In this document: positions 1-64,000 of the stretch, one piece after another | Position numbering within the stretch: position 1 is the first letter of the stretch | How the letters are laid out: every line of letters begins with the position of its first letter | Notes under the pieces: generated by a model | Seen by the model: the letters and a program-made list of their open reading frames with translations, nothing else | Database searches by the model: none | Told to the model about the DNA's origin: nothing | Position numbers and translations under genes: made by a program | Virus record (IMG/VR): IMGVR_UViG_2061766007_000286 | Source of the DNA: an uncultured virus (IMG/VR IMGVR_UViG_2061766007_000286) | Lineage: Duplodnaviria; Heunggongvirae; Uroviricota; Caudoviricetes | Strand: one strand, 5' to 3' | DNA: 64,000 nucleotides

Positions 1-8
1 ATGGTCGA

Positions 9-233
9 TTAAGCCTTCACCATGACGTTCTGGCTGATGCGGAGCTTTTCACTCTTGTCAGCCTTGGCCGTCAGATGAATGCGATGCCGCTTGTCGGGAC
101 GGGCATCGGCGACCACCCACTTCTTCTGGGAAGTGATGTGGCGAACGACGTCGCCGTTGCGGAACTTGGCACCGCCACGAACTTCGATGGTGGTAACCTT
201 GCCGTTGACAAGTCGGATGTTCATCTTCTGCAT
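9..233 (-). CDS. small basic hypothetical protein (near-identical inverted copy at 10137-10363)
   Basis: ORF MQKMNIRLVNGK with AAAGGAG SD, directly downstream of the promoter at 281-310. Confidence 0.6.
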   Translation of the reverse strand: MQKMNIRLVNGKVTTIEVRGGAKFRNGDVVRHITSQKKWVVADARPDKRHRIHLTAKADKSEKLRISQNVMVKA

Positions 234-280
234 TTTGTCTTTCTCCTTTGTTGATTGTTGCTGGAATGTACCAGTACCAA

Positions 281-310
281 TAATATAGTATTTTCTGGGC
301 CGGTTGTCAA
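281..310 (-). promoter_or_regulatory. early-type promoter: -35 TTGACA, 17 bp, -10 TATATT within AAAATACTATATTA
   Basis: minus strand reads TTGACA-accggcccagaaaatac-TATATT; the core motif recurs about 20 times in the window. Confidence 0.8.
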
Positions 311-335
311 GCCTTTTCACCAGAAAAATACCGAT

Positions 336-725
336 TCATTTTAGCTTTTTGAGCCTTAGGAGAAGGCGTTGATGAGGAGCTCGAGGAACGCCTTGTAGGC
401 AGTGGTCAGAATAACCATTGCCCAAATCATCGTGAAGAANNNNNNNNNNAGAGAAGGCGTTGATGAGGAGCTCGAGGAATGCCTTGTAGGCAGTGGTCAG
501 AATAACCATTGCCCATATCATCGTGAAGAACCTGCCAGCCGTATTGAAGTTCGGCTTGAGGATGGTCTTGGTCTTCACCCGGTTGCATTCATCTCCTTCG
601 AACGTCCACTTCCAAAAGAAAGCGGATGCCAGGAAGAGAGGATACATCCAGAACGTGAGAACGGCGGAGACCACGACGAAGAGAACGTCGATGATCTTGA
701 GAACCGTATCGAAAACCTTTTGCAT
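336..725 (-). CDS. membrane protein, interrupted by an assembly gap
   Basis: two hydrophobic segments; AAGGAG SD; allelic duplication around the N gap at about 440. Confidence 0.5.
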   Translation of the reverse strand: MQKVFDTVLKIIDVLFVVVSAVLTFWMYPLFLASAFFWKWTFEGDECNRVKTKTILKPNFNTAGRFFTMIWAMVILTTAYKAFLELLINAFSXXXXLHDDLGNGYSDHCLQGVPRAPHQRLLLRLKKLK

Positions 726-947
726 TGTTCATTCTCCTTTCTTGAGTGTGTGAAGTTTGCCAAGCAGCTCGGCGCGCCTTTCGTCAAGATGCTTGGTTTC
801 GTATTCGTCGAGTGCCTGTTCCAGCAGCCACTCGTTTTCTTCAAGAGCATTGACGACGTTGTCAATCTCTCTTGCGTTTTTCATGCTAAACTCCTTTCCA
901 GTTGAGCTGGTTTTAAATGGAGGGGATCTCTCCCCTCCTTGATGTTC

Positions 948-1235
948 TTAGTTGTCGTATTCCCAATCGTTTCCGGGATCAATTTCTCCTTCGGGTTCGT
1001 TGTACGTTTCCTTCAGCTCTTCGATGAAGTCATCGCATTCAAACCAGACGAAGTCGTTGAGTTCCGTTGCGGAAGGAACCTTGTTGAAGGTGGCGAAATA
1101 TTCTTCGACGAACTCCCAGAATTCCTTCTGAGCCGCTTCCGGCAGAGAACGAACCTCGTCGATTCGATCCTTCGCCCCAGACCACCATTCGAAATCGTCA
1201 ATGCTTTCGGCTTCCTCTTCCTTGTAATAACGCAT
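948..1235 (-). CDS. acidic phage hypothetical protein
   Basis: ORF with FEWWSGA...TELNDFVWFE; very D/E-rich; GAGGAAGG SD. Confidence 0.6.
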   Translation of the reverse strand: MRYYKEEEAESIDDFEWWSGAKDRIDEVRSLPEAAQKEFWEFVEEYFATFNKVPSATELNDFVWFECDDFIEELKETYNEPEGEIDPGNDWEYDN

Positions 1236-1272
1236 ACCTTCCTCGTGGGATGTGCTGTCTGTTGTTTATAGA

Positions 1273-1560
1273 TCAGCCGTCCAGGGCGATCGTCTGTCGA
1301 GAGATGTCCCATACGATTCGCACCCGCCACTTGCCGTTTTCGGGGCTTTGAAGACACTTGTCTTTCGCAATGGCACGCCATTCTTCCTTTGGAAGCTTGT
1401 CAGGATCGTCGTAGATCTTGCAATTTCCATTGTAGTCCTTCAAGACGAATTTGGCTGCAGCTTCCAGGGAAGTGAAAGCCTTTCCGAACGAGACGAGCTG
1501 ACCCCATTCATCATCGCGCAGAGCTCCTTTCACCAACCAGAGAACGACTTTCTTTGCCAT
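1273..1560 (-). CDS. hypothetical protein
   Basis: ORF with AAGGAGG SD, co-oriented with its neighbours. Confidence 0.55.
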   Translation of the reverse strand: MAKKVVLWLVKGALRDDEWGQLVSFGKAFTSLEAAAKFVLKDYNGNCKIYDDPDKLPKEEWRAIAKDKCLQSPENGKWRVRIVWDISRQTIALDG

Positions 1561-1582
1561 CTCGAACCTCCTTTTATTCGGA

Positions 1583-1861
1583 TCACGCCCTTTCCAGGGC
1601 GCGTCCGTTGTGGATGAGTGCTTCCTTCAGGCGTTCCCTGATCTCGATTTCCATGTCACAGGGAAAATCGACAGAGGGAACCACGACATTGAATCCATCG
1701 ACAACCACAGGAGCCTTGAAGAAGACTTCATCGTAGGCGCCGTTGTTTTCGATCGTGACGCTGAGCCCGTTGATGGAAACTCCGTTCACCACGATGTCGA
1801 CGATGCAGTTTCCAGAGCTTTCGACATGCCTGACGTGCTTGACGCTGATGTTGTTCGGCAT
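1583..1861 (-). CDS. divergent SpoVG-like protein
   Basis: starts MPNNISVKHVRHV after GAGGAAG; pattern IVDIVVNGVSINGLSV...VFFKAP...EIRERLKEAL parallels the SpoVG at 13457. Confidence 0.45.
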   Translation of the reverse strand: MPNNISVKHVRHVESSGNCIVDIVVNGVSINGLSVTIENNGAYDEVFFKAPVVVDGFNVVVPSVDFPCDMEIEIRERLKEALIHNGRALERA

Positions 1862-2085
1862 TTCTTCCTCCTTTTTACTTGCCGCCTGCCTGCAGGTAGG
1901 CAATGGCTTCGGTGCATTTCTTCCACCAGTTCTCGTCCTTGGGGAACGAGAGAACGAGATCTCCGTCTTCTTCAACAATCTCGACCCGGCTGTTGTCGCC
2001 GGCGATGAAGTTGATGACTCTGATCCCTTCGATTCCACTGGCTTCTTCGACGAAAGAAGCTGCTTCCCTGTCGGAATAGTGCTTC

Positions 2086-2763
2086 TTAGCGACGGACGCG
2101 AGAGCGGCGATGATGTTTGCGTTCAGCATTGGAACCTCCTTTGTTGTTCGTTTCATTGCAATGATCGAAGATGGATTCATATCCATTCCGACTTACCACC
2201 AGACTGTCGAGAACCTTGATGCCGACGACCTGTCCGACTTCGATCAGGTTCTTGGTGACGTCGATGTCCTCCTGGCTGGGGGTGGTGGATCCACCAGGAT
2301 GGTTGTGAGCGACGATGATGGACACGGCGCCGTTGATCATCGCCGGTGCGAACACCTGCGACGGATTCACCAGACACCTATTGACCGTTCCGACCGCGGC
2401 GTCGTACTTTTCAATCACCTCGTGGGAACTGTTGAGCGCGAGACAGCGGAAGTGTTCGATCGGCTGATCCTTCAGATCTCCGAGAGCGTGGACCGCGGCC
2501 TCTGACTTGTTCACCACGAAACCCGTTCCACAATGCAGGATACCCTTGGTCCCGATGGAGATGAGAGCGGAGATCCTCTTCGCGTCTTCTTCTCCGAAAC
2601 CGGCGCCTCGGATATCTTCCACAGAGGGAACTTCACGGAGATTCGAGAGATACTTGGCCGTCTTGGCGCCTAACCTCTTTCCGAAAACCGTTTCGAGTTC
2701 CGGTGTGATTGTACCTGGACGTTCGCTGGCGGAATTGAGTTCGTAAACGACATTGCCCTTCAA
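2086..2763 (-). CDS. radC: RadC/JAB-domain protein
   Basis: EHFRCLALN, GTVNRCLVNPSQVF and the HNHPGGSTTPSQED JAB motif; probable TTG start after AAAGGAGG. Confidence 0.85.
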   Translation of the reverse strand: MKGNVVYELNSASERPGTITPELETVFGKRLGAKTAKYLSNLREVPSVEDIRGAGFGEEDAKRISALISIGTKGILHCGTGFVVNKSEAAVHALGDLKDQPIEHFRCLALNSSHEVIEKYDAAVGTVNRCLVNPSQVFAPAMINGAVSIIVAHNHPGGSTTPSQEDIDVTKNLIEVGQVVGIKVLDSLVVSRNGYESIFDHCNETNNKGGSNAERKHHRRSRVRR

Positions 2764-2804
2764 TTTACGCCTCCTTTCAGTTGAATGTTGCTGCCCTCCT
2801 ATCA

Positions 2805-2834
2805 TAATATAGTATTTCCAGACCCGCTTGTCAA
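2805..2834 (-). promoter_or_regulatory. early-type promoter TTGACA-N17-TATATT
   Basis: same architecture as 281-310; upstream of radC. Confidence 0.8.
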
Positions 2835-3115
2835 GTATTTCCGCCAATCATGCAGTCGATAAAGGCAAGTGGCTTGGAAGATCCATACTTGTCATTGCAG
2901 ATTCGGTAACCTTCCTTGACCCCGTTGTACTCGTTCTTCGCCTTCTTGACTTCATTGTTGACGGTATTACCCGTTCGTTTGACGCTCTTGTGGATCGTCT
3001 TGGTGGTCTTGTCAATATCCTTTGCAGCATCAGTCGGTGATTCGTTCTTCACATAGCAGAACGCGACGAACATGATGATGAAAAGGATGATGAGTTTCTT
3101 AAGCAGTCCGAACAT
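2831..3115 (-). CDS. membrane-anchored hypothetical protein
   Basis: N-terminal hydrophobic helix; AAAGGAGG SD with a CAA-rich leader. Confidence 0.6.
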   Translation of the reverse strand: MFGLLKKLIILFIIMFVAFCYVKNESPTDAAKDIDKTTKTIHKSVKRTGNTVNNEVKKAKNEYNGVKEGYRICNDKYGSSKPLAFIDCMIGGNT

Positions 3116-3168
3116 GTGTTTGACCTCCTTTAGTTGTTTGAGTTGTTTGAGTTTCTTGTTACTTCGTC

Positions 3169-3963
3169 TTAAGCGATCTTGATGAGTTTCAAAACTGGCA
3201 TCTCATTCAAGAGTATCTCACCGGTGGCAGCGATTTTTTCTGCTCCACATTCTCTTGCAACACCAATTGACACCTTCAAGTCTCGTGCCCATTGAGGAGG
3301 AAGCTCATTGACTTCATACTCAGTGTACATTTCCTCGATGGTACCAATGATGTTCTTGGCCAACATCAGTTTGTCGGTGGCGGTTTCCATGAGAACCTGA
3401 TGCTTGAAGTTCTCATAGTCAGCAAAACCACTGACAACCTTGTTGTATTCTTCTTCGCTCGGGAATCCGAACACGCATTTTCTGCAAAGTTCGTGATCAG
3501 GTCCGAGTGCTCTGACATAATGGAATCCATCGTCTTCTAGAACAGAAATGCCACGACCGATGAATGTCTTGGCATACTCGCTCGGTACCGGAGTTCCACC
3601 GTGCTTTTTGAAGTAATGCTCAATGGCACCGCTAGCTTCGACCCAGTACCAACTATTGAATCCCTTGATGTCATCCTTGATGATTTCCACAACACCCTCC
3701 TTGTATCGAGGATGTGCCGGAACACCGGTGATCCCGGTCATTTTCTTTCCACCAAAAGAATTGCTGTAGATCGAGCAAGCGGAATAACCATCTTCGTCGT
3801 ATGCAAATTTCACTTCGACTGTAGTTTTTCGAAGATGCTTGTCAGAAGCTGGTCCATGCCACTTGCTGTTCAGAAAATACGTGTATCCTGCATCCAGAAT
3901 CTTTCTGACTTCTGGAAGTACCGTGGCGATTTCTTCAGGGTCTGTTACTTTTGCGAGCTTCAT
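3169..3963 (-). CDS. hypothetical protein
   Basis: 264-aa ORF with AAGGAGG SD. Confidence 0.65.
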   Translation of the reverse strand: MKLAKVTDPEEIATVLPEVRKILDAGYTYFLNSKWHGPASDKHLRKTTVEVKFAYDEDGYSACSIYSNSFGGKKMTGITGVPAHPRYKEGVVEIIKDDIKGFNSWYWVEASGAIEHYFKKHGGTPVPSEYAKTFIGRGISVLEDDGFHYVRALGPDHELCRKCVFGFPSEEEYNKVVSGFADYENFKHQVLMETATDKLMLAKNIIGTIEEMYTEYEVNELPPQWARDLKVSIGVARECGAEKIAATGEILLNEMPVLKLIKIA

Positions 3964-4053
3964 GTGACCTCCTTGAGTAAATATACACTCCTTGGAGAGA
4001 ACTGTTGCAAGAATCTTTGTAAAAATCTTGCTAACATTCGGTTGTTTGAGTTT

Positions 4054-4458
4054 TTAGATGTGGGAGCAGGTGACAAACACCCATGCCTTCTTGTCATCTC
4101 TGCTGAGAGGGACGGACTTGAAAGTACTGGCACATACCTTATCCCAACTCCAGTCTTCGGTGACGATGAGGAATCCCTCGAACATTTCTTTCAGCTTTCG
4201 AGGAGGAATGCCCAGTTCTTCGAATTCTTCCCAGGTGATCCCGTTGTAAACCTTGGTACCGTTTCCATCGGACCAATAGGTATTTTCCGGATCCACACCT
4301 GGTTCGTCATGGAGAGGCTTGGGACCATAGCAGTAATCCCACATACCTTCCTCATTATCTTCCCAACAAAGAGCTCCGTCATTGCAGAGATAAGAGTAGA
4401 TCTCGTAAGCTTCTTCTCGAGTATTCGCTTCGACACGGAAAGCAAAACCAACGTGCAT
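4054..4458 (-). CDS. acidic hypothetical protein
   Basis: ORF with AAAGGAGG SD and a CAA-rich leader. Confidence 0.6.
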   Translation of the reverse strand: MHVGFAFRVEANTREEAYEIYSYLCNDGALCWEDNEEGMWDYCYGPKPLHDEPGVDPENTYWSDGNGTKVYNGITWEEFEELGIPPRKLKEMFEGFLIVTEDWSWDKVCASTFKSVPLSRDDKKAWVFVTCSHI

Positions 4459-4499
4459 GTCAGACCTCCTTTAGTTGTTTGAGTTGTTTGAGTTTCTTG

Positions 4500-4847
4500 T
4501 TACTTGTTCTTCTTTGTGTGCCGAGCGTTCTTCTTGTTGATCACCCGGCGCTTGTTGATGCAGTTGTTTCGCAGAAGGTTGATCTTCTTCAGATCCCTCT
4601 TCAGTTCCCGTTTCGTTTCATCATCTGGAGCGAGGTTCGCCGTCATCCGCGACACGACCTTGCTGACCGGATAGTAAACGCTCATCAGGAAGACGATCGC
4701 GAACAACACGCTGACGATCAGATGTTCCATTACGTTCACCGGATTCGAAAGCGGGATCAACATGTTCACGTAAACCGTGAGCAACACGATCAGCAGGTAG
4801 ACGCAGATGGCGAACATGCCCGCGATCACTTTGAGAAGTCGTTCCAT
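4500..4847 (-). CDS. two-TM membrane protein with basic C-terminus (homologue at 6604-6978)
   Basis: two hydrophobic helices; AAGGAG SD. Confidence 0.65.
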   Translation of the reverse strand: MERLLKVIAGMFAICVYLLIVLLTVYVNMLIPLSNPVNVMEHLIVSVLFAIVFLMSVYYPVSKVVSRMTANLAPDDETKRELKRDLKKINLLRNNCINKRRVINKKNARHTKKNK

Positions 4848-4886
4848 TCGGTTCTCCTTTGGAAATGGTTTCCAGTTTGGTGGTTT

Positions 4887-6038
4887 CTAATAGAGCGCGC
4901 CGGTATTATCCACGGTTCGGCAGAGCAGCACGCAGGCTCTGCTGAAGATTTTTTCGCGATCCTCTTTTGTGAGATTAGAGTCGAAGGTATCGGGCCTGTT
5001 GGGGCGTTCAGTCGTGAGAAGACTGAGATACCTGGATTCGACCTTTCCATCGATGACAAGGAAGAAAGTGCAGACGGTATCTCGCCGAGTCTGTCCGACA
5101 TGCGTCGTAGGAATCGCGAAACCGGATGCACCGAGTTCCTCATCCCTGGTACCGTCCATCATCGCGAAGTCGGAACTGTTCGTCTTCCATCCAGAGTTCT
5201 TGTCGATGAGAGCGGCCGTGGAGAGATAACCACCCCAGCGATTGAGCTTCATCGGCCAGATGTCGACCGTTTCATTGAGGGTAGGCAGCCTCCATCCGTA
5301 GGGGATGATGTCCTTCAGACGATCATACCCTTCGATTCGATCGATCGTTCCGTCTTCATCCATTCCGAACTTGATCGGAGTGGCGAGCCATTCCGTGTCC
5401 TTGATGCGAACGGTCCTGTAGACGTTTCCATCACGATCGTCCGTCCAGGTGTTCAGTCTTTTCGAAATGATGTTCCCGTTCGGGAAAAGTGTTTCGAAAG
5501 TTTCAACCAGGTCGTCGATCGTTCTGAACTCGTATCCGTGACACTTATAGTGGTTGAAGAAGGTGTTGTTCCCATTCTTCTTCTTGCAGCTGATGGTAAT
5601 AAAATCGACGCTGCTCCCGAAAAGGAAGTTTTCGAATCCGATCTTGGTTACGATCCGGCTGAGCCTCTTTTCAGGATATTCGATGCCGCTTTCTGCATAC
5701 GCCTTGAGGAGGAACTTGAGACCTTCGAGTCCCAGACGATCTTCCCCGAACATGTAGAGGGCGTTGGCGATGATGTCGTCGACGGGAACTTTCTTCCTCT
5801 CCTTCGAATTCCCGCTTACGCTGAGCAGGCCGCCGAGGATTCGGAAAGCCTTGTACTGGAAGAAATACTTAATCGATCGATCGCTGACGATCCTTCCCCA
5901 CGGAATGCCGAGAAGAGCGGCATTGATCATGAACTCGCCGTAACTCTTGTTGTTCTTGATGATGTGCTCGAGCTCGGGAGTGGAACTGGCGATGTACTTC
6001 TCGCGAAACTTGCTCATGTCATACAGAGTGATCGTCAT
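4887..6038 (-). CDS. FISUMP (Fibrobacter succinogenes major paralogous) domain-like protein
   Basis: C-terminal half has WTDDRDGNVYRTVRIKDTEWL...PYGWRLPT, matching the family pattern TDxRDGxxYxTVxIGxQxW...PxGWxLP. Confidence 0.7.
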   Translation of the reverse strand: MTITLYDMSKFREKYIASSTPELEHIIKNNKSYGEFMINAALLGIPWGRIVSDRSIKYFFQYKAFRILGGLLSVSGNSKERKKVPVDDIIANALYMFGEDRLGLEGLKFLLKAYAESGIEYPEKRLSRIVTKIGFENFLFGSSVDFITISCKKKNGNNTFFNHYKCHGYEFRTIDDLVETFETLFPNGNIISKRLNTWTDDRDGNVYRTVRIKDTEWLATPIKFGMDEDGTIDRIEGYDRLKDIIPYGWRLPTLNETVDIWPMKLNRWGGYLSTAALIDKNSGWKTNSSDFAMMDGTRDEELGASGFAIPTTHVGQTRRDTVCTFFLVIDGKVESRYLSLLTTERPNRPDTFDSNLTKEDREKIFSRACVLLCRTVDNTGALY

Positions 6039-6320
6039 GGTCGCTCCTCCTTTACGTTTCAAGTCCTTCTCGAATCACCTTTTCCATCAGCTCGCGGCCA
6101 AGCTGACGCTCGTGTTCCATTTCAGCGACGACGGATTCATGCAGACTGGGGAAGTTTTCTTTCAGATTCCGCATGTATTCAGGGCTGCGTCGTTCAACAA
6201 ACGTCTGCCAGCCTGGCGTGAACAATACGTTTTCGATGTCTTCCATTTCAGTCCTCCATGGTTTAGTTGAGTTAAATTGACCCCGGCGGGCGACAATTCG
6301 CTGCACCGGGGTCATTTCAT

Positions 6321-6635
6321 TTAACCGTCGATGTTGATCGTCGTTTCTTCGAACAGCGGTGCCGTATCGAACTTGATGGTGAGGATGCCGAGCTCGAGGG
6401 AAACCTTCGGAGGGAAGACGACCTTGCGCTGGAGGCATCCGAGGTTGATCGATTCCGACTTGGCGATGTTGAATTCCTTGGATTCGGCATCGCAATCCGG
6501 GCGATCGATGCTGACCTTGAGGGTCTTTTCACCGGTCCGCTGGACGTGAATCTGTTCCTTGGGAACACCGGGAACGAAGAGTCGGATGACAAGCTTGTCG
6601 TCTTCATTCTTGGTTTCGGTCTTCAGGATGCGGGA
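6321..6635 (-). CDS. Hsp20/alpha-crystallin-like small heat-shock protein, 5' end lost in gap (not in ORF track)
   Basis: my translation: ...KLVIRLFVPGVPKEQIHVQ...VSLELGILTIKFD...TINIDG*; PGVxKExI and GxLxI motifs. Confidence 0.65.
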   Translation of the reverse strand, partial: SRILKTETKNEDDKLVIRLFVPGVPKEQIHVQRTGEKTLKVSIDRPDCDAESKEFNIAKSESINLGCLQRKVVFPPKVSLELGILTIKFDTAPLFEETTINIDG

Positions 6636-6978
6636 NNNNNNNNNNTGCGTGCCGAGCGTTCTTCTTGCTGATCACTCGACGTTTGTTGATGCAGTTGTTT
6701 CGAATCAGGTTGATCTTCTTGATCTCCTTCTTCAGCTCCCGCTTGGCGTCTTCGTTCGGCGAAAGATTTTCGGCAGCCCGCGACATGATTTTGCTCACGG
6801 GATAATAAACGCTCAGCAGGAACACGATCGCGAACAAGACACAAACGATCAAATGTTCCATCACGTTCACCGCGTTGTTGCACGGAATCAGCATGTTCAC
6901 ATACGCTGTCAGCAGAATGATCAGCAGATAGACGCACACGGCGAACATGCCCGAGATCACTTTGAGAAGTCGTTCCAT
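6604..6978 (-). CDS. two-TM membrane protein (homologue of 4500-4847; 3' end in gap)
   Basis: MERLLKVI..., highly similar to 4500-4847. Confidence 0.6.
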   Translation of the reverse strand: MERLLKVISGMFAVCVYLLIILLTAYVNMLIPCNNAVNVMEHLIVCVLFAIVFLLSVYYPVSKIMSRAAENLSPNEDAKRELKKEIKKINLIRNNCINKRRVISKKNARHAXXXXPHPEDRNQE

Positions 6979-7016
6979 TCGGTTCTCCTTTGGAAGTTAC
7001 TTCCAGGTTGGTGGTT

Positions 7017-8096
7017 TTATTTCTCGCGATTCACGTCCCTGCAGAGAAGAACACAACTCTTGTAGAACATGAGTGCGGTATCGATGGTGTTCCTGAAATC
7101 TTTTCGAATGACGTCGGTCTTGACAGGACCGTCATCGCACAAACGAAGACAACGCTGCTCTGGAACCTTTTCTCCTTGGACGAAGAACGAACACAGAGTG
7201 CTCAGCCTGCTTGCTCCGACATGAGTCGGCTTGATCTTGAGTCCGGAGGAACCAAGTTCTTCTTCCTTCGAGATCTGAAGCATCCCGAAATCGGCAGGAG
7301 AAATATTCCATCCGGAATCCTTGTCAACGACAGCTGCGGTGGAGAAAGAACAATACGAACACGTTACCGGCCAGATCTTCTCGGCATCTTTCTCGGTCGG
7401 CAGGCGCCATCCATTCGGGATGATCTTCTTGCAGTTCTTTTGGAAGTCGCCGAGGGTGATCTTTCCGTCTTCGTCCATGCCATACTTGAGAGGAACTGAG
7501 ATCCACTCGAGATTCATGAGACGAGCAGTGTCGTAAACTTCTCCATCACGATCGTCCGTCCAAGTTCCTCGGCGGCTGGGAACCAGGTTCTCGTTCGGGA
7601 AAAGACGATTGAAAAGCTCGATCGTCTTGTCCACATACAAGAAGTTCCCGCCGACGAAATCAACGTCCTCGTAGATGCGATCGTTGAATTTGATGTTGTT
7701 CAAGACATTTTTGACAATGTCGAGAGCGTTTGGATAGCTTTCAGCAGCGGCCGTAACGATAAGTTCGAACCTTTGGAAATCCATCCTGCACTGAAGAAAA
7801 TTGGAGAAGACATCCGTCAAAATGTTTTCGACAGGAGGCTTCTTCTTTTCAATCTTTCCTCGACGAAGAATTCCCGCAATGATCCTGGACGCTTTGTTGA
7901 AGAAGATGTATGCCAGAGAACTGTCGCCGATAATCCAATTCCAAGTGATGCCGGCGAGCGTACATTGAATCATGAAGGCGCCGAAGTTGTTTTCTCGGAT
8001 CGCCTTTTCCATTTCAGTGGTGGATCTCGTGCTGTGATAAAGCGGACGATCACGCCCGAGCTTGTTACCACGGGAATAAGGATAGGTGAGGGGCAT
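7017..8096 (-). CDS. FISUMP domain-like protein (homologue of 4887-6038)
   Basis: WTDDRDGEVYDTARL...IPNGWRLPT; AAAGGAG SD. Confidence 0.7.
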   Translation of the reverse strand: MPLTYPYSRGNKLGRDRPLYHSTRSTTEMEKAIRENNFGAFMIQCTLAGITWNWIIGDSSLAYIFFNKASRIIAGILRRGKIEKKKPPVENILTDVFSNFLQCRMDFQRFELIVTAAAESYPNALDIVKNVLNNIKFNDRIYEDVDFVGGNFLYVDKTIELFNRLFPNENLVPSRRGTWTDDRDGEVYDTARLMNLEWISVPLKYGMDEDGKITLGDFQKNCKKIIPNGWRLPTEKDAEKIWPVTCSYCSFSTAAVVDKDSGWNISPADFGMLQISKEEELGSSGLKIKPTHVGASRLSTLCSFFVQGEKVPEQRCLRLCDDGPVKTDVIRKDFRNTIDTALMFYKSCVLLCRDVNREK

Positions 8097-8150
8097 GTTG
8101 TTCTCCTTTAGTTGTTTGAGTTTCTTTTGAAGTTGGAGGAATGGGGAGTT

Positions 8151-8453
8151 TTACTCCCCTCCTATGTGTTCGATGATCTTCCACCCTTCGATCACGTAAA
8201 CTCCGTTGTCGCCCTGATCTCCCAAGTTGCTGAACTTGTCGATCCCGACAGAGAGTCCATGATCGCCGAACATATCGCACGCTTCCTTGACCATCCATGC
8301 CCAGCCGTAACTGGGATCTGAGTCGGGCGTACGATAACCTTCGGATTCACACTTGGCGAGGAGAGCCTCGACATCTTCAGGGCTCCCTGCCCAATGAAGA
8401 TAAAGAGCGAGTCCGTCTTCGTCCTTGGTTCTGATAACTGCACGATTGCCCAT
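8151..8453 (-). CDS. phage hypothetical protein (MGNRA...YLHW type)
   Basis: ORF with AAAGGAGG SD. Confidence 0.65.
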   Translation of the reverse strand: MGNRAVIRTKDEDGLALYLHWAGSPEDVEALLAKCESEGYRTPDSDPSYGWAWMVKEACDMFGDHGLSVGIDKFSNLGDQGDNGVYVIEGWKIIEHIGGE

Positions 8454-8464
8454 GTTGTCCTCCT

Positions 8465-8827
8465 TTAGTTGTTGTACTCGTTCTTCAGTTCTTCATAGGA
8501 TTTCGGTACGATACCGAACCTATCACATGCATCCTCTGTCGCAATGTCTTTTCCATCGATGGAACAATTGTCCACCTCATGGTCGTCGTCATCTGAGATA
8601 TAAACCCCGCAGTAAGTGAGATGACCATCCGGATGGATCAGGATGTCGATGGAAACGACGAGCTCGTTGTCGTGGATATCCTTAACTGTTGCGGTGAATA
8701 TCTGCTCCATCAGTTCATCTTCCTGATTGCAAACATCATAATCCCAGCGCGCCGTTTTCAGATTTCCAAGCGGGACCTCCCACATGTTGTCGAACCTTCC
8801 GGTGAATGTCATGACATTTTTGCTCAT
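8465..8827 (-). CDS. acidic hypothetical protein
   Basis: co-oriented ORF with purine-rich SD. Confidence 0.55.
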   Translation of the reverse strand: MSKNVMTFTGRFDNMWEVPLGNLKTARWDYDVCNQEDELMEQIFTATVKDIHDNELVVSIDILIHPDGHLTYCGVYISDDDDHEVDNCSIDGKDIATEDACDRFGIVPKSYEELKNEYNN

Positions 8828-9867
8828 ATTAACCCCCTTTAGTTGTCGATTTCAGGCTGTTTTATCATTTTGCCGACGTCGGCAAAATGGTCTTGTTACT
8901 TGTTCTTCTTTGTGTGCCGAGCGTTCTTCTTGTTGATCACNNNNNNNNNNNNNNNNNNNNNNNNNNNNNNNNNNNNNNNNNNNNNNNNNNNNNNNNNNNN
9001 NNNNNNNNNNNNNNNNNNNNNNNNNNNNNNNNNNNNNNNNNNNNNNNNNNNNNNNNNNNNNNNNNNNNNNNNNNNNNNNNNNNNNNNNNNNNNNNNNNNN
9101 NNNNNNNNNNNNNNNNNNNNNNNNNNNNNNNNNNNNNNNNNNNNNNNNNNNNNNNNNNNNNNNNNNNNNNNNNNNNNNNNNNNNNNNNNNNNNNNNNNNN
9201 NNNNNNNNNNNNNNNNNNNNNNNNNNNNNNNNNNNNNNNNNNNNNNNNNNNNNNNNNNNNNNNNNNNNNNNNNNNNNNNNNNNNNNNNNNNNNNNNNNNN
9301 NNNNNNNNNNNNNNNNNNNNNNNNNNNNNNNNNNNNNNNNNNNNNNNNNNNNNNNNNNNNNNNNNNNNNNNNNNNNNNNNNNNNNNNNNNNNNNNNNNNN
9401 NNNNNNNNNNNNNNNNNNNNNNNNNNNNNNNNNNNNNNNNNNNNNNNNNNNNNNNNNNNNNNNNNNNNNNNNNNNNNNNNNNNNNNNNNNNNNNNNNNNN
9501 NNNNNNNNNNNNNNNNNNNNNNNNNNNNNNNNNNNNNNNNNNNNNNNNNNNNNNNNNNNNNNNNNNNNNNNNNNNNNNNNNNNNNNNNNNNNNNNNNNNN
9601 NNNNNNNNNNNNNNNNNNNNNNNNNNNNNNNNNNNNNNNNNNNNNNNNNNNNNNNNNNNNNNNNNNNNNNNNNNNNNNNNNNNNNNNNNNNNNNNNNNNN
9701 NNNNNNNNNNNNNNNNNNNNNNNNNNNNNNNNNNNNNNNNNNNNNNNNNNNNNNNNNNNNNNNNNNNNNNNNNNNNNNNNNNNNNNNNNNNNNNNNNNNN
9801 NNNNNNNNNNNNNNNNNNNNNNNNNNNNNNNNNNNNNNNNNNNNNNNNNNNNNNNNNNNNNNNNNNN

Positions 9868-9951
9868 CGGGTACCAATGACTTCCTCCTAACCGAAACAA
9901 GCCAAGCTCTGTTCAACCAAACGTTGAGCAGAGCAAAGCCATTGGTACCCG
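9868..9951 (+). ncRNA. stem-closed small structured RNA upstream of tRNA-Arg
   Basis: CGGGTACCAATG/CATTGGTACCCG closing stem, inner GCTCTGTTCAAC/GTTGAGCAGAGC hairpin, asymmetric bulge containing CCTCCT. Confidence 0.5.
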
Positions 9952-9962
9952 ATTAAATTTTT

Positions 9963-10120
9963 GCCCCGTTAGCTCAGCTGGATAGAGCAGCGGTCTTCAA
10001 TTAGGAGCGTTCATGTGGAAGATCGAGGTGGTGGTCAAAACAAAATCCTCTCAGGAAACACATGAAATGAAACGTGCTGTATCGGAGAACATCGTAAGTG
10101 CCAACAACACACGACAACTC
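9963..10120 (+). tRNA. second allele or copy of intron-containing tRNA-Arg(UCU), truncated by gap
   Basis: same 5' exon (one substitution) and intron start as 10421; distal P2 sequence differs. Confidence 0.7.
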
Positions 10121-10420
10121 NNNNNNNNNNACCAAATGACTCAGAAGATGAACATCCGACTTGTCAACGGCAAGGTTACCACCATCGAAGTTCGTGGCGG
10201 TGCCAAGTTCCGCAACGGCGACATCGTTCGTCACCTCACCTCTCAGAAGAAGTGGGTGGTCGCCGATGCCCGTCCTGACAAGCGGCATCGCATTCATCTG
10301 ACGGCCAAGGCTGACAAGAACGAAAAGCTCCGCATCAGCCAGAACGTCATGGTGAAGGCTTAATCGACCATNNNNNNNNNNTCAGGGTGTCGGTGATCTC
10401 TTCACCGGCGCCCGTCTTTT

Positions 10421-10732
10421 GCCCCGTTAGCTCAGTTGGATAGAGCAGCGGTCTTCAATTAGGAGCGTTCATGTGGAAGATGGGATCGGTCAACGGCATG
10501 AATATCTCGTCGACAACACATGAAATGGAACGTGCTGTATCGGAGAACATCGTAAGTGCCAACAACACACGACAACTCCGAGGAAACCGAGACCAGGGAT
10601 CCGTAGAGACTATACGCACGTCGGCTGAAACGCCGAAGAAATAGTCCAGCCAGCAAGCCCGAAAGGGTGGTCATGGAAACATGATGCTGGATGCTAAACC
10701 GCTGGCCGGAGGTTCGAATCCTCCACGGGGTA
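10421..10732 (+). tRNA. tRNA-Arg(UCU) split by a group I intron (exons 10421-10455 and 10694-10732)
   Basis: joined exons give acceptor GCCCCGT/ACGGGGT, D arm GCTC/GAGC, anticodon arm GCGGT-CTTCTAA-ACCGC, T arm GGAGG-TTCGAAT-CCTCC. Confidence 0.9.
10456..10693 (+). ncRNA. group I self-splicing intron, 238 nt, no endonuclease ORF
   Basis: P1 CUU|C pairs with GGAG with a U.G at the splice site; P3 CGTGC/GCACG; GTAGAGACTA and AAGAAATAGTCC form P7; P8 TCGGC/GCCGA; terminal G. Confidence 0.88.
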
Positions 10733-10785
10733 CGATCTTTAACAGAGAGCATGCAGCTCTCAATCCAATAAAGGAGAGCAACTCA

Positions 10786-11178
10786 ATGTCGATTTCAACT
10801 TACATCACGGAATATTTCTTCAGACTCAAGTTCAAGAGTTCCAAGGGCGCCAACTTCGAGAAGTTCGCCGGAAAGCGTTTCATCGACGATCTCAACGACG
10901 GTGCTCTTACGTTTGAAGACGCATTCGGACTCGTCACCAGGATCTGCGAACGATACCAGGACGAGAAAAAGAAGTACTACGAAATCAGAGCCTTCGAAGA
11001 CGATGAGGAAGGATTCATCAACATCAATGTCATTTACGACGGCAACGGTCACGATAATGTAGTGTGGTCCGGCAAGTTCGAATGCGTATTGAACGTCAAT
11101 GGAATCAGCGACGAGCTCAATGACGCTCTCCGCTACCGGGTCATGATGGAAAACAAGCAGCTGGAATCCAGAATCTAA
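10786..11178 (+). CDS. hypothetical protein (divergent homologue of 11279-11668)
   Basis: starts MSISTYITE after AAGGAG; ends QLESRI. Confidence 0.6.
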   Translation: MSISTYITEYFFRLKFKSSKGANFEKFAGKRFIDDLNDGALTFEDAFGLVTRICERYQDEKKKYYEIRAFEDDEEGFININVIYDGNGHDNVVWSGKFECVLNVNGISDELNDALRYRVMMENKQLESRI

Positions 11179-11278
11179 TCCGGCTGAAAGGAGTAAGCAA
11201 CATGTCGAAANNNNNNNNNNTTTTCAATCAGACTGGGAGTCTGAACAACTGAAACAACAATCAACGCGGGAGGTTTAA

Positions 11279-11668
11279 ATGTCTTTCTCGAAAATGATAT
11301 CCGAACGGTTCGTGGATCTCAAGTATGTGAGTTCCAATGGGAAAGTTTTTGAATCGGTCGGCCGCCAGATGCTCAAGGGTTGGAAGAAATCCGGTCCAAT
11401 GCCCATCGCCGATGTGTTCGCCGACATCACCTGTATCTGCGAAACTCTCTGGGACACCAAGAAGATCATGTGCTATGCCAACGCAGAAGCAACTGACGAC
11501 CTCGAGGTCAGAATCGAAATCACTGGAAGCAAGACCGAATGTCGTGAAAAGCATCTGTGGACCGGCGTGTTCAAGATGTCGCTGTCCAATAGAGCCGAGG
11601 ATGAAATCAGCGAAGCTCTGTACGAATTCGGGCAGGGTGTGTATGACCAACTGGAATCCAGAATCTAA
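11279..11668 (+). CDS. hypothetical protein
   Basis: GGGAGG SD; ends QLESRI. Confidence 0.6.
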   Translation: MSFSKMISERFVDLKYVSSNGKVFESVGRQMLKGWKKSGPMPIADVFADITCICETLWDTKKIMCYANAEATDDLEVRIEITGSKTECREKHLWTGVFKMSLSNRAEDEISEALYEFGQGVYDQLESRI

Positions 11669-11691
11669 TCCGGCTGAAAGGAGTAAGCAAC

Positions 11692-12306
11692 ATGTCGAAA
11701 CTTAGGTTGAAGGCGAACGGGGTAGTCATGGACACTCCCGTCGCCGACCTGGAAGACATGCGAACCTACGACAACGCCGGCATCGTCGTGGCGTCGTTCA
11801 ACAAGGGGAAGAAGAGGTTGAACCGCGTGATGCGGTGCTACTTCGACGGACCCGCGGTCGGGCAGACCAAGGAAGAACTGATCGCAGGAGTGACGCAGGC
11901 GTTGCACGGATGCATGGTGGACAGCATCTTCCCGGAAAAGAAACGCGGAAAGCCGTACGAACCGTCGCTCGACGTGTTCGAATACATCTGCATTCGCGAG
12001 AGAGCGAAGGGAAGCAACTTCGGATTCTCCTACGAGTATGCGGAAGCTTTCATCGATGAATACATCAGACTCCTGGAGAAGTACAGGAGAGAAGGAACAC
12101 TTGACCCGGAAACCAACTACGACCAGTGGAACGTGAAGAGCCTCAGCTCGGCCGATGTTCTTCGCGGACTGGTGGTTGTCGACCCGCATTACGGAGTGTG
12201 TTCCGGACCGAGCGACAAACCCGTATTCGACAAGGAGAGAATGAAGGAACTGTTCGGATTCGATCCAACCGATCCGAACGGTAGACTTGGAAAAGACAAC
12301 TACTGA
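11692..12306 (+). CDS. hypothetical protein
   Basis: 204-aa ORF with AAGGAG SD. Confidence 0.65.
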   Translation: MSKLRLKANGVVMDTPVADLEDMRTYDNAGIVVASFNKGKKRLNRVMRCYFDGPAVGQTKEELIAGVTQALHGCMVDSIFPEKKRGKPYEPSLDVFEYICIRERAKGSNFGFSYEYAEAFIDEYIRLLEKYRREGTLDPETNYDQWNVKSLSSADVLRGLVVVDPHYGVCSGPSDKPVFDKERMKELFGFDPTDPNGRLGKDNY

Positions 12307-12319
12307 AAGGAGGTGTGAT

Positions 12320-12679
12320 ATGGCGAAGAAGATCAGCGATTCCGAACTTTATTACCTTGGTGACAAGGTGATTCTGCTCGGAAAGAACGAACTTCGCGAA
12401 CGGCTGTATCACCTTGTGAAAGGCGTTCGCGAAATCCAGAAGACCATGATGGACGATGATTCTCTTGCAGATCTCGATGAACTCGTCGAATCAGTGCTCG
12501 ACTGCAAGGAACCCAGGGAATACGGAACCAAGAAGCGCGAAGCTCTCAACGTCACCTGCTACATCGACAACGACACGTCGGTGACGTGGTATTCGAAACC
12601 CAGAGTTTTCTGCTACAGGAGAAACGAGAACGGGCAGATTCATCACCGTCTGTTGGCGGCCAAGAAAAACGAACATTAA
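12320..12679 (+). CDS. hypothetical protein
   Basis: starts MAKKISDS after AAGGAGGTG. Confidence 0.6.
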   Translation: MAKKISDSELYYLGDKVILLGKNELRERLYHLVKGVREIQKTMMDDDSLADLDELVESVLDCKEPREYGTKKREALNVTCYIDNDTSVTWYSKPRVFCYRRNENGQIHHRLLAAKKNEH

Positions 12680-12706
12680 AAACATCAACCAGGGAGGACA
12701 TATACA

Positions 12707-13429
12707 ATGACCAAGCAGGAAGAAATCACGTCTCTCGTCAAGGTCATCCGCGAACACGATTATCAGCCGGCCAGGGAACGTCTGTACGGTCTGATCGAAA
12801 ACTTCATCAGGGACATGGCCAAGAAGTATTCCAACGACCTCGTGTCCGTGGAAGAACTCGTCGGCGCCGGTTGGGATGGCGTCAACACCGCCATCGAAAG
12901 GTGGGACGAAAGCCGCGAATCTTTCCTCACCTACGCCCGCTGGTGGATCATGGACGCCCTCGACAAGGAGCGCATGGCTCACAGCGACCTGATCAGCGTG
13001 CCGCTCATTCTCCGCAAGCACGTCATGCGGCATCTGAACGACGCGAGCACCAAGGAACCGGCTCACTTCGCCGAAGCCGTGGCCGCTCTCGGTGCCAGCC
13101 GCACCGAAGACCGAATCGGGAACGAGCGGGACGTCGATGTCCGCGGTTCCGGGGAAGCGAACGCGGAAGGCTGGTATCCGAAGGACGAGAAGGCGATGGA
13201 CGAAGAGAAGATGTCGCTGGCTCTCGATGTGGAAGGATTCATCAACAGGCTCGACGCTCTCGAAGGGAAGATCTTCCGCATGCATTACGGGTTCAACGAC
13301 GAGCAGGTCGAGTACTCCAACAAGGAGATCGCCAAGACTCTCGGCCTCACCGCCGCCAGGGTCAAGTTCCTTCTCGACAAGTCCGTGCTCAGCGCCCGCG
13401 AATGTCTCGCCGGGTACGAAATCAAATAA
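12707..13429 (+). CDS. sigma70-family RNA polymerase sigma factor
   Basis: region 2 ARERL...MAKKY...EELVGAG...AIERWD...FLTYARWWI; region 4 YSNKEIAKTLGLTAARV. Confidence 0.85.
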   Translation: MTKQEEITSLVKVIREHDYQPARERLYGLIENFIRDMAKKYSNDLVSVEELVGAGWDGVNTAIERWDESRESFLTYARWWIMDALDKERMAHSDLISVPLILRKHVMRHLNDASTKEPAHFAEAVAALGASRTEDRIGNERDVDVRGSGEANAEGWYPKDEKAMDEEKMSLALDVEGFINRLDALEGKIFRMHYGFNDEQVEYSNKEIAKTLGLTAARVKFLLDKSVLSARECLAGYEIK

Positions 13430-13456
13430 CTCAAACAACCAAAGGAGAAACACAAA

Positions 13457-13732
13457 ATGGCAACTCTCAACATCACCAACGTCCAGGTCTATCCCATCAA
13501 GGAACCGAACGGCAAGCTGCGGGCGCTTGCTCGCGTCGCCATCGAAGATCAGCTTCAGCTCACCGGACTCCGAGTCTATGATGGCGTGCACGGTCTCTTC
13601 GTCTGCTACCCGAACGACACTTCCCGAAAGGGGGAGGAGTATCACCAGATTTACTACCCCCTCACCAGTGAGTTTCGAGCCAACGTCGAAAAGGCTATTC
13701 TGGAAGAGTACGACAAGGTGAAATGGGAATAG
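13457..13732 (+). CDS. spoVG: SpoVG family nucleic-acid-binding protein
   Basis: ITNVQVYPI...GKLRALARV...GLRVYDGVHGLFVCYP...YYPLT...ILEEY. Confidence 0.88.
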   Translation: MATLNITNVQVYPIKEPNGKLRALARVAIEDQLQLTGLRVYDGVHGLFVCYPNDTSRKGEEYHQIYYPLTSEFRANVEKAILEEYDKVKWE

Positions 13733-13747
13733 AAGGAGAACCGAGAC

Positions 13748-13903
13748 ATGAGTTTCCTGCGATTTATTCTGGCTATATTTTTCCCGCCGCTGTCGGTCAT
13801 TGACCGAGGGCTCGGCTCGTTTGCGATAGTGTTCGTCCTCACGCTCATGGGTTGGGTCCCTGGTGTGATCGGGGCGCTGGTGATTCTGAACAAGAACGAA
13901 TAA
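13748..13903 (+). CDS. YqaE/Pmp3 (UPF0057) proteolipid, 51 aa (not in ORF track)
   Basis: my translation MSFLRFILAIFFPPLSV...LTLMGWVPGVIGAL; AAGGAG SD. Confidence 0.8.
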   Translation: MSFLRFILAIFFPPLSVIDRGLGSFAIVFVLTLMGWVPGVIGALVILNKNE

Positions 13904-14369
13904 TTAAGGATTAATTGATCATGGATTATTTCATTTGGCCACCTCCCGACAGATCCGATGAGATGGAATACTGTTATTGGAACGGGGATCTTGAGGAAGA
14001 TCATGACGAGGAGCATGATCGGAAACAAAAGCCCGTTCCACAGGAAAACAAAACCGACGATGAGGTACCGTTCTGATGAATGACAAGGAACTTTTCGTTA
14101 GAGAAGGAGAAACACCATGAGAGATCTGACGAGAGAGCAGAAGAAGCTGTACACCAGGAAGGAGCTTAAAGCCTGGAAGAAGATTTCCCAGGCGAAGAAT
14201 CTCCTTCTTGATGTCATCGAAGAGAACCCCGCGGTCTGCGAAACGACGCACATCAGATCCATCATCGGACTGCTGAAGGACGTCGAGTGNNNNNNNNNNG
14301 CTAAGCGCCAGCCGCACCGAAGACCGAATCGGGAACGAGCGGGACGTCGATGTCCGNNNNNNNNNNGCC

Positions 14370-14693
14370 ATGAGCATTAGTGAAATTTTTAACTCGGTGA
14401 TCAACTACCCGATTCCATGGGACGAAGTTAAACTTTTTATAATTGGGCTTCTTGGTGTTGCAGCATTCGCATTCATTGTATATTGCATCTCCGCTTTACT
14501 GCTCGTATGTGGAGTTGGGGTTACGTCTTTGTTTAACGATTGGAAAAAGAGAAAGAGGATTGCCGCAATTGATGCCGAGAAAGATCGTTGGAACAATGTT
14601 GGTGGTTATCTAGTTAAAACAGACAAGCCTGTCAGTTTTGAAGAATTCAAACAACTAAAAAAGAGAGAATTGGATAGGAAAACGAAACAGTAA
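14370..14693 (+). CDS. membrane protein
   Basis: long hydrophobic segment; AT-richer than its neighbours. Confidence 0.55.
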   Translation: MSISEIFNSVINYPIPWDEVKLFIIGLLGVAAFAFIVYCISALLLVCGVGVTSLFNDWKKRKRIAAIDAEKDRWNNVGGYLVKTDKPVSFEEFKQLKKRELDRKTKQ

Positions 14694-14709
14694 TAGAAGG
14701 AGAAACGCC

Positions 14710-14946
14710 ATGAGAGAGCTGACTAGAGAACAGAAGAAGCTGTATACCAGGAAGGAGCTTAAAGCCTGGAAGAAGATTTCCAAGGCGAAGAATCTCCTTC
14801 TCGACGCCATCGAAGAGAATCCCGCGGTCTGTGAAACGACGCACATCAGATCCATCATCGGACTGCTGAAGGACGTCGAGTGGATGTTCGAGGATCAGAT
14901 CCTCGTCACCGAGGCGAAGAAGAAGAACAAGACCGACTTCAAGTAA
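14710..14946 (+). CDS. hypothetical protein (allelic copy at 14117)
   Basis: AAGGAG SD. Confidence 0.6.
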   Translation: MRELTREQKKLYTRKELKAWKKISKAKNLLLDAIEENPAVCETTHIRSIIGLLKDVEWMFEDQILVTEAKKKNKTDFK

Positions 14947-14974
14947 TACTATATTATCCAAAGGAGGCGTTCAA

Positions 14975-15112
14975 ATGACAAACTTCGAGAAGTGGAAAGA
15001 AACGTTGACGCCGGAGAAACTTGTGGAAATGCTCCGTGGCGATTGGGACACAGCGAACGCAGAAGAGTTCCTCGCGTGGGCGAACGCTCCTGCGAAGGAG
15101 AACGAGGAATGA
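14975..15112 (+). CDS. 45-aa MTNFEKWK-family protein (not in ORF track)
   Basis: AAGGAGG SD directly after the promoter at 14945-14956. Confidence 0.55.
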   Translation: MTNFEKWKETLTPEKLVEMLRGDWDTANAEEFLAWANAPAKENEE

Positions 15113-15954
15113 TACCGGAAGAACTCAGGAAGAAGCTGATCTCAATATGGGGAACAGATGGGGTCAAACGGTTTGTCGAAAAATGGAAGACACTGCGTGA
15201 AATACCAGATCATTTCGACTCCTATGACAAGTTCGACGTGGAGTGGTTAATGGACGGAATCTATGGAGAGAAGCAAGACCTGGAAGACGAAATCAAAGCA
15301 CTCGCCGAACTCTACAACGCAATGGTGGAAAAACGAAAGGAGAAATGGGGAGATGACTATAAGCCCTGACACGAAGATTCTTATCGCTTATTTACTTGTG
15401 ATGGGGATCCTGATTCCCAATGTGGTCGCGATCATCAACTCGACGAGGAAGACCCTCAANNNNNNNNNNGGCTAAATGGGGAGATGACTATGAGCCCTGA
15501 CACGAAGATTCTTATCGCTTATTTACTTGTAATGGGGATTCTGATTCCCAATGTGGTCGCGATCATCAACTCGACGAGGAAGACCCTCAAGCGTCTGTAT
15601 GAGGAGGACTCCGAGTCCGATGGCAAGGAAAAGTAATTGGTGTCCTCGTTTTAGGTTTTTGAGGAATAGAGGACTCGAAAAATTCTATATTAATCAAAAC
15701 GCACCGGTGTCCAGGAGAGAAACATGGTACAGGTAACGAAGGAACAAGCACTCGCCAAGATGGACGAAGGGTTCGTGGGAACCATCGTGATCAAGGAAGA
15801 CAGCAGCATTTGGTTTGCCATGTTCGGCGAAAAGCTGAACAACGAAGAGCTCAAAACGATCAAATACATCTCTCGCGTAGGTGATGGAATGACCAGAGCC
15901 AATGCGAAGAGGAACATCAAGAAGCACTGCAGCTAACACCAGACCGGCAATGCT

Positions 15955-16155
15955 ATGAACTCGAACGGAAACGATTTCAACCCATATGGGGAACCGCAGA
16001 GGATCGAGGAAGGGGACAACTACGTCCTCGTCCAGGGACTGCATTGTTTCCAGGTGTTCAACAAGGACGGCCAGCAGGTGTTCGGCACGTACGACCAGAG
16101 CGAAGCCAAAAAGAGATTCGTAAAACTTGAGCTTCAAGCCAGAGAAGGATCATAA
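15955..16155 (+). CDS. small protein (paralogue of 38365-38559)
   Basis: shared QVFGTY...AKKRF..LE. Confidence 0.55.
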   Translation: MNSNGNDFNPYGEPQRIEEGDNYVLVQGLHCFQVFNKDGQQVFGTYDQSEAKKRFVKLELQAREGS

Positions 16156-16179
16156 ACCAACAACTAAAGGAGACGCAAT

Positions 16180-16566
16180 ATGAGCAAGTTCCACGGCAGT
16201 GTTCACAACAGAGTTCTATGTAGTCGTGTTCCCAAAACGAAGCCTGAAGTCGGCATGGGCGTTACAGAATGCCTTTGGTCCGACCGCCATGCCTGGGAAA
16301 TCGTCGAGGTCATCGACGAGAAGCATGCCATTATCCGCAAGATGGATGCCAAGTGCAAGGACTGGTACGCTGGCGACTGGGAAGTCTTCCCGGATCCAAA
16401 TGGGGAAATCCGCCATCTTGTTTTCAGGTACGGCCGGTGGCGCGATCTTCTGTGGGACGAAGTCTGGGAAGGCGGCAGGGTAGTCAGCAGGACTCCAAGC
16501 CGTCGGCTCGGTACCAACGGGTGGCACCTCGGAAGCGCGGAGGAATACAGGGACCCCAGTTTCTAG
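16180..16566 (+). CDS. phage hypothetical protein
   Basis: PEVGMGVT..WSDRH...EEYRDPSF; AAAGGAG SD. Confidence 0.65.
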   Translation: MSKFHGSVHNRVLCSRVPKTKPEVGMGVTECLWSDRHAWEIVEVIDEKHAIIRKMDAKCKDWYAGDWEVFPDPNGEIRHLVFRYGRWRDLLWDEVWEGGRVVSRTPSRRLGTNGWHLGSAEEYRDPSF

Positions 16567-16660
16567 AGACGAGGTGATTCAAAAACCTCAAAAGGAGAAA
16601 CGACGGCATCCCGTGAAAATACTATATTAAAAAATGTACAACTCAAGAAGCAGGTGAATC

Positions 16661-17164
16661 ATGCGCACTGTCCTCGATCTAATCCCCAAAGAACTAAATC
16701 AGACTCACAACTGGATGATCTGCCCGAACGGCAAGGTCTTGCTGACCAGGATTGGTACCATCGGCAGAGAACGAGGGTTCTTCTTCGTCGGCATCTTCAA
16801 CGACAAGGAAGAAGCGGTCGGGCACACAGGGGAAAAGGAACCCTGCTTCCTGAAGAAGGAACCAGGCAAGCTTACCTGGAACAAGATCGATTTCGAACTC
16901 TACGACTACGGGCACACCAACTTCTGGGCAGTGATCCCAGAAGAAGAACTGCGGAAGAACACGGACGACAACGGTAGCGTGCTGACATCGGCGCATGGCA
17001 TGGGTCTTCCGAAGTTCGTCGCAGCCAGGTGCACGACGATGGATTCTGCGATGCAGGCGATCGAAGAATTCTGCAAGTACACCGGGTTCAAGAAGGGAAA
17101 AGTCGCCGTGATCCATGTGGTTCCATCGTTCGACAAGGACGGGAAGGAGGTTCCCCAAGGATGA
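16661..17164 (+). CDS. hypothetical protein
   Basis: downstream of the promoter at 16616-16629. Confidence 0.6.
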   Translation: MRTVLDLIPKELNQTHNWMICPNGKVLLTRIGTIGRERGFFFVGIFNDKEEAVGHTGEKEPCFLKKEPGKLTWNKIDFELYDYGHTNFWAVIPEEELRKNTDDNGSVLTSAHGMGLPKFVAARCTTMDSAMQAIEEFCKYTGFKKGKVAVIHVVPSFDKDGKEVPQG

Positions 17165-17926
17165 CCAACTTCGAGAAATGGAAGCGTGACCTGACGATCG
17201 ACAAACTGATAGAATGGGTTTATGGGTATGGATGTTTTTCCTGCCCTGCAAGAAAACAATGTTCACATGAAGCCTGCGAGGCTTCGTTCATTGAGTGGAT
17301 GAATGCCGAAGCGGAGGAGTCTGAAATGGAGAATGAGAAAGAAGAAGGCTCTGTTCAACCAGAAACCCGCGAGATGAAAGCAGCCAGGATTTCTATGCTG
17401 AAAGCCGATGCCGAATTCGCTGGAATCCTTCAGACGGAAAGACTTGTGGAAACGTTTCTCCGAATTCCAATTGGTGAAACGCATGATGCCGTCGCCGCTC
17501 TTCGCGAAGAGATTCAAAAACTGAAGGACAATGTCGACGCGAAAAAGAAGAACGCGCTCGCTGAATACTGNNNNNNNNNNCGATGCCGTCACCGCTCTTC
17601 GTGAAGAGATTCAAAAGCTGAAGGACAATGTCGACGCGAAAAAGAAGAACGCGCTCGCTGAATACTGCAGACTGAACGGGATTGACACTTCCAAGTGGGA
17701 GGAATCCGATAAGAAAGATTCTTAAGGCTGCTTTGGCAGTGTCCGAAAAGGTGCTGCTGTTTCCTCTGTCTGTCCTAGCGTTCTTGTTCGGCGTCTCGTT
17801 CATGATTGTATATTCTATGTGTGAAGAACTGGACTGGAGCCTCAAAAAGCTCAACATGAGACTGGACGAATAAAGAAGACGGCGAATAATCTATATTACC
17901 AATAACATATTTCATGAGGAATTTTC

Positions 17927-18739
17927 ATGTCAGAATTTGTTACATCTTTCAATTTCATTCTCAGAACAATGTATATGCAGGTATTCGCTGTAGTGACATG
18001 CCTGCTTCTCATCGCCCTGGTGTACTACGGGCTTAGCAAGGTCGCCAACCTGGCGTGGAGTCGCTTCAAGAAGTATTGGAGCAAGAGGGGAGCCCGCAAG
18101 ATCAACAAAAAGTTCCCAGCCATTTTCCTGGAAGCGTTGGAAAAGCTGAAGAAGGACCACCCGGAACTGGTGTCGGGCATCTCTGGCGTGGAATACAAAC
18201 TCGCCTGGAACAAGATATGGTCCTGCTGGCTTAAATACAACGGTGAAGAGATATACATTCAGATCAACGACGACGGAACCGCCCTTGCCACTGCCGTCGG
18301 ATACGGTCAGTCAATTGTGTACAATGTGAATGCCGATGAAATCGCAATGTCCATCAAAAACGTCATCTACAATTACAATGTAGAAAGAGTCAGGATGGAG
18401 CTTGTTGCGGATCGTCTTGAAAAATTCACCAAGACGCTTGGCTGGAAGAAGGTTACTGTAAAAGAAAAGGACGGTTACAATGGGAGAATTGTTTGCAAGT
18501 TCAAAAAGAAAGGAACAGTCCTGAGAATTATGGTCTACCCAAAGCATGTGTGTATGAGCACCTGCGATGAAAAGAAGGACCTGTTCTGGGGGTATTTCGG
18601 AGAATCCGTGGTCGACAGGGAAACGTTTGCCTTCATGGATCGGCATAACAAGTCCGCCGGCTACAAGGTCCAGGACATGTTCGACATCTCCAACGCTGCC
18701 ACCGACAAGATCGTTCAGTGGACAGAGCATCTGAATTAG
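17927..18739 (+). CDS. membrane-anchored hypothetical protein
   Basis: N-terminal TM helix; GAGGA SD. Confidence 0.65.
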   Translation: MSEFVTSFNFILRTMYMQVFAVVTCLLLIALVYYGLSKVANLAWSRFKKYWSKRGARKINKKFPAIFLEALEKLKKDHPELVSGISGVEYKLAWNKIWSCWLKYNGEEIYIQINDDGTALATAVGYGQSIVYNVNADEIAMSIKNVIYNYNVERVRMELVADRLEKFTKTLGWKKVTVKEKDGYNGRIVCKFKKKGTVLRIMVYPKHVCMSTCDEKKDLFWGYFGESVVDRETFAFMDRHNKSAGYKVQDMFDISNAATDKIVQWTEHLN

Positions 18740-18749
18740 GAGAGCTGCA

Positions 18750-19816
18750 ATGCATCACCGCATCATCGACCGCACCAAGAACGCAATCAAGTCCATTTAC
18801 AGACATCTCTCCTGCTATTACCAGGGAAAAGCCGATGGAGAAAATGGTGTGGACAGGGCACTCCTTCACGGAATCCAACAGGCCGAGCAGAGTCTCAAAG
18901 ACATTCAGAGAATGCTCGAACGCGCGGACGAGATGGAGAAAGAATCCTCGACCGGCAGATGCGATGAAAGCGTGATCGTACCATNNNNNNNNNNTAATGC
19001 TCGAGCACGCGGACGAGAGGGAGAAAGAATCCTCGACCGGCAGATGCGATGAAAGCGTGATCGTACCATGCGTTGAAAACAAAGAAGCGCTGAAGGCACA
19101 GAGACTGGATTATGCCCAGTCTCGTGCTGAAGGCCTTGTACTGGTGTTCGAATCTCTCAAGGACGATCCGAACTTCTCTTCCATGTTCGACGCAGCCATT
19201 GAGCTGAAGAGAAGACTTGACAACGGCATGTTCGGGAGAACNNNNNNNNNNGCGCGCGGACGAGAGGGAGAAAGAATCCTCGACCGGCTGCTGCGATGAA
19301 AGCGTGATCGTACCATGCATTGAAAACAAAGAAGCGCTGAAGGCACAGAGACTGGATTATGCTCAGTCCCGTGCTGAAGGCCTTGTCCTGGTGTTCGAGT
19401 CCCTCAAGGACGACCCGAACTTCTCTTCCATGTTTGATGCAGCCATTGAGCTGAAGAGAAGACTTGACAACGGCATGTTCGGGAGAACGCTGGATAACGA
19501 GGATCCCCCGGTGGAGCCATGGGAATTCGATGAAATGGTTCGGCGGCGCGCCGCGGAAAGACGACAGTGGTCCAGGCTTGGTCTCGGAATATTCAACGAA
19601 GCAGAGTCCAAGGACGTCATTAAACCTGTCAACCGGCCGGAAAACAACGTGAAACTGGACGACGTTCCAACGTATGGCTGTCCAGGCGATTCCATAACTC
19701 CAGAGGAGTATATGGGCACGGTCTGCAAAATCAAGACATCCGATGGAGAAGGGTTGACGATTGGAAACGGGGAAGCTTCGATGGGTGCATACACCACCCA
19801 CAGCCACCCAATGTAA
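18750..19816 (+). CDS. hypothetical protein fragmented across allelic contigs
   Basis: overlapping near-identical segments on either side of two 10-N gaps. Confidence 0.45.
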
Positions 19817-19841
19817 AGGACTTATATACCTAGTTCCGCCA

Positions 19842-19855
19842 AAAATACTATATTA
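19842..19855 (+). promoter_or_regulatory. AAAATACTATATTA promoter for tRNA-Pro
   Basis: exact motif 10 nt upstream of the tRNA. Confidence 0.75.
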
Positions 19856-19865
19856 TAGGTATTAG

Positions 19866-19938
19866 CAGGGTGTACGCCAACCGGTAGACGGAATGTTTTG
19901 GGAACATTCAGATGAAGGTTCGAACCCTTTCACCCTGA
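19866..19938 (+). tRNA. tRNA-Pro(UGG)
   Basis: CAGGGTG/CACCCTG; AATGT-TTTGGGA-ACATT; GAAGG-TTCGAAC-CCTTT. Confidence 0.85.
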
Positions 19939-19943
19939 TAGAG

Positions 19944-20068
19944 AGGTCCGTTCCCGACGTCGTAGCTTAATAACTGTTAGAGCGCCCGTGCAATTTTGGG
20001 GATTAAAACAGGGGTTACCACTGCATGGGAGATGCGGGATAGTCCCGTCGGCGAAGGTGAACGGATTT
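19944..20068 (+). ncRNA. tRNA-like RNA with extended acceptor stem and 29-nt anticodon-position loop
   Basis: AGGTCCGTTC/GAACGGATTT; CGTCG/CGGCG; D-like TAGCTTAA...AGAGC; CCCGTGCA/TGCATGGG; GCGGG-ATAGT-CCCGT. Confidence 0.55.
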
Positions 20069-20122
20069 GGTTTTTTGGGGCACGCAAAAGATTTTTGTAT
20101 AAACCCCATGTTGGCCACTGAA

Positions 20123-20136
20123 AAAATACTATATTA
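20123..20136 (+). promoter_or_regulatory. AAAATACTATATTA promoter for the main tRNA/ncRNA operon
   Basis: exact motif; TATAAAC also present at 20098-20104. Confidence 0.75.
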
Positions 20137-20245
20137 TGGTTGTGAGGGCGACGACTCTCGATGGATGGTTGACAATCGTGTGTCTTTAGGTGCTATGCCC
20201 TATGCTTAATGCCGATGTGTGGTGACTCGGCGCCTTTCAGAATTT

Positions 20246-20399
20246 TACCCGTCGTCTACTTTTTATATCATTTTTTCCATAGACGGCGGGTGGGGTACCG
20301 GCTTTGTCTTGTTGGCCGGTACCCATCCTCTACGGGCGGTCTGCCAGTGCGTGCCATCCTCTATATGCCCTCCCTCCCAACCGCATTGGCAGACCGTCC
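20246..20399 (+). ncRNA. three abutting long hairpins with large pyrimidine-rich loops
   Basis: 13-bp (20246-20292), 10-bp (20293-20324) and 18-bp (20334-20399) stems; the first and third contain G.U pairs. Confidence 0.55.
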
Positions 20400-20495
20400 A
20401 ATCTTTTTCCCAGGTTTTAGGCCTTTCGTCATACGGCTTTTACCCAGGTTCGACTCCTGGGATGGCGATTTGAGCGCACGGCCGCCTGTGGAATT

Positions 20496-20567
20496 CACCC
20501 TGTAGCTCAAGAAGAAGAGCTTGTGCCGATTAAGCACAGGATCTTGGTGCAAATCCAGGCAGGGTGT
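20496..20567 (+). tRNA. non-canonical tRNA-like RNA (loop CG-ATT-AA)
   Basis: cloverleaf CACCCTG/CAGGGTG, GCTC/GAGC, TGTGC/GCACA, CTTGG/CCAGG; D-loop lacks GG, G at position 33, T-loop TGCAAAT. Confidence 0.6.
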
Positions 20568-20568
20568 T

Positions 20569-20639
20569 GTCCCCTCAAGCCTCTGTCAGCTGACAACTAC
20601 ATTTGCATGCGCCAACAGACATGCTAAAACGGAGGGGAC
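20569..20639 (+). ncRNA. stem-closed ~70-nt RNA with possible pseudoknot, followed by a U-tract
   Basis: GTCCCCTC/GAGGGGAC; GCATG/CATGC hairpin whose loop ACAGA can pair with TCTGT. Confidence 0.45.
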
Positions 20640-20652
20640 TTTTTTTGATACA

Positions 20653-20993
20653 TGGGGCTTGTGGCTGGTTTGCCACCGGTTGAGGTAAAAATCCTCCTGT
20701 CGTGAAGAGCCCTGGTGGAGATTGCAAGCGAAGCCAGGAAAGATAGCGACTGCTCATGCCTGTTCGTCGTAGGATGAGGTGATTCCTATCTGAGATAGTC
20801 CGGAAATATTGACAGCTAACCGCCGAGAACTATCATAGGATGGAATGTATGCCATAGCAACGTAGCCTTGGTCATGCAGCACAGAAATATCAGAGTTAGC
20901 GGCTGTGTGGAAGCCTTGTAGCGAAAGTCTGAAGACGACATGGACATGAGTTGAAATCCGTGATGAAGCAGGTTCAATTCCTGGGGTCCCACC
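20653..20993 (+). ncRNA. ~340-nt tRNA-capped RNA with tmRNA-like architecture (non-canonical)
   Basis: GGGGCTT/GGGTCCC-ACC ends; T arm CAGG-TTCAATT-CCTG with compensatory allele CTGG-TTCGATT-CCAG at about 21055; long-range helix 20753-20768/20934-20950. Confidence 0.5.
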
Positions 20994-21105
20994 CTTTTCC
21001 CGCGTAGCGTATAGCGGTTTCTAGGTCTCCGTGCACCTGTAGNNNNNNNNNNGTCTGGTTCGATTCCAGGGGTCCCGTCCTTTTCCCGCGTAGCGTATAG
21101 CGGTT

Positions 21106-21311
21106 TCTAGGTCTCCGTGCACCTGTAGCCTAGATTAACACAAAAGGTGCTCGACAATCCTAGACATCCCGCTCTGCTTAGGATTGTTCTTACACACGAG
21201 CGGGGATATCTTGGGTGACCGTGCGCATAGTCCAGGATAGATTAACAAGGCGCTCCAAACTTGGGTGTCTCTGTATATCTCACATCCAATGTTTCGACAT
21301 AGAGATATACA
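21106..21311 (+). ncRNA. array of four consecutive H-type pseudoknots
   Basis: TCTAGG/CCTAGA + GCACCT/AGGTGC; ACAATCCTA/TAGGATTGT + CCCGCTC/GAGCGGG; TATCTTGG/CCAGGATA + GCGC/GCGC; TTGGGTGT/ACATCCAA + TGTATATCTC/GAGATATACA. Confidence 0.65.
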
Positions 21312-21314
21312 CTC

Positions 21315-21386
21315 GCGCGTATCGTATAGCGGCTATTACCCCGCCCCTCCAAGGCGGAGACGCCGGTTCGATTCCGGCTACGCGCT
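21315..21386 (+). tRNA. tRNA-Gly(UCC), atypical C33
   Basis: GCGCGTA/TACGCGC; CCGCC-CCTCCAA-GGCGG; GCCGG-TTCGATT-CCGGC. Confidence 0.85.
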
Positions 21387-21398
21387 TTGACAGTTTGA

Positions 21399-21470
21399 TG
21401 CCTCATAACTCAGTGGTAGAGTGACCGGCTGTTAACCGGTTTGTCCCAGGTTCGAGCCCTGGTGAGGCAG
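21399..21470 (+). tRNA. tRNA-Asn(GUU)
   Basis: TGCCTCA/TGAGGCA; ACCGG-CTGTTAA-CCGGT. Confidence 0.9.
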
Positions 21471-21473
21471 TGC

Positions 21474-21562
21474 GAAGTCGTGATGCTCAAGTTGCTCTTC
21501 ATCTTAAGATGCGGAGCTAACAGACCAGAGGACTTGGGTGGGTGCTGGTCCCCGACGACTTC
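21474..21562 (+). ncRNA. stem-closed pseudoknotted RNA
   Basis: GAAGTCGT/ACGACTTC; TGCTCAAGTT/GACTTGGGTG; GACCAG/CTGGTC cross-pairing. Confidence 0.5.
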
Positions 21563-21572
21563 TTTCATTTGG

Positions 21573-21734
21573 GCGACCACCGAAAAACGTCGATACCATG
21601 CCGGAAACACCACATGTTTAGAGCGTGTTGCAACAGCATGGCCTCTCGGCGCTTCGTCAAGTAGCACGATAGGTGCGAGCCCTTAATCCTCCCTTCGTGG
21701 AGGCCCCTGGACCCGCAACGGGTTCGAAGGTCGC
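21573..21734 (+). ncRNA. multibranched RNA, ~160 nt
   Basis: GCGACC/GGTCGC closing stem; CCATGC/GCATGG, CCTCC/GGAGG and GGACCCG/CGGGTTC stems. Confidence 0.45.
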
Positions 21735-21808
21735 GCCCCATGTGGGGCGCGTGAGTTGAAACTGATGTAAAAGCCGAAAGGTTTTCCTATGGGTCTTGGG
21801 TGATGGTT

Positions 21809-21896
21809 TGGAATGGCAAGGGTAATGGTTTTATCTTAAAGTGGGGGTAATTCCACGCCATGAGTATCCGTTCATTGTAACGTCCTTGCCATTCCA
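21809..21896 (+). ncRNA. stem-closed small RNA
   Basis: 14-bp closing stem TGGAATGGCAAGGG/TCCTTGCCATTCCA. Confidence 0.45.
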
Positions 21897-21899
21897 TTT

Positions 21900-21984
21900 G
21901 GAAGTATGGCCGAGTGGTTTAAGGCGGAGATTTGCTAGGTCTCTGGAGGTAACACTCCCGAAGGTTCGAATCCTTCTGCTTCCT
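21900..21984 (+). tRNA. tRNA-Ser(GCU)
   Basis: GGAAGTA/TGCTTCC; GAGAT-TTGCTAG-GTCTC; long variable arm. Confidence 0.85.
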
Positions 21985-22007
21985 TTCAACGATGTATGTG
22001 ATATATC

Positions 22008-22082
22008 GGGCGATTAGCTCAGCCGGTTTAGAGCATCTGTTTTACACACAGAGGGTCACAGGTTCGAATCCCGTATTGCCCA
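22008..22082 (+). tRNA. tRNA-Val(UAC)
   Basis: GGGCGAT/ATTGCCC; TCTGT-TTTACAC-ACAGA. Confidence 0.9.
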
Positions 22083-22091
22083 TTTGAACAC

Positions 22092-22174
22092 GGAGGATTA
22101 GGCTAATTGGTAAGTCAGCGGTCTTGAAAACCGCCGTCCGAGAGGGCTTGGGGGTTCGAGTCCCTCATCCTCCG
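22092..22174 (+). tRNA. tRNA-Ser(UGA)
   Basis: GGAGGAT/ATCCTCC; GCGGT-CTTGAAA-ACCGC; long variable arm. Confidence 0.88.
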
Positions 22175-22177
22175 TTT

Positions 22178-22251
22178 GGAGCGGTAGCTCAGTTGGCTAG
22201 AGCGCTGGTCTGTCACGCCGGAGGCCACGGGTTCAAGTCCCGTCCGTTCCG
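22178..22251 (+). tRNA. tRNA-Asp(GUC)
   Basis: GGAGCGG/CCGTTCC; CTGGT-CTGTCAC-GCCGG. Confidence 0.9.
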
Positions 22252-22287
22252 TTTTGTTCTTGGGGAAACACCGGTTAGTCCCCCAAG

Positions 22288-22351
22288 GGAGCTTAGATAG
22301 GCAAGACCGACGCGACCTTGTCGACAAGCCCACGGAGGGTTTCTAAGCTCC
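22288..22351 (+). ncRNA. three-way-junction small RNA
   Basis: GGAGCTTAGA/TCTAAGCTCC; GGCAAG/CTTGTC; AGCCC/GGGTT. Confidence 0.45.
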
Positions 22352-22362
22352 TTAGAATTCAG

Positions 22363-22435
22363 AGGTCTATAGCTCAACTGGTAGAGCAGCGGTCTCCAAA
22401 ACCGCAGGTTGGAGGTTCGATTCCTTCTGGACCTG
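22363..22435 (+). tRNA. tRNA-Trp(CCA)
   Basis: AGGTCTA/TGGACCT; GCGGT-CTCCAAA-ACCGC. Confidence 0.9.
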
Positions 22436-22440
22436 GTTTA

Positions 22441-22513
22441 GGCGGCTTAGCTCAGTTGGTAGAGCAATTTCCTTGTAAGAAATAGGTCGTGTGTTCGAGA
22501 CACACAGCCGCCT
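22441..22513 (+). tRNA. tRNA-Thr(UGU), atypical body
   Basis: GGCGGCT/AGCCGCC; ATTTC-CTTGTAA-GAAAT; T arm GTGTG-TTCGAGA-CACAC. Confidence 0.82.
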
Positions 22514-22520
22514 CTAATTT

Positions 22521-22603
22521 GGGTCGGTGCCCGAGTGGCTAAAGGGGACGGACTGTAAATCCGTTGGCTTTTGTCTACGGTGGTTCGAATCCACCCCGGC
22601 CCA
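22521..22603 (+). tRNA. tRNA-Tyr(GUA)
   Basis: GGGTCGG/CCGGCCC; ACGGA-CTGTAAA-TCCGT; long variable arm. Confidence 0.9.
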
Positions 22604-22611
22604 TGAATGAA

Positions 22612-22680
22612 GACCGCTCCACTGAAACTCGGTAGCAAGTGGAGACCCGTTGGAATCGAGTTGTCGCGAACGGGTGGGTC
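22612..22680 (+). ncRNA. two-hairpin RNA with complementary (kissing) loops
   Basis: CTCCACT/AGTGGAG and ACCCGTT/AACGGGT hairpins; loops AACTCGGT and ATCGAGTT are complementary; GACC/GGTC closure. Confidence 0.55.
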
Positions 22681-22764
22681 GTTTTCCGTGACCCAGAATC
22701 AGTTGTCTAGGACAACCAAAGTCCCACCTCCAGCGTTCACTGTGTGGGGCAACGGAATACTTTT

Positions 22765-22837
22765 GCCAAAGTAGCTCAGTTGGTAGAGCAGCTGATTTGT
22801 AATCAGCCGGTCGTAGGTTCGACTCCTATCTTTGGCT
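22765..22837 (+). tRNA. tRNA-Thr(UGU)
   Basis: GCCAAAG/CTTTGGC; GCTGA-TTTGTAA-TCAGC. Confidence 0.9.
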
Positions 22838-22849
22838 TTTAACGATCTT

Positions 22850-22951
22850 TCCACTTCCGCCACGGATGCTGGTGGTATAGATGGGTAGGGCGCCCTGTCC
22901 CATTTAGTCGCGGTGATTCCCAGAGCTCTGGAGTTTACGAAGCGAGGTGGA
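22850..22951 (+). ncRNA. multibranched small RNA at the operon end
   Basis: TCCACTTC/GAGGTGGA closure; TAGATGGG/CCCATTTA inner stem. Confidence 0.4.
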
Positions 22952-22978
22952 TACAAGTTTTTCTTAATTCGGCGCCGA

Positions 22979-22992
22979 AAAATACTATATTA
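22979..22992 (+). promoter_or_regulatory. AAAATACTATATTA promoter for tRNA-Ile2 and tilS
   Basis: exact motif 8 nt upstream of the tRNA. Confidence 0.75.
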
Positions 22993-23000
22993 AGAATACT

Positions 23001-23074
23001 GGGACGATAGCTCAGTCGGTTAGAGCCCCCGACTCATAATCGGATGGTCGCCGGTTCAAGCCCGGCTCGTCCCA
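23001..23074 (+). tRNA. tRNA with CAU anticodon, most likely tRNA-Ile2 (lysidine)
   Basis: G1-C72, no three consecutive G-C pairs in the anticodon stem (not initiator), C29-G41 and C5-G68; 47 nt upstream of tilS. Confidence 0.8.
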
Positions 23075-23121
23075 CTACCATTTAACCGGTCGCAAGACCA
23101 ATTGAACGAGAAGGCACACGA

Positions 23122-24111
23122 ATGCGAGATCTCAGCCAGATCCTCGACAGCTCCATCGAGACCATCAATGGAAAATCCATTCTCATCGCGGTCTCCGGTG
23201 GAGCTGATTCCATGTTCCTGGCATGCGCACTCATCGAACTGCGCAACTCGCTCGACCTCAAGTTGGCAATCGCTTCCGTAGACCACTCCCTCAGGGAGGA
23301 ATCCGCGGAAGAACTAGCCTTCGTCCACGACTTCTCCATCGCCAATAAAGTTCCATTCTTCTCAGCCAAGCTCGTCCTTCCCAAGAACATGCCCAATGGC
23401 ATCGAAGCATGGGCACGGGAAGAACGATACAAGGAGCTGGAACGCATGCGCGCAGAATCCGGATGCGACTGGATCGCCACCGCCCATCACAGGAACGACC
23501 AGGCGGAGACCATCATGTTCAAGCTCGGCCGCGGCACCGGCGCCACCGGTCTAATGGGCATCCACGAGATCGACCAGACGCGCCATATCATCCGTCCAAT
23601 CATCAACTGCGATCCGAGGGAGATGCGCGAATACCTGCGCAGCCGCGGCCAGGAATGGCGAGAGGACCCCAGCAACCAGGACACCAAGTATTCGAGAAAC
23701 GAGATCAGGCACGAGCTTCTCCCGAAGTGGGAGTCCATGGAGCCTGGTATCACCGACGAACTCGTCCAGCTTGCCAACAAGGCGAACTCGATTATCCCAA
23801 AAATCTCAAATTGGGCGAAGAACATCTACAGGTTCGAAGAGACCGACCGTGGTTATTCTATCTCTCTCAGCCAGAGTGACATTGCCGAAGACGACGGATC
23901 GCTTCTCAGAATCGCAATGGACGACGTGTGGGGGAAGATGAACGTCGGATACCCCGGGAACAAAAGGTGGAGCCGCATCATCGATTGCGTCGTGAAGAAC
24001 AAGCGCTACTGCGAAGAGATCTCCAGCGGTGTCCGTGTGTGGGTCCGAAGCAGACACAACTCCCCGGTATTGTCCGTCGAAAGGATTGAAGGCGCGCCCC
24101 GCAAAAAATAA
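23122..24111 (+). CDS. tilS: tRNA(Ile)-lysidine synthetase
   Basis: AVSGGADS PP-loop, VDHSLR, AREERY, TAHHRNDQAET, IIRP, EDPSN, RNEIRH. Confidence 0.93.
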   Translation: MRDLSQILDSSIETINGKSILIAVSGGADSMFLACALIELRNSLDLKLAIASVDHSLREESAEELAFVHDFSIANKVPFFSAKLVLPKNMPNGIEAWAREERYKELERMRAESGCDWIATAHHRNDQAETIMFKLGRGTGATGLMGIHEIDQTRHIIRPIINCDPREMREYLRSRGQEWREDPSNQDTKYSRNEIRHELLPKWESMEPGITDELVQLANKANSIIPKISNWAKNIYRFEETDRGYSISLSQSDIAEDDGSLLRIAMDDVWGKMNVGYPGNKRWSRIIDCVVKNKRYCEEISSGVRVWVRSRHNSPVLSVERIEGAPRKK

Positions 24112-24140
24112 CCGGTCGAAGAACTGAATTCTTCGACCGG
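24112..24140. terminator. hairpin between convergent genes
   Basis: perfect 12-bp stem CCGGTCGAAGAA/TTCTTCGACCGG. Confidence 0.65.
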
Positions 24141-24179
24141 CTTATTTGAGTAAGGAGAGTATGGCTTTACCCCGAAACT

Positions 24180-24437
24180 CTACTTCTTGGCCTTCTTGGC
24201 CTTCTTGGCAGGTTCCTTCTTCTCCTCTCCTGGCATTGCCAGAGCGGGGTCGATTTCACCTGCGATCATGAGAGCTGCTTCGGCGACCTTGTCGGCGGCT
24301 TCCAGCAGGTTGGCCTTGGTGTCCTTGTCGGCGAGGTTCATCCATTCAGTGCACTGCTTGATTCGCATGCTCAGCGACTGGGCGTCAATGAAAAGGTGGC
24401 CAAGGTCGAGCATGTTCTGATCTGTGCTGTTTCGCAT
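24180..24437 (-). CDS. small protein with Lys/Ala-rich tail
   Basis: ends PAKKAKKAKK; GGGAG SD. Confidence 0.55.
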   Translation of the reverse strand: MRNSTDQNMLDLGHLFIDAQSLSMRIKQCTEWMNLADKDTKANLLEAADKVAEAALMIAGEIDPALAMPGEEKKEPAKKAKKAKK

Positions 24438-24638
24438 TTTGTCTCCGGGAGTTTTCCAATCCCTTCACATACTATATTAACCCGAAGGCGCGCCGCGTGT
24501 TCGATAAATGTGAATGTAAGCTCAGTATTTACAGTGGTTTGCACCATCGAAACATTTTCGCTGGCGCGCGTGCATAGCACCATAGAAAAATCCTATATTA
24601 TAGGTGTTGCAACAACCACCCTGCAGAGGTAAAAACAA

Positions 24639-25130
24639 ATGTCAACGAAGAAGAATACGAAGAAGACCATCAAGATCGAAGTGACCAAGAAGACCAAGTC
24701 TTCCAAGAAGCAGACCAAGGCGCCTGCCAACAAGAAGAAGGTCGTCAAGGAAACCATCGAGCTCAGCGCACCGGAAGAGTTTCTGGACATGCTGAATGTC
24801 AAGGCACCCGACAAGAAGAAGGTCAAGAAGGCGCCAGCCAAGAAGACGAAGAAGCCAGCGGCCAAGAAGCCCGCCGTCAAGAAGACTTCCAAGAAGGAAG
24901 ACAACGTGACTCAGCTTCCCCCGCCTTCCAGCACCGTCTACGACAACAGCGGCAAGGATCCTTACAAGAAGCCCGAACTTGCTGCCAAGGGGAACGGATA
25001 CAAGACCTGTCAGAACAACGAGCCGACCGGCTGCTGTGCCGCACATGGACTCGTCGACGAAGCCATCAACGCCGGGAACTTCATCACCAAGATCATCGGA
25101 ATGATCAAGGGTCTGTTCAGCAAGAAGTAA
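24639..25130 (+). CDS. lysine-rich, histone H1-like protein
   Basis: KKAPAKKTKKPAAKKPAVKK repeats. Confidence 0.65.
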   Translation: MSTKKNTKKTIKIEVTKKTKSSKKQTKAPANKKKVVKETIELSAPEEFLDMLNVKAPDKKKVKKAPAKKTKKPAAKKPAVKKTSKKEDNVTQLPPPSSTVYDNSGKDPYKKPELAAKGNGYKTCQNNEPTGCCAAHGLVDEAINAGNFITKIIGMIKGLFSKK

Positions 25131-25332
25131 TTGTTGTTGTTTCCTTCTGATTGGAATTGTTCGTACGAACAGGACCGTGGTTGCAGCCGCGGTCCTTTTA
25201 CTTTTGAAGGCGCGCCCGCGGCGAAAGAGTATAAACATATNNNNNNNNNNAAACAGGACCTCGAGCTAGAACTCGTGGTCCTTTTACTTTTGAAGGCGCG
25301 CCCGCGGCGAAAGAGTATAAACATATTGCAGC

Positions 25333-25608
25333 ATGCTCTATCGAAACACCAAAGAAATACTCAGAGAGATCCTCTACCACCCGACGCAGTACAAGGAGTT
25401 CGGGGCAATGGAGAGACTCACCGAGAAAGAACTCGCCTATGTGGTGCGATACAGGTTCGGTTCGTCATACATGACAGGAAGAAAAGTCGCTCACGTGTTG
25501 TTGCACGAGGATCCGATGGAGTTCATCAACAGGCATTTCCAGAGACGGAAACACAAGGACGATCCGAACAGGAACGCATTGCTGCTTCGAGTAGACGACG
25601 ACGAATAA
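25333..25608 (+). CDS. hypothetical protein
   Basis: ORF directly after TATAAAC at 25316-25322. Confidence 0.5.
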   Translation: MLYRNTKEILREILYHPTQYKEFGAMERLTEKELAYVVRYRFGSSYMTGRKVAHVLLHEDPMEFINRHFQRRKHKDDPNRNALLLRVDDDE

Positions 25609-25980
25609 AGTGTCCATGAATTGGGAACGGCGCGCTCCCAAAAATACTATATTACTGTATGGGGAGACGGTTGAAGCGGAAGTTCCGCCAGGTCGTCTCT
25701 GCACAACNNNNNNNNNNCTCGTCATACATGACAGGAAGAAAAGTCGCTCACGTATTGCTGCACGAAGATCCGATGGAGTTCATCAACAGGCATTTCCAGA
25801 GACGGAAACACAAGGACGATCCGAACAGAAACGCATTGCTGCTTCGAGTAGGCGACGACGAATAAAGTGTCCATGATTTGGGAACGGCGCGCTCCCAAAA
25901 ATACTATATTACTTTATGGGGAGACGGTTGAAGCGGAAGTTCCGCCAGGTCGTCTCTGCACAACGTAAAGGTAAAGTATT

Positions 25981-26265
25981 ATGGACATGAATATCGAAGT
26001 TCTAAACATCACTCCAGTCGAAAACATGGGCAAGACCCTGGCATTCTGCAAGATCAAGGTCGGCCCGTTTACTCTCTGCAGCTGTCCTCTGATCGACGGC
26101 GAACACGGCCTGTGGGTCGCGATGCCGGCTCACAACAGGAAGGCCAAGAAGAACTACAACGGAGGCAAGATCTACGAGCCTCTGGTGTGGGTTGAAGACG
26201 ACCTCCGCGAAGACATCCGTCTTGCCGTCGTCGACAAGTGGGAAAAGGAGTTCGCTGGGAGATAA
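25981..26265 (+). CDS. spoVG: SpoVG family protein
   Basis: IEVLNITPV...LAFCKI...LIDGEHGLWVAMP...YEPLV...IRLAVVDKW. Confidence 0.75.
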   Translation: MDMNIEVLNITPVENMGKTLAFCKIKVGPFTLCSCPLIDGEHGLWVAMPAHNRKAKKNYNGGKIYEPLVWVEDDLREDIRLAVVDKWEKEFAGR

Positions 26266-26302
26266 TTCCCAGCGACTTCTTTGCAAGAGGAGTGACTTAA
26301 AG

Positions 26303-27124
26303 ATGTCCAGTGAATTCCATGACCCCGTATACATGGCGTATGAAAACACTCTGAAGTCGCAGTCGATCGAACTGACGGACTCCCAGATGAACATGTATGC
26401 CGAAATGGCTCACAACGGAGACCCCGTCGCAAAGGAGGTCCTGTACAGAGCTTTCTATCGGTATATCATCTACCAGGCCGGTACCTTCAAGTCTGATGTG
26501 GTAAGCGTCACGGACATGATCACTCATGGAATTCTAGGACTGGACAAGGCGATCCAGATGATGGATCCGAAAGACACCCACGCGTTCCGGCAATATGCGA
26601 TCAACTACATCACGGGGTTCATGTACAAGGGGTTCAACCGCGAACACAACATGATCTACGTATCCGGGTATACCAAGTCCGCCGCGAAACGAGCAATCGA
26701 CGAAGAGGGGAAGGACGGACACGACCTCAACGTCAGGTACGCCCTTTTCCAGAACAACATGAGAGTGTCCATCGACGAAAACGGCAGATACGACAAGAGG
26801 GAAGGCAGATCTGGCGACGACGATGGCATCTACAAGGAGCTCGAAGACGAGTCGTACAATGTGGATACCAGTGCCGAAGAGCTGATCAACCGCACCCTGG
26901 CCAAGCTCCCGGACGATGAATACAGGTACCTGGTGAAGGCCTCGTTCGGCATCATGGGGGAACTCAAAAGGACCAAGGAGGAGCTGGTCGCCGAGGGGCA
27001 CAGGTTGTCGCACATTGGAAAGGCGCGCATGATGTTCGCCAGCAAGATGCGCAACGACCCGAAATATAGGCACCTTGATACGAAATCCGAGGGTCTTGGG
27101 AAGACTTTAAAAGCGCACAAGTGA
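26303..27124 (+). CDS. divergent sigma70-like factor
   Basis: AHNGDPVAKEVL...DMITHGILGLDKAIQMMDP...FRQYAINYI (region 2); region 4 degenerate; GAGGAG SD. Confidence 0.7.
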   Translation: MSSEFHDPVYMAYENTLKSQSIELTDSQMNMYAEMAHNGDPVAKEVLYRAFYRYIIYQAGTFKSDVVSVTDMITHGILGLDKAIQMMDPKDTHAFRQYAINYITGFMYKGFNREHNMIYVSGYTKSAAKRAIDEEGKDGHDLNVRYALFQNNMRVSIDENGRYDKREGRSGDDDGIYKELEDESYNVDTSAEELINRTLAKLPDDEYRYLVKASFGIMGELKRTKEELVAEGHRLSHIGKARMMFASKMRNDPKYRHLDTKSEGLGKTLKAHK

Positions 27125-27192
27125 ATCTTCGGTTCTCCACGGCCGTCATTATAAACTAATACTGAAGCATCCCGCCTGGGAGAGCACAGAAA

Positions 27193-28278
27193 ATGACGCC
27201 AGAGGAAACCAAGGAATTCATCGACAAGAATTTTGACGAGATCGTCAATCGCTACATCGACGCAGTCGTGGAACGCGGGAAAGAACGTTTTGGTTCGGAC
27301 TTCGTGCGTTCGGACTTCGTGCTCACGAACGACTTGAGAGAAAAGGTCAACGATTTCGTGAAAGAGACGATCGAAATCTTCAAGAACAACCTAGACGATG
27401 TAGGTCAGGCCAGCGTAGAAGACTTCATTGAATTTGTCAAGGACAGATTCGAAGCCGCCAGATCACAAGATGTGATCGACACGCTGCTTGATGAATATAA
27501 GGAAGACGATGACCTTGACGTTGACGATATGATGCGTCGTGCTGCCGCCGAAGACGAAAATGAGTACGACAGAAATACATACGGCGATAATACGAAAACC
27601 GATGCCGTCTCCACCATCGTCGCCCCAATGGTCAACCTGGCGAAGAATAAGCTGAAGGAAAAGTTTGTTGAATTCATGATCGAAAAGGCCGCAGAGAAGT
27701 TCGGTACCCTCTCGGACGATGTCATCGACGATATCGTTGGATATATCAAGCAGCTCGCGGATGTGTGCAAGAACGACGAACAGACGATGAAGACCATTTT
27801 CAACAAAGGTTATGGCTCCATTCCATCATACAAAGACGCTCTCAACTGGATCTTGGAAAAGGGAACATCGGAAGATCTCAAGGCGGAAGGCGAAAACCTA
27901 ATAACATCGGAAGACGATGAATCTTTATTCGAAAATCGGAGTAGCTATAACATCGAATACTATCCTCATGTGTATGTCGGGCGTACCGATGAATACTATA
28001 ACGAAGACCCGGACGACGATGGAGTTTTCGGCAACTCCTACAAATGGTGGACGTGGAGCGAAGAAGCTGATGACTCCGACTTCGCGAACGAAGGCCCGGT
28101 TTTCGAGTTGACCGAAGACGGCAAGGAAGATTTTTTTGAGTGGCTTGACGCCGAACAGGTTGGTCCCAATCTTGGGGATGGCCGACTGATAGATTGGCCG
28201 AAAAAGCACCTTTCCCACGAAGATGAATGGGAATATCTCACGAACCCGAAGAACGGGCTCTCAAAGAGAGTAAGGTAG
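27193..28278 (+). CDS. acidic hypothetical protein, putative late or virion-internal protein
   Basis: TATAAAC at 27150-27156; very D/E-rich. Confidence 0.6.
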   Translation: MTPEETKEFIDKNFDEIVNRYIDAVVERGKERFGSDFVRSDFVLTNDLREKVNDFVKETIEIFKNNLDDVGQASVEDFIEFVKDRFEAARSQDVIDTLLDEYKEDDDLDVDDMMRRAAAEDENEYDRNTYGDNTKTDAVSTIVAPMVNLAKNKLKEKFVEFMIEKAAEKFGTLSDDVIDDIVGYIKQLADVCKNDEQTMKTIFNKGYGSIPSYKDALNWILEKGTSEDLKAEGENLITSEDDESLFENRSSYNIEYYPHVYVGRTDEYYNEDPDDDGVFGNSYKWWTWSEEADDSDFANEGPVFELTEDGKEDFFEWLDAEQVGPNLGDGRLIDWPKKHLSHEDEWEYLTNPKNGLSKRVR

Positions 28279-28329
28279 CGACAAAAACCTATATTATGGA
28301 CGGGAGGCGCGCCCTCCCGTTTCTTTTAT

Positions 28330-29373
28330 ATGCCGACTCCAAGACCGCACAAAATGAGAAAGTTCATATTGGGGAACATCGCGAGAGTCTCCATGAAGCA
28401 GCGTCTTACACACTACTGGACCTGGTCGACCGTGCAGAAGTGGAAGGAACTGGCGAAGCAGGCGCGCTTCGTAAACCCAGGCGCCGACGACAAGACCCAA
28501 TATCTCAACGTGCTCGAGCACCACATCGAATCGTTCTGTCCCAACGTGTACATGAAGATGTACTACGAAAACCTACCGCCAGAATGGCGGAATTCCATCG
28601 TACACCCCAAGAAGAACATACCCTTGGACCTGGAATGTGACAGCCGGTTCCCCAACATGAACATGGCCATCAAGCTAACGAATCTCAAAGAAGTGAAGGA
28701 ACCGTTCGGGAAAAACATGTTGAGAGCTGCACAGGCGTGCGCGGTAGCCAAACAAATGTCCGTCCGACTCGGACACGAGGTGCTGGTGGAATCGGATGGG
28801 TTTCTGTACGATCCGAAGCTGCTCGGCAGATGCCTGCTGGCCATGATAGGCCGCGGCAGCATACGGGTGTTCCGCGATCCGATCCGGCATTTCACCCCGA
28901 CTCTCATAAAGTGCGAAGACACGTCGGTCATCGTGATAAACCCAAGGTTCTACATAGACATACACGAATACTCCAAGGTGGACCTTCGCACGTTCGTATA
29001 CAAGGGGGAGTGGAACGACGCATTGCAGGAATACCTGGACGGCGGATATTCGAACGACCCGCACAAGTTCGGATACGTGATCGGCTGCATCGAGCGGGAC
29101 CTGGTCAAACCATACATCGCGAAAGTGCATGAGAAACTCGGATTGAAGAAGCCTTCCGGCGCCATATTCGAAGAATACAAGCGCGCCTGCATGAAGGAAA
29201 TAAACCCCGCCGGTCGGCCCGCAGAGGTCGTGGACATGTTCGAACGACTTAAGAAGTATTACACCAGGGTGTGCGAGATACTTGAGGATCCGAAAGCCGA
29301 ATACTCCGCCTGCGACCAGGAACTCAGATCCATGGCAGGGGAGTTGTTTGGTTCTTCAACGGAGAATACTTGA
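28330..29373 (+). CDS. hypothetical protein (ATA-rich codon usage)
   Basis: 347-aa ORF after an AAAACCTATATTA promoter variant. Confidence 0.6.
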   Translation: MPTPRPHKMRKFILGNIARVSMKQRLTHYWTWSTVQKWKELAKQARFVNPGADDKTQYLNVLEHHIESFCPNVYMKMYYENLPPEWRNSIVHPKKNIPLDLECDSRFPNMNMAIKLTNLKEVKEPFGKNMLRAAQACAVAKQMSVRLGHEVLVESDGFLYDPKLLGRCLLAMIGRGSIRVFRDPIRHFTPTLIKCEDTSVIVINPRFYIDIHEYSKVDLRTFVYKGEWNDALQEYLDGGYSNDPHKFGYVIGCIERDLVKPYIAKVHEKLGLKKPSGAIFEEYKRACMKEINPAGRPAEVVDMFERLKKYYTRVCEILEDPKAEYSACDQELRSMAGELFGSSTENT

Positions 29374-29771
29374 CGATCCTGGTACCAGGATCCATCATCT
29401 GCATCTCCATCTCTTCCGCGGCCGCGTTATAGCTGAGAAACTTTTTGGCCCTTGTAGGCTTCCCGCTGAAATGCGTGCCATCCCAATATCCAACGACCTC
29501 TCCATGGTCATCGGGGCACACGATTATGTAGAGACATGTGGATCTCTTCGGATGTATCACGTTCATTCTTCGAAAATGTCGGTGGAAACAACCACGATAT
29601 ACACGATCTTCCATACAATGCTCGCGATCAATGCCGCGAATAACCGAATAGCCAACCCGATGTCGGCTGCCGTAATGATGATAAGCACGGCGAATATCGC
29701 CATGATATCCGCGCAAAGCACACGCGCCACTGTCTTCTTGTCAAACATATGATGTTCCTCTTCGTTCTTGA

Positions 29772-30119
29772 TCAAGGGATAGACTTCTTTCCAGGCGTGT
29801 TCCAGTTGAGATAGCCGGTCTCTTCCAGAAGCTTGGCCTTTTCTTCATACTTCTCCAGAATGGCCTTCGCACCGATCAACCTTTCTTCATAAGCCCACAG
29901 CTCGTCGGTGTATTCCTCTACCAGAAACTCCTCGAACGTCATTCCGTCTTCGCGAAATTCGTTGAATCGCAGGAACTCCTTGTCGGTGACTCTACCTTTC
30001 TTCAAGCGGAACGAAACGTTTTCTATCTTCCTCTTCCTGCGTTCGACGGCTTTCTGCGACCGCTCAACGAGTTTACGGGCGGTCTCTATCCTGCGCTTTA
30101 CGGTCTCCTGCTTTATCAT
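29772..30119 (-). CDS. coiled-coil hypothetical protein
   Basis: ORF within a minus-strand gene run. Confidence 0.5.
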   Translation of the reverse strand: MIKQETVKRRIETARKLVERSQKAVERRKRKIENVSFRLKKGRVTDKEFLRFNEFREDGMTFEEFLVEEYTDELWAYEERLIGAKAILEKYEEKAKLLEETGYLNWNTPGKKSIP

Positions 30120-30568
30120 ACCTAAATACGTTTGCGCTTTTTGGGTTTCGGTGCTCTCTTCTCATGCGGCGCGCACGGCCGGGAGGTAACCACCATCTTC
30201 TTGTGGCGATTTATCTTCCGGTCTCGTTCGTCGGCATGCCTGTCGAGCAACCCGACACATGGGTACATCATTGTTCCAGTNNNNNNNNNNTGTTCCCTTT
30301 CTTCAGGCGGAACGGAACGTTTTCTATCTTCCTCTTCCTGCGTTCGACGGCTTTCTGCGACCGCTCAACGAGTTTACGGGCGGTCTCTATCCTGCGTTTT
30401 ACGGTCTCCTGCTTTATCATCCCTAGATACGTTTGTGCTTTTTGGGTTTCGGGGCTCTCTTCTCATGCGGTGCACACGGACGGGAGGTAACCACCATCTT
30501 CTTGTGGCGATTTATCTTCCGGTCTCGTTCCTCGGCATGCCTGTCGAGCAACCCGACACATGGGTACA

Positions 30569-31150
30569 TCATTGTTCCAGTCCTTTCTCTTCCCAGTAGT
30601 AGTGCTCTTTTTTCCCGATCTTCCCGCGGAGCATCATGCGCTTTCCGCACTGCGGACAGTTCGGCCACTGTTCGGAACTCCCTTGCTGGATGATGCAACC
30701 GCAGCCAGGGCAGTTGTATTCGTTCCACGGATCCTCGGACAAAATCCTTTTGTCGGTCTTGGTGTAGACGACGTCGTCGTTCAACGGGTCCCCGGAAACC
30801 TTTTTGCCATCGCCGGCAAAATGGTGCCGTAGAATTCCCGTGCCGTACTTTCTCTGGTTTTCCAGCATTTCCAGAAGAAGTCGTCTGGCGCCACGAACCA
30901 TCCGACAGAGCCTCTTCATCTGTTGTTCTTCGGCATCTGCGTGCACATCGAGATCGTCCACCATCTTGATGACGCCGTCATGGACAGCCTGCTTGACCAC
31001 CAGTCGATACACACCGTCGAGAAGTTCGGCCGCGGCCTCATATGTGTTCTGCCGTTCAACTTCCTTCTCCAGGAGCGCTTCTTCCAGAATGGAATCCTTC
31101 TTGGAACTTTCTCTTGTGGTCTCTTCTTCCATGTTTTCGTTCTCCATCAT
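30569..31150 (-). CDS. protein with C-terminal zinc ribbon
   Basis: CPGCG...CPQCG; probable start MMENEN. Confidence 0.55.
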   Translation of the reverse strand: MMENENMEEETTRESSKKDSILEEALLEKEVERQNTYEAAAELLDGVYRLVVKQAVHDGVIKMVDDLDVHADAEEQQMKRLCRMVRGARRLLLEMLENQRKYGTGILRHHFAGDGKKVSGDPLNDDVVYTKTDKRILSEDPWNEYNCPGCGCIIQQGSSEQWPNCPQCGKRMMLRGKIGKKEHYYWEEKGLEQ

Positions 31151-31365
31151 TTCCTCCCGAACCGAAGTTCGATCAAATGCTTCCTCATCTCCTCGTCTCC
31201 CCACACTCTCTTCATCGTGTCCCGCTTCAAAGCCGACTTGCACGCGGTCCGTCCGCAGCTCTTCGAAAGATTCCCGCTCGCCTGGATCTTCACCCAGTCT
31301 CCGCAATACGGGCACCGAGGAAAACTTCCATCGGCTTTCTCGCGTTCTGCTTCCCAGTCGGTCAT
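31147..31365 (-). CDS. small zinc-finger-like protein
   Basis: CPYC...CGRTAC; follows the promoter at 31410-31422. Confidence 0.5.
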   Translation of the reverse strand: MTDWEAEREKADGSFPRCPYCGDWVKIQASGNLSKSCGRTACKSALKRDTMKRVWGDEEMRKHLIELRFGRK

Positions 31366-32305
31366 ATTTCCTGAACGAGTTTGATGAGCTTGTTATTCGT
31401 CCTGATCAGAATATAGTATTTTCCGGAGCCTCAATCGTCATGCATTGGCGTTCTCCTTACTTCGTCTCTTCTTTCCCCTTTCGCAGGATATCAAGAGCCT
31501 CGTCCAGAGTTTCCACCTTGAAGGATTTCCAATTTCCATTTTTGTTGTCAAGGCTTTCCGGACGAACCCACCACTTTCCGTCTGGTCTNNNNNNNNNNAG
31601 ATATCAAGAGCCTCGTCTAGAGTTTCCACCAGGAATGATCGCCAGTTTCCTTTTTTGTTGTCAAGGCTTTCCGGACGAACCCACCACTTTCCGTCTGGTC
31701 TATGGCAAAGCTTCGGTGCGATGTAAATAACACCATCACGTTTGAATATATAGGTTTCGACTTTACCACCAGAGGGTTCACCCGCGATGCCGTCAATCCC
31801 ATCTGTATAAAGCAGTTCCATCTCAGGATAAATTTCTCTTACTATAGCCAGCGTGCCCATCGTTTTTTCTCCTTGGTCCATGACCTTTTTGTCCGCCATT
31901 TCGTATTCGTTTTCCATCATGAGCGTAGCCAACACCAGGCACTTCCGGCAGATTTCATTGTCAACCGGGTCCTCGTGTTCACGTTTGCATCCCAGGCAAC
32001 CCGATCTGTTCGACGCGTGAAGAACCTTCATCTTCTGGACAATATGTCTTGCCCAGAATTCGTCGTAAATCTTGTCCCTGATGTGTTCCTTCATGAACTT
32101 GGCAAGATCCTTCTCGAAGTTCTCGTCTATGTAGAACAGAAAAGTCCTGTAGCAGATCTTCTTGAAAGAGCGCTGTTCGGCAAAGGCGTCGAGATCGTGT
32201 ACGAACGACGAGATATCCAGTTCGTTCTCGTAGCACCCGGCGAAGATTTCCCCAAGAACCGCGTCCCTGAGATCATCCGAAGAGCAAAGTTGATGACTCA
32301 TTATA

Positions 32306-32752
32306 CTACCTCTTCCAGTTCTTCATAAACCACTCATCCACCAAAAAGAAAACCGCAGACTTCAGCAACGAGCTATCCACATCCGCAAGTTTACGTTTGT
32401 ATGGATAAATCCTCTTCCCGTTTTTTCTCACCAAACCCATTCCTCTGAATAGAATCTCCCCATAACCAGTAGTAAACGGGGGAATGGTGAACGTAAACCC
32501 CATATTGCCTTTAATGGCTTCGGGCGAAACGCATGTCACGCTGATCTCACTAAGCCCGTTAGTCCATTTCTCGAACTTCGCCCCCGTAACATCCTCAAGC
32601 TCTGGAAGTATATCTCCCAGACACGCGTCGACCGCTTGAAGAATGTCAACAAGCCTTTTCACAGAACTATAGAAATCTTCATACTCTAACAACACGACTT
32701 CCTCGCGTTCGGTTTCCTGGTCGGTAAATCCACCATCAATCGATATTCTCAA
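32306..32752 (-). CDS. hypothetical protein, tandem paralogue 1
   Basis: shares VDxCLGDILPELEDVTG...FFLVDEWFMKNWK with the neighbouring gene. Confidence 0.6.
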   Translation of the reverse strand: MRISIDGGFTDQETEREEVVLLEYEDFYSSVKRLVDILQAVDACLGDILPELEDVTGAKFEKWTNGLSEISVTCVSPEAIKGNMGFTFTIPPFTTGYGEILFRGMGLVRKNGKRIYPYKRKLADVDSSLLKSAVFFLVDEWFMKNWKR

Positions 32753-32757
32753 TTATT

Positions 32758-33153
32758 TTACTCCTTCCAGTTCTTCATAAACCACTCATCCACCAAAAAG
32801 AAAACCTCAGACTTCAGCAACGAGCGATCCACATCCCCCTCAAGTTTCCGTGTGTATGTATAAAACACCTTCCCCCTTTTTCTTACAAAACCCATTCCTC
32901 TGAATTGAATCTCCCCATAACCAGTAGTAGATGGGGAGACGGTGAAGATAAACGCCGTATTGTCTTCTTTTGCTATAGGCGAAACGCATTTCACTCTGAT
33001 ATGAGACATCACCCCTTCAAACCGCTTCTCGAACTTCAACCCGGTAACATCCTCAAGCTCTGGAAGTATATCTCCAAGACACTCGTCGACCGCTCGAAGA
33101 AGGTCGACAAGCCTTTTCAGAGAATTCATGTAATCTTCGGACACGAACTTCAC
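32758..33153 (-). CDS. hypothetical protein, tandem paralogue 2
   Basis: same shared motifs; probable GTG start. Confidence 0.6.
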   Translation of the reverse strand: MKFVSEDYMNSLKRLVDLLRAVDECLGDILPELEDVTGLKFEKRFEGVMSHIRVKCVSPIAKEDNTAFIFTVSPSTTGYGEIQFRGMGFVRKRGKVFYTYTRKLEGDVDRSLLKSEVFFLVDEWFMKNWKE

Positions 33154-33506
33154 GGCTTCCTCGCGTTCTTCCGGTTTTCCCAGCAATAGTCGGCGAATCG
33201 ATCCCAGTTGTTCTTCACCTGGTCCCACACGTCGATCTTGCAAGCTTCCTTCTCCATGTCGGCGCCGCCAGGGCAAGGCCACGGCAGAGTCTGCATTTCG
33301 TATTCGCACCGCCCCCAATATGTATATTTGCAGGCGCGCTCCAGCTTCTCCTCGAATTCCTTCCGATCCTCGATCTTCCGAAGTTCATAGAAGTTCTTGG
33401 AGAACGAAATGGTATCGAACACGTTGAACGCCTTGGGCGAACGGACTTCACCCTTGGACCAGGAATTCTCGTAGTTCATAACGTTCCACTCAAGCTTCTT
33501 CTTCAT
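33150..33506 (-). CDS. phage hypothetical protein
   Basis: YWGRCEYE...KIDVWDQVKNNWDRF; AAGGAGG SD. Confidence 0.65.
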   Translation of the reverse strand: MKKKLEWNVMNYENSWSKGEVRSPKAFNVFDTISFSKNFYELRKIEDRKEFEEKLERACKYTYWGRCEYEMQTLPWPCPGGADMEKEACKIDVWDQVKNNWDRFADYCWENRKNARKP

Positions 33507-34340
33507 GTCATCCTCCTTCTCAAATTGGCCAACCCTTCTTTCCACTTCTCAAAATTCGTCATCGTCTCCCTCGTGGAAAAGGTCAAACGCTGCCCAAGCA
33601 ATTTTTGCCGCAACGATGGCTATGAACAATCCAACAACCGCGATGACACAAATAACGTCGTCGAGCGTCAGCGCAAAAACAAAGTCAGGCATTTGTTTCC
33701 TCCTCGGTGGAGGTAAGCCACCTCCAAAGTCGCATAAACGGCGAATTCTTCGCTTCCTCCGGGTCGTGTTCATCAAGGAAATGGATGTGCGCGTGCGTAT
33801 CTTCCGGAGCGTATTGAGCTGTTAGCCACACGTCATCCTTTGCGGGGAACTGCGTATAAAGCAGGTCAAGGCGAATGAGAATTTCTCCTTTGTATTGAAG
33901 CCAATACTGCGTTTCTTCAACCGGCGCGCGCTGAGCGATAGCCATAAGAGGATAAGCACAGCGGACAAATTTGCCGGTCTTGTCGTTAATGTCGCTTATA
34001 ACGCCATCTATCAACCGCGCCGCAACATCGCGCAGTGCCTCTTGTGCAAATCCAGAACGCTCCGCAACCACGTTATACGGATAGGAGTCAAGTAGCGTGT
34101 TCTTTGCCTCTTCTATTCTCGATCCACTTTTCATTCCTCCTCCTTCGCCGTTATCCCCGCCTTCCATTTCTCAAAGTTGGTCATTCTTGTGCCTCAGAAG
34201 ATACCCATTCGCTGAATACATCACCGCACGATTTGAGGACTGTCATACCGTCCATAACACACTTTTTCTCATATAGATGCTTGGCGCAATATGATGAAGC
34301 AGGACNNNNNNNNNNACCGCCTTCCATTTCTCAAAGTTTG

Positions 34341-34583
34341 TCATTCTTGTGCCTCAGAAGATACCCATTCGCTGAATACATCGCCGCACGATTTGAGGAT
34401 TGTCGTGCCGTCCACAACACACTTTTTCTCATATAGATGCTTGGCGCAATATGATGAAGCAGGACAACTACTGCAAGTCAGGATGATTCTCTTATCATTG
34501 AGAACAGGCGACATCCCTGTTTGCGATCCTGCATAGAAATCGTCTTTCGTCAGGCCGTTTTTCCATTTCTCAAAGTTCGTCAT
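34341..34583 (-). CDS. MTNFEKWK-family Cys-rich small protein
   Basis: CSSCPASSYC; GGAGGAGG SD. Confidence 0.55.
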   Translation of the reverse strand: MTNFEKWKNGLTKDDFYAGSQTGMSPVLNDKRIILTCSSCPASSYCAKHLYEKKCVVDGTTILKSCGDVFSEWVSSEAQE

Positions 34584-35222
34584 TTAGTTTCCTCCTCCGG
34601 CTCGGCAAGGTCGCCGAAAACAGCGCGGCACCGCTCCCTAAACGCCTCCTCCTTCTCCTCCTCCGTTTCGGGTGCGGCGAGGTCGAGGATAATGTCACGG
34701 AGGTCCTTCGCAATCACCACAGAGGCGTTGTGGAGGGCTAGGTTTCGCTCGTCATTTTTGTACCGCCACGTGTCCGTCTCCCGTACGTAGTCACGGATTT
34801 CCATCAGCCGTTCGCAGAGTTCGCGCTTTGTCATTTTTCATCCTCCTCAGTTTCGGTTCATTCTCCTTCCAGGNNNNNNNNNNTAGGAGGTCGCGGAGGG
34901 CGTTGCAGATATTATAGAACGTGGCAGTGCCAACGAAGCCACGGATAGCTGTCAGCTGTTTACGGAGTTCTCGCTTTGTCATTTTTCATCCTCCTCAGTT
35001 TCGGTTCATTCTCCTTCCAGGACATCCTTTTCGGCACAATACTCAGCATCGTGAATAATGCTGTCGATTTCCTTCTGCGAAATCCCATCGGCCAGCCACT
35101 TGTCCTCCATATCATAGGCCAACTTCCGAAACGCGTGCTCGGCTTCTCGCATCTTCAGCGCGAGAGGCAAAAGCATTCTAACGAACTCGAAGTGTTCATC
35201 ATGTGTCAAAATCTTTTTCTTT

Positions 35223-35885
35223 TTAGGCATGCTCATCCTCCTCGACCTCGACGTACTGCTTTGTACGGCGGTGGTTCAGTTCAATTCGAAGTCTGCCATG
35301 CTTGCGGGAAGCCTTCGCGTCTAAACATCCAAAAGCAAATTCCGCCTCTTCGCCGCCCGTGACGCCTGCGACGACCTTGGAAACCGCGCCCTCAATCGAG
35401 CCTCTCGCCCACGAAAACATCCGCTCGGGGGAGTCGGAGCAGATTTCCCATTCCGCGTCGGCCACCTTGCCGAAGTCGATTTTCTTGATGGCTTTCTCGC
35501 CAAGCGCAAGAAACTGCTCTTTGATGCTACTACCGGGAGCATTCCCCTCCTGGCATACCGGGTCTTCTTTTTTCTCCACAACAGTTCCGACCCCATTAAA
35601 CCCGGGCTTCTTCCCGCGATTGATGATATCGACCGCTCTATTCACATCCTCGACGACCCCATTCGCCGCGGTCCATGCATACATGATATACTGCTCCCCG
35701 AGAAACAGCAGGATCTCGTCCGGGAAAATCTCCACCCGGCCGCCATGTTCAAATCGGATCCGGTAAAACAACCCGGAAACATCGCCCACGTCCAACCCGA
35801 CACCAAGCTCATTGTGGGAAATCCCGCCTTTGTCCAGGATGGAAATCAGTTCCCCGACCAGATTGGTTCCATAAAATGAACTCAT
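35223..35885 (-). CDS. hypothetical protein
   Basis: 220-aa ORF with AAGGAG SD. Confidence 0.55.
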   Translation of the reverse strand: MSSFYGTNLVGELISILDKGGISHNELGVGLDVGDVSGLFYRIRFEHGGRVEIFPDEILLFLGEQYIMYAWTAANGVVEDVNRAVDIINRGKKPGFNGVGTVVEKKEDPVCQEGNAPGSSIKEQFLALGEKAIKKIDFGKVADAEWEICSDSPERMFSWARGSIEGAVSKVVAGVTGGEEAEFAFGCLDAKASRKHGRLRIELNHRRTKQYVEVEEDEHA

Positions 35886-35888
35886 CTT

Positions 35889-36311
35889 TCAGTTCTCCTT
35901 TTCATACTTTTCCTTGAGCCTCTTCAGTTCGGCCAGCTCATGTTCCCTGACCGATTCGGCTTCCTTGGCCTTCTGCTCGGCCTCCTTCGCTCTTTTCTGT
36001 GTCAGGATTTCCTCAAGTGTTTTGTTCAGAGCATCATCGGTCAATTCAAGCCAAGAAGCGGGGAAACGGCCAACCTCTTCATCTCTAATCCCGTTATAAC
36101 CGTAGTCATCATAGACTACTCTATCAAAGCCAATCATTTTATCATCAGTAGTCAAATCCCACCAATCGGCACTTTTTTGTGCGCTCGGGCATATCGCTTT
36201 CATGTATTTGCCGTAAACCTCATTGCAACGGTCATTGAGGATTTCCCGGTCAAAAATGATTCTCCGGATGTCTTTGATGGTGTATAGCACCTCTTCGATA
36301 GAGTATGACAT
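35889..36311 (-). CDS. hypothetical protein with charged C-terminal helix
   Basis: ends EHELAELKRLKEKYE; GGAGG SD. Confidence 0.6.
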   Translation of the reverse strand: MSYSIEEVLYTIKDIRRIIFDREILNDRCNEVYGKYMKAICPSAQKSADWWDLTTDDKMIGFDRVVYDDYGYNGIRDEEVGRFPASWLELTDDALNKTLEEILTQKRAKEAEQKAKEAESVREHELAELKRLKEKYEKEN

Positions 36312-36914
36312 CTCAGTCCTCCTTCTTCTTTTTCATGTTGCGTTCATAAGCCAGCATGTCTTTCCTTGTCCGCCCAATCATACGCAGACAAGTCGCAACG
36401 TTCTCCAGTGCAATATCCATCGTTTTGTAGTCAGCACGGCTGGCGTTGGAACCAAAACCTCTTGCGGCATCTTGCAACCACCCGTTTGCGTTTGCAAGAC
36501 TTCTCTGCAAATCCTTTCTAAAATCATGAATAGCACTCATCTTTCAGTTCTCCTTATTGAGATCGATATTCGGCGGGGCATCCCCGGTCCGTTCCACGAT
36601 GAACTGTCCCTGGAACGACTTGTATACCTTCTTTCCGTTCTTGTCCAGAACAAACGTCGCCATCATCGAACTAGCGTTCTTGCTGGTGAAGATGACCTTC
36701 CAATCAACGACATTCCTCAGAACAGCGATCGGTTCCCCGGACATCGAATAAATTTTCACAATGTTCATTTCTCAGTTCTCCTTCTTCATCTTCAGAGTAA
36801 GTTCCTTCAGCTGCGCCATGACCTTCGCCTTCGACTTCCTGTCCAATCTCATCTTTCGCATTTCAGTTCTCCTTTTTGAACGCCCTCTGGATATAATATA
36901 GTATTTTCCGCGCC

Positions 36915-36980
36915 AAAAAGAAAAGGGACCCTGGATGTGGCTCCGGGTCCCGCTAGGTCAGGAGATATATGGATAACAAC
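36915..36980 (-). ncRNA. putative small RNA 1 (antisense to SD+AUG) with its own promoter and terminator
   Basis: promoter 36986-36999; body GTTGTTATCCATATATCTCCTGACC; GGGACCC/GGGTCCC hairpin plus TTTTCTTTTT. Confidence 0.6.
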
Positions 36981-37006
36981 ACTCTTAATATAGTATTTTC
37001 CCTGGC

Positions 37007-37072
37007 AAAAGAAAAGGGACCCTGGATGTGGCTCCGGGTCCCGTTAGGTCAGGAGATAATATGAATAGCAAC
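37007..37072 (-). ncRNA. putative small RNA 2
   Basis: promoter 37078-37091; body GTTGCTATTCATATTATCTCCTGACC; same terminator. Confidence 0.6.
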
Positions 37073-37133
37073 ACTCTTAATATAGTATTTTCCACGGCCG
37101 AAAGTAAAAGAAAACCCCNNNNNNNNNNCCCGT

Positions 37134-37190
37134 AAAGAAAAGGGACCTGGAAAAACCAGGTCCCGTAAGGACAGGAGCATACATTATGAT
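37134..37190 (-). ncRNA. putative small RNA 3 (divergent, possibly allelic to RNA 2)
   Basis: promoter 37196-37209; body ATCATAATGTATGCTCCTGTCC; GGGACCTGG/CCAGGTCCC plus U-tract. Confidence 0.55.
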
Positions 37191-38364
37191 GTCTATAATA
37201 TAGTATTTTCCACGGCCGAAAGTAAAAGAAAACCCCCTAGCTGGTNNNNNNNNNNAGCATGCTTTTCCTTGTCCGTCCAATCAGACGCAGACAAGTCGCA
37301 ACGTTCTCCAGTGCAATATCCATCGTTTTGTAGTCAGCACGGCAGGCACTGGAACCAAAACCTCTTGCGGCATCTTGCAACCACCCATTTGCGTTTGCAA
37401 GACTTCTCTGCATATCCTTTCTAAAATCATGAATAGCACTCATCTTTCAGTTCTCCTTATTGANNNNNNNNNNCGATATTGTATGACATCTCAGTCCTCC
37501 TTCTTCTTTTTCATGTTGCGTTCATAAGCCNNNNNNNNNNNNNNNNNNNNNNNNNNNNNNNNNNNNNNNNNNNNNNNNNNNNNNNNNNNNNNNNNNNNNN
37601 NNNNNNNNNNNNNNNNNNNNNNNNNNNNNNNNNNNNNNNNNNNNNNNNNNNNNNNNNNNNNNNNNNNNNNNNNNNNNNNNNNNNNNNNNNNNNNNNNNNN
37701 NNNNNNNNNNNNNNNNNNNNNNNNNNNNNNNNNNNNNNNNNNNNNNNNNNNNNNNNNNNNNNNNNNNNNNNNNNNNNNNNNNNNNNNNNNNNNNNNNNNN
37801 NNNNNNNNNNNNNNNNNNNNNNNNNNNNNNNNNNNNNNNNNNNNNNNNNNNNNNNNNNNNNNNNNNNNNNNNNNNNNNNNNNNNNNNNNNNNNNNNNNNN
37901 NNNNNNNNNNNNNNNNNNNNNNNNNNNNNNNNNNNNNNNNNNNNNNNNNNNNNNNNNNNNNNNNNNNNNNNNNNNNNNNNNNNNNNNNNNNNNNNNNNNN
38001 NNNNNNNNNNNNNNNNNNNNNNNNNNNNNNNNNNNNNNNNNNNNNNNNNNNNNNNNNNNNNNNNNNNNNNNNNNNNNNNNNNNNNNNNNNNNNNNNNNNN
38101 NNNNNNNNNNNNNNNNNNNNNNNNNNNNNNNNNNNNNNNNNNNNNNNNNNNNNNNNNNNNNNNNNNNNNNNNNNNNNNNNNNNNNNNNNNNNNNNNNNNN
38201 NNNNNNNNNNNNNNNNNNGTTTGGCCTTTTGACAGTCTTTTGACAATGTTTTGATTGGTTTTTGTTGGTTTTCACATNNNNNNNNNNTCCACCCACTTGT
38301 TAAGGATCTCTTAAAAACTCTTTAAAACATCCCGTTATAAACAAATTCCAGGGAGGGATGCAAC

Positions 38365-38559
38365 ATGTGGGAACACTGCCTGGAGCCGGAGCAGCCGCAC
38401 ACGCTTATCGCCGGAAAAAACTACATCCTTATCGAGGACTCATATTGCTATCGCATAGTTACGGCCGACACCAGATCCCAGGTATTCGGCACGTACAACT
38501 ACGAAACGGCCAAAAAACGCTTCAACGAACTGGAATATCCAAACAAAAAGGAGCACTGA
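38365..38559 (+). CDS. small protein (paralogue of 15955-16155)
   Basis: TATAAAC at 38336-38342; GGGAGGG SD. Confidence 0.55.
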   Translation: MWEHCLEPEQPHTLIAGKNYILIEDSYCYRIVTADTRSQVFGTYNYETAKKRFNELEYPNKKEH

Positions 38560-38578
38560 CGCGCTCCTTTTCATTTTA

Positions 38579-39040
38579 TCATGGCTCCAATGCGTACGGG
38601 CTTAGAGGTTTCCCGCGGGATCGCATCTCCCTGGCATCCTCGCTATCGTCATCTTCCATGAAAATGACACCCATGCCCACATTATCACCGCCGGTTCTGT
38701 ACAGAATGCATTTCTTGTCGCAACCGACGACCTTTACGTACGTGCTGAACACGCCACTTGGAAGCTCTTCGCCCGCGACCGCCACACAGTCTTCCGTACC
38801 AAACATATCCTTCAGCTTTCCACCTAAAATTGCCCATCTCTCATAACCAATAAAAGCTTCATATTCCCTGACAGGCTTGAATACCAGCTTAACTTCGTTG
38901 TCCAGATATTTGGAACACTCTTCTTCTTCATCAAGTTCATCGTAAACAGCCTTTCTGATATCATTTATTTCCTCGGACAGCTCAAATGAAAGACCGATTT
39001 CCTCGAGCGCCTTCAGGAATTCTTCTTCGTTCTTCTTCAT
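38579..39040 (-). CDS. leader-family protein
   Basis: MKKNEEEFLKALEEIGLSFELSEEINDIRKAVY. Confidence 0.65.
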   Translation of the reverse strand: MKKNEEEFLKALEEIGLSFELSEEINDIRKAVYDELDEEEECSKYLDNEVKLVFKPVREYEAFIGYERWAILGGKLKDMFGTEDCVAVAGEELPSGVFSTYVKVVGCDKKCILYRTGGDNVGMGVIFMEDDDSEDAREMRSRGKPLSPYALEP

Positions 39041-39077
39041 ACGACATCTTTCTCCATGAAATTTGTCACACCACGTC

Positions 39078-39512
39078 TTAGAGATCCTTTACTTTGTTTC
39101 CAAATTTCCTTTCAGCGTCCTCGACAGCGTTTTCATCGGAGTCCATCACGATAAGTCCTCTCATTCTAGCAAACGCCGGCAACTGCAAATACGAACCACC
39201 CGCATTCCATTTGTAAAGCGTGCACGGTTCATCGCAACCTCTGACACGAACCGGTCCCTTGAATGCTCCGCTCGGTATCGCATCATAGCCATCAAGGCAG
39301 AAGCAAAGGTCGGTTCCAAACATTTCCTGCAGTTCCCCGTGGAAATAGATACCATTAGTGAGTCCATTGCCATCCTCAGCCTTGAACTCCAGCATATTGT
39401 CACCTTCAGACTCGAAAACAGCCTTTCTAATGTCATTGATGCTCTCGCATAGCGAACTGGAGAGACCAGTTTCCACCAGAGCCTTGATGAATTCTTCTTC
39501 GTTCTTCTTCAT
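39078..39512 (-). CDS. leader-family protein, paralogue of 38579-39040
   Basis: MKKNEEEFIKALVETGLSSSLCESINDIRKAVFES; TATAAAC at 39553-39559. Confidence 0.65.
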   Translation of the reverse strand: MKKNEEEFIKALVETGLSSSLCESINDIRKAVFESEGDNMLEFKAEDGNGLTNGIYFHGELQEMFGTDLCFCLDGYDAIPSGAFKGPVRVRGCDEPCTLYKWNAGGSYLQLPAFARMRGLIVMDSDENAVEDAERKFGNKVKDL

Positions 39513-39735
39513 ATGACACCTTTCCCCCATGGATTTTGGCGCACCACATATAGTTTATACTCCTTATCCAGAGAAAGAACCTATATTATATGTGTTCCAC
39601 TCCTCAAGGAGAACCAATTCCATGACTCTGGACCTGTTCTCGTTCTTCATCGGGCTCGTAGTCGGCACGACAGGCTCATTGGTAGGCGCCCTTCTGGCCA
39701 TTCATGCCATTGACAATTCCGAATCGGGCAAGTGA

Positions 39736-40860
39736 TCGGGGTTTTGCGAAGAGTTTGCTATGGTTTTGCGAATGTTTCGCCAACTATTTCGCCGGCAGGC
39801 GAATGTTTTGGCAAGGATTCCGCGAGATTTCGCGAGACTTCGCGACTGTTTGCCCGGTCATTTGGCCGTTTGACAGTCTTTTGACAATGTTTTGATTGGT
39901 TTTTGTTGGTTTTCACATCAATTTTCCTGCTTGTGGGCCGGTTGGTGGTGAGTTTTGGGGAGTTTATGATGATTTTCGCGAGACTTCCGCCATATGGCGG
40001 CAAAGTTTTGCGAAAAAATATCATTTTTCGTGTGGAGAAGTGGGAGACTTGGTGGATTTTGGGTAGATTTTGCAGAGTTTTTCATAGGTTTCGCCGGTTG
40101 GCGATGCTGTTTTGATAGTTTTATGCTGATTTTTCCCTAGAAGAGTGGTGCTGTAGGGAGGTTTGATGGTGGTTTTCGGTGGTTTATGATGGTTTTTGGT
40201 GGGGAGGAGCGGGGATGGTGATGGTTTTTCTGGTGGTTTTGGTTATTTTTCTGTAGGTGTTGATGATTTTGTTGATGATTTTTGATGATTTGCGCTAGTT
40301 TTTCCCTAGTTTACCCCCGTTTTGGGGGAAGTGGGAGGGAAAATATGGCGAAAGTGTTTCATTTTAGATCACTACCTGGGAGTTTAGCTCAAAAAGCTCA
40401 AAAACCTGGATTTTTCGCCCCCGGGGGTCATCCGAATTTCTAGTTAGGGAATTTTTAGAAAAAATGTATATCTTATTTAACCTTATCGTGTCGCCTATCA
40501 TAATCTCTGAAAAAATCGCGTATCAAAAACCTGCGAAAATAGCCTATTTTCGACCATTTTTTAGTACCCCATTTTGCCCCAAAACGATATACCTGCTCCC
40601 CACAACACACCACCGGCCGGGTATATATGCTCATCGCGGGCGGTTATCTCTCCATCCAGGTCCCAGTGTCCCCATAATCTCTCATCTAGAGTCTCGCAAN
40701 NNNNNNNNNCCCATCCAGATGTCCATGCCCCTATAATCTCTCATCTAGAGTCTCGCAACAAGTTCGCGACAAGTTCGCAAACAACTTCCGCGGCTGCGGT
40801 AAACTGGCGAAGAACTGGCGAAGGGGTTGCAAAGAACTTGCGAAGAGTAAAAGACTAAGG
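39736..40860. repeat. non-coding strand-skewed region with ~11-bp phased degenerate repeats
   Basis: GGTTTTGCGAA-GAGTTTGCTAT-GGTTTTGCGAA...; AAACTGGCGAA-GAACTGGCGAA-GGGGTTGCAAA-GAACTTGCGAA; G+T-rich then A+C-rich. Confidence 0.55.
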
Positions 40861-41036
40861 AAGAACCATACCTAACGCCTCCCTATAATACTATAAAAGG
40901 AACCATGGTTATATTACCATAGTCCCCTATTATTCTGTATGGACCTGCTTCTTATTATTGGTCTTTCAGGCAGCTGACATATACCATCAGTCTTGTTCCA
41001 TATAAACTTTATGCGACACAGTTCTCGGTATGTACA

Positions 41037-42197
41037 ATGTCCAGATTCAGCAAGTGTGAAATTGAGTTTCTCGGGTCTCTTAGAAAAGTCGGTCTTTCCA
41101 GATCTCTTTGCGAAAGCGTGAATGAAATTAGAAGGGCTCTCTTTGAATCTGAGACAGGTTCCGGCAGGGCGAAGATTAAGCGTGTTCTGTTCAAAAATCT
41201 GTTTGGTGTTGCCCATGTTCTTTGGACTTTCCCATGCTCCCCTATTACAATCATAACAGGTCTCAATGGATCCGGGAAGACCACGCTCATCAATTTCATC
41301 GGCTACTTCCTTAGCGGAGCTCCTGAATTCAGAGCAAAGGTATCACGGACAAAGTTTGACCGCGTCACGTTCAAGACCGAGGACGGGGATTTCGCATTTA
41401 CCAAGGACGATCTGGACGAAATGGCCGGAAAGGGAAATTCCACCGTGAAAATCGTTTCAGTGAAAGACGATTCCGACAATCTGGATGGCATATTCAACAC
41501 ATCCGGCGAGTTGGAGTCGGTAGCCAACGCTTCCGGCGCCGACATCGACACTTTCATTAAAATCCTCAATAGGTATGGGAAACACTCGTTCGTTCCGAAA
41601 ACATATTCGATCGAGGACGGGAGGGTTGTCATCCACAGCGATTCTGGGGACCTTGGCATAGACGATCTCTCCGATGGAGAACGAGCGGTGGTGTCTATGT
41701 GGTATGACATACTTTTTTCTCCGGTGGACGTTCTGCTCGTCGAAGAACCGGAAAGAACTCTGCACATTGTTCTGCAGCATAATTTCATAGACGACTTGAA
41801 AAGAGTATGCGACAGTACCGGGAAGCGGGCGATTGTCGTCACCCATTCCCCGCACATCGTTCTCGACAATGATGACATGTTGCCCGAATCGAGAAGCATT
41901 GCCGGTTCGTCATACGACTTGGATGCCGAGGACGAAAGCTACAGGAAAAAGTTAAAGGAATGCAGTGGAGACAATTACGCCATGGAGGAGTCTGAGTGGG
42001 AGTGGAAAAACGGGATACTTGATGACTTCAAAGAGATCGGCAAATTCGACTACGAAAAGCACGATGCGATCATGAATAAATGGGAAGAGAAGCATTTTGG
42101 TCATGACTTCAATTTCCGCATATTTGAAATGGAGAATCCCGGGTTCATTGAAAAATGGGACAAGGAACACAAGACCGGGGACGAGAACGAGTCCTAA
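41037..42197 (+). CDS. ABC-type (AAA_15/AAA_21-like) ATPase with N-terminal leader
   Basis: Walker A GLNGSGKT, signature LSDGE, Walker B LLVEEPE..LH, H-loop VTHSP. Confidence 0.85.
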   Translation: MSRFSKCEIEFLGSLRKVGLSRSLCESVNEIRRALFESETGSGRAKIKRVLFKNLFGVAHVLWTFPCSPITIITGLNGSGKTTLINFIGYFLSGAPEFRAKVSRTKFDRVTFKTEDGDFAFTKDDLDEMAGKGNSTVKIVSVKDDSDNLDGIFNTSGELESVANASGADIDTFIKILNRYGKHSFVPKTYSIEDGRVVIHSDSGDLGIDDLSDGERAVVSMWYDILFSPVDVLLVEEPERTLHIVLQHNFIDDLKRVCDSTGKRAIVVTHSPHIVLDNDDMLPESRSIAGSSYDLDAEDESYRKKLKECSGDNYAMEESEWEWKNGILDDFKEIGKFDYEKHDAIMNKWEEKHFGHDFNFRIFEMENPGFIEKWDKEHKTGDENES

Positions 42198-42814
42198 AAC
42201 AACGAGGCCGCCATAGTCTTTGAAAGAACTCCGAACATTGGCATCGGAGCGGAGACTTCATATATGGCTGATCCATGGTCCGAGTCGCATATCTTTTCCA
42301 TCCCCAGCAGTCTGCAGAACTTCTCCCCGCTCGGGCTTACCGCGTCAGCCAACATCTTCTGAATGAAGATTCCATTCTCTGACAATTCCACGAACTTGGT
42401 CGTGATTGCATCCATCAAGCGTTTGAAGACTTTGATTCCCCTGTATTCCGGGTGGATTACTATGGAGGAGAAGTATATCAGGTTTGGGCTTTTTGAGTCG
42501 TATGTCGAAATCATTTCAGGTGTTGTTCCGGTGTCGATGAATTTCCCGGAGCGGATCACGTAGTATTGCTCTCTCTTAAGAGGCATTATGTTGGCGTATG
42601 CGATTATGCGTCCGGTCTGCGAGTCGCGGAGCATTACGTATATGTCCGGGTTCTTTTTCGCCCATTTCAAGCAGTCGTCCACGTTTCCGCGGTATTGTTC
42701 CGGATACGAAAGCTTGTCGAGAAGGACGGCCTCTTCTATGTCTTTTGCGCTTACGTTCTTTCCTGATACGACCTGGAGCATGGAATCAACATAGGATTTT
42801 GTATTTATGATCAA
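42194..42814 (-). CDS. GNAT-family acetyltransferase
   Basis: IYFSSIVIHPEYRGIKVFKRL and GEKFCRLLGM motifs. Confidence 0.7.
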   Translation of the reverse strand: MIINTKSYVDSMLQVVSGKNVSAKDIEEAVLLDKLSYPEQYRGNVDDCLKWAKKNPDIYVMLRDSQTGRIIAYANIMPLKREQYYVIRSGKFIDTGTTPEMISTYDSKSPNLIYFSSIVIHPEYRGIKVFKRLMDAITTKFVELSENGIFIQKMLADAVSPSGEKFCRLLGMEKICDSDHGSAIYEVSAPMPMFGVLSKTMAASLF

Positions 42815-43115
42815 AGACGGATTTATCCGGCTCCCAGTTTGAAATGATCTCCTCTATGGTGCGAGCTTCTTTCTGGAAGTTCTCGCAATTCCACAGACCT
42901 GTCCTCGGATCGGGACCGGCCGCGCAGTAGTGNNNNNNNNNNTCCATCCCAGTGTCCATGCCCCTATAATCTCTCATCTAGAGTCTCGCAAAAGGGTTCG
43001 CGACAAGTTCGCAAACAACTTCCGCGGCTGCGGTAAACTGGCGAAGAACTTGCGAAGAACTGGCGAAGGGGCTGTGAAGAACTGGCAAAGAGGAAAAGAC
43101 TACAAAACCATTTAC

Positions 43116-43901
43116 CTATGGCGCATGTGTTTTCAGATAATCAAGATAGTCTTCACATGATTCCGGGAATCCAAGGACCCGTCTGGTATACTTATTTCCC
43201 CAAGCTCTAAGATACATGTCCAAACCGGAACGAGGATACTTTCTTAAGAACTCCACATCGACGCAAAGCCCGGAATCATGGAATTCCCGTTTTCCAATAC
43301 AAGGCTCGATCGCCATGTTGATCTCTACCATGCTTACACTATGCCCATTTACGACAAATGAGTCTTTTGATTTCTTCAAAAATTTTCTCTTTTCGTTTCC
43401 AAAAAATCCGGATCCGATGATCCTCAGTGTATCTATTGCGACCGTATCCTTTGTGTAGAATATGAACTCGGCTTCTTTTACCCCTCCAGTTATTTTCCAC
43501 GCACCATTTCTAAAATCAACAAAAAGTCGAGTAGGCGGAATGTTCGAGTTCCGTACCGGAGCACCGTCCCAAGTGGAATCCACCCATTCAACGAATTCAT
43601 ATGCCAAACTGTCTGCGCAGTCTGAAAATGTACTTTTGGACTTGTCGGTATATGGATCTGCAATACGAAAGGCAGTAAACCAATTATCGCCTTTAATTCC
43701 AGGGGTTCCCTTTCTTGAATTGTAACTATGGATCCACCAATCGTTCGGGAAGACCCAAGTCGATCCATGTTCCCCCACATCGAGATAGAATAATACATGA
43801 CTGTCAGAGGCGTACCAGGGTCGCAATCCGGAGGACATAACAACTTCATTTCCCATAACCGAGACAGCTGTTGCAAATAAAATAACAAATAGTTTTCGCA
43901 T
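43116..43901 (-). CDS. secreted hypothetical protein
   Basis: signal-peptide-like MRKLFVILFATAVSVMG; AAAGGAG SD. Confidence 0.55.
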   Translation of the reverse strand: MRKLFVILFATAVSVMGNEVVMSSGLRPWYASDSHVLFYLDVGEHGSTWVFPNDWWIHSYNSRKGTPGIKGDNWFTAFRIADPYTDKSKSTFSDCADSLAYEFVEWVDSTWDGAPVRNSNIPPTRLFVDFRNGAWKITGGVKEAEFIFYTKDTVAIDTLRIIGSGFFGNEKRKFLKKSKDSFVVNGHSVSMVEINMAIEPCIGKREFHDSGLCVDVEFLRKYPRSGLDMYLRAWGNKYTRRVLGFPESCEDYLDYLKTHAP

Positions 43902-43924
43902 TCGTGTGCTCCTTTCTGTTAAAA

Positions 43925-46125
43925 TCACCTTGTTTGGATTTTAGTTTCTTTAGGGTCCAAGACGGATTTATCCGGTTCCCAGTTTGAAATGATCTCCTCT
44001 ATGGTGCGCGCTTCTTTCTGGAAGTTTTCGCAATTCCACAGACCTGTCCTCGGATCGGGACCGGCCGCGCAGTAGTGCTCCTTCAAGTCCTCTACGGTTT
44101 CGAATTGGGTTCCGATTGAAAAAGCAGTTTCATCAAGGCATGACACCTCTCCGTAACGTTCCGCCCTTTGAATAAGGGAGTTTAATTGCCATTCTCCGCA
44201 GAACTGCTTTTCGTATAGATTCTGTCTGCACAAAGACCACGAGGAATATGTCATCTGTTCGTTCAGTTTGGTTTTATCCAATGAGATCTTACATGTATCA
44301 TTGGAACGTGTTACGATTGCTAACATGATCGGGGTATTNNNNNNNNNNATTGTCAGCCAGTTTCAGGTCGTCGAACCTCTTTTTGATGCACGATTTCGCC
44401 ATGTCCATCAAGGACATGACATTGTTGTGTAGGATACAACGCACGTCTTCTGAACTAAGAACTGTCTTGTTTTCCGTCATATTCGATACATCCTAAGGTG
44501 TGTTTTAGTTTCTTTAGTTTTCTTNNNNNNNNNNATTCCATAAGAGTACGCGTTGAAATCTCCCCGGACGAAGTGCCAGTCCTTGAAATATAACCCCTTG
44601 TCATCCAGTTCCAGGTCGTCGAACCTCTTTTTAATGAGCGATTTCGCCATGTCCATCAAGGACATGACATTGTTGTGTAGGATACAACGCACGTCTTCTG
44701 TGCTAAGAACCGTCTTGTTTTTCGTCATATTCGATACATCCTAAGGTGTGTTTTAGTTTCTTTAGTTTTCTTAATAGGTTACCGGCAATTTACTGACATC
44801 GACCGGCTCCCAATGCGAGATCAACCACTCTATCTTATGGGCCTCTTTCTGGAAGTTACCGCAGTGCCATACACCGGAATGTTCCTCCGGTCCGGCCGAG
44901 CAGTAGTTCTCTTTCAGTTCTCTTATGCTTTCGAATTCGATTCCAGTGATGGAAGCAACGCATTTCGAGTCGTTCGATATAATTCCATAGCGTTCAGCCT
45001 CATGCAGCAGGATGTTGAGAATCCTATCACTGCAAAAACTCTTTTTATGCAGAAGCTTCACGATTGGTTTCTGGTCCTCGTCGCTCAATATTGTTCCATG
45101 CAATGTGATCATCCACGTCTCTCTAAGACGTGCTGCGTTTACGCTCAAGAGCGGCCAGTGGGTCTTCAAGAGCGGCCAGTGGGTCTGTTTCTTGTCCGGC
45201 GATTTGATGGTTATCCCGATGTCAGTTTCCGCGGCATATTCTTCGATCCGGCACCCTTTGTCATCCAGTCCAAGGTCGTTGAACTTCTTTTTGACACACG
45301 ACTTAGCCATGTCCATCAGAGCCCGGACATTGTAATTGAATATCCACCATGCTTCGGGGGNNNNNNNNNNCCATGCACGGAGAAGGAAATTGAGCATATT
45401 TATCGATGTGATAGATCCTGAAAACCCAGAGACCCGGGTTGCTGCATGNNNNNNNNNNTTCGACACCGACGCGAATATCCTTGACATTTCGTTTAAAAAC
45501 TTGACATAATGCCACTCGCCGCTGAATCTGTTCGGTCCGGCAAAGCAAATGTCGTCCATTTTGAGGCGCAGTCCGGCACTAACGCAGAGAGATCCAAACA
45601 TCTGGTCGATGTTGGTTGTTTCGCTGCAGAAGTACTTTTCGTACGTCTGCATTATGGACGGAGAAGGAAATTGAGCATGTTTATCGATGTGATAGATCCT
45701 GAAAACCCAGAGACCCGGGTTGCTGCATGNNNNNNNNNNTGTGACGTGACCACAGCCATCTACAAGCCCGAGCTCGTCCATCTTGGCTTTTATGCGAGAT
45801 TTCGTCATGTCCAACAGAGACCGGACATTGTAGTCGAGGATCGTACGTTCTTCACAGTTGCTGAGCTTGGTCTTTTCCATTGTACTGTCNNNNNNNNNNC
45901 CGGTTTCGCGAGCACTTTGAAAAACAAATCGTGGGAGTGTTTCCCGATGACTTGAACAGTCATCTCGTTGTCGTATTCCGTCACCGTGACGTGACCACAG
46001 CCATCTACAAGCCCGAGCTCGTCCATTCTGGCTTTTATGCGAGATTTCGTCATGTCCAACAGAGACTGGACATTGTAGTCGAGTATCGTACGTTCTTCAC
46101 AGTTGCTGAGCTTGGTCTTTTCCAT
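43925..46125 (-). CDS. tandem paralogous family (several fragmented copies or alleles)
   Basis: recurring NVxSLxDMxKSxIK start motif and CxAGPx..SGxWH/GLWN end motif across N gaps. Confidence 0.5.
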
Positions 46126-46353
46126 TGTACTGTCTCATTGCGATTGCTGGTCGTCTGCGTATAATATAGTATAAAACTGGACGGCGCGACAAGCTGGAAT
46201 GGAATATCTCAAAAAACTAAAACAGATTCAGTTCAGTTTTGCCAGGTATCCATTATATTTTCTTCAATGGATGCCGAAGATCACGACCTCGCGTTGTCAA
46301 AAATACTATATTACCACCATGAGGCATACTGTCAGCACTAAAGGAGAAAACTA

Positions 46354-47007
46354 ATGGGGTTCTTGGGAAGACATCCAGTACCGCGCATCCCGTCCAACAT
46401 AGACCTCCCAGGGGTGACATTCGTTGACGGAGATCATATCGAGTTCACGGAAGAATACCTGGACAAGTGCATGGAATCTTCCACGCGACTTCTCACGAAG
46501 GATATGAAAGAAGCATTCGATGGTAAAGGCGTTCCTGTCGGGCATATTCTCATTTCGGCGACTCTGAACGGAGATGAAAGGTATCATTCCCTGTGGATCC
46601 TGTTCAAGGCCATCCATGACCTGAGGCTGGATTTCAACATCGTGAAAGATGGTAACAACATCTATGTGCAGGTGGAGCGCATCGGCAGGAACAAGTTCTT
46701 CCCGATGGACAACAAGCGAAGGATCGGGAAGATCAATCCAGACAAACCGGACAAGGTGTACAACTATGTGCCAGATAAGGTAATAAAGTATATCCCGCAC
46801 CATGACTATACCGGGAAAGAGGTTCCACGTGCGATGGAGTATGACCTGACAGAGAACAAACTGAAAATCTACACTGGGATCGTCGGGAGAGCTGCATCCG
46901 AATACAAACTAATCATTGTAGACGTTGGGGTCTGGGTATCCGAGCCGGAGATGAAGGCGACGATCGAGGCCGTGACGGGACTCAATTCCCCGTCATGGAT
47001 GAGGTAG
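46354..47007 (+). CDS. hypothetical protein
   Basis: promoter 46300-46313; AAAGGAG SD. Confidence 0.6.
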   Translation: MGFLGRHPVPRIPSNIDLPGVTFVDGDHIEFTEEYLDKCMESSTRLLTKDMKEAFDGKGVPVGHILISATLNGDERYHSLWILFKAIHDLRLDFNIVKDGNNIYVQVERIGRNKFFPMDNKRRIGKINPDKPDKVYNYVPDKVIKYIPHHDYTGKEVPRAMEYDLTENKLKIYTGIVGRAASEYKLIIVDVGVWVSEPEMKATIEAVTGLNSPSWMR

Positions 47008-47088
47008 GTTTTAGTATTTTTAGGCTGGTTTAATTATTTTTGATTGGGTGCTTTCAAAAATACTATATTATACGTAGAGGATACAAAC

Positions 47089-47772
47089 ATGAATACCGAA
47101 ACTAACATCGATAATACCGAACCTAGCGTCAAGTGGCTGGTAAATTATTTTTCCGGCAAACACAAGTCCATTCTCGTGGAGAATGCCAGTGCTCCTTCCG
47201 CAGTATGTGTTGACCTGGTATTGTCCGGTGCCGACCTAGACCAGGTCAGAACCGTATTGGCCGCGTTCGGAGAGACCGAAATGCCGGCGAGGATCTCCAA
47301 GTATATGGGGAACTCGTACATCACGTTCGGCCTGAACATCGGCGGCCGCCTCGATGTAGAAACAGACAGTACACGAGCCAGCGACATCGAGTACGTCATC
47401 GACAACGATCGTTACGACTGGAAGAATTCCATCACCATCGGCGAGAATGGAGTAACTCCAAAGGATGCGCTTGAGAATTCTCTTGTAAGCGGCGCCGTGT
47501 TCGATATGTCGGAGGGTATCCTGTACATCGTCGGCACGAACTATACAAAGACATGCAAGGGGTTCCCTCTCCTAGGGCAGATCAACTACAGCAGCATGTA
47601 CGTCAAGTACGCCGTCAAGGAAGACGGATCGGATTTCGAATGCCTGAAGGAGATCTTCTCAAACTTCAGCAGAAAGATCCCGTTGGTCTATTTTCCGCAG
47701 GCCAAATGCGAGGACATCATTCCACAGGCCAAGTGCGACGACAGCACGGAGATAACGGCACACAGTAGATGA
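47089..47772 (+). CDS. hypothetical protein
   Basis: promoter 47057-47070; GAGGA SD. Confidence 0.6.
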   Translation: MNTETNIDNTEPSVKWLVNYFSGKHKSILVENASAPSAVCVDLVLSGADLDQVRTVLAAFGETEMPARISKYMGNSYITFGLNIGGRLDVETDSTRASDIEYVIDNDRYDWKNSITIGENGVTPKDALENSLVSGAVFDMSEGILYIVGTNYTKTCKGFPLLGQINYSSMYVKYAVKEDGSDFECLKEIFSNFSRKIPLVYFPQAKCEDIIPQAKCDDSTEITAHSR

Positions 47773-47791
47773 TTCTTGTGCCATTTTACGC

Positions 47792-48652
47792 ATGAGCGAT
47801 GAAGCCACTGAAGATTCCGTGAACGGAACAGAACGTCCGAACAAGACGGATTATACAAAGTTTCTCGCCATATTCTCCAATGTCCATACAAGAAGCTACA
47901 TTGGAAAGCCGCTTGAAAAAAGAATAGCTCGGTATTCCGTCGTATCATTTGCAGCTCTCCCGACAGAGATTCTTGAAAACGCTCCCAAGTCGGTGATTGT
48001 ACCAAGGGTCTATACAGGTGTGCACTATGGGAACGGATTCGTAGAGTCCGGAACGCCTACAAGAATACTAAAGGTTCATGGGGAATTCGATCCGTCCTAC
48101 GAGAACATGGTCGTCGACCACGTCAAAAAGGAACGGATAATGGAAGAATACCCGGACACGTCTGGCATATGGGGTGCCGTAAAGGATATACCGGACTTTG
48201 CAGTGTCTACAGACAGGTTGCTGCTGGCGAGCGATCTTATCAACAGACTCAACAAACAATTCAGGACAAGAGCGTATATTGCCATAGGACAGAACCTGTT
48301 TACAAGCAATACGATGTTCATGTGCGCTGCGACGGCACACAATCTAGGTATGAGAACGACAAAGGCCAATCCAAATCTCCCGGGATGCCCTATAGTGTTT
48401 TACAATGACAAAGAAGACTATCTGCTGTACATGCCGAAAAAGACCGGGGATATGTACCGAAGCGAGTGGACCAATGCATACCACGATCTTACGATATACG
48501 AACCGTTGAAGAATATATTGTACGGTACCTCGATAATGCCCATTACGAGATATCTGAGGCGGAGTCACTCGTGGCTAGGGACTTACAAAGAGTTTCCTCG
48601 AACAATAAAAGACTATTATGCCCGGAAGGCCGCGGAGAATGGTGCCGGTTAA
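47792..48652 (+). CDS. hypothetical protein
   Basis: 286-aa ORF. Confidence 0.55.
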   Translation: MSDEATEDSVNGTERPNKTDYTKFLAIFSNVHTRSYIGKPLEKRIARYSVVSFAALPTEILENAPKSVIVPRVYTGVHYGNGFVESGTPTRILKVHGEFDPSYENMVVDHVKKERIMEEYPDTSGIWGAVKDIPDFAVSTDRLLLASDLINRLNKQFRTRAYIAIGQNLFTSNTMFMCAATAHNLGMRTTKANPNLPGCPIVFYNDKEDYLLYMPKKTGDMYRSEWTNAYHDLTIYEPLKNILYGTSIMPITRYLRRSHSWLGTYKEFPRTIKDYYARKAAENGAG

Positions 48653-48739
48653 AGACCGTGCCCGTTTGTTGCTCCATTGTGTTTGATAAAATGGGGCTGT
48701 TTAGAAAATACTATATTACCTGTAAAAGGCGGCGAATAG

Positions 48740-49480
48740 ATGCGAGTCAACTACTTCTTTATCTCAGACCTGCATATAGAGCACAGGTCGGTTATACCAT
48801 TTACCGAGTCCCAGTACGCCCTTCTACCAAAGAATGGAAACATGGTGTCCTTTGACGGGAAGGAGTGGGTGCTTCCTCCAGACATCCCTCGTTCCACAGA
48901 CCAATGGAAAGACCGCATCTGTTCAAACTGGAACCGCGTCGTCGGACGATCTGACATCGTCTATATCTGCGGGGACATAACATACAGAAACAAACCGGAA
49001 GTCGCCGTTAAGTATCTGAACTCGCTGTTCGGTACCAAAAGGATCGTATATGGAAACCACGACTCTGAGCTGATAAAGTACCTGACTAAAAATCCTCAAA
49101 ATAGGATTGAGCTTGTCGGGAGCTACGTCGACACATATATCCCGATGTCTCGTGGTAGAAGCGCCGAGCATGTCATCATGTCGCATTGCCCAATATTCTC
49201 GTATGATGGATGCGGACGCGGGAACATCCACATTTTTGGACACATCCACGTCTCCCCAGCGGAGAACAAGGCATACATAGACTCCATGCGAGCCGCGTTT
49301 GGGCACCTGGATCCTGGTCCGCTGTTCGTCAACGTCGGGGCGATGCTCCCATGGATGAACTTCTGTCCAAGGACGCTGGACGAACTGATGCCGACGATGC
49401 TAATGAACAGAGGCCCTAAGCTGGAAGAACCCAGTGGGCAGCTCAGATTCAGAGACCTTGGTTCTGTTGCTGGTGACTGA
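48740..49480 (+). CDS. calcineurin-like metallophosphoesterase
   Basis: SDLH, GDI, GNHD, SH and GHIH motifs. Confidence 0.88.
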   Translation: MRVNYFFISDLHIEHRSVIPFTESQYALLPKNGNMVSFDGKEWVLPPDIPRSTDQWKDRICSNWNRVVGRSDIVYICGDITYRNKPEVAVKYLNSLFGTKRIVYGNHDSELIKYLTKNPQNRIELVGSYVDTYIPMSRGRSAEHVIMSHCPIFSYDGCGRGNIHIFGHIHVSPAENKAYIDSMRAAFGHLDPGPLFVNVGAMLPWMNFCPRTLDELMPTMLMNRGPKLEEPSGQLRFRDLGSVAGD

Positions 49481-49581
49481 AAATAACAGGCAGTAATGTC
49501 ATGTGATAATCGTGCTGTGGGCCAGTTTTACCGGCGCAACATTATAAACTATATTTGCGTATAGTATCGGTCGGTGTTTTC

Positions 49582-50655
49582 ATGAAACAGTCCAAATTCG
49601 ACAGAGTTTCGGTCGGCTTGAAGCGGCTCGGAATAGACCCTAGTCTTTTTGAAGCCATTGACATGGTGATGAAGTCCATAATGGAGAGCGATATTAACAT
49701 CAAAGATAATAAAGGAACATTTACTATAGACGAAAATGGCGGAAACATAGAGGAGATATACGGAGAAAAGGTGTCGTACTTGTTTGCCGACGCCAAGTCT
49801 AGTGGTATGCCAACATACGAATACATATGGAAAAACCTATCTGCAGACGAAGACGCGATATCTACAATAGTGGACCACGAAAAACAGAACTCTGAGCGGA
49901 AAAAGATGCGCGATATGTTACGCGAGATCATGGCAAAAGTGGATCGTACGATAGATATGACGGATGTTATGAAGGATACTAGTGATTACAGAAGAATGAT
50001 ATTATCGTACATAAACCGGGAAAAATCCTACGACGAACAGACTGAACGCGCGACCAATTTGTCGGCTCCATCCGGTGAAAGGAAAACCGAATCAATAATC
50101 GGCAGTGATCTCTACAAATACCTCGATCCAACAATAAAAGGTTACATCGATGATCTAAACGAAAATGACTCTGTTGCAAAGTTGCTTGAAGACGCAAAGA
50201 AAAGCGGCATGAATGTGTATGAATACATATGGAAAAATCTTTCCGCCGAAGAATTTGTTATGCTGCATATAGATGACGCGTTGGAACAGTATGAGCTCAT
50301 GGAGTATTTGCATAAGGTATATGGGATAATAATGTCGGAAGTAGACGATGAAATGATGTCGGAAGAAGATGAAAACGTTGATACATCTAAGCCAGCCGAA
50401 AACGAACACAAACATCGTGTATTAGACACATCAAAGCTCACCGACGATGAAAACAAATATCGCATAAAAATCCGCAGGCAGATAAAACCAAAATCAAGAC
50501 CAGGCCGAGACGAATTTCGAGGAATACGACTGCGCAATTCCAGAGATATCAAAAACATGATCGATGAAATGGATCCAAATCAGCTAAAAGAAATGGAAGA
50601 AATGGTTCGCAGGTTTGAAGAAACACGCAAGCTAGCCAAGCAGCCATCGGCCTAG
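49582..50655 (+). CDS. leader-family protein with internal repeat
   Basis: TATAAAC at 49543-49549; DAKxSGMxxYEYIWKNLSA occurs twice. Confidence 0.65.
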   Translation: MKQSKFDRVSVGLKRLGIDPSLFEAIDMVMKSIMESDINIKDNKGTFTIDENGGNIEEIYGEKVSYLFADAKSSGMPTYEYIWKNLSADEDAISTIVDHEKQNSERKKMRDMLREIMAKVDRTIDMTDVMKDTSDYRRMILSYINREKSYDEQTERATNLSAPSGERKTESIIGSDLYKYLDPTIKGYIDDLNENDSVAKLLEDAKKSGMNVYEYIWKNLSAEEFVMLHIDDALEQYELMEYLHKVYGIIMSEVDDEMMSEEDENVDTSKPAENEHKHRVLDTSKLTDDENKYRIKIRRQIKPKSRPGRDEFRGIRLRNSRDIKNMIDEMDPNQLKEMEEMVRRFEETRKLAKQPSA

Positions 50656-50666
50656 GAAATAGCAGA

Positions 50667-51671
50667 ATGTTCAAGGTTACGAAAGACTGGCTTGATAAGA
50701 CCTACAAAGAGCTGAACAAACAGCTCTTTGACAACCAATGTCCAAAGGACATTGACTTGAAATTCGGAAAGAGAAACGCGATGTACATAAGCACATATCT
50801 CTATACGTTGTGTTATGCATCGCCGTCAGACAGGAGGAAAAGCGTCATCGAGTACAAAGGGATCAAGGTTATTCCGATCCCACCGGAAATATTCATAAAT
50901 ACGATACACGAAAACGCCAACGAGGACATATACAAGAAGAACCTCATACACTCGATGATTCACGCGTGGGTATACAACAATTATCCGATAGAAGAAGCGG
51001 CGGAAAACGGGGAGTCGAAAAAGCAGCATGGAACGTTCTTCATGGACAAGATGGCGAAGGTGAACGAGCGCCTTGAGGATCTTGGAATGGAAAACCTGAA
51101 AGTCACGGTTTCCATGGAAGATGACACCCGCAAATATGACGACCACAAGAAGATGAACGAAGAGCACACTGTGTTCTACTATCCGTATGCTAAGGAACCT
51201 GTTCTCGGAATATTCCCGAGAGACAAGTCAAAACTGGCCCTTACGCTGTACCACTTCAGGAACAAGGAGCTAAGCAACGCGGCCAAGAAGGCGGTCATGT
51301 TCATAGATGTTGTGGACGACGAGTTCTTCTCGGAGTTCTACATAGAAGAACTGCACAAGCCTGTTCTGTACAAAAGAGCCCCGGAATACATAAAGGCAAA
51401 AATAGACGACAAGGAGATCGAGCTTGGCAAGGTTGTGTTCGCAGACCTCAGGAACGTTCTCCCGAAGGAAAGCGTGGAGAATAGCGTTGAGTTCATAGCC
51501 GATCCGATAACATATGTCGACGAGACGAAGCTGGTTAACATAAGCGACATGAAGAACATGGATCTGTTGATAGACGACGCTACAACATACGAGGAAACCG
51601 AAGGAGACGATGTCACGTACCGAGAGTACAAGTACAAGAACTACGACGGGTTCACTCTTGGAATCGTATAA
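50667..51671 (+). CDS. SprT-like metalloprotease-fold protein lacking the catalytic Glu
   Basis: YKELNKQLFDN...LIHSMIHAW...HGTFF. Confidence 0.7.
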   Translation: MFKVTKDWLDKTYKELNKQLFDNQCPKDIDLKFGKRNAMYISTYLYTLCYASPSDRRKSVIEYKGIKVIPIPPEIFINTIHENANEDIYKKNLIHSMIHAWVYNNYPIEEAAENGESKKQHGTFFMDKMAKVNERLEDLGMENLKVTVSMEDDTRKYDDHKKMNEEHTVFYYPYAKEPVLGIFPRDKSKLALTLYHFRNKELSNAAKKAVMFIDVVDDEFFSEFYIEELHKPVLYKRAPEYIKAKIDDKEIELGKVVFADLRNVLPKESVENSVEFIADPITYVDETKLVNISDMKNMDLLIDDATTYEETEGDDVTYREYKYKNYDGFTLGIV

Positions 51672-51675
51672 AATG

Positions 51676-51702
51676 AATGCCACCCACACGGGTGGCATTT
51701 TT
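51676..51702. terminator. intrinsic terminator between convergent genes
   Basis: AATGCCACCC/GGGTGGCATT followed by T-run. Confidence 0.7.
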
Positions 51703-51727
51703 CATATCCACTTTATCGAAATAGTCT

Positions 51728-52510
51728 CTACTTTTTATTCTTTACGACAGTCTTCTTCGTGGCTTCGTTCATTGTATCGTCTTGGTTGTACATATACTCT
51801 CTGAAGTCATCGTCTATTCTATTCGTTCCGTCGGAAAAGTCCAATGAATCAACTTCGTCTTCGGCAACCATCTCCATGGATTCGTCTGATTCATCCGACT
51901 CGTAACCATCCGATTCCATCGACTCGCTATGGGCATTCAAAGTGAACGTTACGGTATTTCCGTTTCTTTTTGCATCTATTATATCCAAATTTACGTCGGC
52001 GTCTCTACATATGCTTTTCGCCATCGATATGACTTTGTCGATGCATTTTGGCAAGTATCTTGAGCAGAATTCTGCGCCATAAATAGAAAGACCATTTAGG
52101 GTATGTTTGTCTATCGATAGTATTTCTCTGGTCAAGTATCCGATGTCCCGCGACACGGTTATAGTGTCATTGTCGTCATCTGAGTGGTCGTCGACATCGG
52201 CGACAACATCGTCTTTGTTTATTTCGTCGATCTCATCAGACGATGTTTCTTCTTTGACTTGTCGTTTTTTCCATTCGGATTCATAGTATAGCATCGTAAG
52301 AACGTATATCAAGAAATACTTTAACAATAGACGTTTTCTGTTCTCTCGGTTTTTTTCTTCTTCCGGAAGCTGTTCAATGTTGGTCGAGAAAATGCTCGAT
52401 ACGCCGGCCCCATCATACATTTCGTCGGAAAAGTCTGTTTTGAATACAATGTCGTCAATGTATTCGACGTAATCTCTGAGATCGTCCACTTTTTCTTCTT
52501 CTTCTTTCAT
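51728..52510 (-). CDS. highly acidic hypothetical protein
   Basis: TATAAAC at 52541-52547. Confidence 0.55.
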   Translation of the reverse strand: MKEEEEKVDDLRDYVEYIDDIVFKTDFSDEMYDGAGVSSIFSTNIEQLPEEEKNRENRKRLLLKYFLIYVLTMLYYESEWKKRQVKEETSSDEIDEINKDDVVADVDDHSDDDNDTITVSRDIGYLTREILSIDKHTLNGLSIYGAEFCSRYLPKCIDKVISMAKSICRDADVNLDIIDAKRNGNTVTFTLNAHSESMESDGYESDESDESMEMVAEDEVDSLDFSDGTNRIDDDFREYMYNQDDTMNEATKKTVVKNKK

Positions 52511-52570
52511 CCCAAAACCGACATGGTTCTTCTATGTCTAGTTTATATCTCTGAGCCCGGAAACGGCCGC

Positions 52571-54136
52571 TTATTCGATGTTCTTGAACTCGTCTATCCT
52601 GAACACGTCAAGGCGTATTCCGCGCCCATTGTTGCCAAATATGTTCTGGTACATTACGCGAGGAGACAGTTTACTATAGTTTGATGCCTCTTCTTTGATG
52701 GCATTTGCCGGGACCTTTGGTCTCTTTTTCTTCAGTTCGTATTTTCTTATCGCCCACAGCCCCTCGTTCGTCACTCTGGCTTTCCGTATCGCAAGTTGGA
52801 GTATGTCAAGCGTTTCCCTTCTTATGCCAATGATCAGATTCTTTAGCGGCTTGCCGTCTTTCATCGTGTAGCTAATCGGAGGAAATACTTCTTTCTTGGT
52901 CTCTGTTTTCTTTGCTACCTTCTTGTCGCTTCCAGAAGATTCCTTTCCAGTGGAACCACTCTCGTTCTGTTCTTTGTTCTTGTCGGTATTTTCTGCTCCG
53001 TCTCGTTTTTCCGAGTCGCCGGAGTCATTCTCGGATCCATGTTCCTCATTTCCGGTGGATTCGTCATATTTTGGTTCACCATCGGCGTTTTTCGCGTCGT
53101 CGTTTTTGCCGGAAGTGTCGTCAGAATTTTTCTGTCCGTTTCCAGCATCGCCATTTGGTTCTTGCTGTTCAGAAGCATCTCTACTGACGTCAATTTCGCC
53201 ACTGTCGATCTTTTTCCTGATTTCAATTAGCTTATCTCGTTGTTCTTGCGATAGGTCTTTCAAGAACGCATCTCTTTCACTCTTTTCCATGTGGTCGATT
53301 TTTATTGCAACTTTGGCGTAGTCATAGTCGCTCATTTCGTTTGGGATCTCTTCCTTTTGAGCCGGCTTCTTGGAGGCACGGTTTGCATTGTCGATTTCAC
53401 TAAGAATGGAATCAAGCATCAAATCATCCTGTTCGGACAATGACTTGCGTATTTCGGCTCTCTTTTCTTTGCCGTATTCATTCCAATGTTTCGCTATTTC
53501 ATTCAGGTTGACGGTTCCTTTCTTCTCTGCGTTATTTGATCCGCTATTTCCGGAGGAAGCGTTTTGCTGTGTCTGTTCCGACTTCTTCTGGACCTGTTGC
53601 TGATTGTTTCCAGCGGATTCCTTTCCACCTGTCCCATTCTGCTGCTGTGCGTTCGCCTTGTTCTGTTCCGCGTTCGTGCCAGTATTTTGTGTATTGTCGG
53701 CGTTCCCGCCAGCCTCGATGATCGCCTTGAAAATATTGACACTATCGGATATTGGCTGATTGTCGAATTCACCGTTTGCGGCCCTCTGAACATTTTTTTC
53801 GGTTTCAGCGAGACGCCTCTTTTCATCTTGGTTCATTGTGTTGGGTTCATATTTTTTGCCGTTTCTGTAGTCGTTGATTACTTCGTCCAATTTCTCATAC
53901 ATCAAAGCAAGCCGCTTTTTAGCGTTGTTCATCGCATCGTCAATGGGCTTGGATTTCTGATGATACTTTGTCTCTATTTCCTTTAACTTCTTGGCCGTAT
54001 TTTCATTCTCAATCTCATCGATGGTATTGGCCTCCAACACCGTGGCTGGATCCAATCCGGCCATAAGACGCGCGCAGGCGTCATCGAACCCACGCGAAAG
54101 GAATGATTCGTAAAGTGCCTGCTTGTCTATGTACAT
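52571..54136 (-). CDS. low-complexity hypothetical protein, putative virion-internal
   Basis: 521 aa; N/Q/E/S-rich linkers; leader-like N-terminus. Confidence 0.6.
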   Translation of the reverse strand: MYIDKQALYESFLSRGFDDACARLMAGLDPATVLEANTIDEIENENTAKKLKEIETKYHQKSKPIDDAMNNAKKRLALMYEKLDEVINDYRNGKKYEPNTMNQDEKRRLAETEKNVQRAANGEFDNQPISDSVNIFKAIIEAGGNADNTQNTGTNAEQNKANAQQQNGTGGKESAGNNQQQVQKKSEQTQQNASSGNSGSNNAEKKGTVNLNEIAKHWNEYGKEKRAEIRKSLSEQDDLMLDSILSEIDNANRASKKPAQKEEIPNEMSDYDYAKVAIKIDHMEKSERDAFLKDLSQEQRDKLIEIRKKIDSGEIDVSRDASEQQEPNGDAGNGQKNSDDTSGKNDDAKNADGEPKYDESTGNEEHGSENDSGDSEKRDGAENTDKNKEQNESGSTGKESSGSDKKVAKKTETKKEVFPPISYTMKDGKPLKNLIIGIRRETLDILQLAIRKARVTNEGLWAIRKYELKKKRPKVPANAIKEEASNYSKLSPRVMYQNIFGNNGRGIRLDVFRIDEFKNIE

Positions 54137-54142
54137 GGTTTC

Positions 54143-54604
54143 CTACTTGCTGGCAGCTCTCTTCTTCGCCGGTGCTGGCTTGCTCGGATTTGTTTTGTTG
54201 TATCCCTTTTCGACATTTTTCCCAATGTCAACCACGGCGTCTCCTACTCCCAAAACGGAATCCTTCACGGATTTTGCCGCGTTGACAATAGATCCGGCAT
54301 CTGCCCCGACTACATGTGCAAGTGAGCTGGTGAATGGTTTGTGTGTGATGTTCGACCTTTCCAATGCCTGACCACCGGTTAAAAGTATTACACCCGCACC
54401 AATGCCAAGGCCAAGTTTCGCCAATGTCCCTAGCACCCCTTCATTAAGCGCCTGCTCTCCGGTGGATTCTCCCATGTAAGAAGGCGACAGCTGACCACCG
54501 TAAACGATGTTGTGGATATCAAGCACAGCTTCAAGCACAGCTGGCTTGAGACCGAGCGAGGAAATACCTTCAAGAAACAGCTTGTCAGACATGTTCTGCG
54601 ACAT
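54143..54604 (-). CDS. leader-family protein with hydrophobic segment
   Basis: FLEGISSLGLKPAVLEAVLDIH; TATAAAC at 54631-54637. Confidence 0.6.
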   Translation of the reverse strand: MSQNMSDKLFLEGISSLGLKPAVLEAVLDIHNIVYGGQLSPSYMGESTGEQALNEGVLGTLAKLGLGIGAGVILLTGGQALERSNITHKPFTSSLAHVVGADAGSIVNAAKSVKDSVLGVGDAVVDIGKNVEKGYNKTNPSKPAPAKKRAASK

Positions 54605-54670
54605 AGTAGCACCACATTATGCTACCTGTAGTTTATAATCGCATGCTTTTAAAACCGATAGGCTGACAAC

Positions 54671-57508
54671 CTAAAAATACTCAAGCATTTCCTCAGTAGT
54701 ATCGGATTCCATGGATTCCGTCCAGCCAACCGCCTCTCCTATGTGGTCGGCCTTTTTCATGAACGAAACAACCCACTGTTCGTTCCAGTCCGGCGTGAAT
54801 ATCTCCAATAGCCGCTTCGGGCACTCGCTTCCCGTGTACGCTATCGCGGATATGCCATACTTGTTCGCAGCAACCTTTATGAACTTCACCTTGGATCCAT
54901 CAAAGATTGGTTCGTACCGCTCCTTCGACAACACCGGATCGGTCACGATCAGATGGTTCCACACAGACGCGCTGCGGAGCTTCCAGTCCACTTTCTTCCG
55001 AAGCTCGGGGTTCTGCATCACCTCGTCCATATAGTCCGGCACGTCGTGTCGCACGCCGCTGGGAATGGATATCTGGTAATAGTCCCCGTTCTCGATCGTC
55101 TCGTAGAACTCCTTCTTGATATCAGTGTACATGTCCTTGGACGCCTTGTGGTCATAGCTTGCCAAGATGTCCAGCACGTACTTCATCAGGTGCTTCCTGG
55201 TGAACGGAGTCGCATCGCTTCGAATAAGTTCCATCCCGGTGATTACTATCTTGCTGTCCTCGTCCTTGTACTTGATGTCTTCATTGCTCTCGACGTAGCA
55301 GATGTACTTTTTCTTCTTGGCCACAATGGCCTTGTTCACGCACTTTTCCCGTTTGAGGAACAGCTCGTTCTTGTACAGGTTCCACTTCTTGGCGAACTTG
55401 TCCATTATTTCGGCCAGCTTCTCGTCAACGATCAGAGTGTCCAGTATGCGGGCGAAGTCGGTCAACGAACGCCTGTCGAGGATGATTCTGAAGTTCCCGG
55501 AAACGTACATGCCGTCATCATAGAAGAAGTCCTTCTTTTCGTCTGGGAGATCCTTCCATGAGTCAGTGTAGTGGTTGCATGCCTTGTAGAACGATTCCTT
55601 GGCCTTCTCGATGTCCTTTATGTCGAATTCGCGCTTGCCAATGAACTTGTGTCCGTCGAACACGTAAACTGCCACGCTCTTTCCGATCATCTCCTTGTGC
55701 TTGGAATATATGTCCCCGAACTTCATGAAGAACGAGTCGGTATCCCCGTGGGAAACGCGATTTCTCTGCATGTCGCCGTCTTCGTTTACGTGTGTTCCCA
55801 GGTTTGCCTTGTCCAGCTCCGGATAATACCCGAACGCCTTCAGGAACCGTTCGTCGTGCAGGAATTCCCCTTCGATATAGTTGGTGAAGTTCTCGATGGT
55901 ATATGTGATCAGATCTCGTCCAATGCCTGTCGTGCTCGCCGAATTGTCGATATCGTAAAGCTGGAATGACGGGAGACCGAGCAGCCCGTACAAGGAATTG
56001 CCCATTACCTTGTATGCGAGCTGTTTCATGTTGTATCTATTCGCCATCAGCTTGTCGCCTATCTTCTTGGCGGCTTTCATTTTCAACTTTAGCTCGCTTC
56101 GGCCGTCGAACAGCTTCTTCGTGACGGCCGGAACGATCCCTTCCTTGTCGCGCCTGTAAAACACTCGATACTTGCCGTTCGCGTGCCACGGGGATTCCAC
56201 CAGGTTAGCCTTTTCCTCTTCCGTTAGAACGTGGTCCATCGGAAACGTTACCTTCGTCTCCGGGGAGATGTTGGCCGACATCATGATGCTCGGGTACATG
56301 GATCTGTAGTCGTATGACATAAGATCGGTGTAGTAGTTGGGGATCGAGTAGACGATAGCGCCGGGGAACGAGTCTCCCGGATGTGAGCGCAGAGGCGGCA
56401 TGACCATGTTCCGCTTGTGCAAATAGTCCAGAATGAACCCGTCGATGATTCTCTTCGCCATGAAGATCGCGGAATACGGAACACGCGCCTCGGTGCACGC
56501 GACGACCATGGTCTCGAACATGCGGACCTTGTCCTCGATCTTGACCATCAGCTCAACGTCTTTGAAGTTATACCAGACGTAATCGTCCCAGTAGTTCTTG
56601 TACGACAGGTATCCATCCGGCAGTGGAGCCTTCTGGTCTCCCACTTCCAGCCTGCCGATCGTGTCCAGCTTGTAGTCGTCTCGCTCGTTCGGCGTGTACT
56701 TCTTGTACAGCTTGAGGAAGTCGATCACCTCCGTCCCGGAGATTATCAGCGTGCCGTCTTTCTTCTCTTCCAGATACGCCTTCTTGTACTTTGGGGGAAG
56801 CCTGCTTATGGTGTTAATGTCGACGCCGAGCTTCGCAGAGCGGTTCACCAGATACGGTATGTCGTAGCCGTCACAGTTCCACCCTGTGAGGATGTCCACG
56901 TTGGACTCGCCTATGAAAGAGAACAGCGATCTGAGAAGCACTTCCTCGCTCTCGCAGCAGATATATTCGCAGTTGCTGTTTCGCAGTTTCTCTATAGTCT
57001 CTTCTTTCAGCGGCTTGATGAGACCGAATGTCGTGTACTTCTGCGTCTCTGTCATATACACGGTTACGCAGTTTACTGGCACCGCGGCCTTCTGTGCTGT
57101 CGGGAAGCGGTCCAGAGTCTCGACTTCGATGTCGAAGAAGCAGATGTTTATCTTCGACATGTCGTATTGCACGTCGTCGGCCTTGAGATAATGGTCACAC
57201 AGCCAGCGGATGCGCACGTCGATGTCGCTTTCCATCAGCTTGTTGTTCACGCCCTTGTTTTCCTCTACCGCCATTCTCTCGGTCCTGCCGTCGCAGAAAA
57301 CCGTATACACCTTGTTCCCGTAGATGTCTCTCATCCCGGTGTACATTGATCCGTATTGTCCCTGGTACGGCGTGTAGAATCTGTGCTTTACGCTGTATGC
57401 CTTGAACTGTTCGTCGTTGTTGAATTGGACGAAAAGAACCCCGTCGTTCTTGGAATAGTAGATGAACTTGTAGCCAGGCAGGTCGTTCTTGATTTCGTTT
57501 TCTTGCAT
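54671..57508 (-). CDS. family B DNA polymerase (T4 gp43-like)
   Basis: exonuclease FDIEV, GWNCDGYD, YNFKD; polymerase DYRSMYPS, KVMGNSLYG, HGDTDS, KKKY. Confidence 0.95.
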   Translation of the reverse strand: MQENEIKNDLPGYKFIYYSKNDGVLFVQFNNDEQFKAYSVKHRFYTPYQGQYGSMYTGMRDIYGNKVYTVFCDGRTERMAVEENKGVNNKLMESDIDVRIRWLCDHYLKADDVQYDMSKINICFFDIEVETLDRFPTAQKAAVPVNCVTVYMTETQKYTTFGLIKPLKEETIEKLRNSNCEYICCESEEVLLRSLFSFIGESNVDILTGWNCDGYDIPYLVNRSAKLGVDINTISRLPPKYKKAYLEEKKDGTLIISGTEVIDFLKLYKKYTPNERDDYKLDTIGRLEVGDQKAPLPDGYLSYKNYWDDYVWYNFKDVELMVKIEDKVRMFETMVVACTEARVPYSAIFMAKRIIDGFILDYLHKRNMVMPPLRSHPGDSFPGAIVYSIPNYYTDLMSYDYRSMYPSIMMSANISPETKVTFPMDHVLTEEEKANLVESPWHANGKYRVFYRRDKEGIVPAVTKKLFDGRSELKLKMKAAKKIGDKLMANRYNMKQLAYKVMGNSLYGLLGLPSFQLYDIDNSASTTGIGRDLITYTIENFTNYIEGEFLHDERFLKAFGYYPELDKANLGTHVNEDGDMQRNRVSHGDTDSFFMKFGDIYSKHKEMIGKSVAVYVFDGHKFIGKREFDIKDIEKAKESFYKACNHYTDSWKDLPDEKKDFFYDDGMYVSGNFRIILDRRSLTDFARILDTLIVDEKLAEIMDKFAKKWNLYKNELFLKREKCVNKAIVAKKKKYICYVESNEDIKYKDEDSKIVITGMELIRSDATPFTRKHLMKYVLDILASYDHKASKDMYTDIKKEFYETIENGDYYQISIPSGVRHDVPDYMDEVMQNPELRKKVDWKLRSASVWNHLIVTDPVLSKERYEPIFDGSKVKFIKVAANKYGISAIAYTGSECPKRLLEIFTPDWNEQWVVSFMKKADHIGEAVGWTESMESDTTEEMLEYF

Positions 57509-57523
57509 GATATTCCTCGTGCA

Positions 57524-57537
57524 TAATATAGTATTTT
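57524..57537 (-). promoter_or_regulatory. AAAATACTATATTA promoter for DNA polymerase
   Basis: exact motif 15 nt upstream of the start codon. Confidence 0.75.
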
Positions 57538-57677
57538 CCGCGGCCTGGAGTAAAAGAAAACCCCCTAGCTGGTTGCCCAGTAGGGGGAAGAGTCATTCNN
57601 NNNNNNNNCTGCAGACAGAAAAACGGAAACGGCGCCGTTTCCAGCGCCGTCTCCCCACAGAAGCTAGGTATGTTTTA

Positions 57678-58046
57678 TTAGGCGATTGCGATCTCGGAAG
57701 TGGAAGGGGTCGCCTTCTTCAACGTGACCAGAAGCAGCCCGTTCTCATACGAAGCGGAGGTTTCGGAGTATTCCGCTTCTGGCAGAGAAATTTCCGAACT
57801 TCCCTCGGTGGTCTTTTCTGGGTCGAATGGGTCGTGTTCTGTGTACTTGACGGACAGAACACGGGCGCCGTTCTTGTTGACGTTGGTGCTGATCTTGATA
57901 TCTTCCTTCTTCACACCGGGGAGAGTGACAGCGACGAGCGTCTTGTCAGCATCGTTCTTCATCTTGAAGTTGTTGATGCATTCACGCGCCTTGAGCTGGT
58001 CGTCAAGCCTGTAAAGGTAATCGAAAACTGGACTGAGATAAAGCAT
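57678..58046 (-). CDS. Hsp20 small heat-shock protein
   Basis: LPGVKKEDIKI...ASYENGLLLVTLKK. Confidence 0.85.
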   Translation of the reverse strand: MLYLSPVFDYLYRLDDQLKARECINNFKMKNDADKTLVAVTLPGVKKEDIKISTNVNKNGARVLSVKYTEHDPFDPEKTTEGSSEISLPEAEYSETSASYENGLLLVTLKKATPSTSEIAIA

Positions 58047-58187
58047 ATTTTTTCTCCTTTGTTAAGATTTTCTACCGTATATCGTACGGTTTCCTGCCCC
58101 GCTAATAAGCAAATCCCGTGCCAACTGAAATCATGTTAAAAGTGTTTCATTTTGAAACACAAATCGAAAATTCCGTGTCTGCCAGAT

Positions 58188-59234
58188 TTACTGGTTATTC
58201 CCGAGCAGCATGTACGTGCATTCCTCGAACTTGTTCGTGGTGGGCTTAGGAACGACGCCGTACTTGTTAAGCATACCAAGAATGTCCTTGACATTAATGG
58301 CAAACGCGACATTGTCGCTGTCGACGAGAAACGCGGTGGCGACTCCGATGATCTTCCCGTTCTGGACGACAGGACCCCCGGAATTGCCCGGCTGGACGGC
58401 GGCGTCGATCTGGAACATGCGATCGTCCCCCATGAACCCTCGCTTTCCGGAAACGATACCTCTGGTCACCTTGATGTCGATGCCCTGGTACCTGGTGTTG
58501 GGGTATCCCCATACATGGACGGTTTCGCCGAGAACGGGCGCCGTTTCGGAAATGGCGCACGAGCGCAGGCCGCCGTCGCGGACCTTGATGATGGCGAGGT
58601 CCAGCGCACCGTCGTTTGTGCCGGAGATGATATCGAACCCGAGAGGGGTATCGACACGCACTCCGTCTCGCCAAAGTTTGATGTTGGTGATGTTGGCAAT
58701 GACGTGCGAGTTGGTGATGAGGATGGAGTCGGAGATCGCCACGGCGGATCCGCTGCTCCAGATCGGCTTGTCTCTTGTGTCGGTTACGTAGTCGATATTT
58801 CCTGCGAAATAAGAAGCATACTTCTTGATGCGGATGACATTGGCGTAGGTTTCCGCGAAAACGAGCTTGGTTTCGACTGGAGTGATTTCAGTCGAGTCGA
58901 AATACACAAAGTCGATGACGGAAATGATGTTGCCGCTGCTGTTGGTGTCCATTCTCCACGAGGTCATCTTGGACTTCCACGTCGCGGAACCTTCGACGAA
59001 GAGGAAGCTGGAATCAACTGGGGTGTAGTGCATCATGGCGACGAAGTTGTATCCGACTTCGTTCGTGACGGGCCTCTTCCCGGTGCACTTCGTGAGATAG
59101 CTGCTCTTTTCGTCGTTGTACTTGCACAGGTTAAACGCATTGTACTTGAACATGATGTCGTAGTCTTTGGCGAACGCGGCCGTAAAAAGCGCAAGCGTCG
59201 CGACGATGATCTGGATTTTAGCAGAGAGACGCAT
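58188..59234 (-). CDS. secreted trypsin-like (S1C) serine protease
   Basis: signal peptide; TNSHV, DLAII and PGNSGGP catalytic triad motifs. Confidence 0.88.
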   Translation of the reverse strand: MRLSAKIQIIVATLALFTAAFAKDYDIMFKYNAFNLCKYNDEKSSYLTKCTGKRPVTNEVGYNFVAMMHYTPVDSSFLFVEGSATWKSKMTSWRMDTNSSGNIISVIDFVYFDSTEITPVETKLVFAETYANVIRIKKYASYFAGNIDYVTDTRDKPIWSSGSAVAISDSILITNSHVIANITNIKLWRDGVRVDTPLGFDIISGTNDGALDLAIIKVRDGGLRSCAISETAPVLGETVHVWGYPNTRYQGIDIKVTRGIVSGKRGFMGDDRMFQIDAAVQPGNSGGPVVQNGKIIGVATAFLVDSDNVAFAINVKDILGMLNKYGVVPKPTTNKFEECTYMLLGNNQ

Positions 59235-59437
59235 TTATAACTCCTTTAAGTATGTTGCCCTCTACACAGAATATAGTATTTTTCATGAGGAATAAGATGA
59301 AATTTGTGGATTTCGTATGAGAAACCCACAAATTCCTAAAAATTTTTAGGTATACCTATCCCATTCAAGACCGTACTCTTTCGTGTACTTGGACATAAGC
59401 GCCGGGAACGGACAATCCTCTCTGTAGAAGAAGAAGA

Positions 59438-59812
59438 TTACTTTTGATTCTTACTCTCGAACCCAACAATTAGCATGTTATCCTTGCACACCCACGTGAA
59501 CGTCGGCGAGTTGCCCGCCTCGGTCTCGATTCTCTTGATCTCGCGGCATGTCATATAGTGATCCTTTATTATGCTTTCTACCGACTTCTTAAACCATTCG
59601 TCCAGATACACCCGCCCTAGGTCGTACCAATCCACCATGATACCGCTTTCAGATTCCTTTATGTGCACCTGTATCAACGCGGATCCACCGCAGAATTCAA
59701 CAATACATGAACCCTCAGGAATGTCAACGCATGGCATGAAGCCGATCTTGATGGAATCCAAGATCTCCGGAGAACGTTCGTCGTCTTGCCTGACAACTTC
59801 CCTGATCACCAT
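59438..59812 (-). CDS. hypothetical protein
   Basis: GGAGG SD; overlaps the upstream stop. Confidence 0.5.
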   Translation of the reverse strand: MVIREVVRQDDERSPEILDSIKIGFMPCVDIPEGSCIVEFCGGSALIQVHIKESESGIMVDWYDLGRVYLDEWFKKSVESIIKDHYMTCREIKRIETEAGNSPTFTWVCKDNMLIVGFESKNQK

Positions 59813-60519
59813 ACACCTCCGTCAATGATGTCGTCGGCGGTCTTCCCACGAAGCCCCTGGCTTTCATACCATTCCTTGTCGAACATGTTCCAGTCGTTGT
59901 CTTCGAGTTTCTTGAGGTGCTCGTTCAACTGGTCCTTGAACTTGCCGATATCGATTCCGCGTTCCTTTGCTGCGCGGATGAAGTCGAGAATGCCGTGACC
60001 GAAAACGAAGATCTTGCCACCGTCCTCATACTTTATCTCGAGAAAGGAGTCCTTAAGGAAATGGTTCTCGATGGTGTACTTGTAGTACATCGATGCGATG
60101 CCATTGCAGTCGACGTACTTCTTCCGGCCGCCGTAGTCAGCGACGCCGACGAAGTTTTCCGGGAGGCGAGCAAGATCTCCCGATACGCTCTTGCAATCAG
60201 GATCGACGTACCCCGAGAGGATGAAATCTTCGATGTCGTCGTCGTACTCGAACAGTTCCATGTCATAGCCCTCCTCGTGGAGAACGTGGCACCCCTTCAC
60301 CCCGCTCCACTTCATGCCGGCGATCTCGACCGTGTCGCTTTCGACACCGATGGAGTTCAGGAACTTCTCGATGCCACCGAACTCCGGAACGTGGTCGTTT
60401 CCCTCCCGCTTCATGCAGAAACGGCGATATGATTCCATGGATTCCTTGTCTTCGCAAAGACTCCACTTCCAGGTGTCCGGTTCGTATCTTGTAAATTGTG
60501 TAAGGTATTCGTGAGTCAT
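59806..60519 (-). CDS. hypothetical protein
   Basis: starts MTHEYL after AAGGAG. Confidence 0.6.
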   Translation of the reverse strand: MTHEYLTQFTRYEPDTWKWSLCEDKESMESYRRFCMKREGNDHVPEFGGIEKFLNSIGVESDTVEIAGMKWSGVKGCHVLHEEGYDMELFEYDDDIEDFILSGYVDPDCKSVSGDLARLPENFVGVADYGGRKKYVDCNGIASMYYKYTIENHFLKDSFLEIKYEDGGKIFVFGHGILDFIRAAKERGIDIGKFKDQLNEHLKKLEDNDWNMFDKEWYESQGLRGKTADDIIDGGVW

Positions 60520-60532
60520 TTGCTTTCTCCTT

Positions 60533-60814
60533 TTAAACGCAACCACCGCAACATCCAGGTGGAATTTCTCGATTAATGGCGTCGAGGACTTCGTCCTTCA
60601 GCTCTTCGGGAAATCCATCGGGCCATTCATTCACACTCCATTCACCCATTTCTACATGTTCATCCAAATCATCATCAAACCAAACAGACCCGCCAGAGCG
60701 GAGACAGTATTCGGGGAACTTCCACGCCTTTCCGTTGATCGTAACTGTGAGATTGCCCATGCACAGGCACGGGTATTCGCCGTCGTAGTCTATCTTGATG
60801 TCGTTTTCCATCAT
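60533..60814 (-). CDS. phage hypothetical protein (YPCLC...GCCGGC)
   Basis: Cys-rich ends. Confidence 0.6.
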   Translation of the reverse strand: MMENDIKIDYDGEYPCLCMGNLTVTINGKAWKFPEYCLRSGGSVWFDDDLDEHVEMGEWSVNEWPDGFPEELKDEVLDAINREIPPGCCGGCV

Positions 60815-61155
60815 GTCGTTTCTCTTAAATAATGGTCTTCCGGCTCCCATCCTTTGGTCCCGAAGAACTCATAAAAATCTTTCACTGTCGCACCGGACGT
60901 TTCCTTTAGGTGATCGAGGTAGTCATGGAAATCGGCTTCTGCCGCGTCAAGGTCAGTGTCTTCAGGCTTGTAAACAACCCATTGGTAGTCATCAATGGAA
61001 TCGACAGTGATATACGTTCCACTACATGCATCAAATAATATATGGGCAAGTTCGATCGCCGCGGTTTTCTCTCCATAGAAATTGAGCCATTCGGTTTCAT
61101 CCAAATCGATGACCCCTTCTGCGAGAACTCTGTAATTATTATTTTCCGTTTCCAT
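60811..61155 (-). CDS. acidic hypothetical protein
   Basis: promoter 61172-61185; AGGAG SD. Confidence 0.6.
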   Translation of the reverse strand: METENNNYRVLAEGVIDLDETEWLNFYGEKTAAIELAHILFDACSGTYITVDSIDDYQWVVYKPEDTDLDAAEADFHDYLDHLKETSGATVKDFYEFFGTKGWEPEDHYLRETT

Positions 61156-61253
61156 GGTATTCTCCTGCCAATAATATAGTATTTTTCACAGCGGACAGAC
61201 AACAAAAACGCCTCCCATTTCTGTGAGGCGTTTCCGTTTTGGGTTTTTGTGCC

Positions 61254-61790
61254 TTAGACCTTGGGAGCTTCAGGAGCGGTAGCAGCCGTATCGACCTTGA
61301 CAGGTTCCTGCTTGGTGCTATCGGCCTGGTCGACGGCGTTGGATACAGCGGCGCTGTCGACGACGGTCTTTTCAGGTTCCGCAGCGACCGGGGCCTCAGT
61401 GGCGGGAGCGGTCGTATCCGCAGCGACGAGTTCCGCAGCGACGGGAGCGGCGGTGACGGTGTCCTTGGCGACTTCTTCGACCTTGGCTTCGACGGAATCG
61501 ACCTTGGCGCTGTCAACCTTGACAGCCGCGCTGTCCTTCACGGCAGCGGAGTCGGCTTCGACTGGCTTCACCTTGTTCACGACGGTGGCCTTCACTGCGA
61601 TGATGGCGAGGCTATCTTCGCAGGAAATCTGCACCGAGTTGGTGTCCTTTTCGACACCGCACTGCATCCCCTTGCTCTGGAGAGCCTTCTGGATGTCAGT
61701 CTCGACGAGCTTCTTGACGTCGATGGAACCGCCGCACGCAGTGAGAGCGAGAGCGATAATGGAAACGATTGCAATACTGATCTTCTTCAT
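61254..61790 (-). CDS. lipoprotein with Ala/Val/Asp-rich tail
   Basis: MKK + hydrophobic stretch + LTA|C lipobox; promoter 61831-61844. Confidence 0.75.
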   Translation of the reverse strand: MKKISIAIVSIIALALTACGGSIDVKKLVETDIQKALQSKGMQCGVEKDTNSVQISCEDSLAIIAVKATVVNKVKPVEADSAAVKDSAAVKVDSAKVDSVEAKVEEVAKDTVTAAPVAAELVAADTTAPATEAPVAAEPEKTVVDSAAVSNAVDQADSTKQEPVKVDTAATAPEAPKV

Positions 61791-61889
61791 AGCTTTTTAC
61801 CCCTTTTGGTTAGTTTTAGCTGTGTGCCCATAATATAGTATTTTTTGGCACGATCTTGCACAAAGTTTATACGAAAATGCCGTAATCTG

Positions 61890-62273
61890 TCATCTGCAAG
61901 TATCATTCAGCCGGCACGTTACAGATGGTCCAGGCGGATAATCTCCGATTGACGGACCAGGCGGATAATCTCCAGGTACCGGTGCAACCCCAGGGATCTT
62001 GCGTTCCGTGGGTGTTATGTCTTTGTCATTGGTATATGTTACTCCGAGGTTTTCTCTGATCACTTCCATATAAGTCCTTACATATGCTCCCATGGAAATG
62101 CAGGCTAGTCTGGTCTGCCGAATCGCCACAATCACTCGGTGAAAATAATACTTCTCTAACGGCTCGCCATTTGCCGGGTCGAGCAAGCGGAGTCTGTCTG
62201 CCAAATCAAGCAATTTGAAGTATGAAGACTGTAAAGATTCGAGAGCGTCTTTCGCTGCGTCAATGTCCATCAT
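61890..62273 (-). CDS. hypothetical protein
   Basis: AGGAG SD; GDYPPGPS occurs twice. Confidence 0.5.
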   Translation of the reverse strand: MMDIDAAKDALESLQSSYFKLLDLADRLRLLDPANGEPLEKYYFHRVIVAIRQTRLACISMGAYVRTYMEVIRENLGVTYTNDKDITPTERKIPGVAPVPGDYPPGPSIGDYPPGPSVTCRLNDTCR

Positions 62274-62288
62274 TCGTCATTCTCCTAC

Positions 62289-63098
62289 TCAAATGTGCAC
62301 CCACTTGAACTCGGGCCTCTGAGCCGGTCTCGTGGTGCAGAATGTTTCTATGTGGTTCTTGAGAAGTTGGTCGACCTCGTCGGTGAATTCTATGCAGTCA
62401 TATACCTGTTCCCCCTGTGGAGAAAGCCAAACAAGACGGCACCCCTTCACTTTAAGACCGGTTACATGTTCGATTATCTTCTGATACAAACGAAGCTGGA
62501 TGGAATATCCGGCGAGAGAGCTGTTCGGCCAGTTACCAAAAGGCCACAACAGATTCTCCCATTCGTTGGAATCCGTGAATTTCTTGTTGGTCTTCCAGTC
62601 GTATATCCACAGGTCGCCGTTCTCGTCCAGGAAAAGCTGGTCGATGGTTCCGACCAGACTCCAGTCGTACACACCAACCTGGAGTTCCGAACACACCGGA
62701 GTCATCGTTTTAAGCAGGTTCTGCATGAACGCGTCGCATACCGGCTTTAGGTCCTGAAAAGCTTTGACGATCTCCGGCCTATTCAAATTGGATGGAATGT
62801 CAAAAGTCTTCCCGCTCAGATTGCATTCCATGTACCTGTGCGTCAACGTGCCCTTGTCACATGCAAAAGCGGCTTCGCGGTCCCATTCCGCGATTATCTC
62901 CTCTTTGGTCTTTCCCCATTTGGCGGCCTGCCTCGCGGCGCACCCTTCCTTGTCGAACGGCTTGTGCAGTTTTCCGACAATGGTCGTAACCGATAACAGC
63001 TTCTTTTCCGGCTTGCCCTCGAACCAGTATTTGTGCCCTTCGTCCTGGAACTTCACGTCGCTGAATGCTGACAACAACCTATCGCGCACTTCTGTCAT
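62289..63098 (-). CDS. PD-(D/E)XK exonuclease-like protein
   Basis: SVTT, GTLTH..E, SE, GTID, DWKT, YSIQLRLY. Confidence 0.85.
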   Translation of the reverse strand: MTEVRDRLLSAFSDVKFQDEGHKYWFEGKPEKKLLSVTTIVGKLHKPFDKEGCAARQAAKWGKTKEEIIAEWDREAAFACDKGTLTHRYMECNLSGKTFDIPSNLNRPEIVKAFQDLKPVCDAFMQNLLKTMTPVCSELQVGVYDWSLVGTIDQLFLDENGDLWIYDWKTNKKFTDSNEWENLLWPFGNWPNSSLAGYSIQLRLYQKIIEHVTGLKVKGCRLVWLSPQGEQVYDCIEFTDEVDQLLKNHIETFCTTRPAQRPEFKWVHI

Positions 63099-63358
63099 CT
63101 AATGTCCTCGCTATTGGCACTGACTTCTGTGCTTTCTCTTGAAACCTTCCTACGCCGTTCTTTCATCTCGGCAAGACGTTTCTTGTTTTCCGAATTCACG
63201 TAGAATGTTTCCTTTCTCCAGCTCTTGAGCATGTTCACCATCTCAATGATGAGCCGCCTGACAACTCTGCCAGTCTTTATTCCTTTGTGCTTGTCAAACT
63301 CCTCCAATGCATCGAGGAAGTCGATGTACACCTGGTTGAATCGATCAGTGTCGATCAC
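63095..63358 (-). CDS. hypothetical protein
   Basis: translationally coupled with its neighbours. Confidence 0.5.
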   Translation of the reverse strand: MIDTDRFNQVYIDFLDALEEFDKHKGIKTGRVVRRLIIEMVNMLKSWRKETFYVNSENKKRLAEMKERRRKVSRESTEVSANSEDIR

Positions 63359-63855
63359 TGGAAATCCTCATTGATGGTCTTCTCTGCACGGGATCTGCTC
63401 GCGAACCAGTTCTTGTAGATCGTATTTCCCTTGTTGTCGATCAGGTTGTATTTCTCGTCGATGGATACAAGAGCCGACTCGTCGTCGAAGAACTCGACCG
63501 TATCAAACCACTCGTCGGAAACGACGCGGTTTTCCGTGAAACTGAAGAGATTTTTCTTCCCGTCCTTGCCAACGATCGCGACACCGGAGATCGGATACTC
63601 GATGTAGTCGAGCCATTCGTCACTTAGAATGTCCCCGTCCGTGTCGATGAAGTTCCACCCATCGCTGTTGCGAACGATTGCCACCCCGCACGAGGCGAAC
63701 AGACCAACCTCGTCGAAGGCCAGATCGGTTATGAGGTTCCCGTCTCCGTCGGAGAAAGAGTACTTGTACTTCCCGTCTTCTATCCAGCAAACCTTTAGAA
63801 GGTCTTCGCCGGCGGGACTAGTCGTGACGTTTTCCAGATCTCTCGTGTTTTTCAT
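63355..63855 (-). CDS. WG-repeat (KWG-like) protein
   Basis: repeats such as GWNFIDTDGDILSDEWLD and KYNLIDNKG. Confidence 0.7.
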   Translation of the reverse strand: MKNTRDLENVTTSPAGEDLLKVCWIEDGKYKYSFSDGDGNLITDLAFDEVGLFASCGVAIVRNSDGWNFIDTDGDILSDEWLDYIEYPISGVAIVGKDGKKNLFSFTENRVVSDEWFDTVEFFDDESALVSIDEKYNLIDNKGNTIYKNWFASRSRAEKTINEDFQ

Positions 63856-64000
63856 GGGAGCAACCTCTTACAGAGAATATAGTATTTTTATGCTCCAGGA
63901 GATCAGGCTTTCTTTGCCTTTCTGCCGCACGACTTCTCTTCAGGGCAGTAACCGAGCTTTTCGCACTTTGGAACAAAAAGATTTTCCGCGATCCACGCCC

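Follow-up and report, generated by a model that had tools for sequence, protein, structure and literature searches.

A phage tRNA-Arg(UCU) gene divided within its anticodon by a group I intron that appears to have lost its endonuclease gene

The window analyzed here, a 64,000-nucleotide stretch of DNA from an uncultured Caudoviricetes virus in IMG/VR, raises the question of whether the 312 bases at positions 10421-10732 hold a working tRNA gene split by a ribozyme, and why such a ribozyme would be kept there. The parts of the locus mapped below, from 9868 to 10732, all lie on the + strand. We put at roughly 85% the probability of the following reading: this interval is a tRNA-Arg(UCU) gene, a group I intron of the bacterial tRNA type divides it between U34 and C35, the intron has lost its nuclease, and the tRNA is spliced.

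Standard searches pass over the gene. Plain ARAGORN finds 13 tRNA genes in the 64-kb window and none at 10421-10732, while Rfam at gathering scores returns 12 tRNAs and no intron. With introns allowed, which is one of the checks that the original prediction had proposed, ARAGORN adds a 14th tRNA at 10421-10733, its anticodon loop interrupted by 238 nt, although it sets the cut one base too far to the left; the gene is therefore labeled Ser(gct), and the intron would then end in U. Only one cut, with exon borders at 10455/10456 and 10693/10694, has the 5′ site preceded by U and the intron ending in G, so that the anticodon loop around the cut reads CUU/c...g/CUAA. Removal of 10456-10693 by script gives a 74-nt product with a normal cloverleaf, which ARAGORN names tRNA-Arg(tct), in agreement with the predicted canonical tRNA and with the predicted position of the intron between U34 and C35. 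The 5′ exon (10421-10455) contributes the acceptor and D arms, the 5′ anticodon stem and C32-U33-U34. The 3′ exon (10694-10732) contributes C35-U36, the 3′ anticodon stem, the variable loop, the T arm, the acceptor and the discriminator A; CCA is not encoded. Inspection of the spliced tRNA by eye reveals A20, which we take to be an arginine identity element.

Intronless genes in other viruses provide a separate view of the junction. An 18-mer of the 5′ exon occurs at 17 IMG/VR loci, comprising 14 intronless tRNA-Arg(tct) genes, one intron-bearing gene on a 132-kb viral contig (G001) and two truncated genes. The junction predicted for the window, CTT followed by CTAAACCGC, is also the junction of four intronless genes (L087, L090, L092 and L096), and this identity makes the join of 10455 to 10694 independently credible. 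A 16-mer across the exon-intron junction had only two IMG/VR matches, both of them chance occurrences inside protein genes, and was set aside. On two viral contigs (L082 and L093) only the 5′ half of a tRNA-Arg is present, ending a few bases past CTT CTAAA; judged by sequence, these half genes look like tRNA fragments left at integration sites. Of the 14 tRNA genes that ARAGORN reports with introns allowed, the split gene alone is a tRNA-Arg. In a crude ORF set of the phage, AGA is the commonest arginine codon (185/807) and AGG accounts for a further 158/807, such that the pair makes up 42% of arginine codons. Elsewhere in the window, ARAGORN reports a tRNA-Asn with the odd anticodon ATT at 20496-20567, and the Rfam tRNA model at its gathering score does not report it.

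All group I elements could be placed within the insert at base-checked coordinates, namely P1 with its U.G pair, P10, P2 through P9, the P3/P7 pseudoknot and the terminal G; those named in the original prediction (P1 with U.G, P3, P7 as GACTA/TAGTC in DNA, P8 and the terminal G) are all among them. The P1 hairpin (10453-10465) pairs exon CUU (10453-10455) with guide GAG (10463-10465) and carries U10455.G10463 at the splice site, and P10 pairs guide UUAG (10459-10462) with 3′ exon CUAA (10694-10697). P1 has only three pairs and P10 only four. P2 (10468-10524), drawn from folds and covariation, consists of an 8-bp base (10468-10475/10517-10524) and a distal hairpin. The catalytic core (10530-10647), delimited by covariation and a base-by-base coordinate check, contains P3 (10530-35/10616-21), P4 (10540-45/10576-81), P5 and P5a (10550-58/10566-72), P6 (10582-88/10596-10602), J6/7 GUA, P7 (10606 and 10608-12/10642-47, read as G, bulged A10607 and GACUA on one side and UAGUCC on the other), P8 (10622-25/10632-35, with a GNRA-type loop) and J8/7 AAGAAA (10636-41). 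A three-way P9 domain (10650-10690) follows, built of P9 (10650-55/10685-90), P9a (10658-60/10665-67) and P9b (10671-75/10680-84), with GAAA capping the latter two, and the intron closes on omega-G10693. The G10608-C10646 pair beside bulged A10607, together with J8/7 AAGAAA, aligns to the RF00028 consensus; from work on Tetrahymena, we take these to be the catalytic residues. The minimum-free-energy fold of the whole precursor (z -4.35) recovers P2, P4-P6, P8 and P9 and misses the pseudoknot, and for that reason we do not rely on it.

Covariance models bear on the identity of the ribozyme in different ways. The Rfam group I model RF00028 aligns to 10490-10671 with 25.5 bits (E 9.3e-5) on a 271-nt query, for which its filters are laxer, and this score lies below its gathering cut-off of 50 bits; given 933 nt or all 64000 bases, the same model does not report the intron. 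An Infernal-type search with this model was to serve as a check, and the lack of any covariance-model hit was to count against the intron, so that with a match present below the cut-off such a lack exists only formally. Williams 2020 notes that RF00028 is without bacterial seeds, and used cut-offs of 18-20 bits; we regard the cut-off of 50 bits as belonging to the model and not to the ribozyme. Relatives of the intron score 36.2-47.8 bits with RF00028, and a member in a protein gene (L056) reaches 67.4 bits, above the cut-off of 50, which ties the family to the curated group I class. The decisive result comes from a family covariance model (R1), built from 15 relatives with the window, L015 and L035 left out. 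R1 matches 10515-10704 end to end with 174.7 bits (E 2.7e-46), compared with 19.1 bits for a truncated copy of the gene and 12.5 bits for the best unrelated match elsewhere in the 64 kb, a margin well past anything expected by chance.

To these scores, covariation adds evidence on the structure itself. An alignment (A2) was made of 18 tRNA-borne members, leaving out L006 and L013 (near-identical to L003), L054 (undelimited by ARAGORN) and 10 members outside tRNA genes. Across this alignment, the structure from P1 to P10 plus the cloverleaf is paired in 93.5% of 1480 cells, as against 35-41% in slid controls in which pairing partners were moved by 1-3 columns. Both sides have changed in 58 of 84 pairs, and none of 500 shuffles reaches any of these measures. 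By helix, the cells paired amount to 99% for P3, 98% for P4, 100% for P6, 99% for P7, 100% for P8, 90% for P9 and 100% for P9b. Compensatory changes occur in P3, P4, P5, P6, P8, P9 and P9b; by pair, they affect 7/8 in P2, 5/5 in P9b and 3/6 in P9. P7 shows no variation, and the omega-G column is invariant in all 18 sequences. The splice-site pair is U.G in 14/18 and U-A in 4/18, and P1 covaries as well, with CCU/GGG in L055. Support is weakest for P10, with 65% of its cells paired, and for P9a, which lacks conservation across the family. At the level of sequence, models and covariation confirm 10456-10693 as a 238-nt group I intron in a phage tRNA-Arg(UCU).

The family extends well beyond this phage. 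A degenerate core motif locates 17 loci in IMG/VR, 13 with a 3′ exon beginning CTAA and 4 with a different intron, and a second motif locates 39 viral loci. Combined, the motif searches yield 28 distinct cores: 16 in tRNA-Arg(UCU), one in a tRNA-Thr(UGU), one in a tRNA with a UAU anticodon and 10 without tRNA exons, the last apparently situated in protein genes. In GTDB, the first motif has 21 loci, of which 16 are tRNA-Leu(UAA) introns, mostly of Bacteroidales; the rest are two tRNA-Arg(UCU), two chance matches and one other, and the core of one of these tRNA-Arg(UCU) loci (L041) has the same sequence as that of a viral contig (L014), the two contigs being also equal in length (95,989). By distant blastn, 10383-10760 has no match among INPHARED phages. 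Taken together, the sequences suggest that the family is common in phages, mostly in tRNA-Arg(UCU), and related to bacterial tRNA-Leu(UAA) introns.

Individual members differ in host gene and form. The tRNA-Thr(UGU) member (L055, 683-952) is 194 nt long and follows C-C-U in the loop, with C at position 33, and its guide GGG in place of GAG is a compensatory change in P1. The 242-nt member in the UAU-anticodon tRNA (L063, oriented 565-962) has a guide, AUAU, that matches its 3′ exon AUAA, and that tRNA directly adjoins an intronless tRNA-Arg(tct). Two family-type cores (L042 and L043) lie about 1.1 kb apart on one 178-kb viral contig, outside tRNAs and apparently in protein-coding sequence. A 228-nt intron with the same P7 and J8/7 motifs and a tRNA-Leu-like core occurs on viral contigs of about 100 kb (L004, L005, L008 and L016), where its 3′ exon begins AACCCGGG. 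On L003, an Rfam 'skipping-rope' RNA (RF02924; 1014-1094, 49.7 bits against a cut-off of 36.7) sits between the intron-bearing tRNA-Arg and a tRNA-Gln.

Comparison with known introns shows which parts of this setting are familiar. In Williams 2020, the classical bacterial settings number four (Leu.3Ug, Arg.5Ug, fMet.2Ug and Ile2.5Ug), all of subgroup IC3, and are extended to 21, 17 of these being new. In the window, the cut follows the third anticodon-loop base of a tRNA gene, with U at -1 and G at omega, which places the intron in setting '3Ug'; the classical tRNA-Leu(UAA) intron, too, follows C32-U33-U34 in the loop. The suggestion that the insertion site may be unusual is only partly right, given this shared loop position and the presence of the family at 16 distinct viral tRNA-Arg(UCU) loci. 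The Bacteroidales tRNA-Leu(UAA) introns share the CUU/GAG P1, are near-identical to the window in J6/7-P7-J7/3, J8/7-P7′ and the start of P9, and in some cases also contain HNH ORFs. In contrast, the P10 of the window matches CUAA and not AAAA, its P3-P6 half cannot be aligned with theirs in sequence, and it is phage-borne. We provisionally assign subgroup IC3 from the likeness of the 3′ half alone to tRNA-Leu(UAA) introns (IC3 in GISSD, per Williams 2020). The alpha-proteobacterial tRNA-Arg(CCU) intron ('Arg.5Ug' of Williams 2020), likewise of group I, also interrupts an arginine tRNA in its anticodon loop, but in a different isoacceptor and at position 5, after the anticodon, instead of position 3, inside it.

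Closer in tRNA species are the tRNA-Arg-TCT genes of Beggiatoa (BOGUAY) and Thiomargarita, for which PMC4853749, citing MacGregor et al. 2013a, mentions putative group I introns. The interrupted gene of about 324 bases given there compares with 312 in the window; those introns lie on bacterial chromosomes and not in phage. Phage introns in protein genes belong to the same ribozyme class, and 10 of the 28 cores of the window's family lie outside tRNA genes. According to Hausner 2014 (PMC3984707), all phage introns known at that time were in protein-coding genes, despite the many tRNA genes of phages, so that an intron in a phage tRNA gene represents a setting unobserved by that account. A full-text literature search, mainly of sources other than subscription journals, found no account of a phage tRNA gene that holds a group I intron.

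Relatives indicate what the intron may have lost. Most are 590-650 nt long, with an ORF that opens with ATGTGG in the 5′ strand of P2, takes up the P2 loop and continues through P3-P6; in L003, this ORF encodes 169 aa with HNH_3 at E 1.6e-11 (Pfam). The HNH-bearing viral tRNA-Arg(UCU) introns (L003, L007, L014, L019 and others) share family, site and core with the window, which differs in having 238 nt and a 57-aa frame in place of 590-650 nt and a 169-aa HNH_3 ORF in P2. This open frame (10471-10644) starts MWK... in P2 and has a ...HEMERAVSEN... tail that reads through P3-P4. Neither an HNH nor any other Pfam domain was found in 10456-10693, the 57-aa frame has no HNH motif or Pfam family, and the predicted absence of a homing endonuclease ORF is thus borne out save for this remnant. 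The frame would be what is left of the endonuclease ORF of the family after the loss of some 400 nt, with the first and last codons kept; the distal P2 hairpin would correspond to the shrunken site of the HNH ORF, and the intron as a whole to a deletion derivative of the HNH-carrying family. Because the endonuclease ORF is not intact, the intron would be unable to home by itself.

Upstream of the split gene lies a conserved 75-aa gene of unknown function (ORF75, 10136-10363), with relatives at L020 1495-1725 and L098 1356-1580 and amino acid identities of 83% to G001 and 97% to L098. ORF75 stands just upstream of the intron-bearing tRNA in G001 and in contigs of two DNA runs (X3 and X4), as does its 3′ end in a contig of an RNA library (X18). 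It has no family in Pfam or PHROG and no usable lead from the protein Atlas, and as a single query in IMG/VR it gave 43 pattern matches, none of them confirmed. In L098, a near-consensus TTGACA/TATATT promoter accompanies ORF75, and the remaining 60 bases of that contig hold no tRNA. A terminator-like hairpin of 12 pairs with the tail GTCTTTT (10385-10413) ends 7 bases before the tRNA, and G001 has a homologous one at the same place. A promoter scan of 9868-11300 found no sigma-70-like site; the phage encodes a sigma-like protein at 12707-13426.

Further upstream is a truncated second copy of the gene (9963-10120; alignment A1), which holds the 5′ exon and the intron from P1 to P4′ only. It equals the first 158 bases of the gene save 2 bases and the distal P2, lacks the 3′ half, and at all three differences resembles G001 and not the full copy. 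Its distal P2 is 72.7% identical to that of L015 and 47.5% identical to that of the full copy at 10421. The second version that had been predicted here, with a different distal P2, is thus present in the window, but as a 5′ fragment that ends after P4′. A masked 10-base run and then ORF75 follow it, and before it comes a spacer, 'A' (9868-9962), known from contig joints in other samples and formed by a long hairpin and then a T-run. In those samples, spacer A lies between ORF75 and a single tRNA gene, with joints 10371->9868 (X3 and X18) and 10369->9868 (X4). The order in X3 and X4 is ORF75, 9868-10070 and 10529-10733, making one tRNA gene with P2 of the truncated-copy type. A 342-nt contig of X18 runs from the end of ORF75 through spacer A into an unspliced 5′ exon and intron of the full-copy type, and a 256-nt contig of a second RNA library (X20) contains unspliced intron and 3′ exon. 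No contig of the runs compared joins 10455 to 10694; as assembled contigs are no proof of absence and DNA may be present in the libraries, this bears neither way on splicing. Bins 10092-10123 and 10380-10411 are without cover in 4/4 runs compared, from which alone we draw no conclusion.

No record but that of the window shows the tandem layout, which is absent from X3, X4, X18, G001 and L098. Because a single tRNA gene appears in three independent runs and in a related contig, we regard the layout as not conserved; from the sequences, it would be a duplication peculiar to one strain or else a chimera assembled from two co-existing haplotypes. We accordingly view the upstream copy as a by-product of strain-variant recombination or of assembly, not as a working part. 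The join was conceivably mediated by the likeness of intron P4′-P6 to the ribosome-binding region of ORF75, which is speculation. Spacer and P2 variants at this locus form a mosaic across gut metagenomes of bovine, sheep and other origin. In L019, a 17-base D-arm piece (GTAACTCAGTTGGATAG) at about 25-45 is repeated just upstream of the intron-bearing tRNA-Arg at 63, another partial 5′ duplication at such a locus.

From this anatomy and the textbook group I pathway, we infer how the gene would be expressed. In the precursor, P1 would arise by pairing of C32-U33-U34 in the anticodon loop with the 3-nt guide GAG, the U.G wobble marking the cleavage point. Bound in P7, a free guanosine would attack after U10455, while the adjoining guide bases UUAG would hold the 3′ exon CUAA as P10. 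Terminal G10693 would then take the place of the free guanosine, and ligation of the exons would produce a normal tRNA reading AGA and AGG. The ancestor was probably a mobile intron with an HNH homing endonuclease gene in P2, its ORF running onward through P3-P6. What remains would be a passenger ribozyme on whose continued splicing the tRNA depends, and it may persist since precise loss would be rare and splicing would keep it harmless.

Whether the intron still splices is the point at which this account could fail, for the endonuclease ORF is gone, the RF00028 score is below the cut-off and the upstream gene fragment shows the locus to have been rearranged, all of which would fit a decayed intron in a tRNA pseudogene. 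However, the core helices are all intact and the conserved joining segments unchanged. G001, where ORF75 is followed by a tRNA-Arg holding a 240-nt intron and next by a tRNA-Lys, permits a direct comparison: 173 of 177 bases of the ribozyme core (97.7%) are identical to the window, whereas the DNA of the neighboring ORF75 is 79.7% and distal P2 52% identical. Core identity so far above that of ORF75 indicates purifying selection or recent exchange; in the latter case, the cassette would have moved laterally, and the likeness would not reflect selection for splicing. Since loss of function would also deprive a phage with 42% AGA and AGG among its arginine codons of the only tRNA-Arg in the window, we consider a pseudogene unlikely. 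The two 5′ halves (9963-10120 and 10421-10578) might instead be alternatives sharing one 3′ half, to give two tRNA-Arg variants (C16/U16) or a long intron containing ORF75. The first copy does offer an intact exon and P1-P5 on the same strand, 458 nt upstream of the other. That reading is scarcely credible given the single tRNA gene after ORF75 and spacer A in X3, X4 and X18, and after ORF75 and its own spacer in G001; moreover, ORF75's own leader occupies the place of the fragment in X3, G001 and L098 (with the promoter in L098), and a single D-loop base would be all that distinguishes the two products.

A functional tRNA could also be kept interrupted for a purpose. The original prediction suggested that splicing gates the supply of AGA-decoding tRNA, or leaves the anticodon unformed and so hidden from host anticodon nucleases until maturation, and both the insertion inside the anticodon and the phage's heavy use of AGA would suit a regulatory intron. 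We found no support for either idea and hold a regulatory intron to be very unlikely. The same family occupies several different tRNAs and protein genes, its relatives carry a homing endonuclease, near-identical exons are intronless in 14/17 loci, and the mature tRNA would be as exposed to nucleases as any other. Together, the HNH in relatives, the common intronless alleles with the same exons and the ORF remnant in the window point to a selfish mobile element that lost its nuclease, a history that would explain the data. In mixed infections, the intron may still make the tRNA gene uncuttable by the family's HNH nuclease.

The locus represents a known ribozyme class and a family common in phages, and introduces neither a new kind of ribozyme nor a new regulatory principle. 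It is a well-preserved example that stands out for its setting in a phage tRNA, its lack of a nuclease and the mosaic at its locus. Because standard tRNA finders and Rfam defaults miss the gene, this phage would be annotated as lacking a tRNA-Arg even though AGA is its commonest arginine codon. With its relatives, the locus indicates that phage tRNA genes, too, have been colonized by group I introns, and both stages of the homing cycle, with and without nuclease, are visible in the family. The strain-variant mosaic around the intron in rumen-type samples offers material on intron-driven recombination between co-infecting phages. Because the guide reads the near-universal C32-U33-U34, the family could hop among U34 tRNAs (Arg-UCU, Thr-UGU, UAU and Leu-UAA) and into protein genes of large phages. 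We tentatively raise the possibility that one mobile group I family occupies a large and all but undescribed niche in phage tRNA genes, and that its nuclease-less copies persist as immunity to HNH cleavage during co-infection. If so, the intron would be both weapon and shield in competition between phages, and not a neutral passenger.

Follow-up and report, generated by a model that had tools for sequence, protein, structure and literature searches.

The region at positions 19842-23075 (plus strand) of an uncultured cattle-gut phage, analysed here within a 64-kb window (the whole stretch of DNA studied), is a tRNA operon in which a phage promoter motif occurs three times (Table 1). Its tRNAs comprise 12 canonical CCA-less ones; it also contains an aberrant RNA of tRNA shape (element 5) and non-coding modules, numbered here as elements 1 to 15 after an initial annotation. 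The window holds 28 occurrences of the promoter motif when up to two mismatches are allowed, compared with 0.42 expected, and its orientation matches gene direction. ARAGORN predicts 13 plus-strand tRNAs between 19866 and 23075, and 12 of them reach the Rfam gathering score for tRNA. The initial count of 11 conventional tRNAs is hence corrected to 12, the thirteenth ARAGORN prediction (20496-20567) being element 5 of that annotation. The tRNA with the anticodon CAU is probably tRNA-Ile2, because a gene with a PP-loop domain resembling tRNA(Ile)-lysidine synthetase (TilS) adjoins it; homologues of this gene in metagenomes are 93, 82 and 80% identical.

Table 1. Features of the tRNA operon and its surroundings, in window coordinates (R1, model built from the tRNAs of this phage lineage).
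Feature	Position	Strand	Basis or remark
Phage promoter motif P1 (AAATACTATATTA)	19843..19855	+	directly upstream of tRNA-Pro
tRNA-Pro(UGG)	19866..19938	+	ARAGORN + Rfam
Element 1, 125-nt four-way-junction RNA	19944..20068	+	fold: long closing stem
Phage promoter motif P2	20124..20136	+	motif scan
Element 2, 97-nt 5' leader of P2 transcript	20143..20239	+	invariant in two relatives; z -0.4
Element 3, row of three strong hairpins	20246..20399	+	z -9.3
Element 4, acceptor-stem and T-arm 'minihelix'	20409..20468	+	7-bp stem read from sequence
Element 5, aberrant tRNA-shaped RNA	20496..20567	+	ARAGORN tRNA-Asn(ATT); R1
Element 6, abiF-RNA-like hairpin with extended apical arm	20569..20646	+	Rfam RF03085 below threshold
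Element 7, 340-nt RNA	20653..20993	+	ends: 7-bp acceptor-like stem and T-arm
Assembly artefact, two 72-nt near-duplicates flanking a 10-N run (21043-21052)	20971..21128	.	
tRNA-Gly 5' part look-alike (acceptor strand and D-arm)	21086..21103	+	read from sequence
Element 8 core	21127..21311	+	stem B, hairpin H, invariant 3' hairpin
tRNA-Gly(UCC), tRNA-Asn(GUU)	21315..21470	+	ARAGORN + Rfam
Element 9, 89 nt, 8-bp closing stem	21474..21562	+	minimum-energy fold
Element 10, 162 nt, 6-bp closing stem, then G+C hairpin (21733-21752)	21573..21734	+	z -2.2
Element 11, 88-nt hairpin, perfect 13-bp terminal stem	21809..21896	+	z -4.8
tRNA-Ser(GCU), tRNA-Val(UAC), tRNA-Ser(UGA), tRNA-Asp(GUC)	21900..22252	+	ARAGORN + Rfam
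Small 7-bp hairpin (22259-22287)	within 22259..22351	+	read from sequence; missing from initial annotation
Element 12, 10-bp closing stem	22288..22351	+	z -3.4
tRNA-Trp(CCA), tRNA-Thr(UGU), tRNA-Tyr(GUA)	22363..22604	+	ARAGORN + Rfam
Elements 13 (22612-22680) and 14 (22684-22757), each with terminal stem	22612..22757	+	fold
Second tRNA-Thr(UGU)	22765..22837	+	ARAGORN + Rfam
Element 15, 102 nt, 8-bp closing stem	22850..22951	+	folds on plus strand only
Phage promoter motif P3	22980..22992	+	motif scan
tRNA with anticodon CAU	23001..23075	+	ARAGORN + Rfam
TilS (tRNA(Ile)-lysidine synthetase-like gene)	23122..24111	+	Pfam PF01171, E 1.6e-51

The spacers between the tRNAs fold more stably than coding controls. 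Eight whole spacers, whose bounds are set by tRNAs, by the promoters or by the N gap and not by the annotated element limits, have plus-strand z values of -3.3, -4.8, +0.4, -1.7, -2.3, -2.6 (spacer S6), -1.8 and -1.75, compared with a mean of -0.29 (sd 1.04) for 33 coding segments of 185 nt (Mann-Whitney p 0.001). The structure thus exceeds chance, and the initial description of a tRNA operon with structured RNA in its spacers is confirmed. The closing stems of the annotated elements had been picked by eye, and short inverted repeats often arise by chance. The claim that a terminal stem of its own closes most of the elements holds in minimum-energy folds, in which the 5' and 3' ends are paired in 11 of the 15 (1, 5, 6, 7 and 9-15). 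Elements 2, 3 and 8 fold as hairpins in series without terminal closure, and the closing stem of element 4 begins within its annotated range (20426-20432 with 20462-20468). Excess folding stability was not found for element 7 (z +0.4) or for element 2 (z -0.4), which is counted as lacking a predicted structure. The proposed plus-strand preference is clear only in elements 1 (z -3.3 on the plus strand versus -1.4 on the minus strand), 3 and 15 (-2.45 versus 0.0) and in spacers S1 and S8. Elements 5 and 6, by contrast, fold better on the minus strand, and in several elements the minus-strand fold equals or surpasses the plus-strand one.

We compared the region with two metagenome relatives (L081 and L084) and three DNA runs (X6, X7 and X8). 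The alignment comprises three sequences and covers elements 1-6 and 8, while the assessment of elements 9-15 rests on folding energy and contig indels. Over the 281 nt of elements 1, 2 and 4, no substitution separates the window from either L081 or L084, with identity at all 97 positions of element 2 and at 59 of 59 positions of element 4; element 1 has one indel in L084 and a single loop substitution in X6 and X8. The flanking genes, in comparison, diverge by 7.7-10% at third codon positions and by 3% at first and second positions (P <= 2e-4). tRNA-Pro differs from its counterparts in L081 and L084 by about 40% (30 and 31 columns out of some 73 aligned), whereas the sequence downstream is identical. 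The conserved block 19944-20245 includes a 74-nt linker (3 and 1 differences), and recent exchange of the block could account for part of its conservation. Within 19944-20655, eight of the ten differences listed for X6 and X8 fall in linkers, which make up 19% of the bases (p 5e-5).

Covariation, examined in three sequences, is seen in element 8. Stem B of element 8 (21154-21163 with 21177-21187) shows two compensatory pairs and one inserted pair, and hairpin H (21207-21215 with 21231-21239) has nine pairs with all 27 cells paired, three compensatory and two one-sided changes and none broken, compared with 30-44% of cells pairing in slid controls. The two helices together thus carry five compensatory pair changes, hairpin H encloses an invariant 15-nt loop (21216-21230), and the L081 and L084 copies each fold independently into the same shape. 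In element 3, 5 of 42 pairs vary, on one side only, and all five still pair via G-U, a wobble compatibility confined to the plus strand; none is compensatory, and the 30-nt C/U-rich loop of the third hairpin is invariant. The closing pair of element 13 is altered on both sides in X6 (22612 G>A with 22680 C>T) and at 22612 only in X8.

Whole modules are present, absent or swapped among L081, L084 and the DNA runs. L084 carries an additional 144-nt closed module, and after its tRNA-Asn a different module with a closing stem and U-run occupies the slot of element 9; in L081, the first bases of that module are visible before the contig ends, and in X8, 173 other letters span tRNA-Asn and the slot. 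Gain or loss as a whole extends to the second tRNA-Thr, in whose place 11 letters stand in X6 and X8, and to element 11, replaced by 7 letters in X8. The X6 and X8 contigs differ from element 15 by about 20%, with 23 and 25 other letters, respectively, out of 113. Insertion and deletion as units would also suit MITE-like mobile DNA elements between tRNA genes, with the stems as DNA-level inverted repeats, as would the perfect 13-bp terminal inverted repeat of element 11, cleanly missing from one run, and the equal folding of both strands in several elements. We consider this origin improbable, however: no module recurs elsewhere in the 64-kb window, neither element 11 nor the L084 insertion is flanked by a visible target-site duplication, the element 3 substitutions preserve pairing only in plus-strand RNA, and folding of elements 1 and 15 is confined to the plus strand. 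Our comparisons support the view that the spacers are not filler but consist of discrete non-coding units of folding, which behave as independent cassettes; some of these are strongly constrained or covary. The modules are likely to be genuine structured RNA units under constraint.

The initial annotation had called the elements ORF-free, which fails literally, as the spacer region has ORFs reaching 98 aa. That some spacers encode small proteins is nonetheless highly improbable. ORFs of 55-98 aa overlap spacers on both strands, but none of the nine scanned matches a family (20209-20505 in PHROGs and Pfam, eight further spacer-overlapping ORFs in PHROGs), and relatives carry 1- and 2-nt indels within 20209-20505 and 19988-20209.

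No family except tRNA reaches its Rfam threshold in the region or in the whole window, in agreement with the initial statement that none of the elements is a recognisable named family. However, that statement has to be qualified for element 5, for the T-arms in element 4 and at the 3' end of element 7, and for the sub-threshold abiF likeness of element 6. Element 5, absent from the Rfam tRNA matches, scores 42.2 bits over its full length with R1 and, judged by its sequence, is a tRNA homologue, although G33 replaces U33, the T-loop reads UGCAAAU and the D-loop lacks GG. Its L084 copy has the 'anticodon' ACC and one compensatory pair versus three broken pairs, the latter as would be expected of a decaying pseudogene. 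Element 4 has a T-arm at 20444-20460 without a D or anticodon arm and matches R1 in the T-arm only (13.5 bits, E 0.004). Element 1 contains a tRNA-like D-arm sequence and a U-run after its closing stem, but is not tRNA-like by R1.

Element 7 is a cassette that is either present (X6-X8) or absent (L081 and L084) as a whole, and its 3' end matches the T-arm of R1. In the metatranscriptome X20, RNA contigs lie over 20676-20937, so that outside the tRNAs only element 7 is represented; 19840-20609 and 20940-21929, both non-tRNA stretches, are without cover. Between elements 7 and 8 lies the N gap, whose flanks 20971-21042 and 21057-21128 are 94% identical, overlapping ends having been duplicated. 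Because relatives have a single copy of this sequence, about 86 bases around the gap are an assembly artefact, and the near-duplicates are two alleles of one locus. Between these alleles, the T-stem of element 7 shows a compensatory A-U to U-A change, read from the sequence. This change, the 7-bp acceptor-like stem with its T-arm and the RNA contigs over the body could fit a phage tmRNA or a tRNA gene with a self-splicing intron, and at an 80% threshold ARAGORN calls a non-permuted tmRNA at 20654-20993 (tag AENYHRMECMP). Either identity is unlikely: Rfam yields no tmRNA or group I intron match, even on 371 bases scanned alone, and ARAGORN makes no call at element 7 with introns allowed. The element is 35-40% identical to four Firmicute tmRNAs (49-73% among themselves), is missing the motifs conserved at their 5' and 3' ends and has its G-U pair at position 4 instead of 3, and the predicted tag has no hydrophobic end. 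We rejected the tmRNA assignment on the missing call at the default ARAGORN threshold, the missing Rfam tmRNA match and the low identity. The fragment at 21086..21103, which the window shares with L081 but not with L084, lies about 210 nt upstream of the tRNA-Gly that it resembles and is likely a recombination scar.

Such remnants would fit the view that the spacers amount to cis-acting scaffolding mixed with debris and have no function of their own once released, namely processing, insulating and terminating hairpins that aid tRNA folding and excision, together with decaying tRNA duplicates and recombination scars. Element 5 with its broken pairs and altered 'anticodon', the tRNA-Gly fragment, the duplicated T-arm strand within element 4 and the stem and U-run terminator shapes at the ends of elements 1 and 6 are all consistent with it, and gain and loss of whole units, tRNAs included, is expected from unequal recombination in an array. 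Elements 1, 2 and 4, however, have changed less than the first and second codon positions of adjacent genes, and much less than the tRNAs that they would serve, the covarying stem of element 8 bears an invariant loop, element 7 is seen in RNA and is 340 nt long, and module size far exceeds the need of a processing hairpin. We therefore give this view a limited, but not negligible, probability.

We propose instead a phage tRNA operon with accessory small RNAs, in which transcripts from the three promoters would carry the 12 canonical tRNAs in alternation with 12 or more autonomous non-coding modules. A TTT occurs no more than 7 nt downstream of 10 of the 15 elements (p 2e-7) and 5 of the 12 tRNAs (p 0.004; background 0.099), and this U-rich trailer common to modules and tRNAs fits release by tRNA-processing enzymes. 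Because most modules pair their own ends and carry such a trailer, the host enzymes RNase P and either RNase Z or RNase E could release them as discrete RNAs. The array as a processing platform is plausible; that the modules are in fact processed into discrete RNAs has an even chance in our judgement. The modules would be cargo, some unchanged, some drifting with pairing kept, and whole units being gained, lost or exchanged. This cargo would comprise tRNA derivatives unable to decode (elements 5, 4 and 7), non-tRNA folds (elements 1, 3, 8 and 9-15) and the abiF-like hairpin of element 6, which may also terminate the P2 unit. We hypothesise that the likeliest role of the cargo is host takeover or counter-defence through RNA mimicry, in which tRNA-shaped modules would mimic tRNAs towards tRNA-binding or tRNA-cutting factors, and element 6 would neutralise an AbiF (Abi_2, HEPN) abortive-infection toxin. 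Action in counter-defence is a tentative proposal, and we regard the proposal in its entirety (layout, release and counter-defence role) as evenly balanced.

Element 6, by its sequence, offers the sole concrete lead towards a decoy; the reading of the array as a decoy library, made initially, rests on this one lead and is unproven. The L084 copy of element 6 scores 31.0 bits with Rfam RF03085 (E 0.0095; gathering score 37), compared with 13.5 bits for the copy in the window, in which A stands in place of a conserved C; the match contains a 38-nt insertion compared with 7 in the model, and its E value is about 0.15 when scaled to all sequence scanned. The minimum-energy fold independently recovers the outer stem, the bulged A and an inner stem of AGC/GCU, and the 8-bp G+C closing stem followed by U7 looks like an intrinsic terminator of the P2 unit. 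AbiF is described as bound and neutralised by RNA with the abiF motif (PMC12373285). Element 6 resembles, below the Rfam threshold, this abiF antitoxin RNA, which switches off a bacterial anti-phage toxin.

The tRNA operon is a plus-strand array of 13 genes called by ARAGORN, of which 12 reach the Rfam gathering score and none encodes CCA. The window appears to be a portion of a large phage genome and carries genes for a family B DNA polymerase, RadC, an SprT-like protein and a sigma-factor-like protein, with a TilS-like gene directly 3' of the last tRNA (anticodon CAU). This tRNA has its own promoter copy and, from the gene order, the phage seems to bring a tRNA-Ile2 plus the lysidine-making enzyme for that tRNA. 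A 13-nt motif, AAATACTATATTA, occurs 28 times in the window with at most two mismatches (0.42 copies expected); its orientation always equals the gene direction and it usually lies 20-40 nt 5' of a start codon. The motif is probably the promoter of this phage, and its main promoter class. Three copies fall within the array, which therefore comprises at least three transcription units. Elsewhere, two copies 257 nt apart lie inside near-identical repeats of about 80 nt. Four further copies, spaced 92-118 nt on the minus strand and interrupted by two N runs, form a cluster in which three copies each precede an RNA of about 65 nt ending in a G+C hairpin and a U-run; by its layout, this cluster looks like a tandem series of small RNA genes, each with a promoter and a terminator of its own. 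Many 10-N runs are spread across the window, and the one inside the array is flanked by 72-nt near-duplicates (94% identical) that are single copy in relatives; these duplicates are an assembly overlap, not biology.

Features of the tRNA operon and of other sites, in window coordinates unless a contig is named
Feature	Coordinates	Strand	Remark
tRNA genes (13)	19866-23075	plus	
Promoter motif, array copies	19843, 20124, 22980	plus	
Promoter motif, examples elsewhere	281, 2805, 16617, 25642, 25899, 46301, 47058, 61172		281 and 2805: TTGACA 17 nt upstream of motif-internal TATATT
tRNA-Pro(UGG)	19866-19938	plus	
Element 4	20409-20468	plus	
Element 5	20496-20567	plus	loops: anticodon CGAUUAA, T-loop UGCAAAU, D-loop AAGAAGAA
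Element 6	20569-20646	plus	abiF match 20571-20637; initially delimited as 20569-20639
Element 7	20653-20993	plus	metatranscriptome contigs 20676-20937 and 20677-20759
10-N run	21043-21052		
Element 8, core	21127-21311	plus	
Element 8, stem B	21154-21163 with 21177-21187	plus	
Element 8, hairpin H	21207-21215 with 21231-21239	plus	
tRNA-Asn(GUU)	21399-21470	plus	
CAU tRNA and TilS-like gene	23001-24111	plus	
Weak tRNA-like matches	9963-10030, 10421-10487, 10703-10724	plus	927-N stretch at 8941-9867
Repeats with promoter copies	25612-25694, 25869-25951		within 25600-25960
Sigma-factor-like gene	26192-27124		
Promoter-motif cluster	36894-37250	minus	
Insertion in L084	L084 629-772	minus	144 nt, not in window
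Further module in L084	L084 26-125	minus	about 90 nt, not in window; 8-bp closing stem, T-loop-like GGGTTCAACTCCC, U-run

The initial annotation described the spacers between the tRNAs as holding about 15 ORF-free RNA elements, most closed by their own terminal stem. Minimum-energy folds bear out the closure for 11 of the 15 listed elements, whereas elements 2, 3 and 8 are hairpin series and the closing stem of element 4 begins inside its listed limits. Because the limits of the elements had been set by eye, whole spacers were folded too. Eight of them, bounded by tRNAs, promoters and the N gap independently of those limits, gave a negative plus-strand z in seven cases (mean -2.2), compared with a z of -0.29 (sd 1.04, none below -2.5) for 33 coding control segments of 185 nt (Mann-Whitney p 0.001). 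The description as ORF-free is too strict, since ORFs of up to 98 aa exist; still, none of nine spacer-overlapping ORFs has a family match (one scanned against PHROGs and Pfam, eight against PHROGs), and 1-2-nt indels in relatives disrupt two of the nine. Compared within the window, the modules share no sequence families with one another. Weak Rfam matches (YrlA, plastid UTRs, miRNAs) all lay on real tRNAs or were due to chance. For elements 9-15, the support consists of folding energy and module indels.

Queries with TilS, the upstream 270-aa ORF and PolB retrieved no close relatives from the viral contig collection, and the genome and viral contig collections held only distant TilS genes (at most 39% identity). 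Metagenomes yielded TilS homologues of 93, 82 and 80% identity, and relatives therefore occur there; the 93% homologue (P0001) is on a contig of up to 100 kb, and P0004-P0007 are TilS homologues of 41-44% identity. A metagenome scan for two promoter motifs spaced 240-270 nt gave 23 loci, two of which are true relatives by blastn: the contigs L081 (4459 bp) and L084 (4303 bp), both spanning 16.6-21.47 kb of the window. The other 21 loci are unrelated, several being tandem repeats that bear the motif. In the viral contigs, a promoter-plus-T-loop pattern gave 40 loci with a single motif copy each, which we attribute to chance; three matches to the 16-nt loop of element 8 were likewise judged chance, and an exact 22-mer from element 1 had no match. 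In a blastn search of 50,697 phage records, only the tRNAs of the array were matched among the matches listed (25 of 1712 records), and the stretch 19939-21042, which holds elements 1-7, had no match. According to a run index, the stretch is present in animal-gut runs, mostly labelled bovine gut, from 11 studies. Further variants came from three DNA runs (X6-X8) and one RNA run, the metatranscriptome X20. The alignable sequences are three in number and cover the left half of the array.

Within this half, some of the non-tRNA modules are strongly constrained. In the two flanking ORFs, 7.7-10% of third and 3% of first and second codon positions differ from the relatives, and in tRNA-Pro 30-31 of about 73 aligned columns do. 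Elements 1, 2 and 4 (281 nt in total) have no substitution relative to either contig, for which P is at most 2e-4 even at the first/second-position rate. The segment 19944-20245 is so uniform, linker included, that recent exchange may explain it. Elements 3, 5 and 6 vary, with 7 and 9, 2 and 10, and 1 and 3 differences from the two relatives, respectively, so a single recent transfer does not account for the block as a whole. Constraint on the modules is also visible in X6 and X8, where eight of the ten listed differences within 19944-20655 sit in linkers, which make up 19% of the bases (p 5e-5). As for the tRNAs themselves, about 40% of the positions of tRNA-Pro differ among three relatives that are otherwise 93-96% identical, with the anticodon kept, and tRNA-Asn is far more diverged from L081 and L084 than its surroundings; either swapping of tRNAs or diversifying pressure would account for this divergence.

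Covariation is clearest in element 8. The nine pairs of its hairpin H are formed in all 27 of 27 cells, with both partners changed in three pairs and a single partner in two, and enclose an invariant 15-nt loop; with the partners slid by 1-3 columns, 30-44% of cells pair. Stem B adds two compensatory pairs and one inserted pair, and both helices were recovered when L081 and L084 were folded independently. In element 3, five of 42 pairs vary and all keep pairing by G-U, which works in the plus-strand RNA only, with no double changes; this retention is suggestive only (three sequences, about 0.03 by a coin-flip argument). In element 5, one pair is compensatory and three are broken. The T-stem of element 7 has an A-U to U-A change between two alleles at the N gap, and the closing pair of element 13 is changed on both sides in X6 and on one side only in X8.

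The array also differs among relatives by whole units. Element 7 is missing in both L081 and L084 and present in X6-X8, and L084 has an additional 144-nt module between elements 4 and 5. In the slot 3' of tRNA-Asn, L084 has a different closed module followed by a U-run, L081 shows the first bases of this module up to the contig end, and X8 has 173 other letters across tRNA-Asn and the following slot. Seven letters stand in place of element 11 in X8, and 11 letters in place of the second tRNA-Thr in X6 and X8. These differences indicate that tRNAs and non-tRNA modules turn over alike, unit by unit. The two L084 modules that are missing from the window match neither Rfam nor the tRNA model.

Three modules resemble tRNAs in whole or in part. 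A covariance model of this phage lineage (R1), built from nine window tRNAs and three from relatives, matches element 5 over its full length with 42.2 bits and recognises the T-arm alone in element 4 and at the 3' end of element 7; other spacer sequence gave nothing below E = 0.9 with R1. Outside the array, weak R1 matches (14-16 bits, E 0.01-0.05) adjoin an N stretch near 10 kb, a site that may hold another tRNA-like cluster, degenerate or masked. Element 5 is called by ARAGORN and not listed by the Rfam tRNA model (RF00005). It is without the invariant U33, the T-loop U54-U55-C56 and the D-loop G18-G19; at the 'anticodon', the window and L081 read AUU and L084 reads ACC. Judged by the R1 match, element 5 is probably a tRNA homologue, for which, given its sequence, a role in decoding is unlikely. 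Element 4 is a minihelix made of an acceptor stem and a T-arm.

In element 7, an acceptor-like stem of 7 bp and a T-arm enclose a body of about 270 nt, an arrangement that resembles tmRNA (RF00023). ARAGORN called element 7 as tmRNA only at a threshold that also yielded several overlapping spurious calls. The RF00023 model found no match at E up to 10, even with 371 bases searched alone, and intron models likewise gave none; RF00023 recovered tmRNA in four of four Firmicute genomes (136-173 bits). Element 7 is 35-40% identical to these four tmRNAs, compared with 49-73% among the tmRNAs themselves. It is without the conserved 5' and 3' tmRNA end motifs and has a G-U at position 4, not G3-U70. 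Its sole candidate tag, AENYHRMECMP, has no hydrophobic C-terminus, and the Firmicute tags called by ARAGORN (in three of the four tmRNAs) end in VA or AA. On account of the failed models, the end motifs and G3-U70, we do not file element 7 as a tmRNA. No other non-tRNA part of the array is represented in the metatranscriptome X20, where element 7 appears in two contigs that show neither ends nor strand, the longer one with 5 differences in 262 positions. X20 gave no cover for the non-tRNA stretches 19840-20609 and 20940-21929, and beyond the contrast with element 7 this lack carries no information on their expression. The contrast in cover argues against DNA carry-over and for selective accumulation of element 7.

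The initial annotation recognised no named family among the modules. A covariance scan of the 64-kb window agrees insofar as no non-tRNA Rfam family, and no spacer module, reaches its gathering score; besides element 5 as the probable tRNA homologue, the exception is element 6, which resembles abiF RNA (RF03085) below threshold. The L084 copy scores 31.0 bits (E 0.0095 for the locus; gathering score 37 bits). It has all conserved letters (CAAGCCUCU ... GCUCAAA), the outer 6-bp stem, the A bulge and the inner 3-bp stem of the motif, and two compensatory changes relative to the consensus preserve the pairing of its outer stem. In the window copy an A replaces one conserved C, which lowers the score to 13.5 bits; this copy and that of L081 read GCUAAAA. 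Both the window and L084 copies have a 38-nt apical-loop insertion where the model has a 7-nt loop. The match lies on the right strand and coincides almost exactly with the element as initially delimited, and the minimum-energy fold of element 6 yields the base architecture of the abiF motif. Scaled to all scanned sequence, the E-value is about 0.15, and the match is therefore a lead, not an identification.

The abiF motif RNA acts as an antitoxin, binding the AbiF (Abi_2) toxin and neutralising it (PMC12373285), and the motif is annotated in cyanophage S-CREM1 (PMC9964418). Element 6 shares with the motif the two-stem base, the following U-run and, as in S-CREM1, a phage-borne location. However, it has a single motif where RCd22 has two, is not positioned upstream of an abiF/Abi_2 gene and is placed inside a tRNA operon; no Abi_2 domain was found with Pfam in the 70 window ORFs of at least 100 aa. 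By analogy, a pseudo-antitoxin or decoy would be expected to take the form of an orphan antitoxin-like RNA in a phage that looks lytic. Phage PhiTE reportedly encodes a pseudo-ToxI RNA that mimics an RNA antitoxin and escapes abortive infection, having arisen in escape mutants. It is a precedent for the mechanism proposed for element 6, but belongs to another toxin-antitoxin family (ToxIN).

CCA-less tRNAs require an endonucleolytic 3' cut and RNase P at the 5' end. TTT follows within 7 nt of 10 of the 15 elements and of 5 of 12 tRNAs, compared with 0.099 of array positions. With base-paired termini and the same trailer, the modules would be handled like tRNAs, and we propose that operon transcripts would be diced into tRNAs and a set of small structured RNAs, which could act in trans on host factors, hypothetically through AbiF neutralisation and tRNA mimicry. 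In element 3, the loop of the third hairpin is C/U-rich and does not vary; in Gram-positive small RNAs, loops of this type often pair with ribosome-binding sites. A bolder reading, which we consider rather improbable at present, is that the operon is an RNA 'counter-defence island' of swappable processed decoys, among them a pseudo-antitoxin of the abiF type without its toxin gene, tRNA mimics that do not decode but would titrate defence nucleases directed at tRNAs, and other mimics, exchanged cassette-wise like the clustered, turning-over protein anti-defence genes.

Phage tRNA clusters are usually seen as a means of supplying codons or replacing tRNAs, and little heed is paid to the spacers. 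Here, no part of the locus is better conserved than the spacers, which show covarying structure and cassette turnover, and this points to a general route by which many phage small RNAs could be made from one operon via host tRNA-processing enzymes. Should at least one module prove to be a pseudo-antitoxin or tRNA decoy, the array would correspond, at the RNA level, to the anti-defence islands known for proteins, and closed modules with tRNA-like punctuation within phage tRNA arrays would provide a search rule for such RNAs.

The nearest known arrangement is that of the small stable RNAs of the T4 tRNA cluster. The T4 species 1 and 2 RNAs (RNA C and RNA D) are non-tRNA RNAs within that cluster, transcribed together with the tRNAs and set free by the enzymes that process them; to our knowledge, their function is still unknown. 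The present array has a similar layout, in which structured non-tRNA RNAs share strand and transcription units with the tRNA genes around them. However, the T4 cluster has two such RNAs, whereas the modules here number a dozen or more, are unrelated to one another and turn over like cassettes among relatives, and no sequence relation to T4 was found by blastn against phage records, among the matches listed. Also close are GOLLD and the similar ROOL, both large structured RNAs, the former often near tRNAs and in prophages and the latter first seen in cow-rumen data (PMC5737381). Rfam finds neither in the window, and the modules here differ from both in being 60-340 nt long and mutually unrelated. 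No description of such a cassette array or of an abiF-type decoy was found in the literature, among the matches listed. The array differs from these known systems in the number and diversity of its modules, their cassette-like exchange, a conservation exceeding that of the tRNAs and a possible antitoxin mimic.

Follow-up and report, generated by a model that had tools for sequence, protein, structure and literature searches.

A phage small RNA that lies over a ribosome-binding site is exemplified by sar of phage P22, whose target resides in the same immunity region. In type I toxin-antitoxin systems, an antisense RNA overlaps the ORF of a small toxin that is conserved and, as a rule, hydrophobic, and in type III systems (ToxI-like) tandem short repeats carried on one transcript lie beside the gene for the endoribonuclease toxin that processes them. 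The LhrC genes of Listeria monocytogenes reportedly each possess their own promoter and terminator, with several of them adjacent to one another. The portion of PMC4132741 that deals with their products describes LhrC1-5 as multicopy CU-rich sRNAs that block translation at ribosome-binding sites. The c4 antisense RNA of phages P1/P7 is summarized, in the corresponding section of a review that appears to cover mainly prophage and temperate-phage RNAs, as blocking a ribosome-binding site, and small sequence differences in c4 are reported there to alter specificity, resulting in heteroimmunity (PMC12197685). Among virulent Pseudomonas phages, ONT-cappable-seq yielded ncRNA candidates, both 5′UTR-derived and stand-alone, with functions given as unknown in the sections concerned (PMC10914365). 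Only a small number of the small RNAs from strictly lytic phages have been assigned a function, and our full-text literature search turned up no account of a phage with tandem sibling sRNAs.

The locus described here is located in a window of 64 kb (the whole stretch of DNA that was analyzed) from an uncultured phage of the cattle gut, which is distantly T4-like and looks virulent rather than temperate; the region surrounding it is a recombination-scrambled early-gene zone. On the minus strand, positions 37209-36916 contain three tandem units, each composed of a promoter, a free arm of ~31-35 nt, a GGGACC..GGTCCC hairpin and a U-tract. Unit 3 (U3) begins with the phage promoter word AAAATACTATATTA, without mismatch, at 37209-37196 (-10 element TATATT), followed by a 5′ arm at 37195-37165 that is predicted to be mostly unpaired and bears CAUCAU (37191-37186) and CUCCU (37177-37173), a hairpin at 37164-37142 that was found by a terminator scan (9-bp stem GGGACCTGG/CCAGGTCCC; z = -3.6), and a U-tract at 37141-37133 (UUUUCUUUA), which completes the intrinsic terminator 37133..37164. 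In U2, a copy of the promoter word (37091-37078) precedes an arm at 37077-37043 (CAU 37063-37061; CUCCU 37055-37051), a hairpin at 37042-37016 (GGGACCCGGAGCCACATCCAGGGTCCC) and a U-tract at 37015-37007 (UUUUCUUUU), giving a terminator at 37007..37042. U1 has its promoter copy at 36999-36986, its arm at 36985-36952 (CAU 36971-36969; CUCCU 36964-36960), a hairpin at 36951-36925 that is identical to that of U2, and the U-tract UUUUCUUUU at 36924-36916, which completes the terminator 36916..36951. A fourth promoter copy (36907-36894, minus strand) lies outside the sRNA units and drives a 29-aa ORF (36861-36772), after which come a 74-aa and a 75-aa gene. Upstream of U3, the 3′ half and U-tract of a terminator designated X (ACCAGCTAGGGGGTTTTCTTTT; minus strand, 37224..37245) close a truncated paralogue of the 75-aa gene.

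The start-to-start spacing of the promoter copies is 92, 92 and 118 nt, which corrects the unit length of about 90 bp given in a preliminary description of this DNA. The extra 26 nt between U3 and U2 are due to an exact 41-nt duplicate of the terminator-promoter junction (37078-37118 = 37196-37236) that includes what is left there of the tail of the X terminator (GGGGTTTTCTTTTAC; minus strand, 37104..37118). Two masked runs of 10 N (37119-37128 and 37246-37255) conceal junctions, including that of the X remnant between U3 and U2. U1 and U2 nearly duplicate each other (98% over 52 nt), with four differing positions that all fall within the arm and linker. The earlier suggestion of a possible allelic relationship between units 3 and 2 proved wrong; judged by sequence, U1 and U2 form a sibling pair, and U3 is a separate unit with its own orthologues in related phages.

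The phage promoter is a real element: the window has 26 sites with ≤2 mismatches to the word, including 17 exact ones, against an expectation of 0.08, and none of 100 shuffles reached 26. It precedes protein genes and is also found 8-10 nt ahead of tRNA-Met and tRNA-Pro, showing that it can drive non-coding RNAs that start very near the motif. In each unit, the G+C-rich hairpin is followed by UUUUCUUU(U/A). A pattern search located the GGGACC..GGTCCC hairpin only three times in the window (0.06 expected), always within U1-U3, and it is thus not a generic terminator of the phage; no further copies of the unit were revealed by this search. An attenuator reading was considered and rejected, since an alternative anti-terminator pairing (GUCC/GGAC) is present in U3 only and is weak. 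When the whole window was compared with the Rfam 15 covariance models, only tRNAs reached the gathering score, placing the array in no described RNA family; at E ≤10, the array gave one sub-threshold terminator-like match, to ctRNA_p42d (17.7 bits versus a gathering score of 50).

The arm of every unit carries the motif CAU-N4-8-CUCCU. Both the MFE and the centroid folds leave the arms unpaired and the hairpin formed, with predicted probabilities of being unpaired of 0.93 (U3), 0.93 (U2) and 0.91 (U1) for CUCCU and of 0.62-0.92 across the units for CAU, such that each predicted RNA exposes an accessible pyrimidine-rich seed complementary to a Shine-Dalgarno (SD) sequence and AUG. Sequence and folding analyses hence bear out the preliminary description in its main point, namely three ORF-free units on the minus strand, each with its own promoter and Rho-independent terminator and an accessible arm bearing CAU..CUCCU. 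The plus-strand words AGGAG-ATAT-ATG, AGGAG-ATAAT-ATG and AGGAG-CATACATT-ATG-ATG are present exactly as quoted there; that the arms are the exact complement of a ribosome-binding site with start codon is true, but trivially so, these words being the opposite strand of the arm itself. Throughout the window, CAT-N4-8-CTCCT is found at 54 sites. Within a block of minus-strand genes at ~30.5-39.5 kb, 13 sites are on the plus strand, which as a group is the orientation to be expected opposite minus-strand gene starts, and the only minus-strand sites are the three arms. By chance, the motif arises in 0.8% of 33-nt windows of random sequence and, when the arms are shuffled, in 0.2-0.4% of cases. Since U1 and U2 are near-duplicates and CUCCU belongs to a scaffold common to U3, these figures apply to no more than one or two independent events; the three units probably descend from a single ancestral unit, and the motif may be one historical event. 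Local alignment of the arms with the other DNA of the window, in both senses, gave best scores within the shuffle null and no recognizable fragment origin. The candidate origin of the U2 arm as a stub of the flanking 75-aa gene was discarded, as the same-sense shared 10-mer is at chance level (score 21; equaled by 103 of 150 shuffles).

The explanation that we tentatively prefer is that the units are trans-acting sibling sRNAs that block translation initiation. Each unit would be a separate small-RNA gene read from the highly conserved promoter of the phage, with transcription predicted to start a few bases past TATATTA and to stop at the hairpin and U-tract of the unit, resulting in an RNA of ~60-67 nt. 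The first ~30 nt would be single-stranded, presenting CAU, 4-8 nt and CUCCU ahead of the constant scaffold. Such an RNA, if it accumulates, may pair in trans across the SD and AUG of a single mRNA or a small number of mRNAs, originating from the host, from phage DNA beyond the window or from a rival phage, and the pairing would exclude the 30S subunit from the mRNA. Unequal recombination between identical promoter/terminator modules would duplicate and reshuffle the units, and could have generated the U1/U2 pair.

The complementary view, that it is the plus strand that matters, would make the AGGAG..ATG words the starts of tiny peptides or fossil inverted gene starts, and the minus-strand RNAs cis-antisense regulators in the style of type I toxin-antitoxin systems. 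In its favor, six of 15 unrelated IMG/VR matches to CTCCT-N7-9-hairpin-TTTT turned out to be the reverse complement of a terminator, an SD and a real gene start (ORFs of 80 and 236-238 aa), and the plus-strand ORFs of U1 and U2 (31 and 24 aa) have good SD spacing. These two ORFs, however, traverse the minus-strand promoter, and that of U1 also crosses the hairpin of the neighboring unit, while the ORF of U3 has only 5 aa and reads MMSII* in the window and L003 but MMCL* in L001. The ORFs are conserved neither among units nor among relatives, the hairpin has no T-run on its plus side, no plus-strand promoter of either class was detected at 28.3-38.3 kb, and all of the genes flanking the array are on the minus strand. 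We therefore regard this view as very improbable.

The array is retained, in part, among related phages. A homologue of U3 was found in all three related metagenome contigs (L001, L002 and L003), in different neighborhoods and with CAUCAU and CUCCU intact; the U3 core ACATCATAATGTAT[G/A]CTCCT is kept in each. AGGAG/CUCCU, ATG/CAU and the terminator stem are preserved and the spacer is variable among the units, as had been noted before, and likewise in the three contigs. A comparison of unit number and arms among relatives, which had been proposed as a check, revealed that the window, L001 and L003 each have a different order and number of units. Among the U3 homologues, there is one change in the 20-nt core versus ~7 in the 35 nt of linker and hairpin, a difference that is not significant. 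The identity of the relatives to the window, ~96-98% in coding and ~88% in intergenic sequence, is too high for the retention of the motif to be proof of selection. In L001 and L003, a sister unit of the X type is located beside U3 and has the same promoter-arm-terminator build with neither CUCCU nor CAU-N-CUCCU, indicating that the build alone does not imply a function directed against ribosome-binding sites. The metagenome scan demanded an exact promoter and stem, so that its three loci, all of the U3 type, represent a search that diverged members would escape. A blastn search of GenBank phages with the 1.2-kb array region gave no match, the promoter-plus-hairpin pattern had 0 matches in IMG/VR, and no relatives were found in IMG/VR with the 220-aa and 75-aa neighbors and the DNA polymerase as queries.

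The best-kept portion among U1, U2, U3 and the relatives is CUCCUG-N-CCU-NN-CGGGACC, within the constant scaffold that follows the arm (CUCCUG-N-CCU-NN-CGGGACC..GGUCCC-U tract); a MAFFT alignment of the units put CUCCU one column off. A well-kept scaffold, and the high dosage to be expected from several near-identical copies with a strong promoter, would suit decoys or sponges that titrate an RNA-binding regulator, a nuclease acting in a GGAG/CUCC context, a host defense sensor or another RNA. Early mRNAs of T4 are controlled by proteins acting at GGAG and initiation regions, which is in keeping with this proposal. We nevertheless consider a titration role improbable, since no candidate partner is encoded nearby (the scanned neighbors, of 74, 75, 140 and 220 aa, match no Pfam or PHROG family) and no loop motif is conserved, the hairpin loops of U1/U2 and U3 being wholly different. 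The same low probability is assigned to RNAs that prime or activate replication at a transcribed origin: T4 origin transcripts form R-loops and are not known to have such strong terminators, unlike the units, each of which is closed by one, and the array does not coincide with an extremum of the GC skew, which simply tracks gene direction.

The region is pieced together from duplicated and truncated genes, a setting in which non-functional junction products accumulate. The 75-aa gene is represented by at least two copies, one of them truncated, and a C-terminal remnant, a 5-codon stub of the 140-aa gene is located at ~37488-37474, and in L003 the deletion of ~1.4 kb has left the 29-aa ORF fused with the end of the 220-aa protein. 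The hairpin of X, at 37245-37224 next to U3, recurs at 57572-57556 as a second terminator without a promoter and is part of the promoter-driven unit of L001 and L003 that has no CUCCU; at 28283, a promoter-like word directly precedes a terminator hairpin. Together with the exact 41-nt duplication described above, these observations are what would be anticipated if the units were by-products of the shuffling of terminator-promoter modules, yielding RNA with no sequence-specific job, in which CAU..CUCCU is an inherited accident and which at most provides four or five serial terminators that insulate downstream genes from read-through. The lack of any target above chance in the searches described below also fits. 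Such an origin would leave unexplained why neither the GGGACC hairpin nor the arms recur outside the units, whereas the X remnants and gene stubs are recognizable as copies, why U3 is intact in three different neighborhoods, and why a motif with so low a chance rate (0.2-0.8%), directed against initiation sites, occupies the most accessible part of the RNA. We judge it to be unlikely, but the main rival of the preferred explanation.

Parts of the stretch occur in 21 sequencing runs belonging to 11 studies, with bovine gut as the recorded source of most. One DNA contig, of run X1, bears on this question: it joins 36985 to 37196 and omits U2 and U3. The joint is as expected from module shuffling, but it may also be an assembly collapse of repeats exceeding the assembler's word. 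The single RNA run (X12) yielded one 166-nt contig (36609-36774), in the 74-aa gene, and contigs cannot reveal small RNAs. The missing cover of the array in runs X12, X5 and X6 is uninformative, as contigs break at the 41-52-nt repeats.

With respect to the targets of the putative sRNAs, the preliminary description had reported no perfect target in the window, and this was confirmed by mismatch, complementary-run, duplex and local-alignment scans. No complementary site with ≤3 mismatches, nor with ≤6 substitutions, was present in the window or L001-L003, no gene start contained an exact run of ≥9 nt complementary to the arms, and the duplex scan returned only G-U-rich, bulged matches. The conserved 19-mer that would be the target of U3 had 0 matches in IMG/VR and six in 185,579 species genomes, against ~9 expected under a crude uniform composition; three of the six are intragenic, and the others fall at the starts of unrelated genes, in three taxa that have no relationship to one another. 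When the U1 target was sought with ≤3 mismatches in three of these genomes, one 3-mismatch match was obtained. A degenerate U2-like target gave six matches in IMG/VR, of which five represent a single AT-rich phage gene start (MDNNLAND...) in identical form; none of the six is exact to either arm, and they were dismissed as chance. An mRNA with extended complementarity in its initiation region was accordingly found neither in the window and L001-L003 nor in IMG/VR and the species genomes, and short imperfect pairing is indistinguishable from chance without the identity of the host. Silencing of SD-led mRNAs in general, which had been offered as an alternative, is unlikely because the common ribosome-binding site of the phage, AAGGAGAACUGAAAUG, would form just 5-6 bp with the arms (UCUCCU:AGGAGA). 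The associated statement that several genes of the TATAAAC class lack an obvious SD is borne out in part: the leaders at 41001, 49543, 52547 and 54637 have no clear one, but the leader at 38336 has GGGAGGG. Neither of the RNA chaperones Hfq and ProQ was recognized among the 70 window proteins scanned against Pfam.

The preliminary description had portrayed the locus as a modular, retargetable array for translational silencing. The modules are visibly shuffled by recombination; silencing and retargeting are what the shape of the units would suggest, no target having been found in the sequences searched. In its most elaborate form, which we put forward as a speculation with a small chance of being right, the trans-acting reading envisions a virulent T4-like phage with a cassette array of plug-in antisense RNAs, in which a constant terminator scaffold would be combined with exchangeable 5′ seeds covering the ribosome-binding site and start of particular foreign mRNAs. 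One conceivable target is a toxin mRNA of the host, from a type I toxin-antitoxin or abortive-infection system in which the antitoxin RNA would decay following phage shut-off; another is an essential early gene of competing phages, amounting to an RNA-based exclusion like P1/P7 heteroimmunity. Recombination at identical modules would permit fast gain, loss and variation of seeds. The U1 and U2 arms and the differing unit sets of the window, L001 and L003 would then be instances of quick seed turnover. If the units do silence chosen mRNAs, they would be a cheap and quickly re-aimed RNA tool for host takeover, counter-defense or phage-phage competition in an abundant, uncultured rumen phage group, and the scaffold could serve as the model for a compact programmable repressor. 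Even as recombination debris, the units would clearly illustrate how identical promoter-terminator modules scramble the early regions of large phages.

Comparison with the known systems sets the array apart from several of them. Type III toxin-antitoxin organization is not apparent, as promoter and terminator are present anew in every unit and neither the 74-aa nor the 75-aa ORF belongs to a Pfam or PHROG family, and the unconserved opposite-strand ORFs of 31, 24 and 5 aa do not resemble a type I toxin. The array also differs from cis-antisense immunity RNAs such as sar and c4. As far as c4 is described in the relevant section of PMC12197685, its target lies in the phage's own immunity region and it is processed from a longer transcript, whereas for the array there is no second complementary site in the 64 kb and, with no plus-strand promoter at 28.3-38.3 kb, no plus-strand transcript is expected; the heteroimmunity of c4 does have a parallel in the small number of arm differences that separate U1 from U2. 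Based on the portion of PMC10914365 concerned, the Pseudomonas-phage ncRNAs resemble the array in having a promoter soon before a terminator and in being short non-coding transcripts of lytic phages, which are predicted here; they differ in arising when transcription stops early, upstream of a gene within the same transcript, whereas the array has a fresh promoter after each unit, tandem siblings and a common anti-initiation seed. Another likeness is to LhrC1-5, which the pertinent part of PMC4132741 presents as several near-identical small-RNA genes with CU-rich single-stranded sites. The LhrC RNAs are bacterial, stress-induced and equipped with three redundant UCCC sites, according to the same part, whereas the units are of phage origin and carry one CUCCU together with an anti-AUG sequence in a 5′-terminal arm; the array has no sequence or Rfam relationship to LhrC.

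The promoter word AAAATACTATATTA was found in four exact copies on the minus strand, from 37209 to 36894. Behind each of the first three lie 31–35 nt without stable structure, followed by a G+C-rich hairpin that opens with GGGACC and closes with GGTCCC, a tract of UUUUCUUU(U/A), a few spacer bases and the next promoter. The resulting minus-strand units are U3 (37209–37133), U2 (37091–37007) and U1 (36999–36916), and the arm, or 5' part, of each predicted RNA carries CAU-N4-8-CUCCU (anti-AUG plus anti-Shine-Dalgarno, SD). After the fourth promoter come AAAAAGGAGAACTGAAATG, a 29-aa ORF (36861–36772), a 74-aa gene and a 75-aa gene. Units of about 90 bp had been proposed; the start-to-start spacing of the promoter-led repeat agrees with this in two cases (92 nt each), but the third is 118 nt. 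U1 and U2 are near-duplicates (98% over 52 nt), differing at four positions in the arm and linker and also in the spacer behind the terminator. The arm and loop of U3 are unlike those of U1 and U2, and common to all three is CUCCUG-N-CCU-NN-CGGGACC..GGTCCC-UUUUCUUU. On folding, the arms were open and the terminator closed in each unit, the probability of CUCCU being unpaired amounting to 0.91–0.93. The units are probably discrete transcription units making RNAs of 60–67 nt.

Within the window the promoter word has 26 matches at two or fewer mismatches, 17 of them exact, against an expectation of 0.08. It precedes many protein genes, lies 8–10 nt 5' of tRNA-Met and tRNA-Pro, and is thus a genuine promoter, for RNA genes included, from which transcription starts shortly after the motif. 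In 64 kb there are three GGGACC..GGTCCC hairpins (expected, 0.06), all of them in the array. The arm motif, written as CAT-N4-8-CTCCT, has 54 sites across the window. Within the block of minus-strand genes that includes the array, 13 of these are on the plus strand, as would be expected at the reverse side of minus-strand gene starts, and the only minus-strand sites are the three arms. It is met in 0.8% of random 33-nt windows and in 0.2–0.4% of shuffled arms. Since one of U1 and U2 is a duplicate of the other and the scaffold shared with U3 includes CUCCU, the motif counts as one or two events rather than three; chance is still unlikely, though not overwhelmingly so, with some 26 promoter-proximal regions open to notice.

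A control scan of IMG/VR with the scaffold alone, CTCCT-N7-9-GGGACC..GGTCCCTTTT, returned 15 unrelated matches. Six were the reverse complement of a terminator, an SD and a real gene start (ORFs of 80 and 236–238 aa), with the T-run of the hairpin on the same strand; eight had no start codon at 3–15 nt, and one had an ORF of 21 aa. Hence, a sequence antisense to SD plus AUG beside a hairpin is usually the back of a gene start. U1–U3 do not fit this explanation: their plus-strand ORFs have 31, 24 and 5 aa and are not conserved (MMSII* vs MMCL*), in keeping with the preliminary description of the units as ORF-free, each with its own promoter and terminator. The array hairpins have no T-run on the plus side, and from 28.3 to 38.3 kb neither promoter class is represented on the plus strand. 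That the units act from the plus strand or as cis-antisense RNAs appears very improbable.

By analogy with known systems, the unit RNAs may be translation-blocking sRNAs, a reading that we hold tentatively. Targets were sought in the window and in three related metagenome contigs. Arm complementarity at up to three mismatches, 25–28-mers with up to six substitutions, a duplex-energy scan, and local alignments in either sense, compared with shuffled sequence, gave nothing beyond chance, and no exact complementary run of at least 9 nt fell at a gene start; the earlier statement that the window holds no perfect target is thus borne out. The further suggestion that SD-led mRNAs are silenced generally is implausible, since the arm would pair over six bases only (UCUCCU) with AAGGAGAACUGAAAUG, the common ribosome site of the phage itself. 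IMG/VR has no instance of AGGAGYATACATTATGATG, the conserved U3 target word. Among 185,579 species (one genome each) it has six matches, which is chance level (a uniform-composition estimate gives about nine): three lie within genes of Flavobacterium and Cytophaga and three at unrelated gene starts in Eisenbergiella, a Campylobacteraceae MAG and an Oscillospiraceae MAG, which by eye we take to encode a bactofilin-like N-terminus, an rpoA-like and a ferritin-like protein, respectively. With a degenerate U2-like target word, the only matches were five copies of the start of one AT-rich phage gene and a single further site. A target would most likely lie in the host genome or in the remainder of the phage genome. 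That the unit RNAs serve as a decoy or sponge is improbable.

The three related contigs were returned by a metagenome pattern scan that required promoter plus stem, and all three contain a U3 homologue. The arm core ACAUCAUAAUGUAU[G/A]CUCCU shows one change, as compared with about seven in the linker, loop and 5' tip, a contrast (1/20 vs 7/35) that is not significant. Homologous units do keep CUCCU and CAU as anticipated, in U3 at least; the relatives are so close (neighbouring gene 96–98%, intergenic about 88%) that retention would be expected without selection, and it is no proof of it. The neighbourhood of U3 differs among these relatives. Contig L001 has U3 first and then a sister unit, X, with promoter, arm and terminator (130–215, plus strand); in L003 the order is X (3160–3075, minus strand), U3 and the 29-aa ORF. 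X is a promoter-driven unit of about 65 nt with the arm GGUACGCACACAAAAGAGAAUGACUCUU, which lacks CUCCU, and the hairpin CCCCCUACUGG..CCAGNUAGGGGG (CCCCCUACUGG..CCAGCUAGGGGG as terminator), and so the build can exist without the anti-ribosome-site word. In the window, X is reduced to terminators on the minus strand (37245–37224 and 57572–57556, the latter being the second terminator behind an HSP20-like gene), and U1 and U2 are extra. L003 (2985–2700, minus strand) also carries a deletion of about 1.4 kb relative to 36861–35223 of the window; the 74-, 75- and 140-aa genes are lost, and the reading frame of the 29-aa ORF continues into the ~45 C-terminal residues of a 220-aa protein.

The small minus-strand genes among which the array sits show visible scrambling. 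One of them, the 75-aa gene (MSAIHDF...; 36313–36540, minus strand), lies downstream of the array, and upstream are a second copy truncated into a terminator (37237–37443, minus) and, before it, a C-terminal remnant (37491–37530, minus); between these two is a five-codon stub (MSYNI, ~37474–37488) of the start of the 140-aa gene. No family was found for the 75-aa or the 140-aa protein. A terminator-promoter junction of 41 nt is exactly duplicated in the array region, and 10-base N masks at 37119–37128 and 37246–37255 conceal two junctions. Four sequencing runs were compared over 35200–37463, all as contigs. A DNA contig of run X1 connects 36985 to 37196 to give a U1-only form, which may reflect either a genuine difference in copy number or an assembler collapse of repeats. 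The single RNA run yielded no contig on the array, which speaks neither for nor against the small RNAs; its one contig, a perfect match of 166 nt, falls inside the 74-aa gene. In X5, a small DNA run labelled as a single organism, a 3-kb contig covers 35200–36358 with six differences and ends within the 75-aa gene; it could point to a culture carrying the phage. The recombination that scrambled this region, the existence of X without the motif and the failure of our searches to find a target for the arms leave some weight on an account of the units as by-products of junctions, perhaps acting as a terminator stack, though we consider it rather unlikely.

The window comes from an uncultured phage whose family-B DNA polymerase resembles T4 gp43 at no more than ~27% identity; 48 of 70 proteins had no family at E ≤0.001 in a Pfam scan, and no close relatives were found in GenBank phages or IMG/VR. 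Parts of the 1.2-kb array stretch occur in 21 public runs from 11 studies, the source mostly being recorded as bovine gut. The window has 13 tRNA genes, clustered at 19842–23075 (+), with a TilS-like PP-loop protein 3' of them (23122–24111, +; Pfam E 2e-51); tRNA-Asn with anticodon ATT (20496–20567) was called by ARAGORN and is missing from the Rfam tRNA-model list. Sigma-70 region 2 was recognized (Pfam E 3e-8) in a 240-aa protein (12707–13429, +), a phage-encoded sigma factor that may be responsible for transcription from one of the two classes of promoter. The second promoter-like word, TATAAAC, resembles the T4 late promoter TATAAATA; it has 13 sites in the window (e.g., 38336+, 41001+, 49543+, 52547−, 54637− and 39559−) and lies 25–40 nt upstream of several gene starts. 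As previously suggested, no clear SD precedes the TATAAAC genes at 41037, 49582, 52510 and 54604, but the 38336 leader has GGGAGGG. The product of the gene at 41037–42197 (+), behind TATAAAC, is an AAA/ABC-type ATPase of 386 aa; its AAA_21/AAA_15 domains are also known from AbiEii-like and OLD/SbcC-like proteins.

Other stretches with the phage promoter word were observed. At 20123–20495 (+) it leads into ~360 nt that have long G+C-rich inverted repeats, no convincing ORF and no Rfam match; this may be another promoter-driven non-coding RNA. Two segments at 25596–25700 and 25853–25960 (+) are near-identical: each has the promoter with ~45 nt of the sequence 5' of it and a hairpin (GAGACG..CGTCTC) in the leader, and the second copy continues into a gene start. 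At 28283–28330 (+), a stop codon, a promoter-like word with two mismatches and a terminator hairpin (GGGAGGCGCGCCCTCCC) with a T-tract follow one another; a transcript from this word would be only ~25 nt.

No Rfam family matched the units, and a full-text literature search found no description of tandem sibling sRNAs in a phage. Candidate ncRNAs of virulent phages are known from ONT-cappable-seq, but as 5'UTR-derived species (PMC10914365). A free 5' seed directed against SD and AUG, a terminator and sibling copies together give the shape of the translation-blocking LhrC1-5 (PMC4132741), and the units are also similar in shape to phage antisense RNAs such as c4 (PMC12197685). New here are the phage setting and an apparent exchange of seeds on a fixed scaffold.
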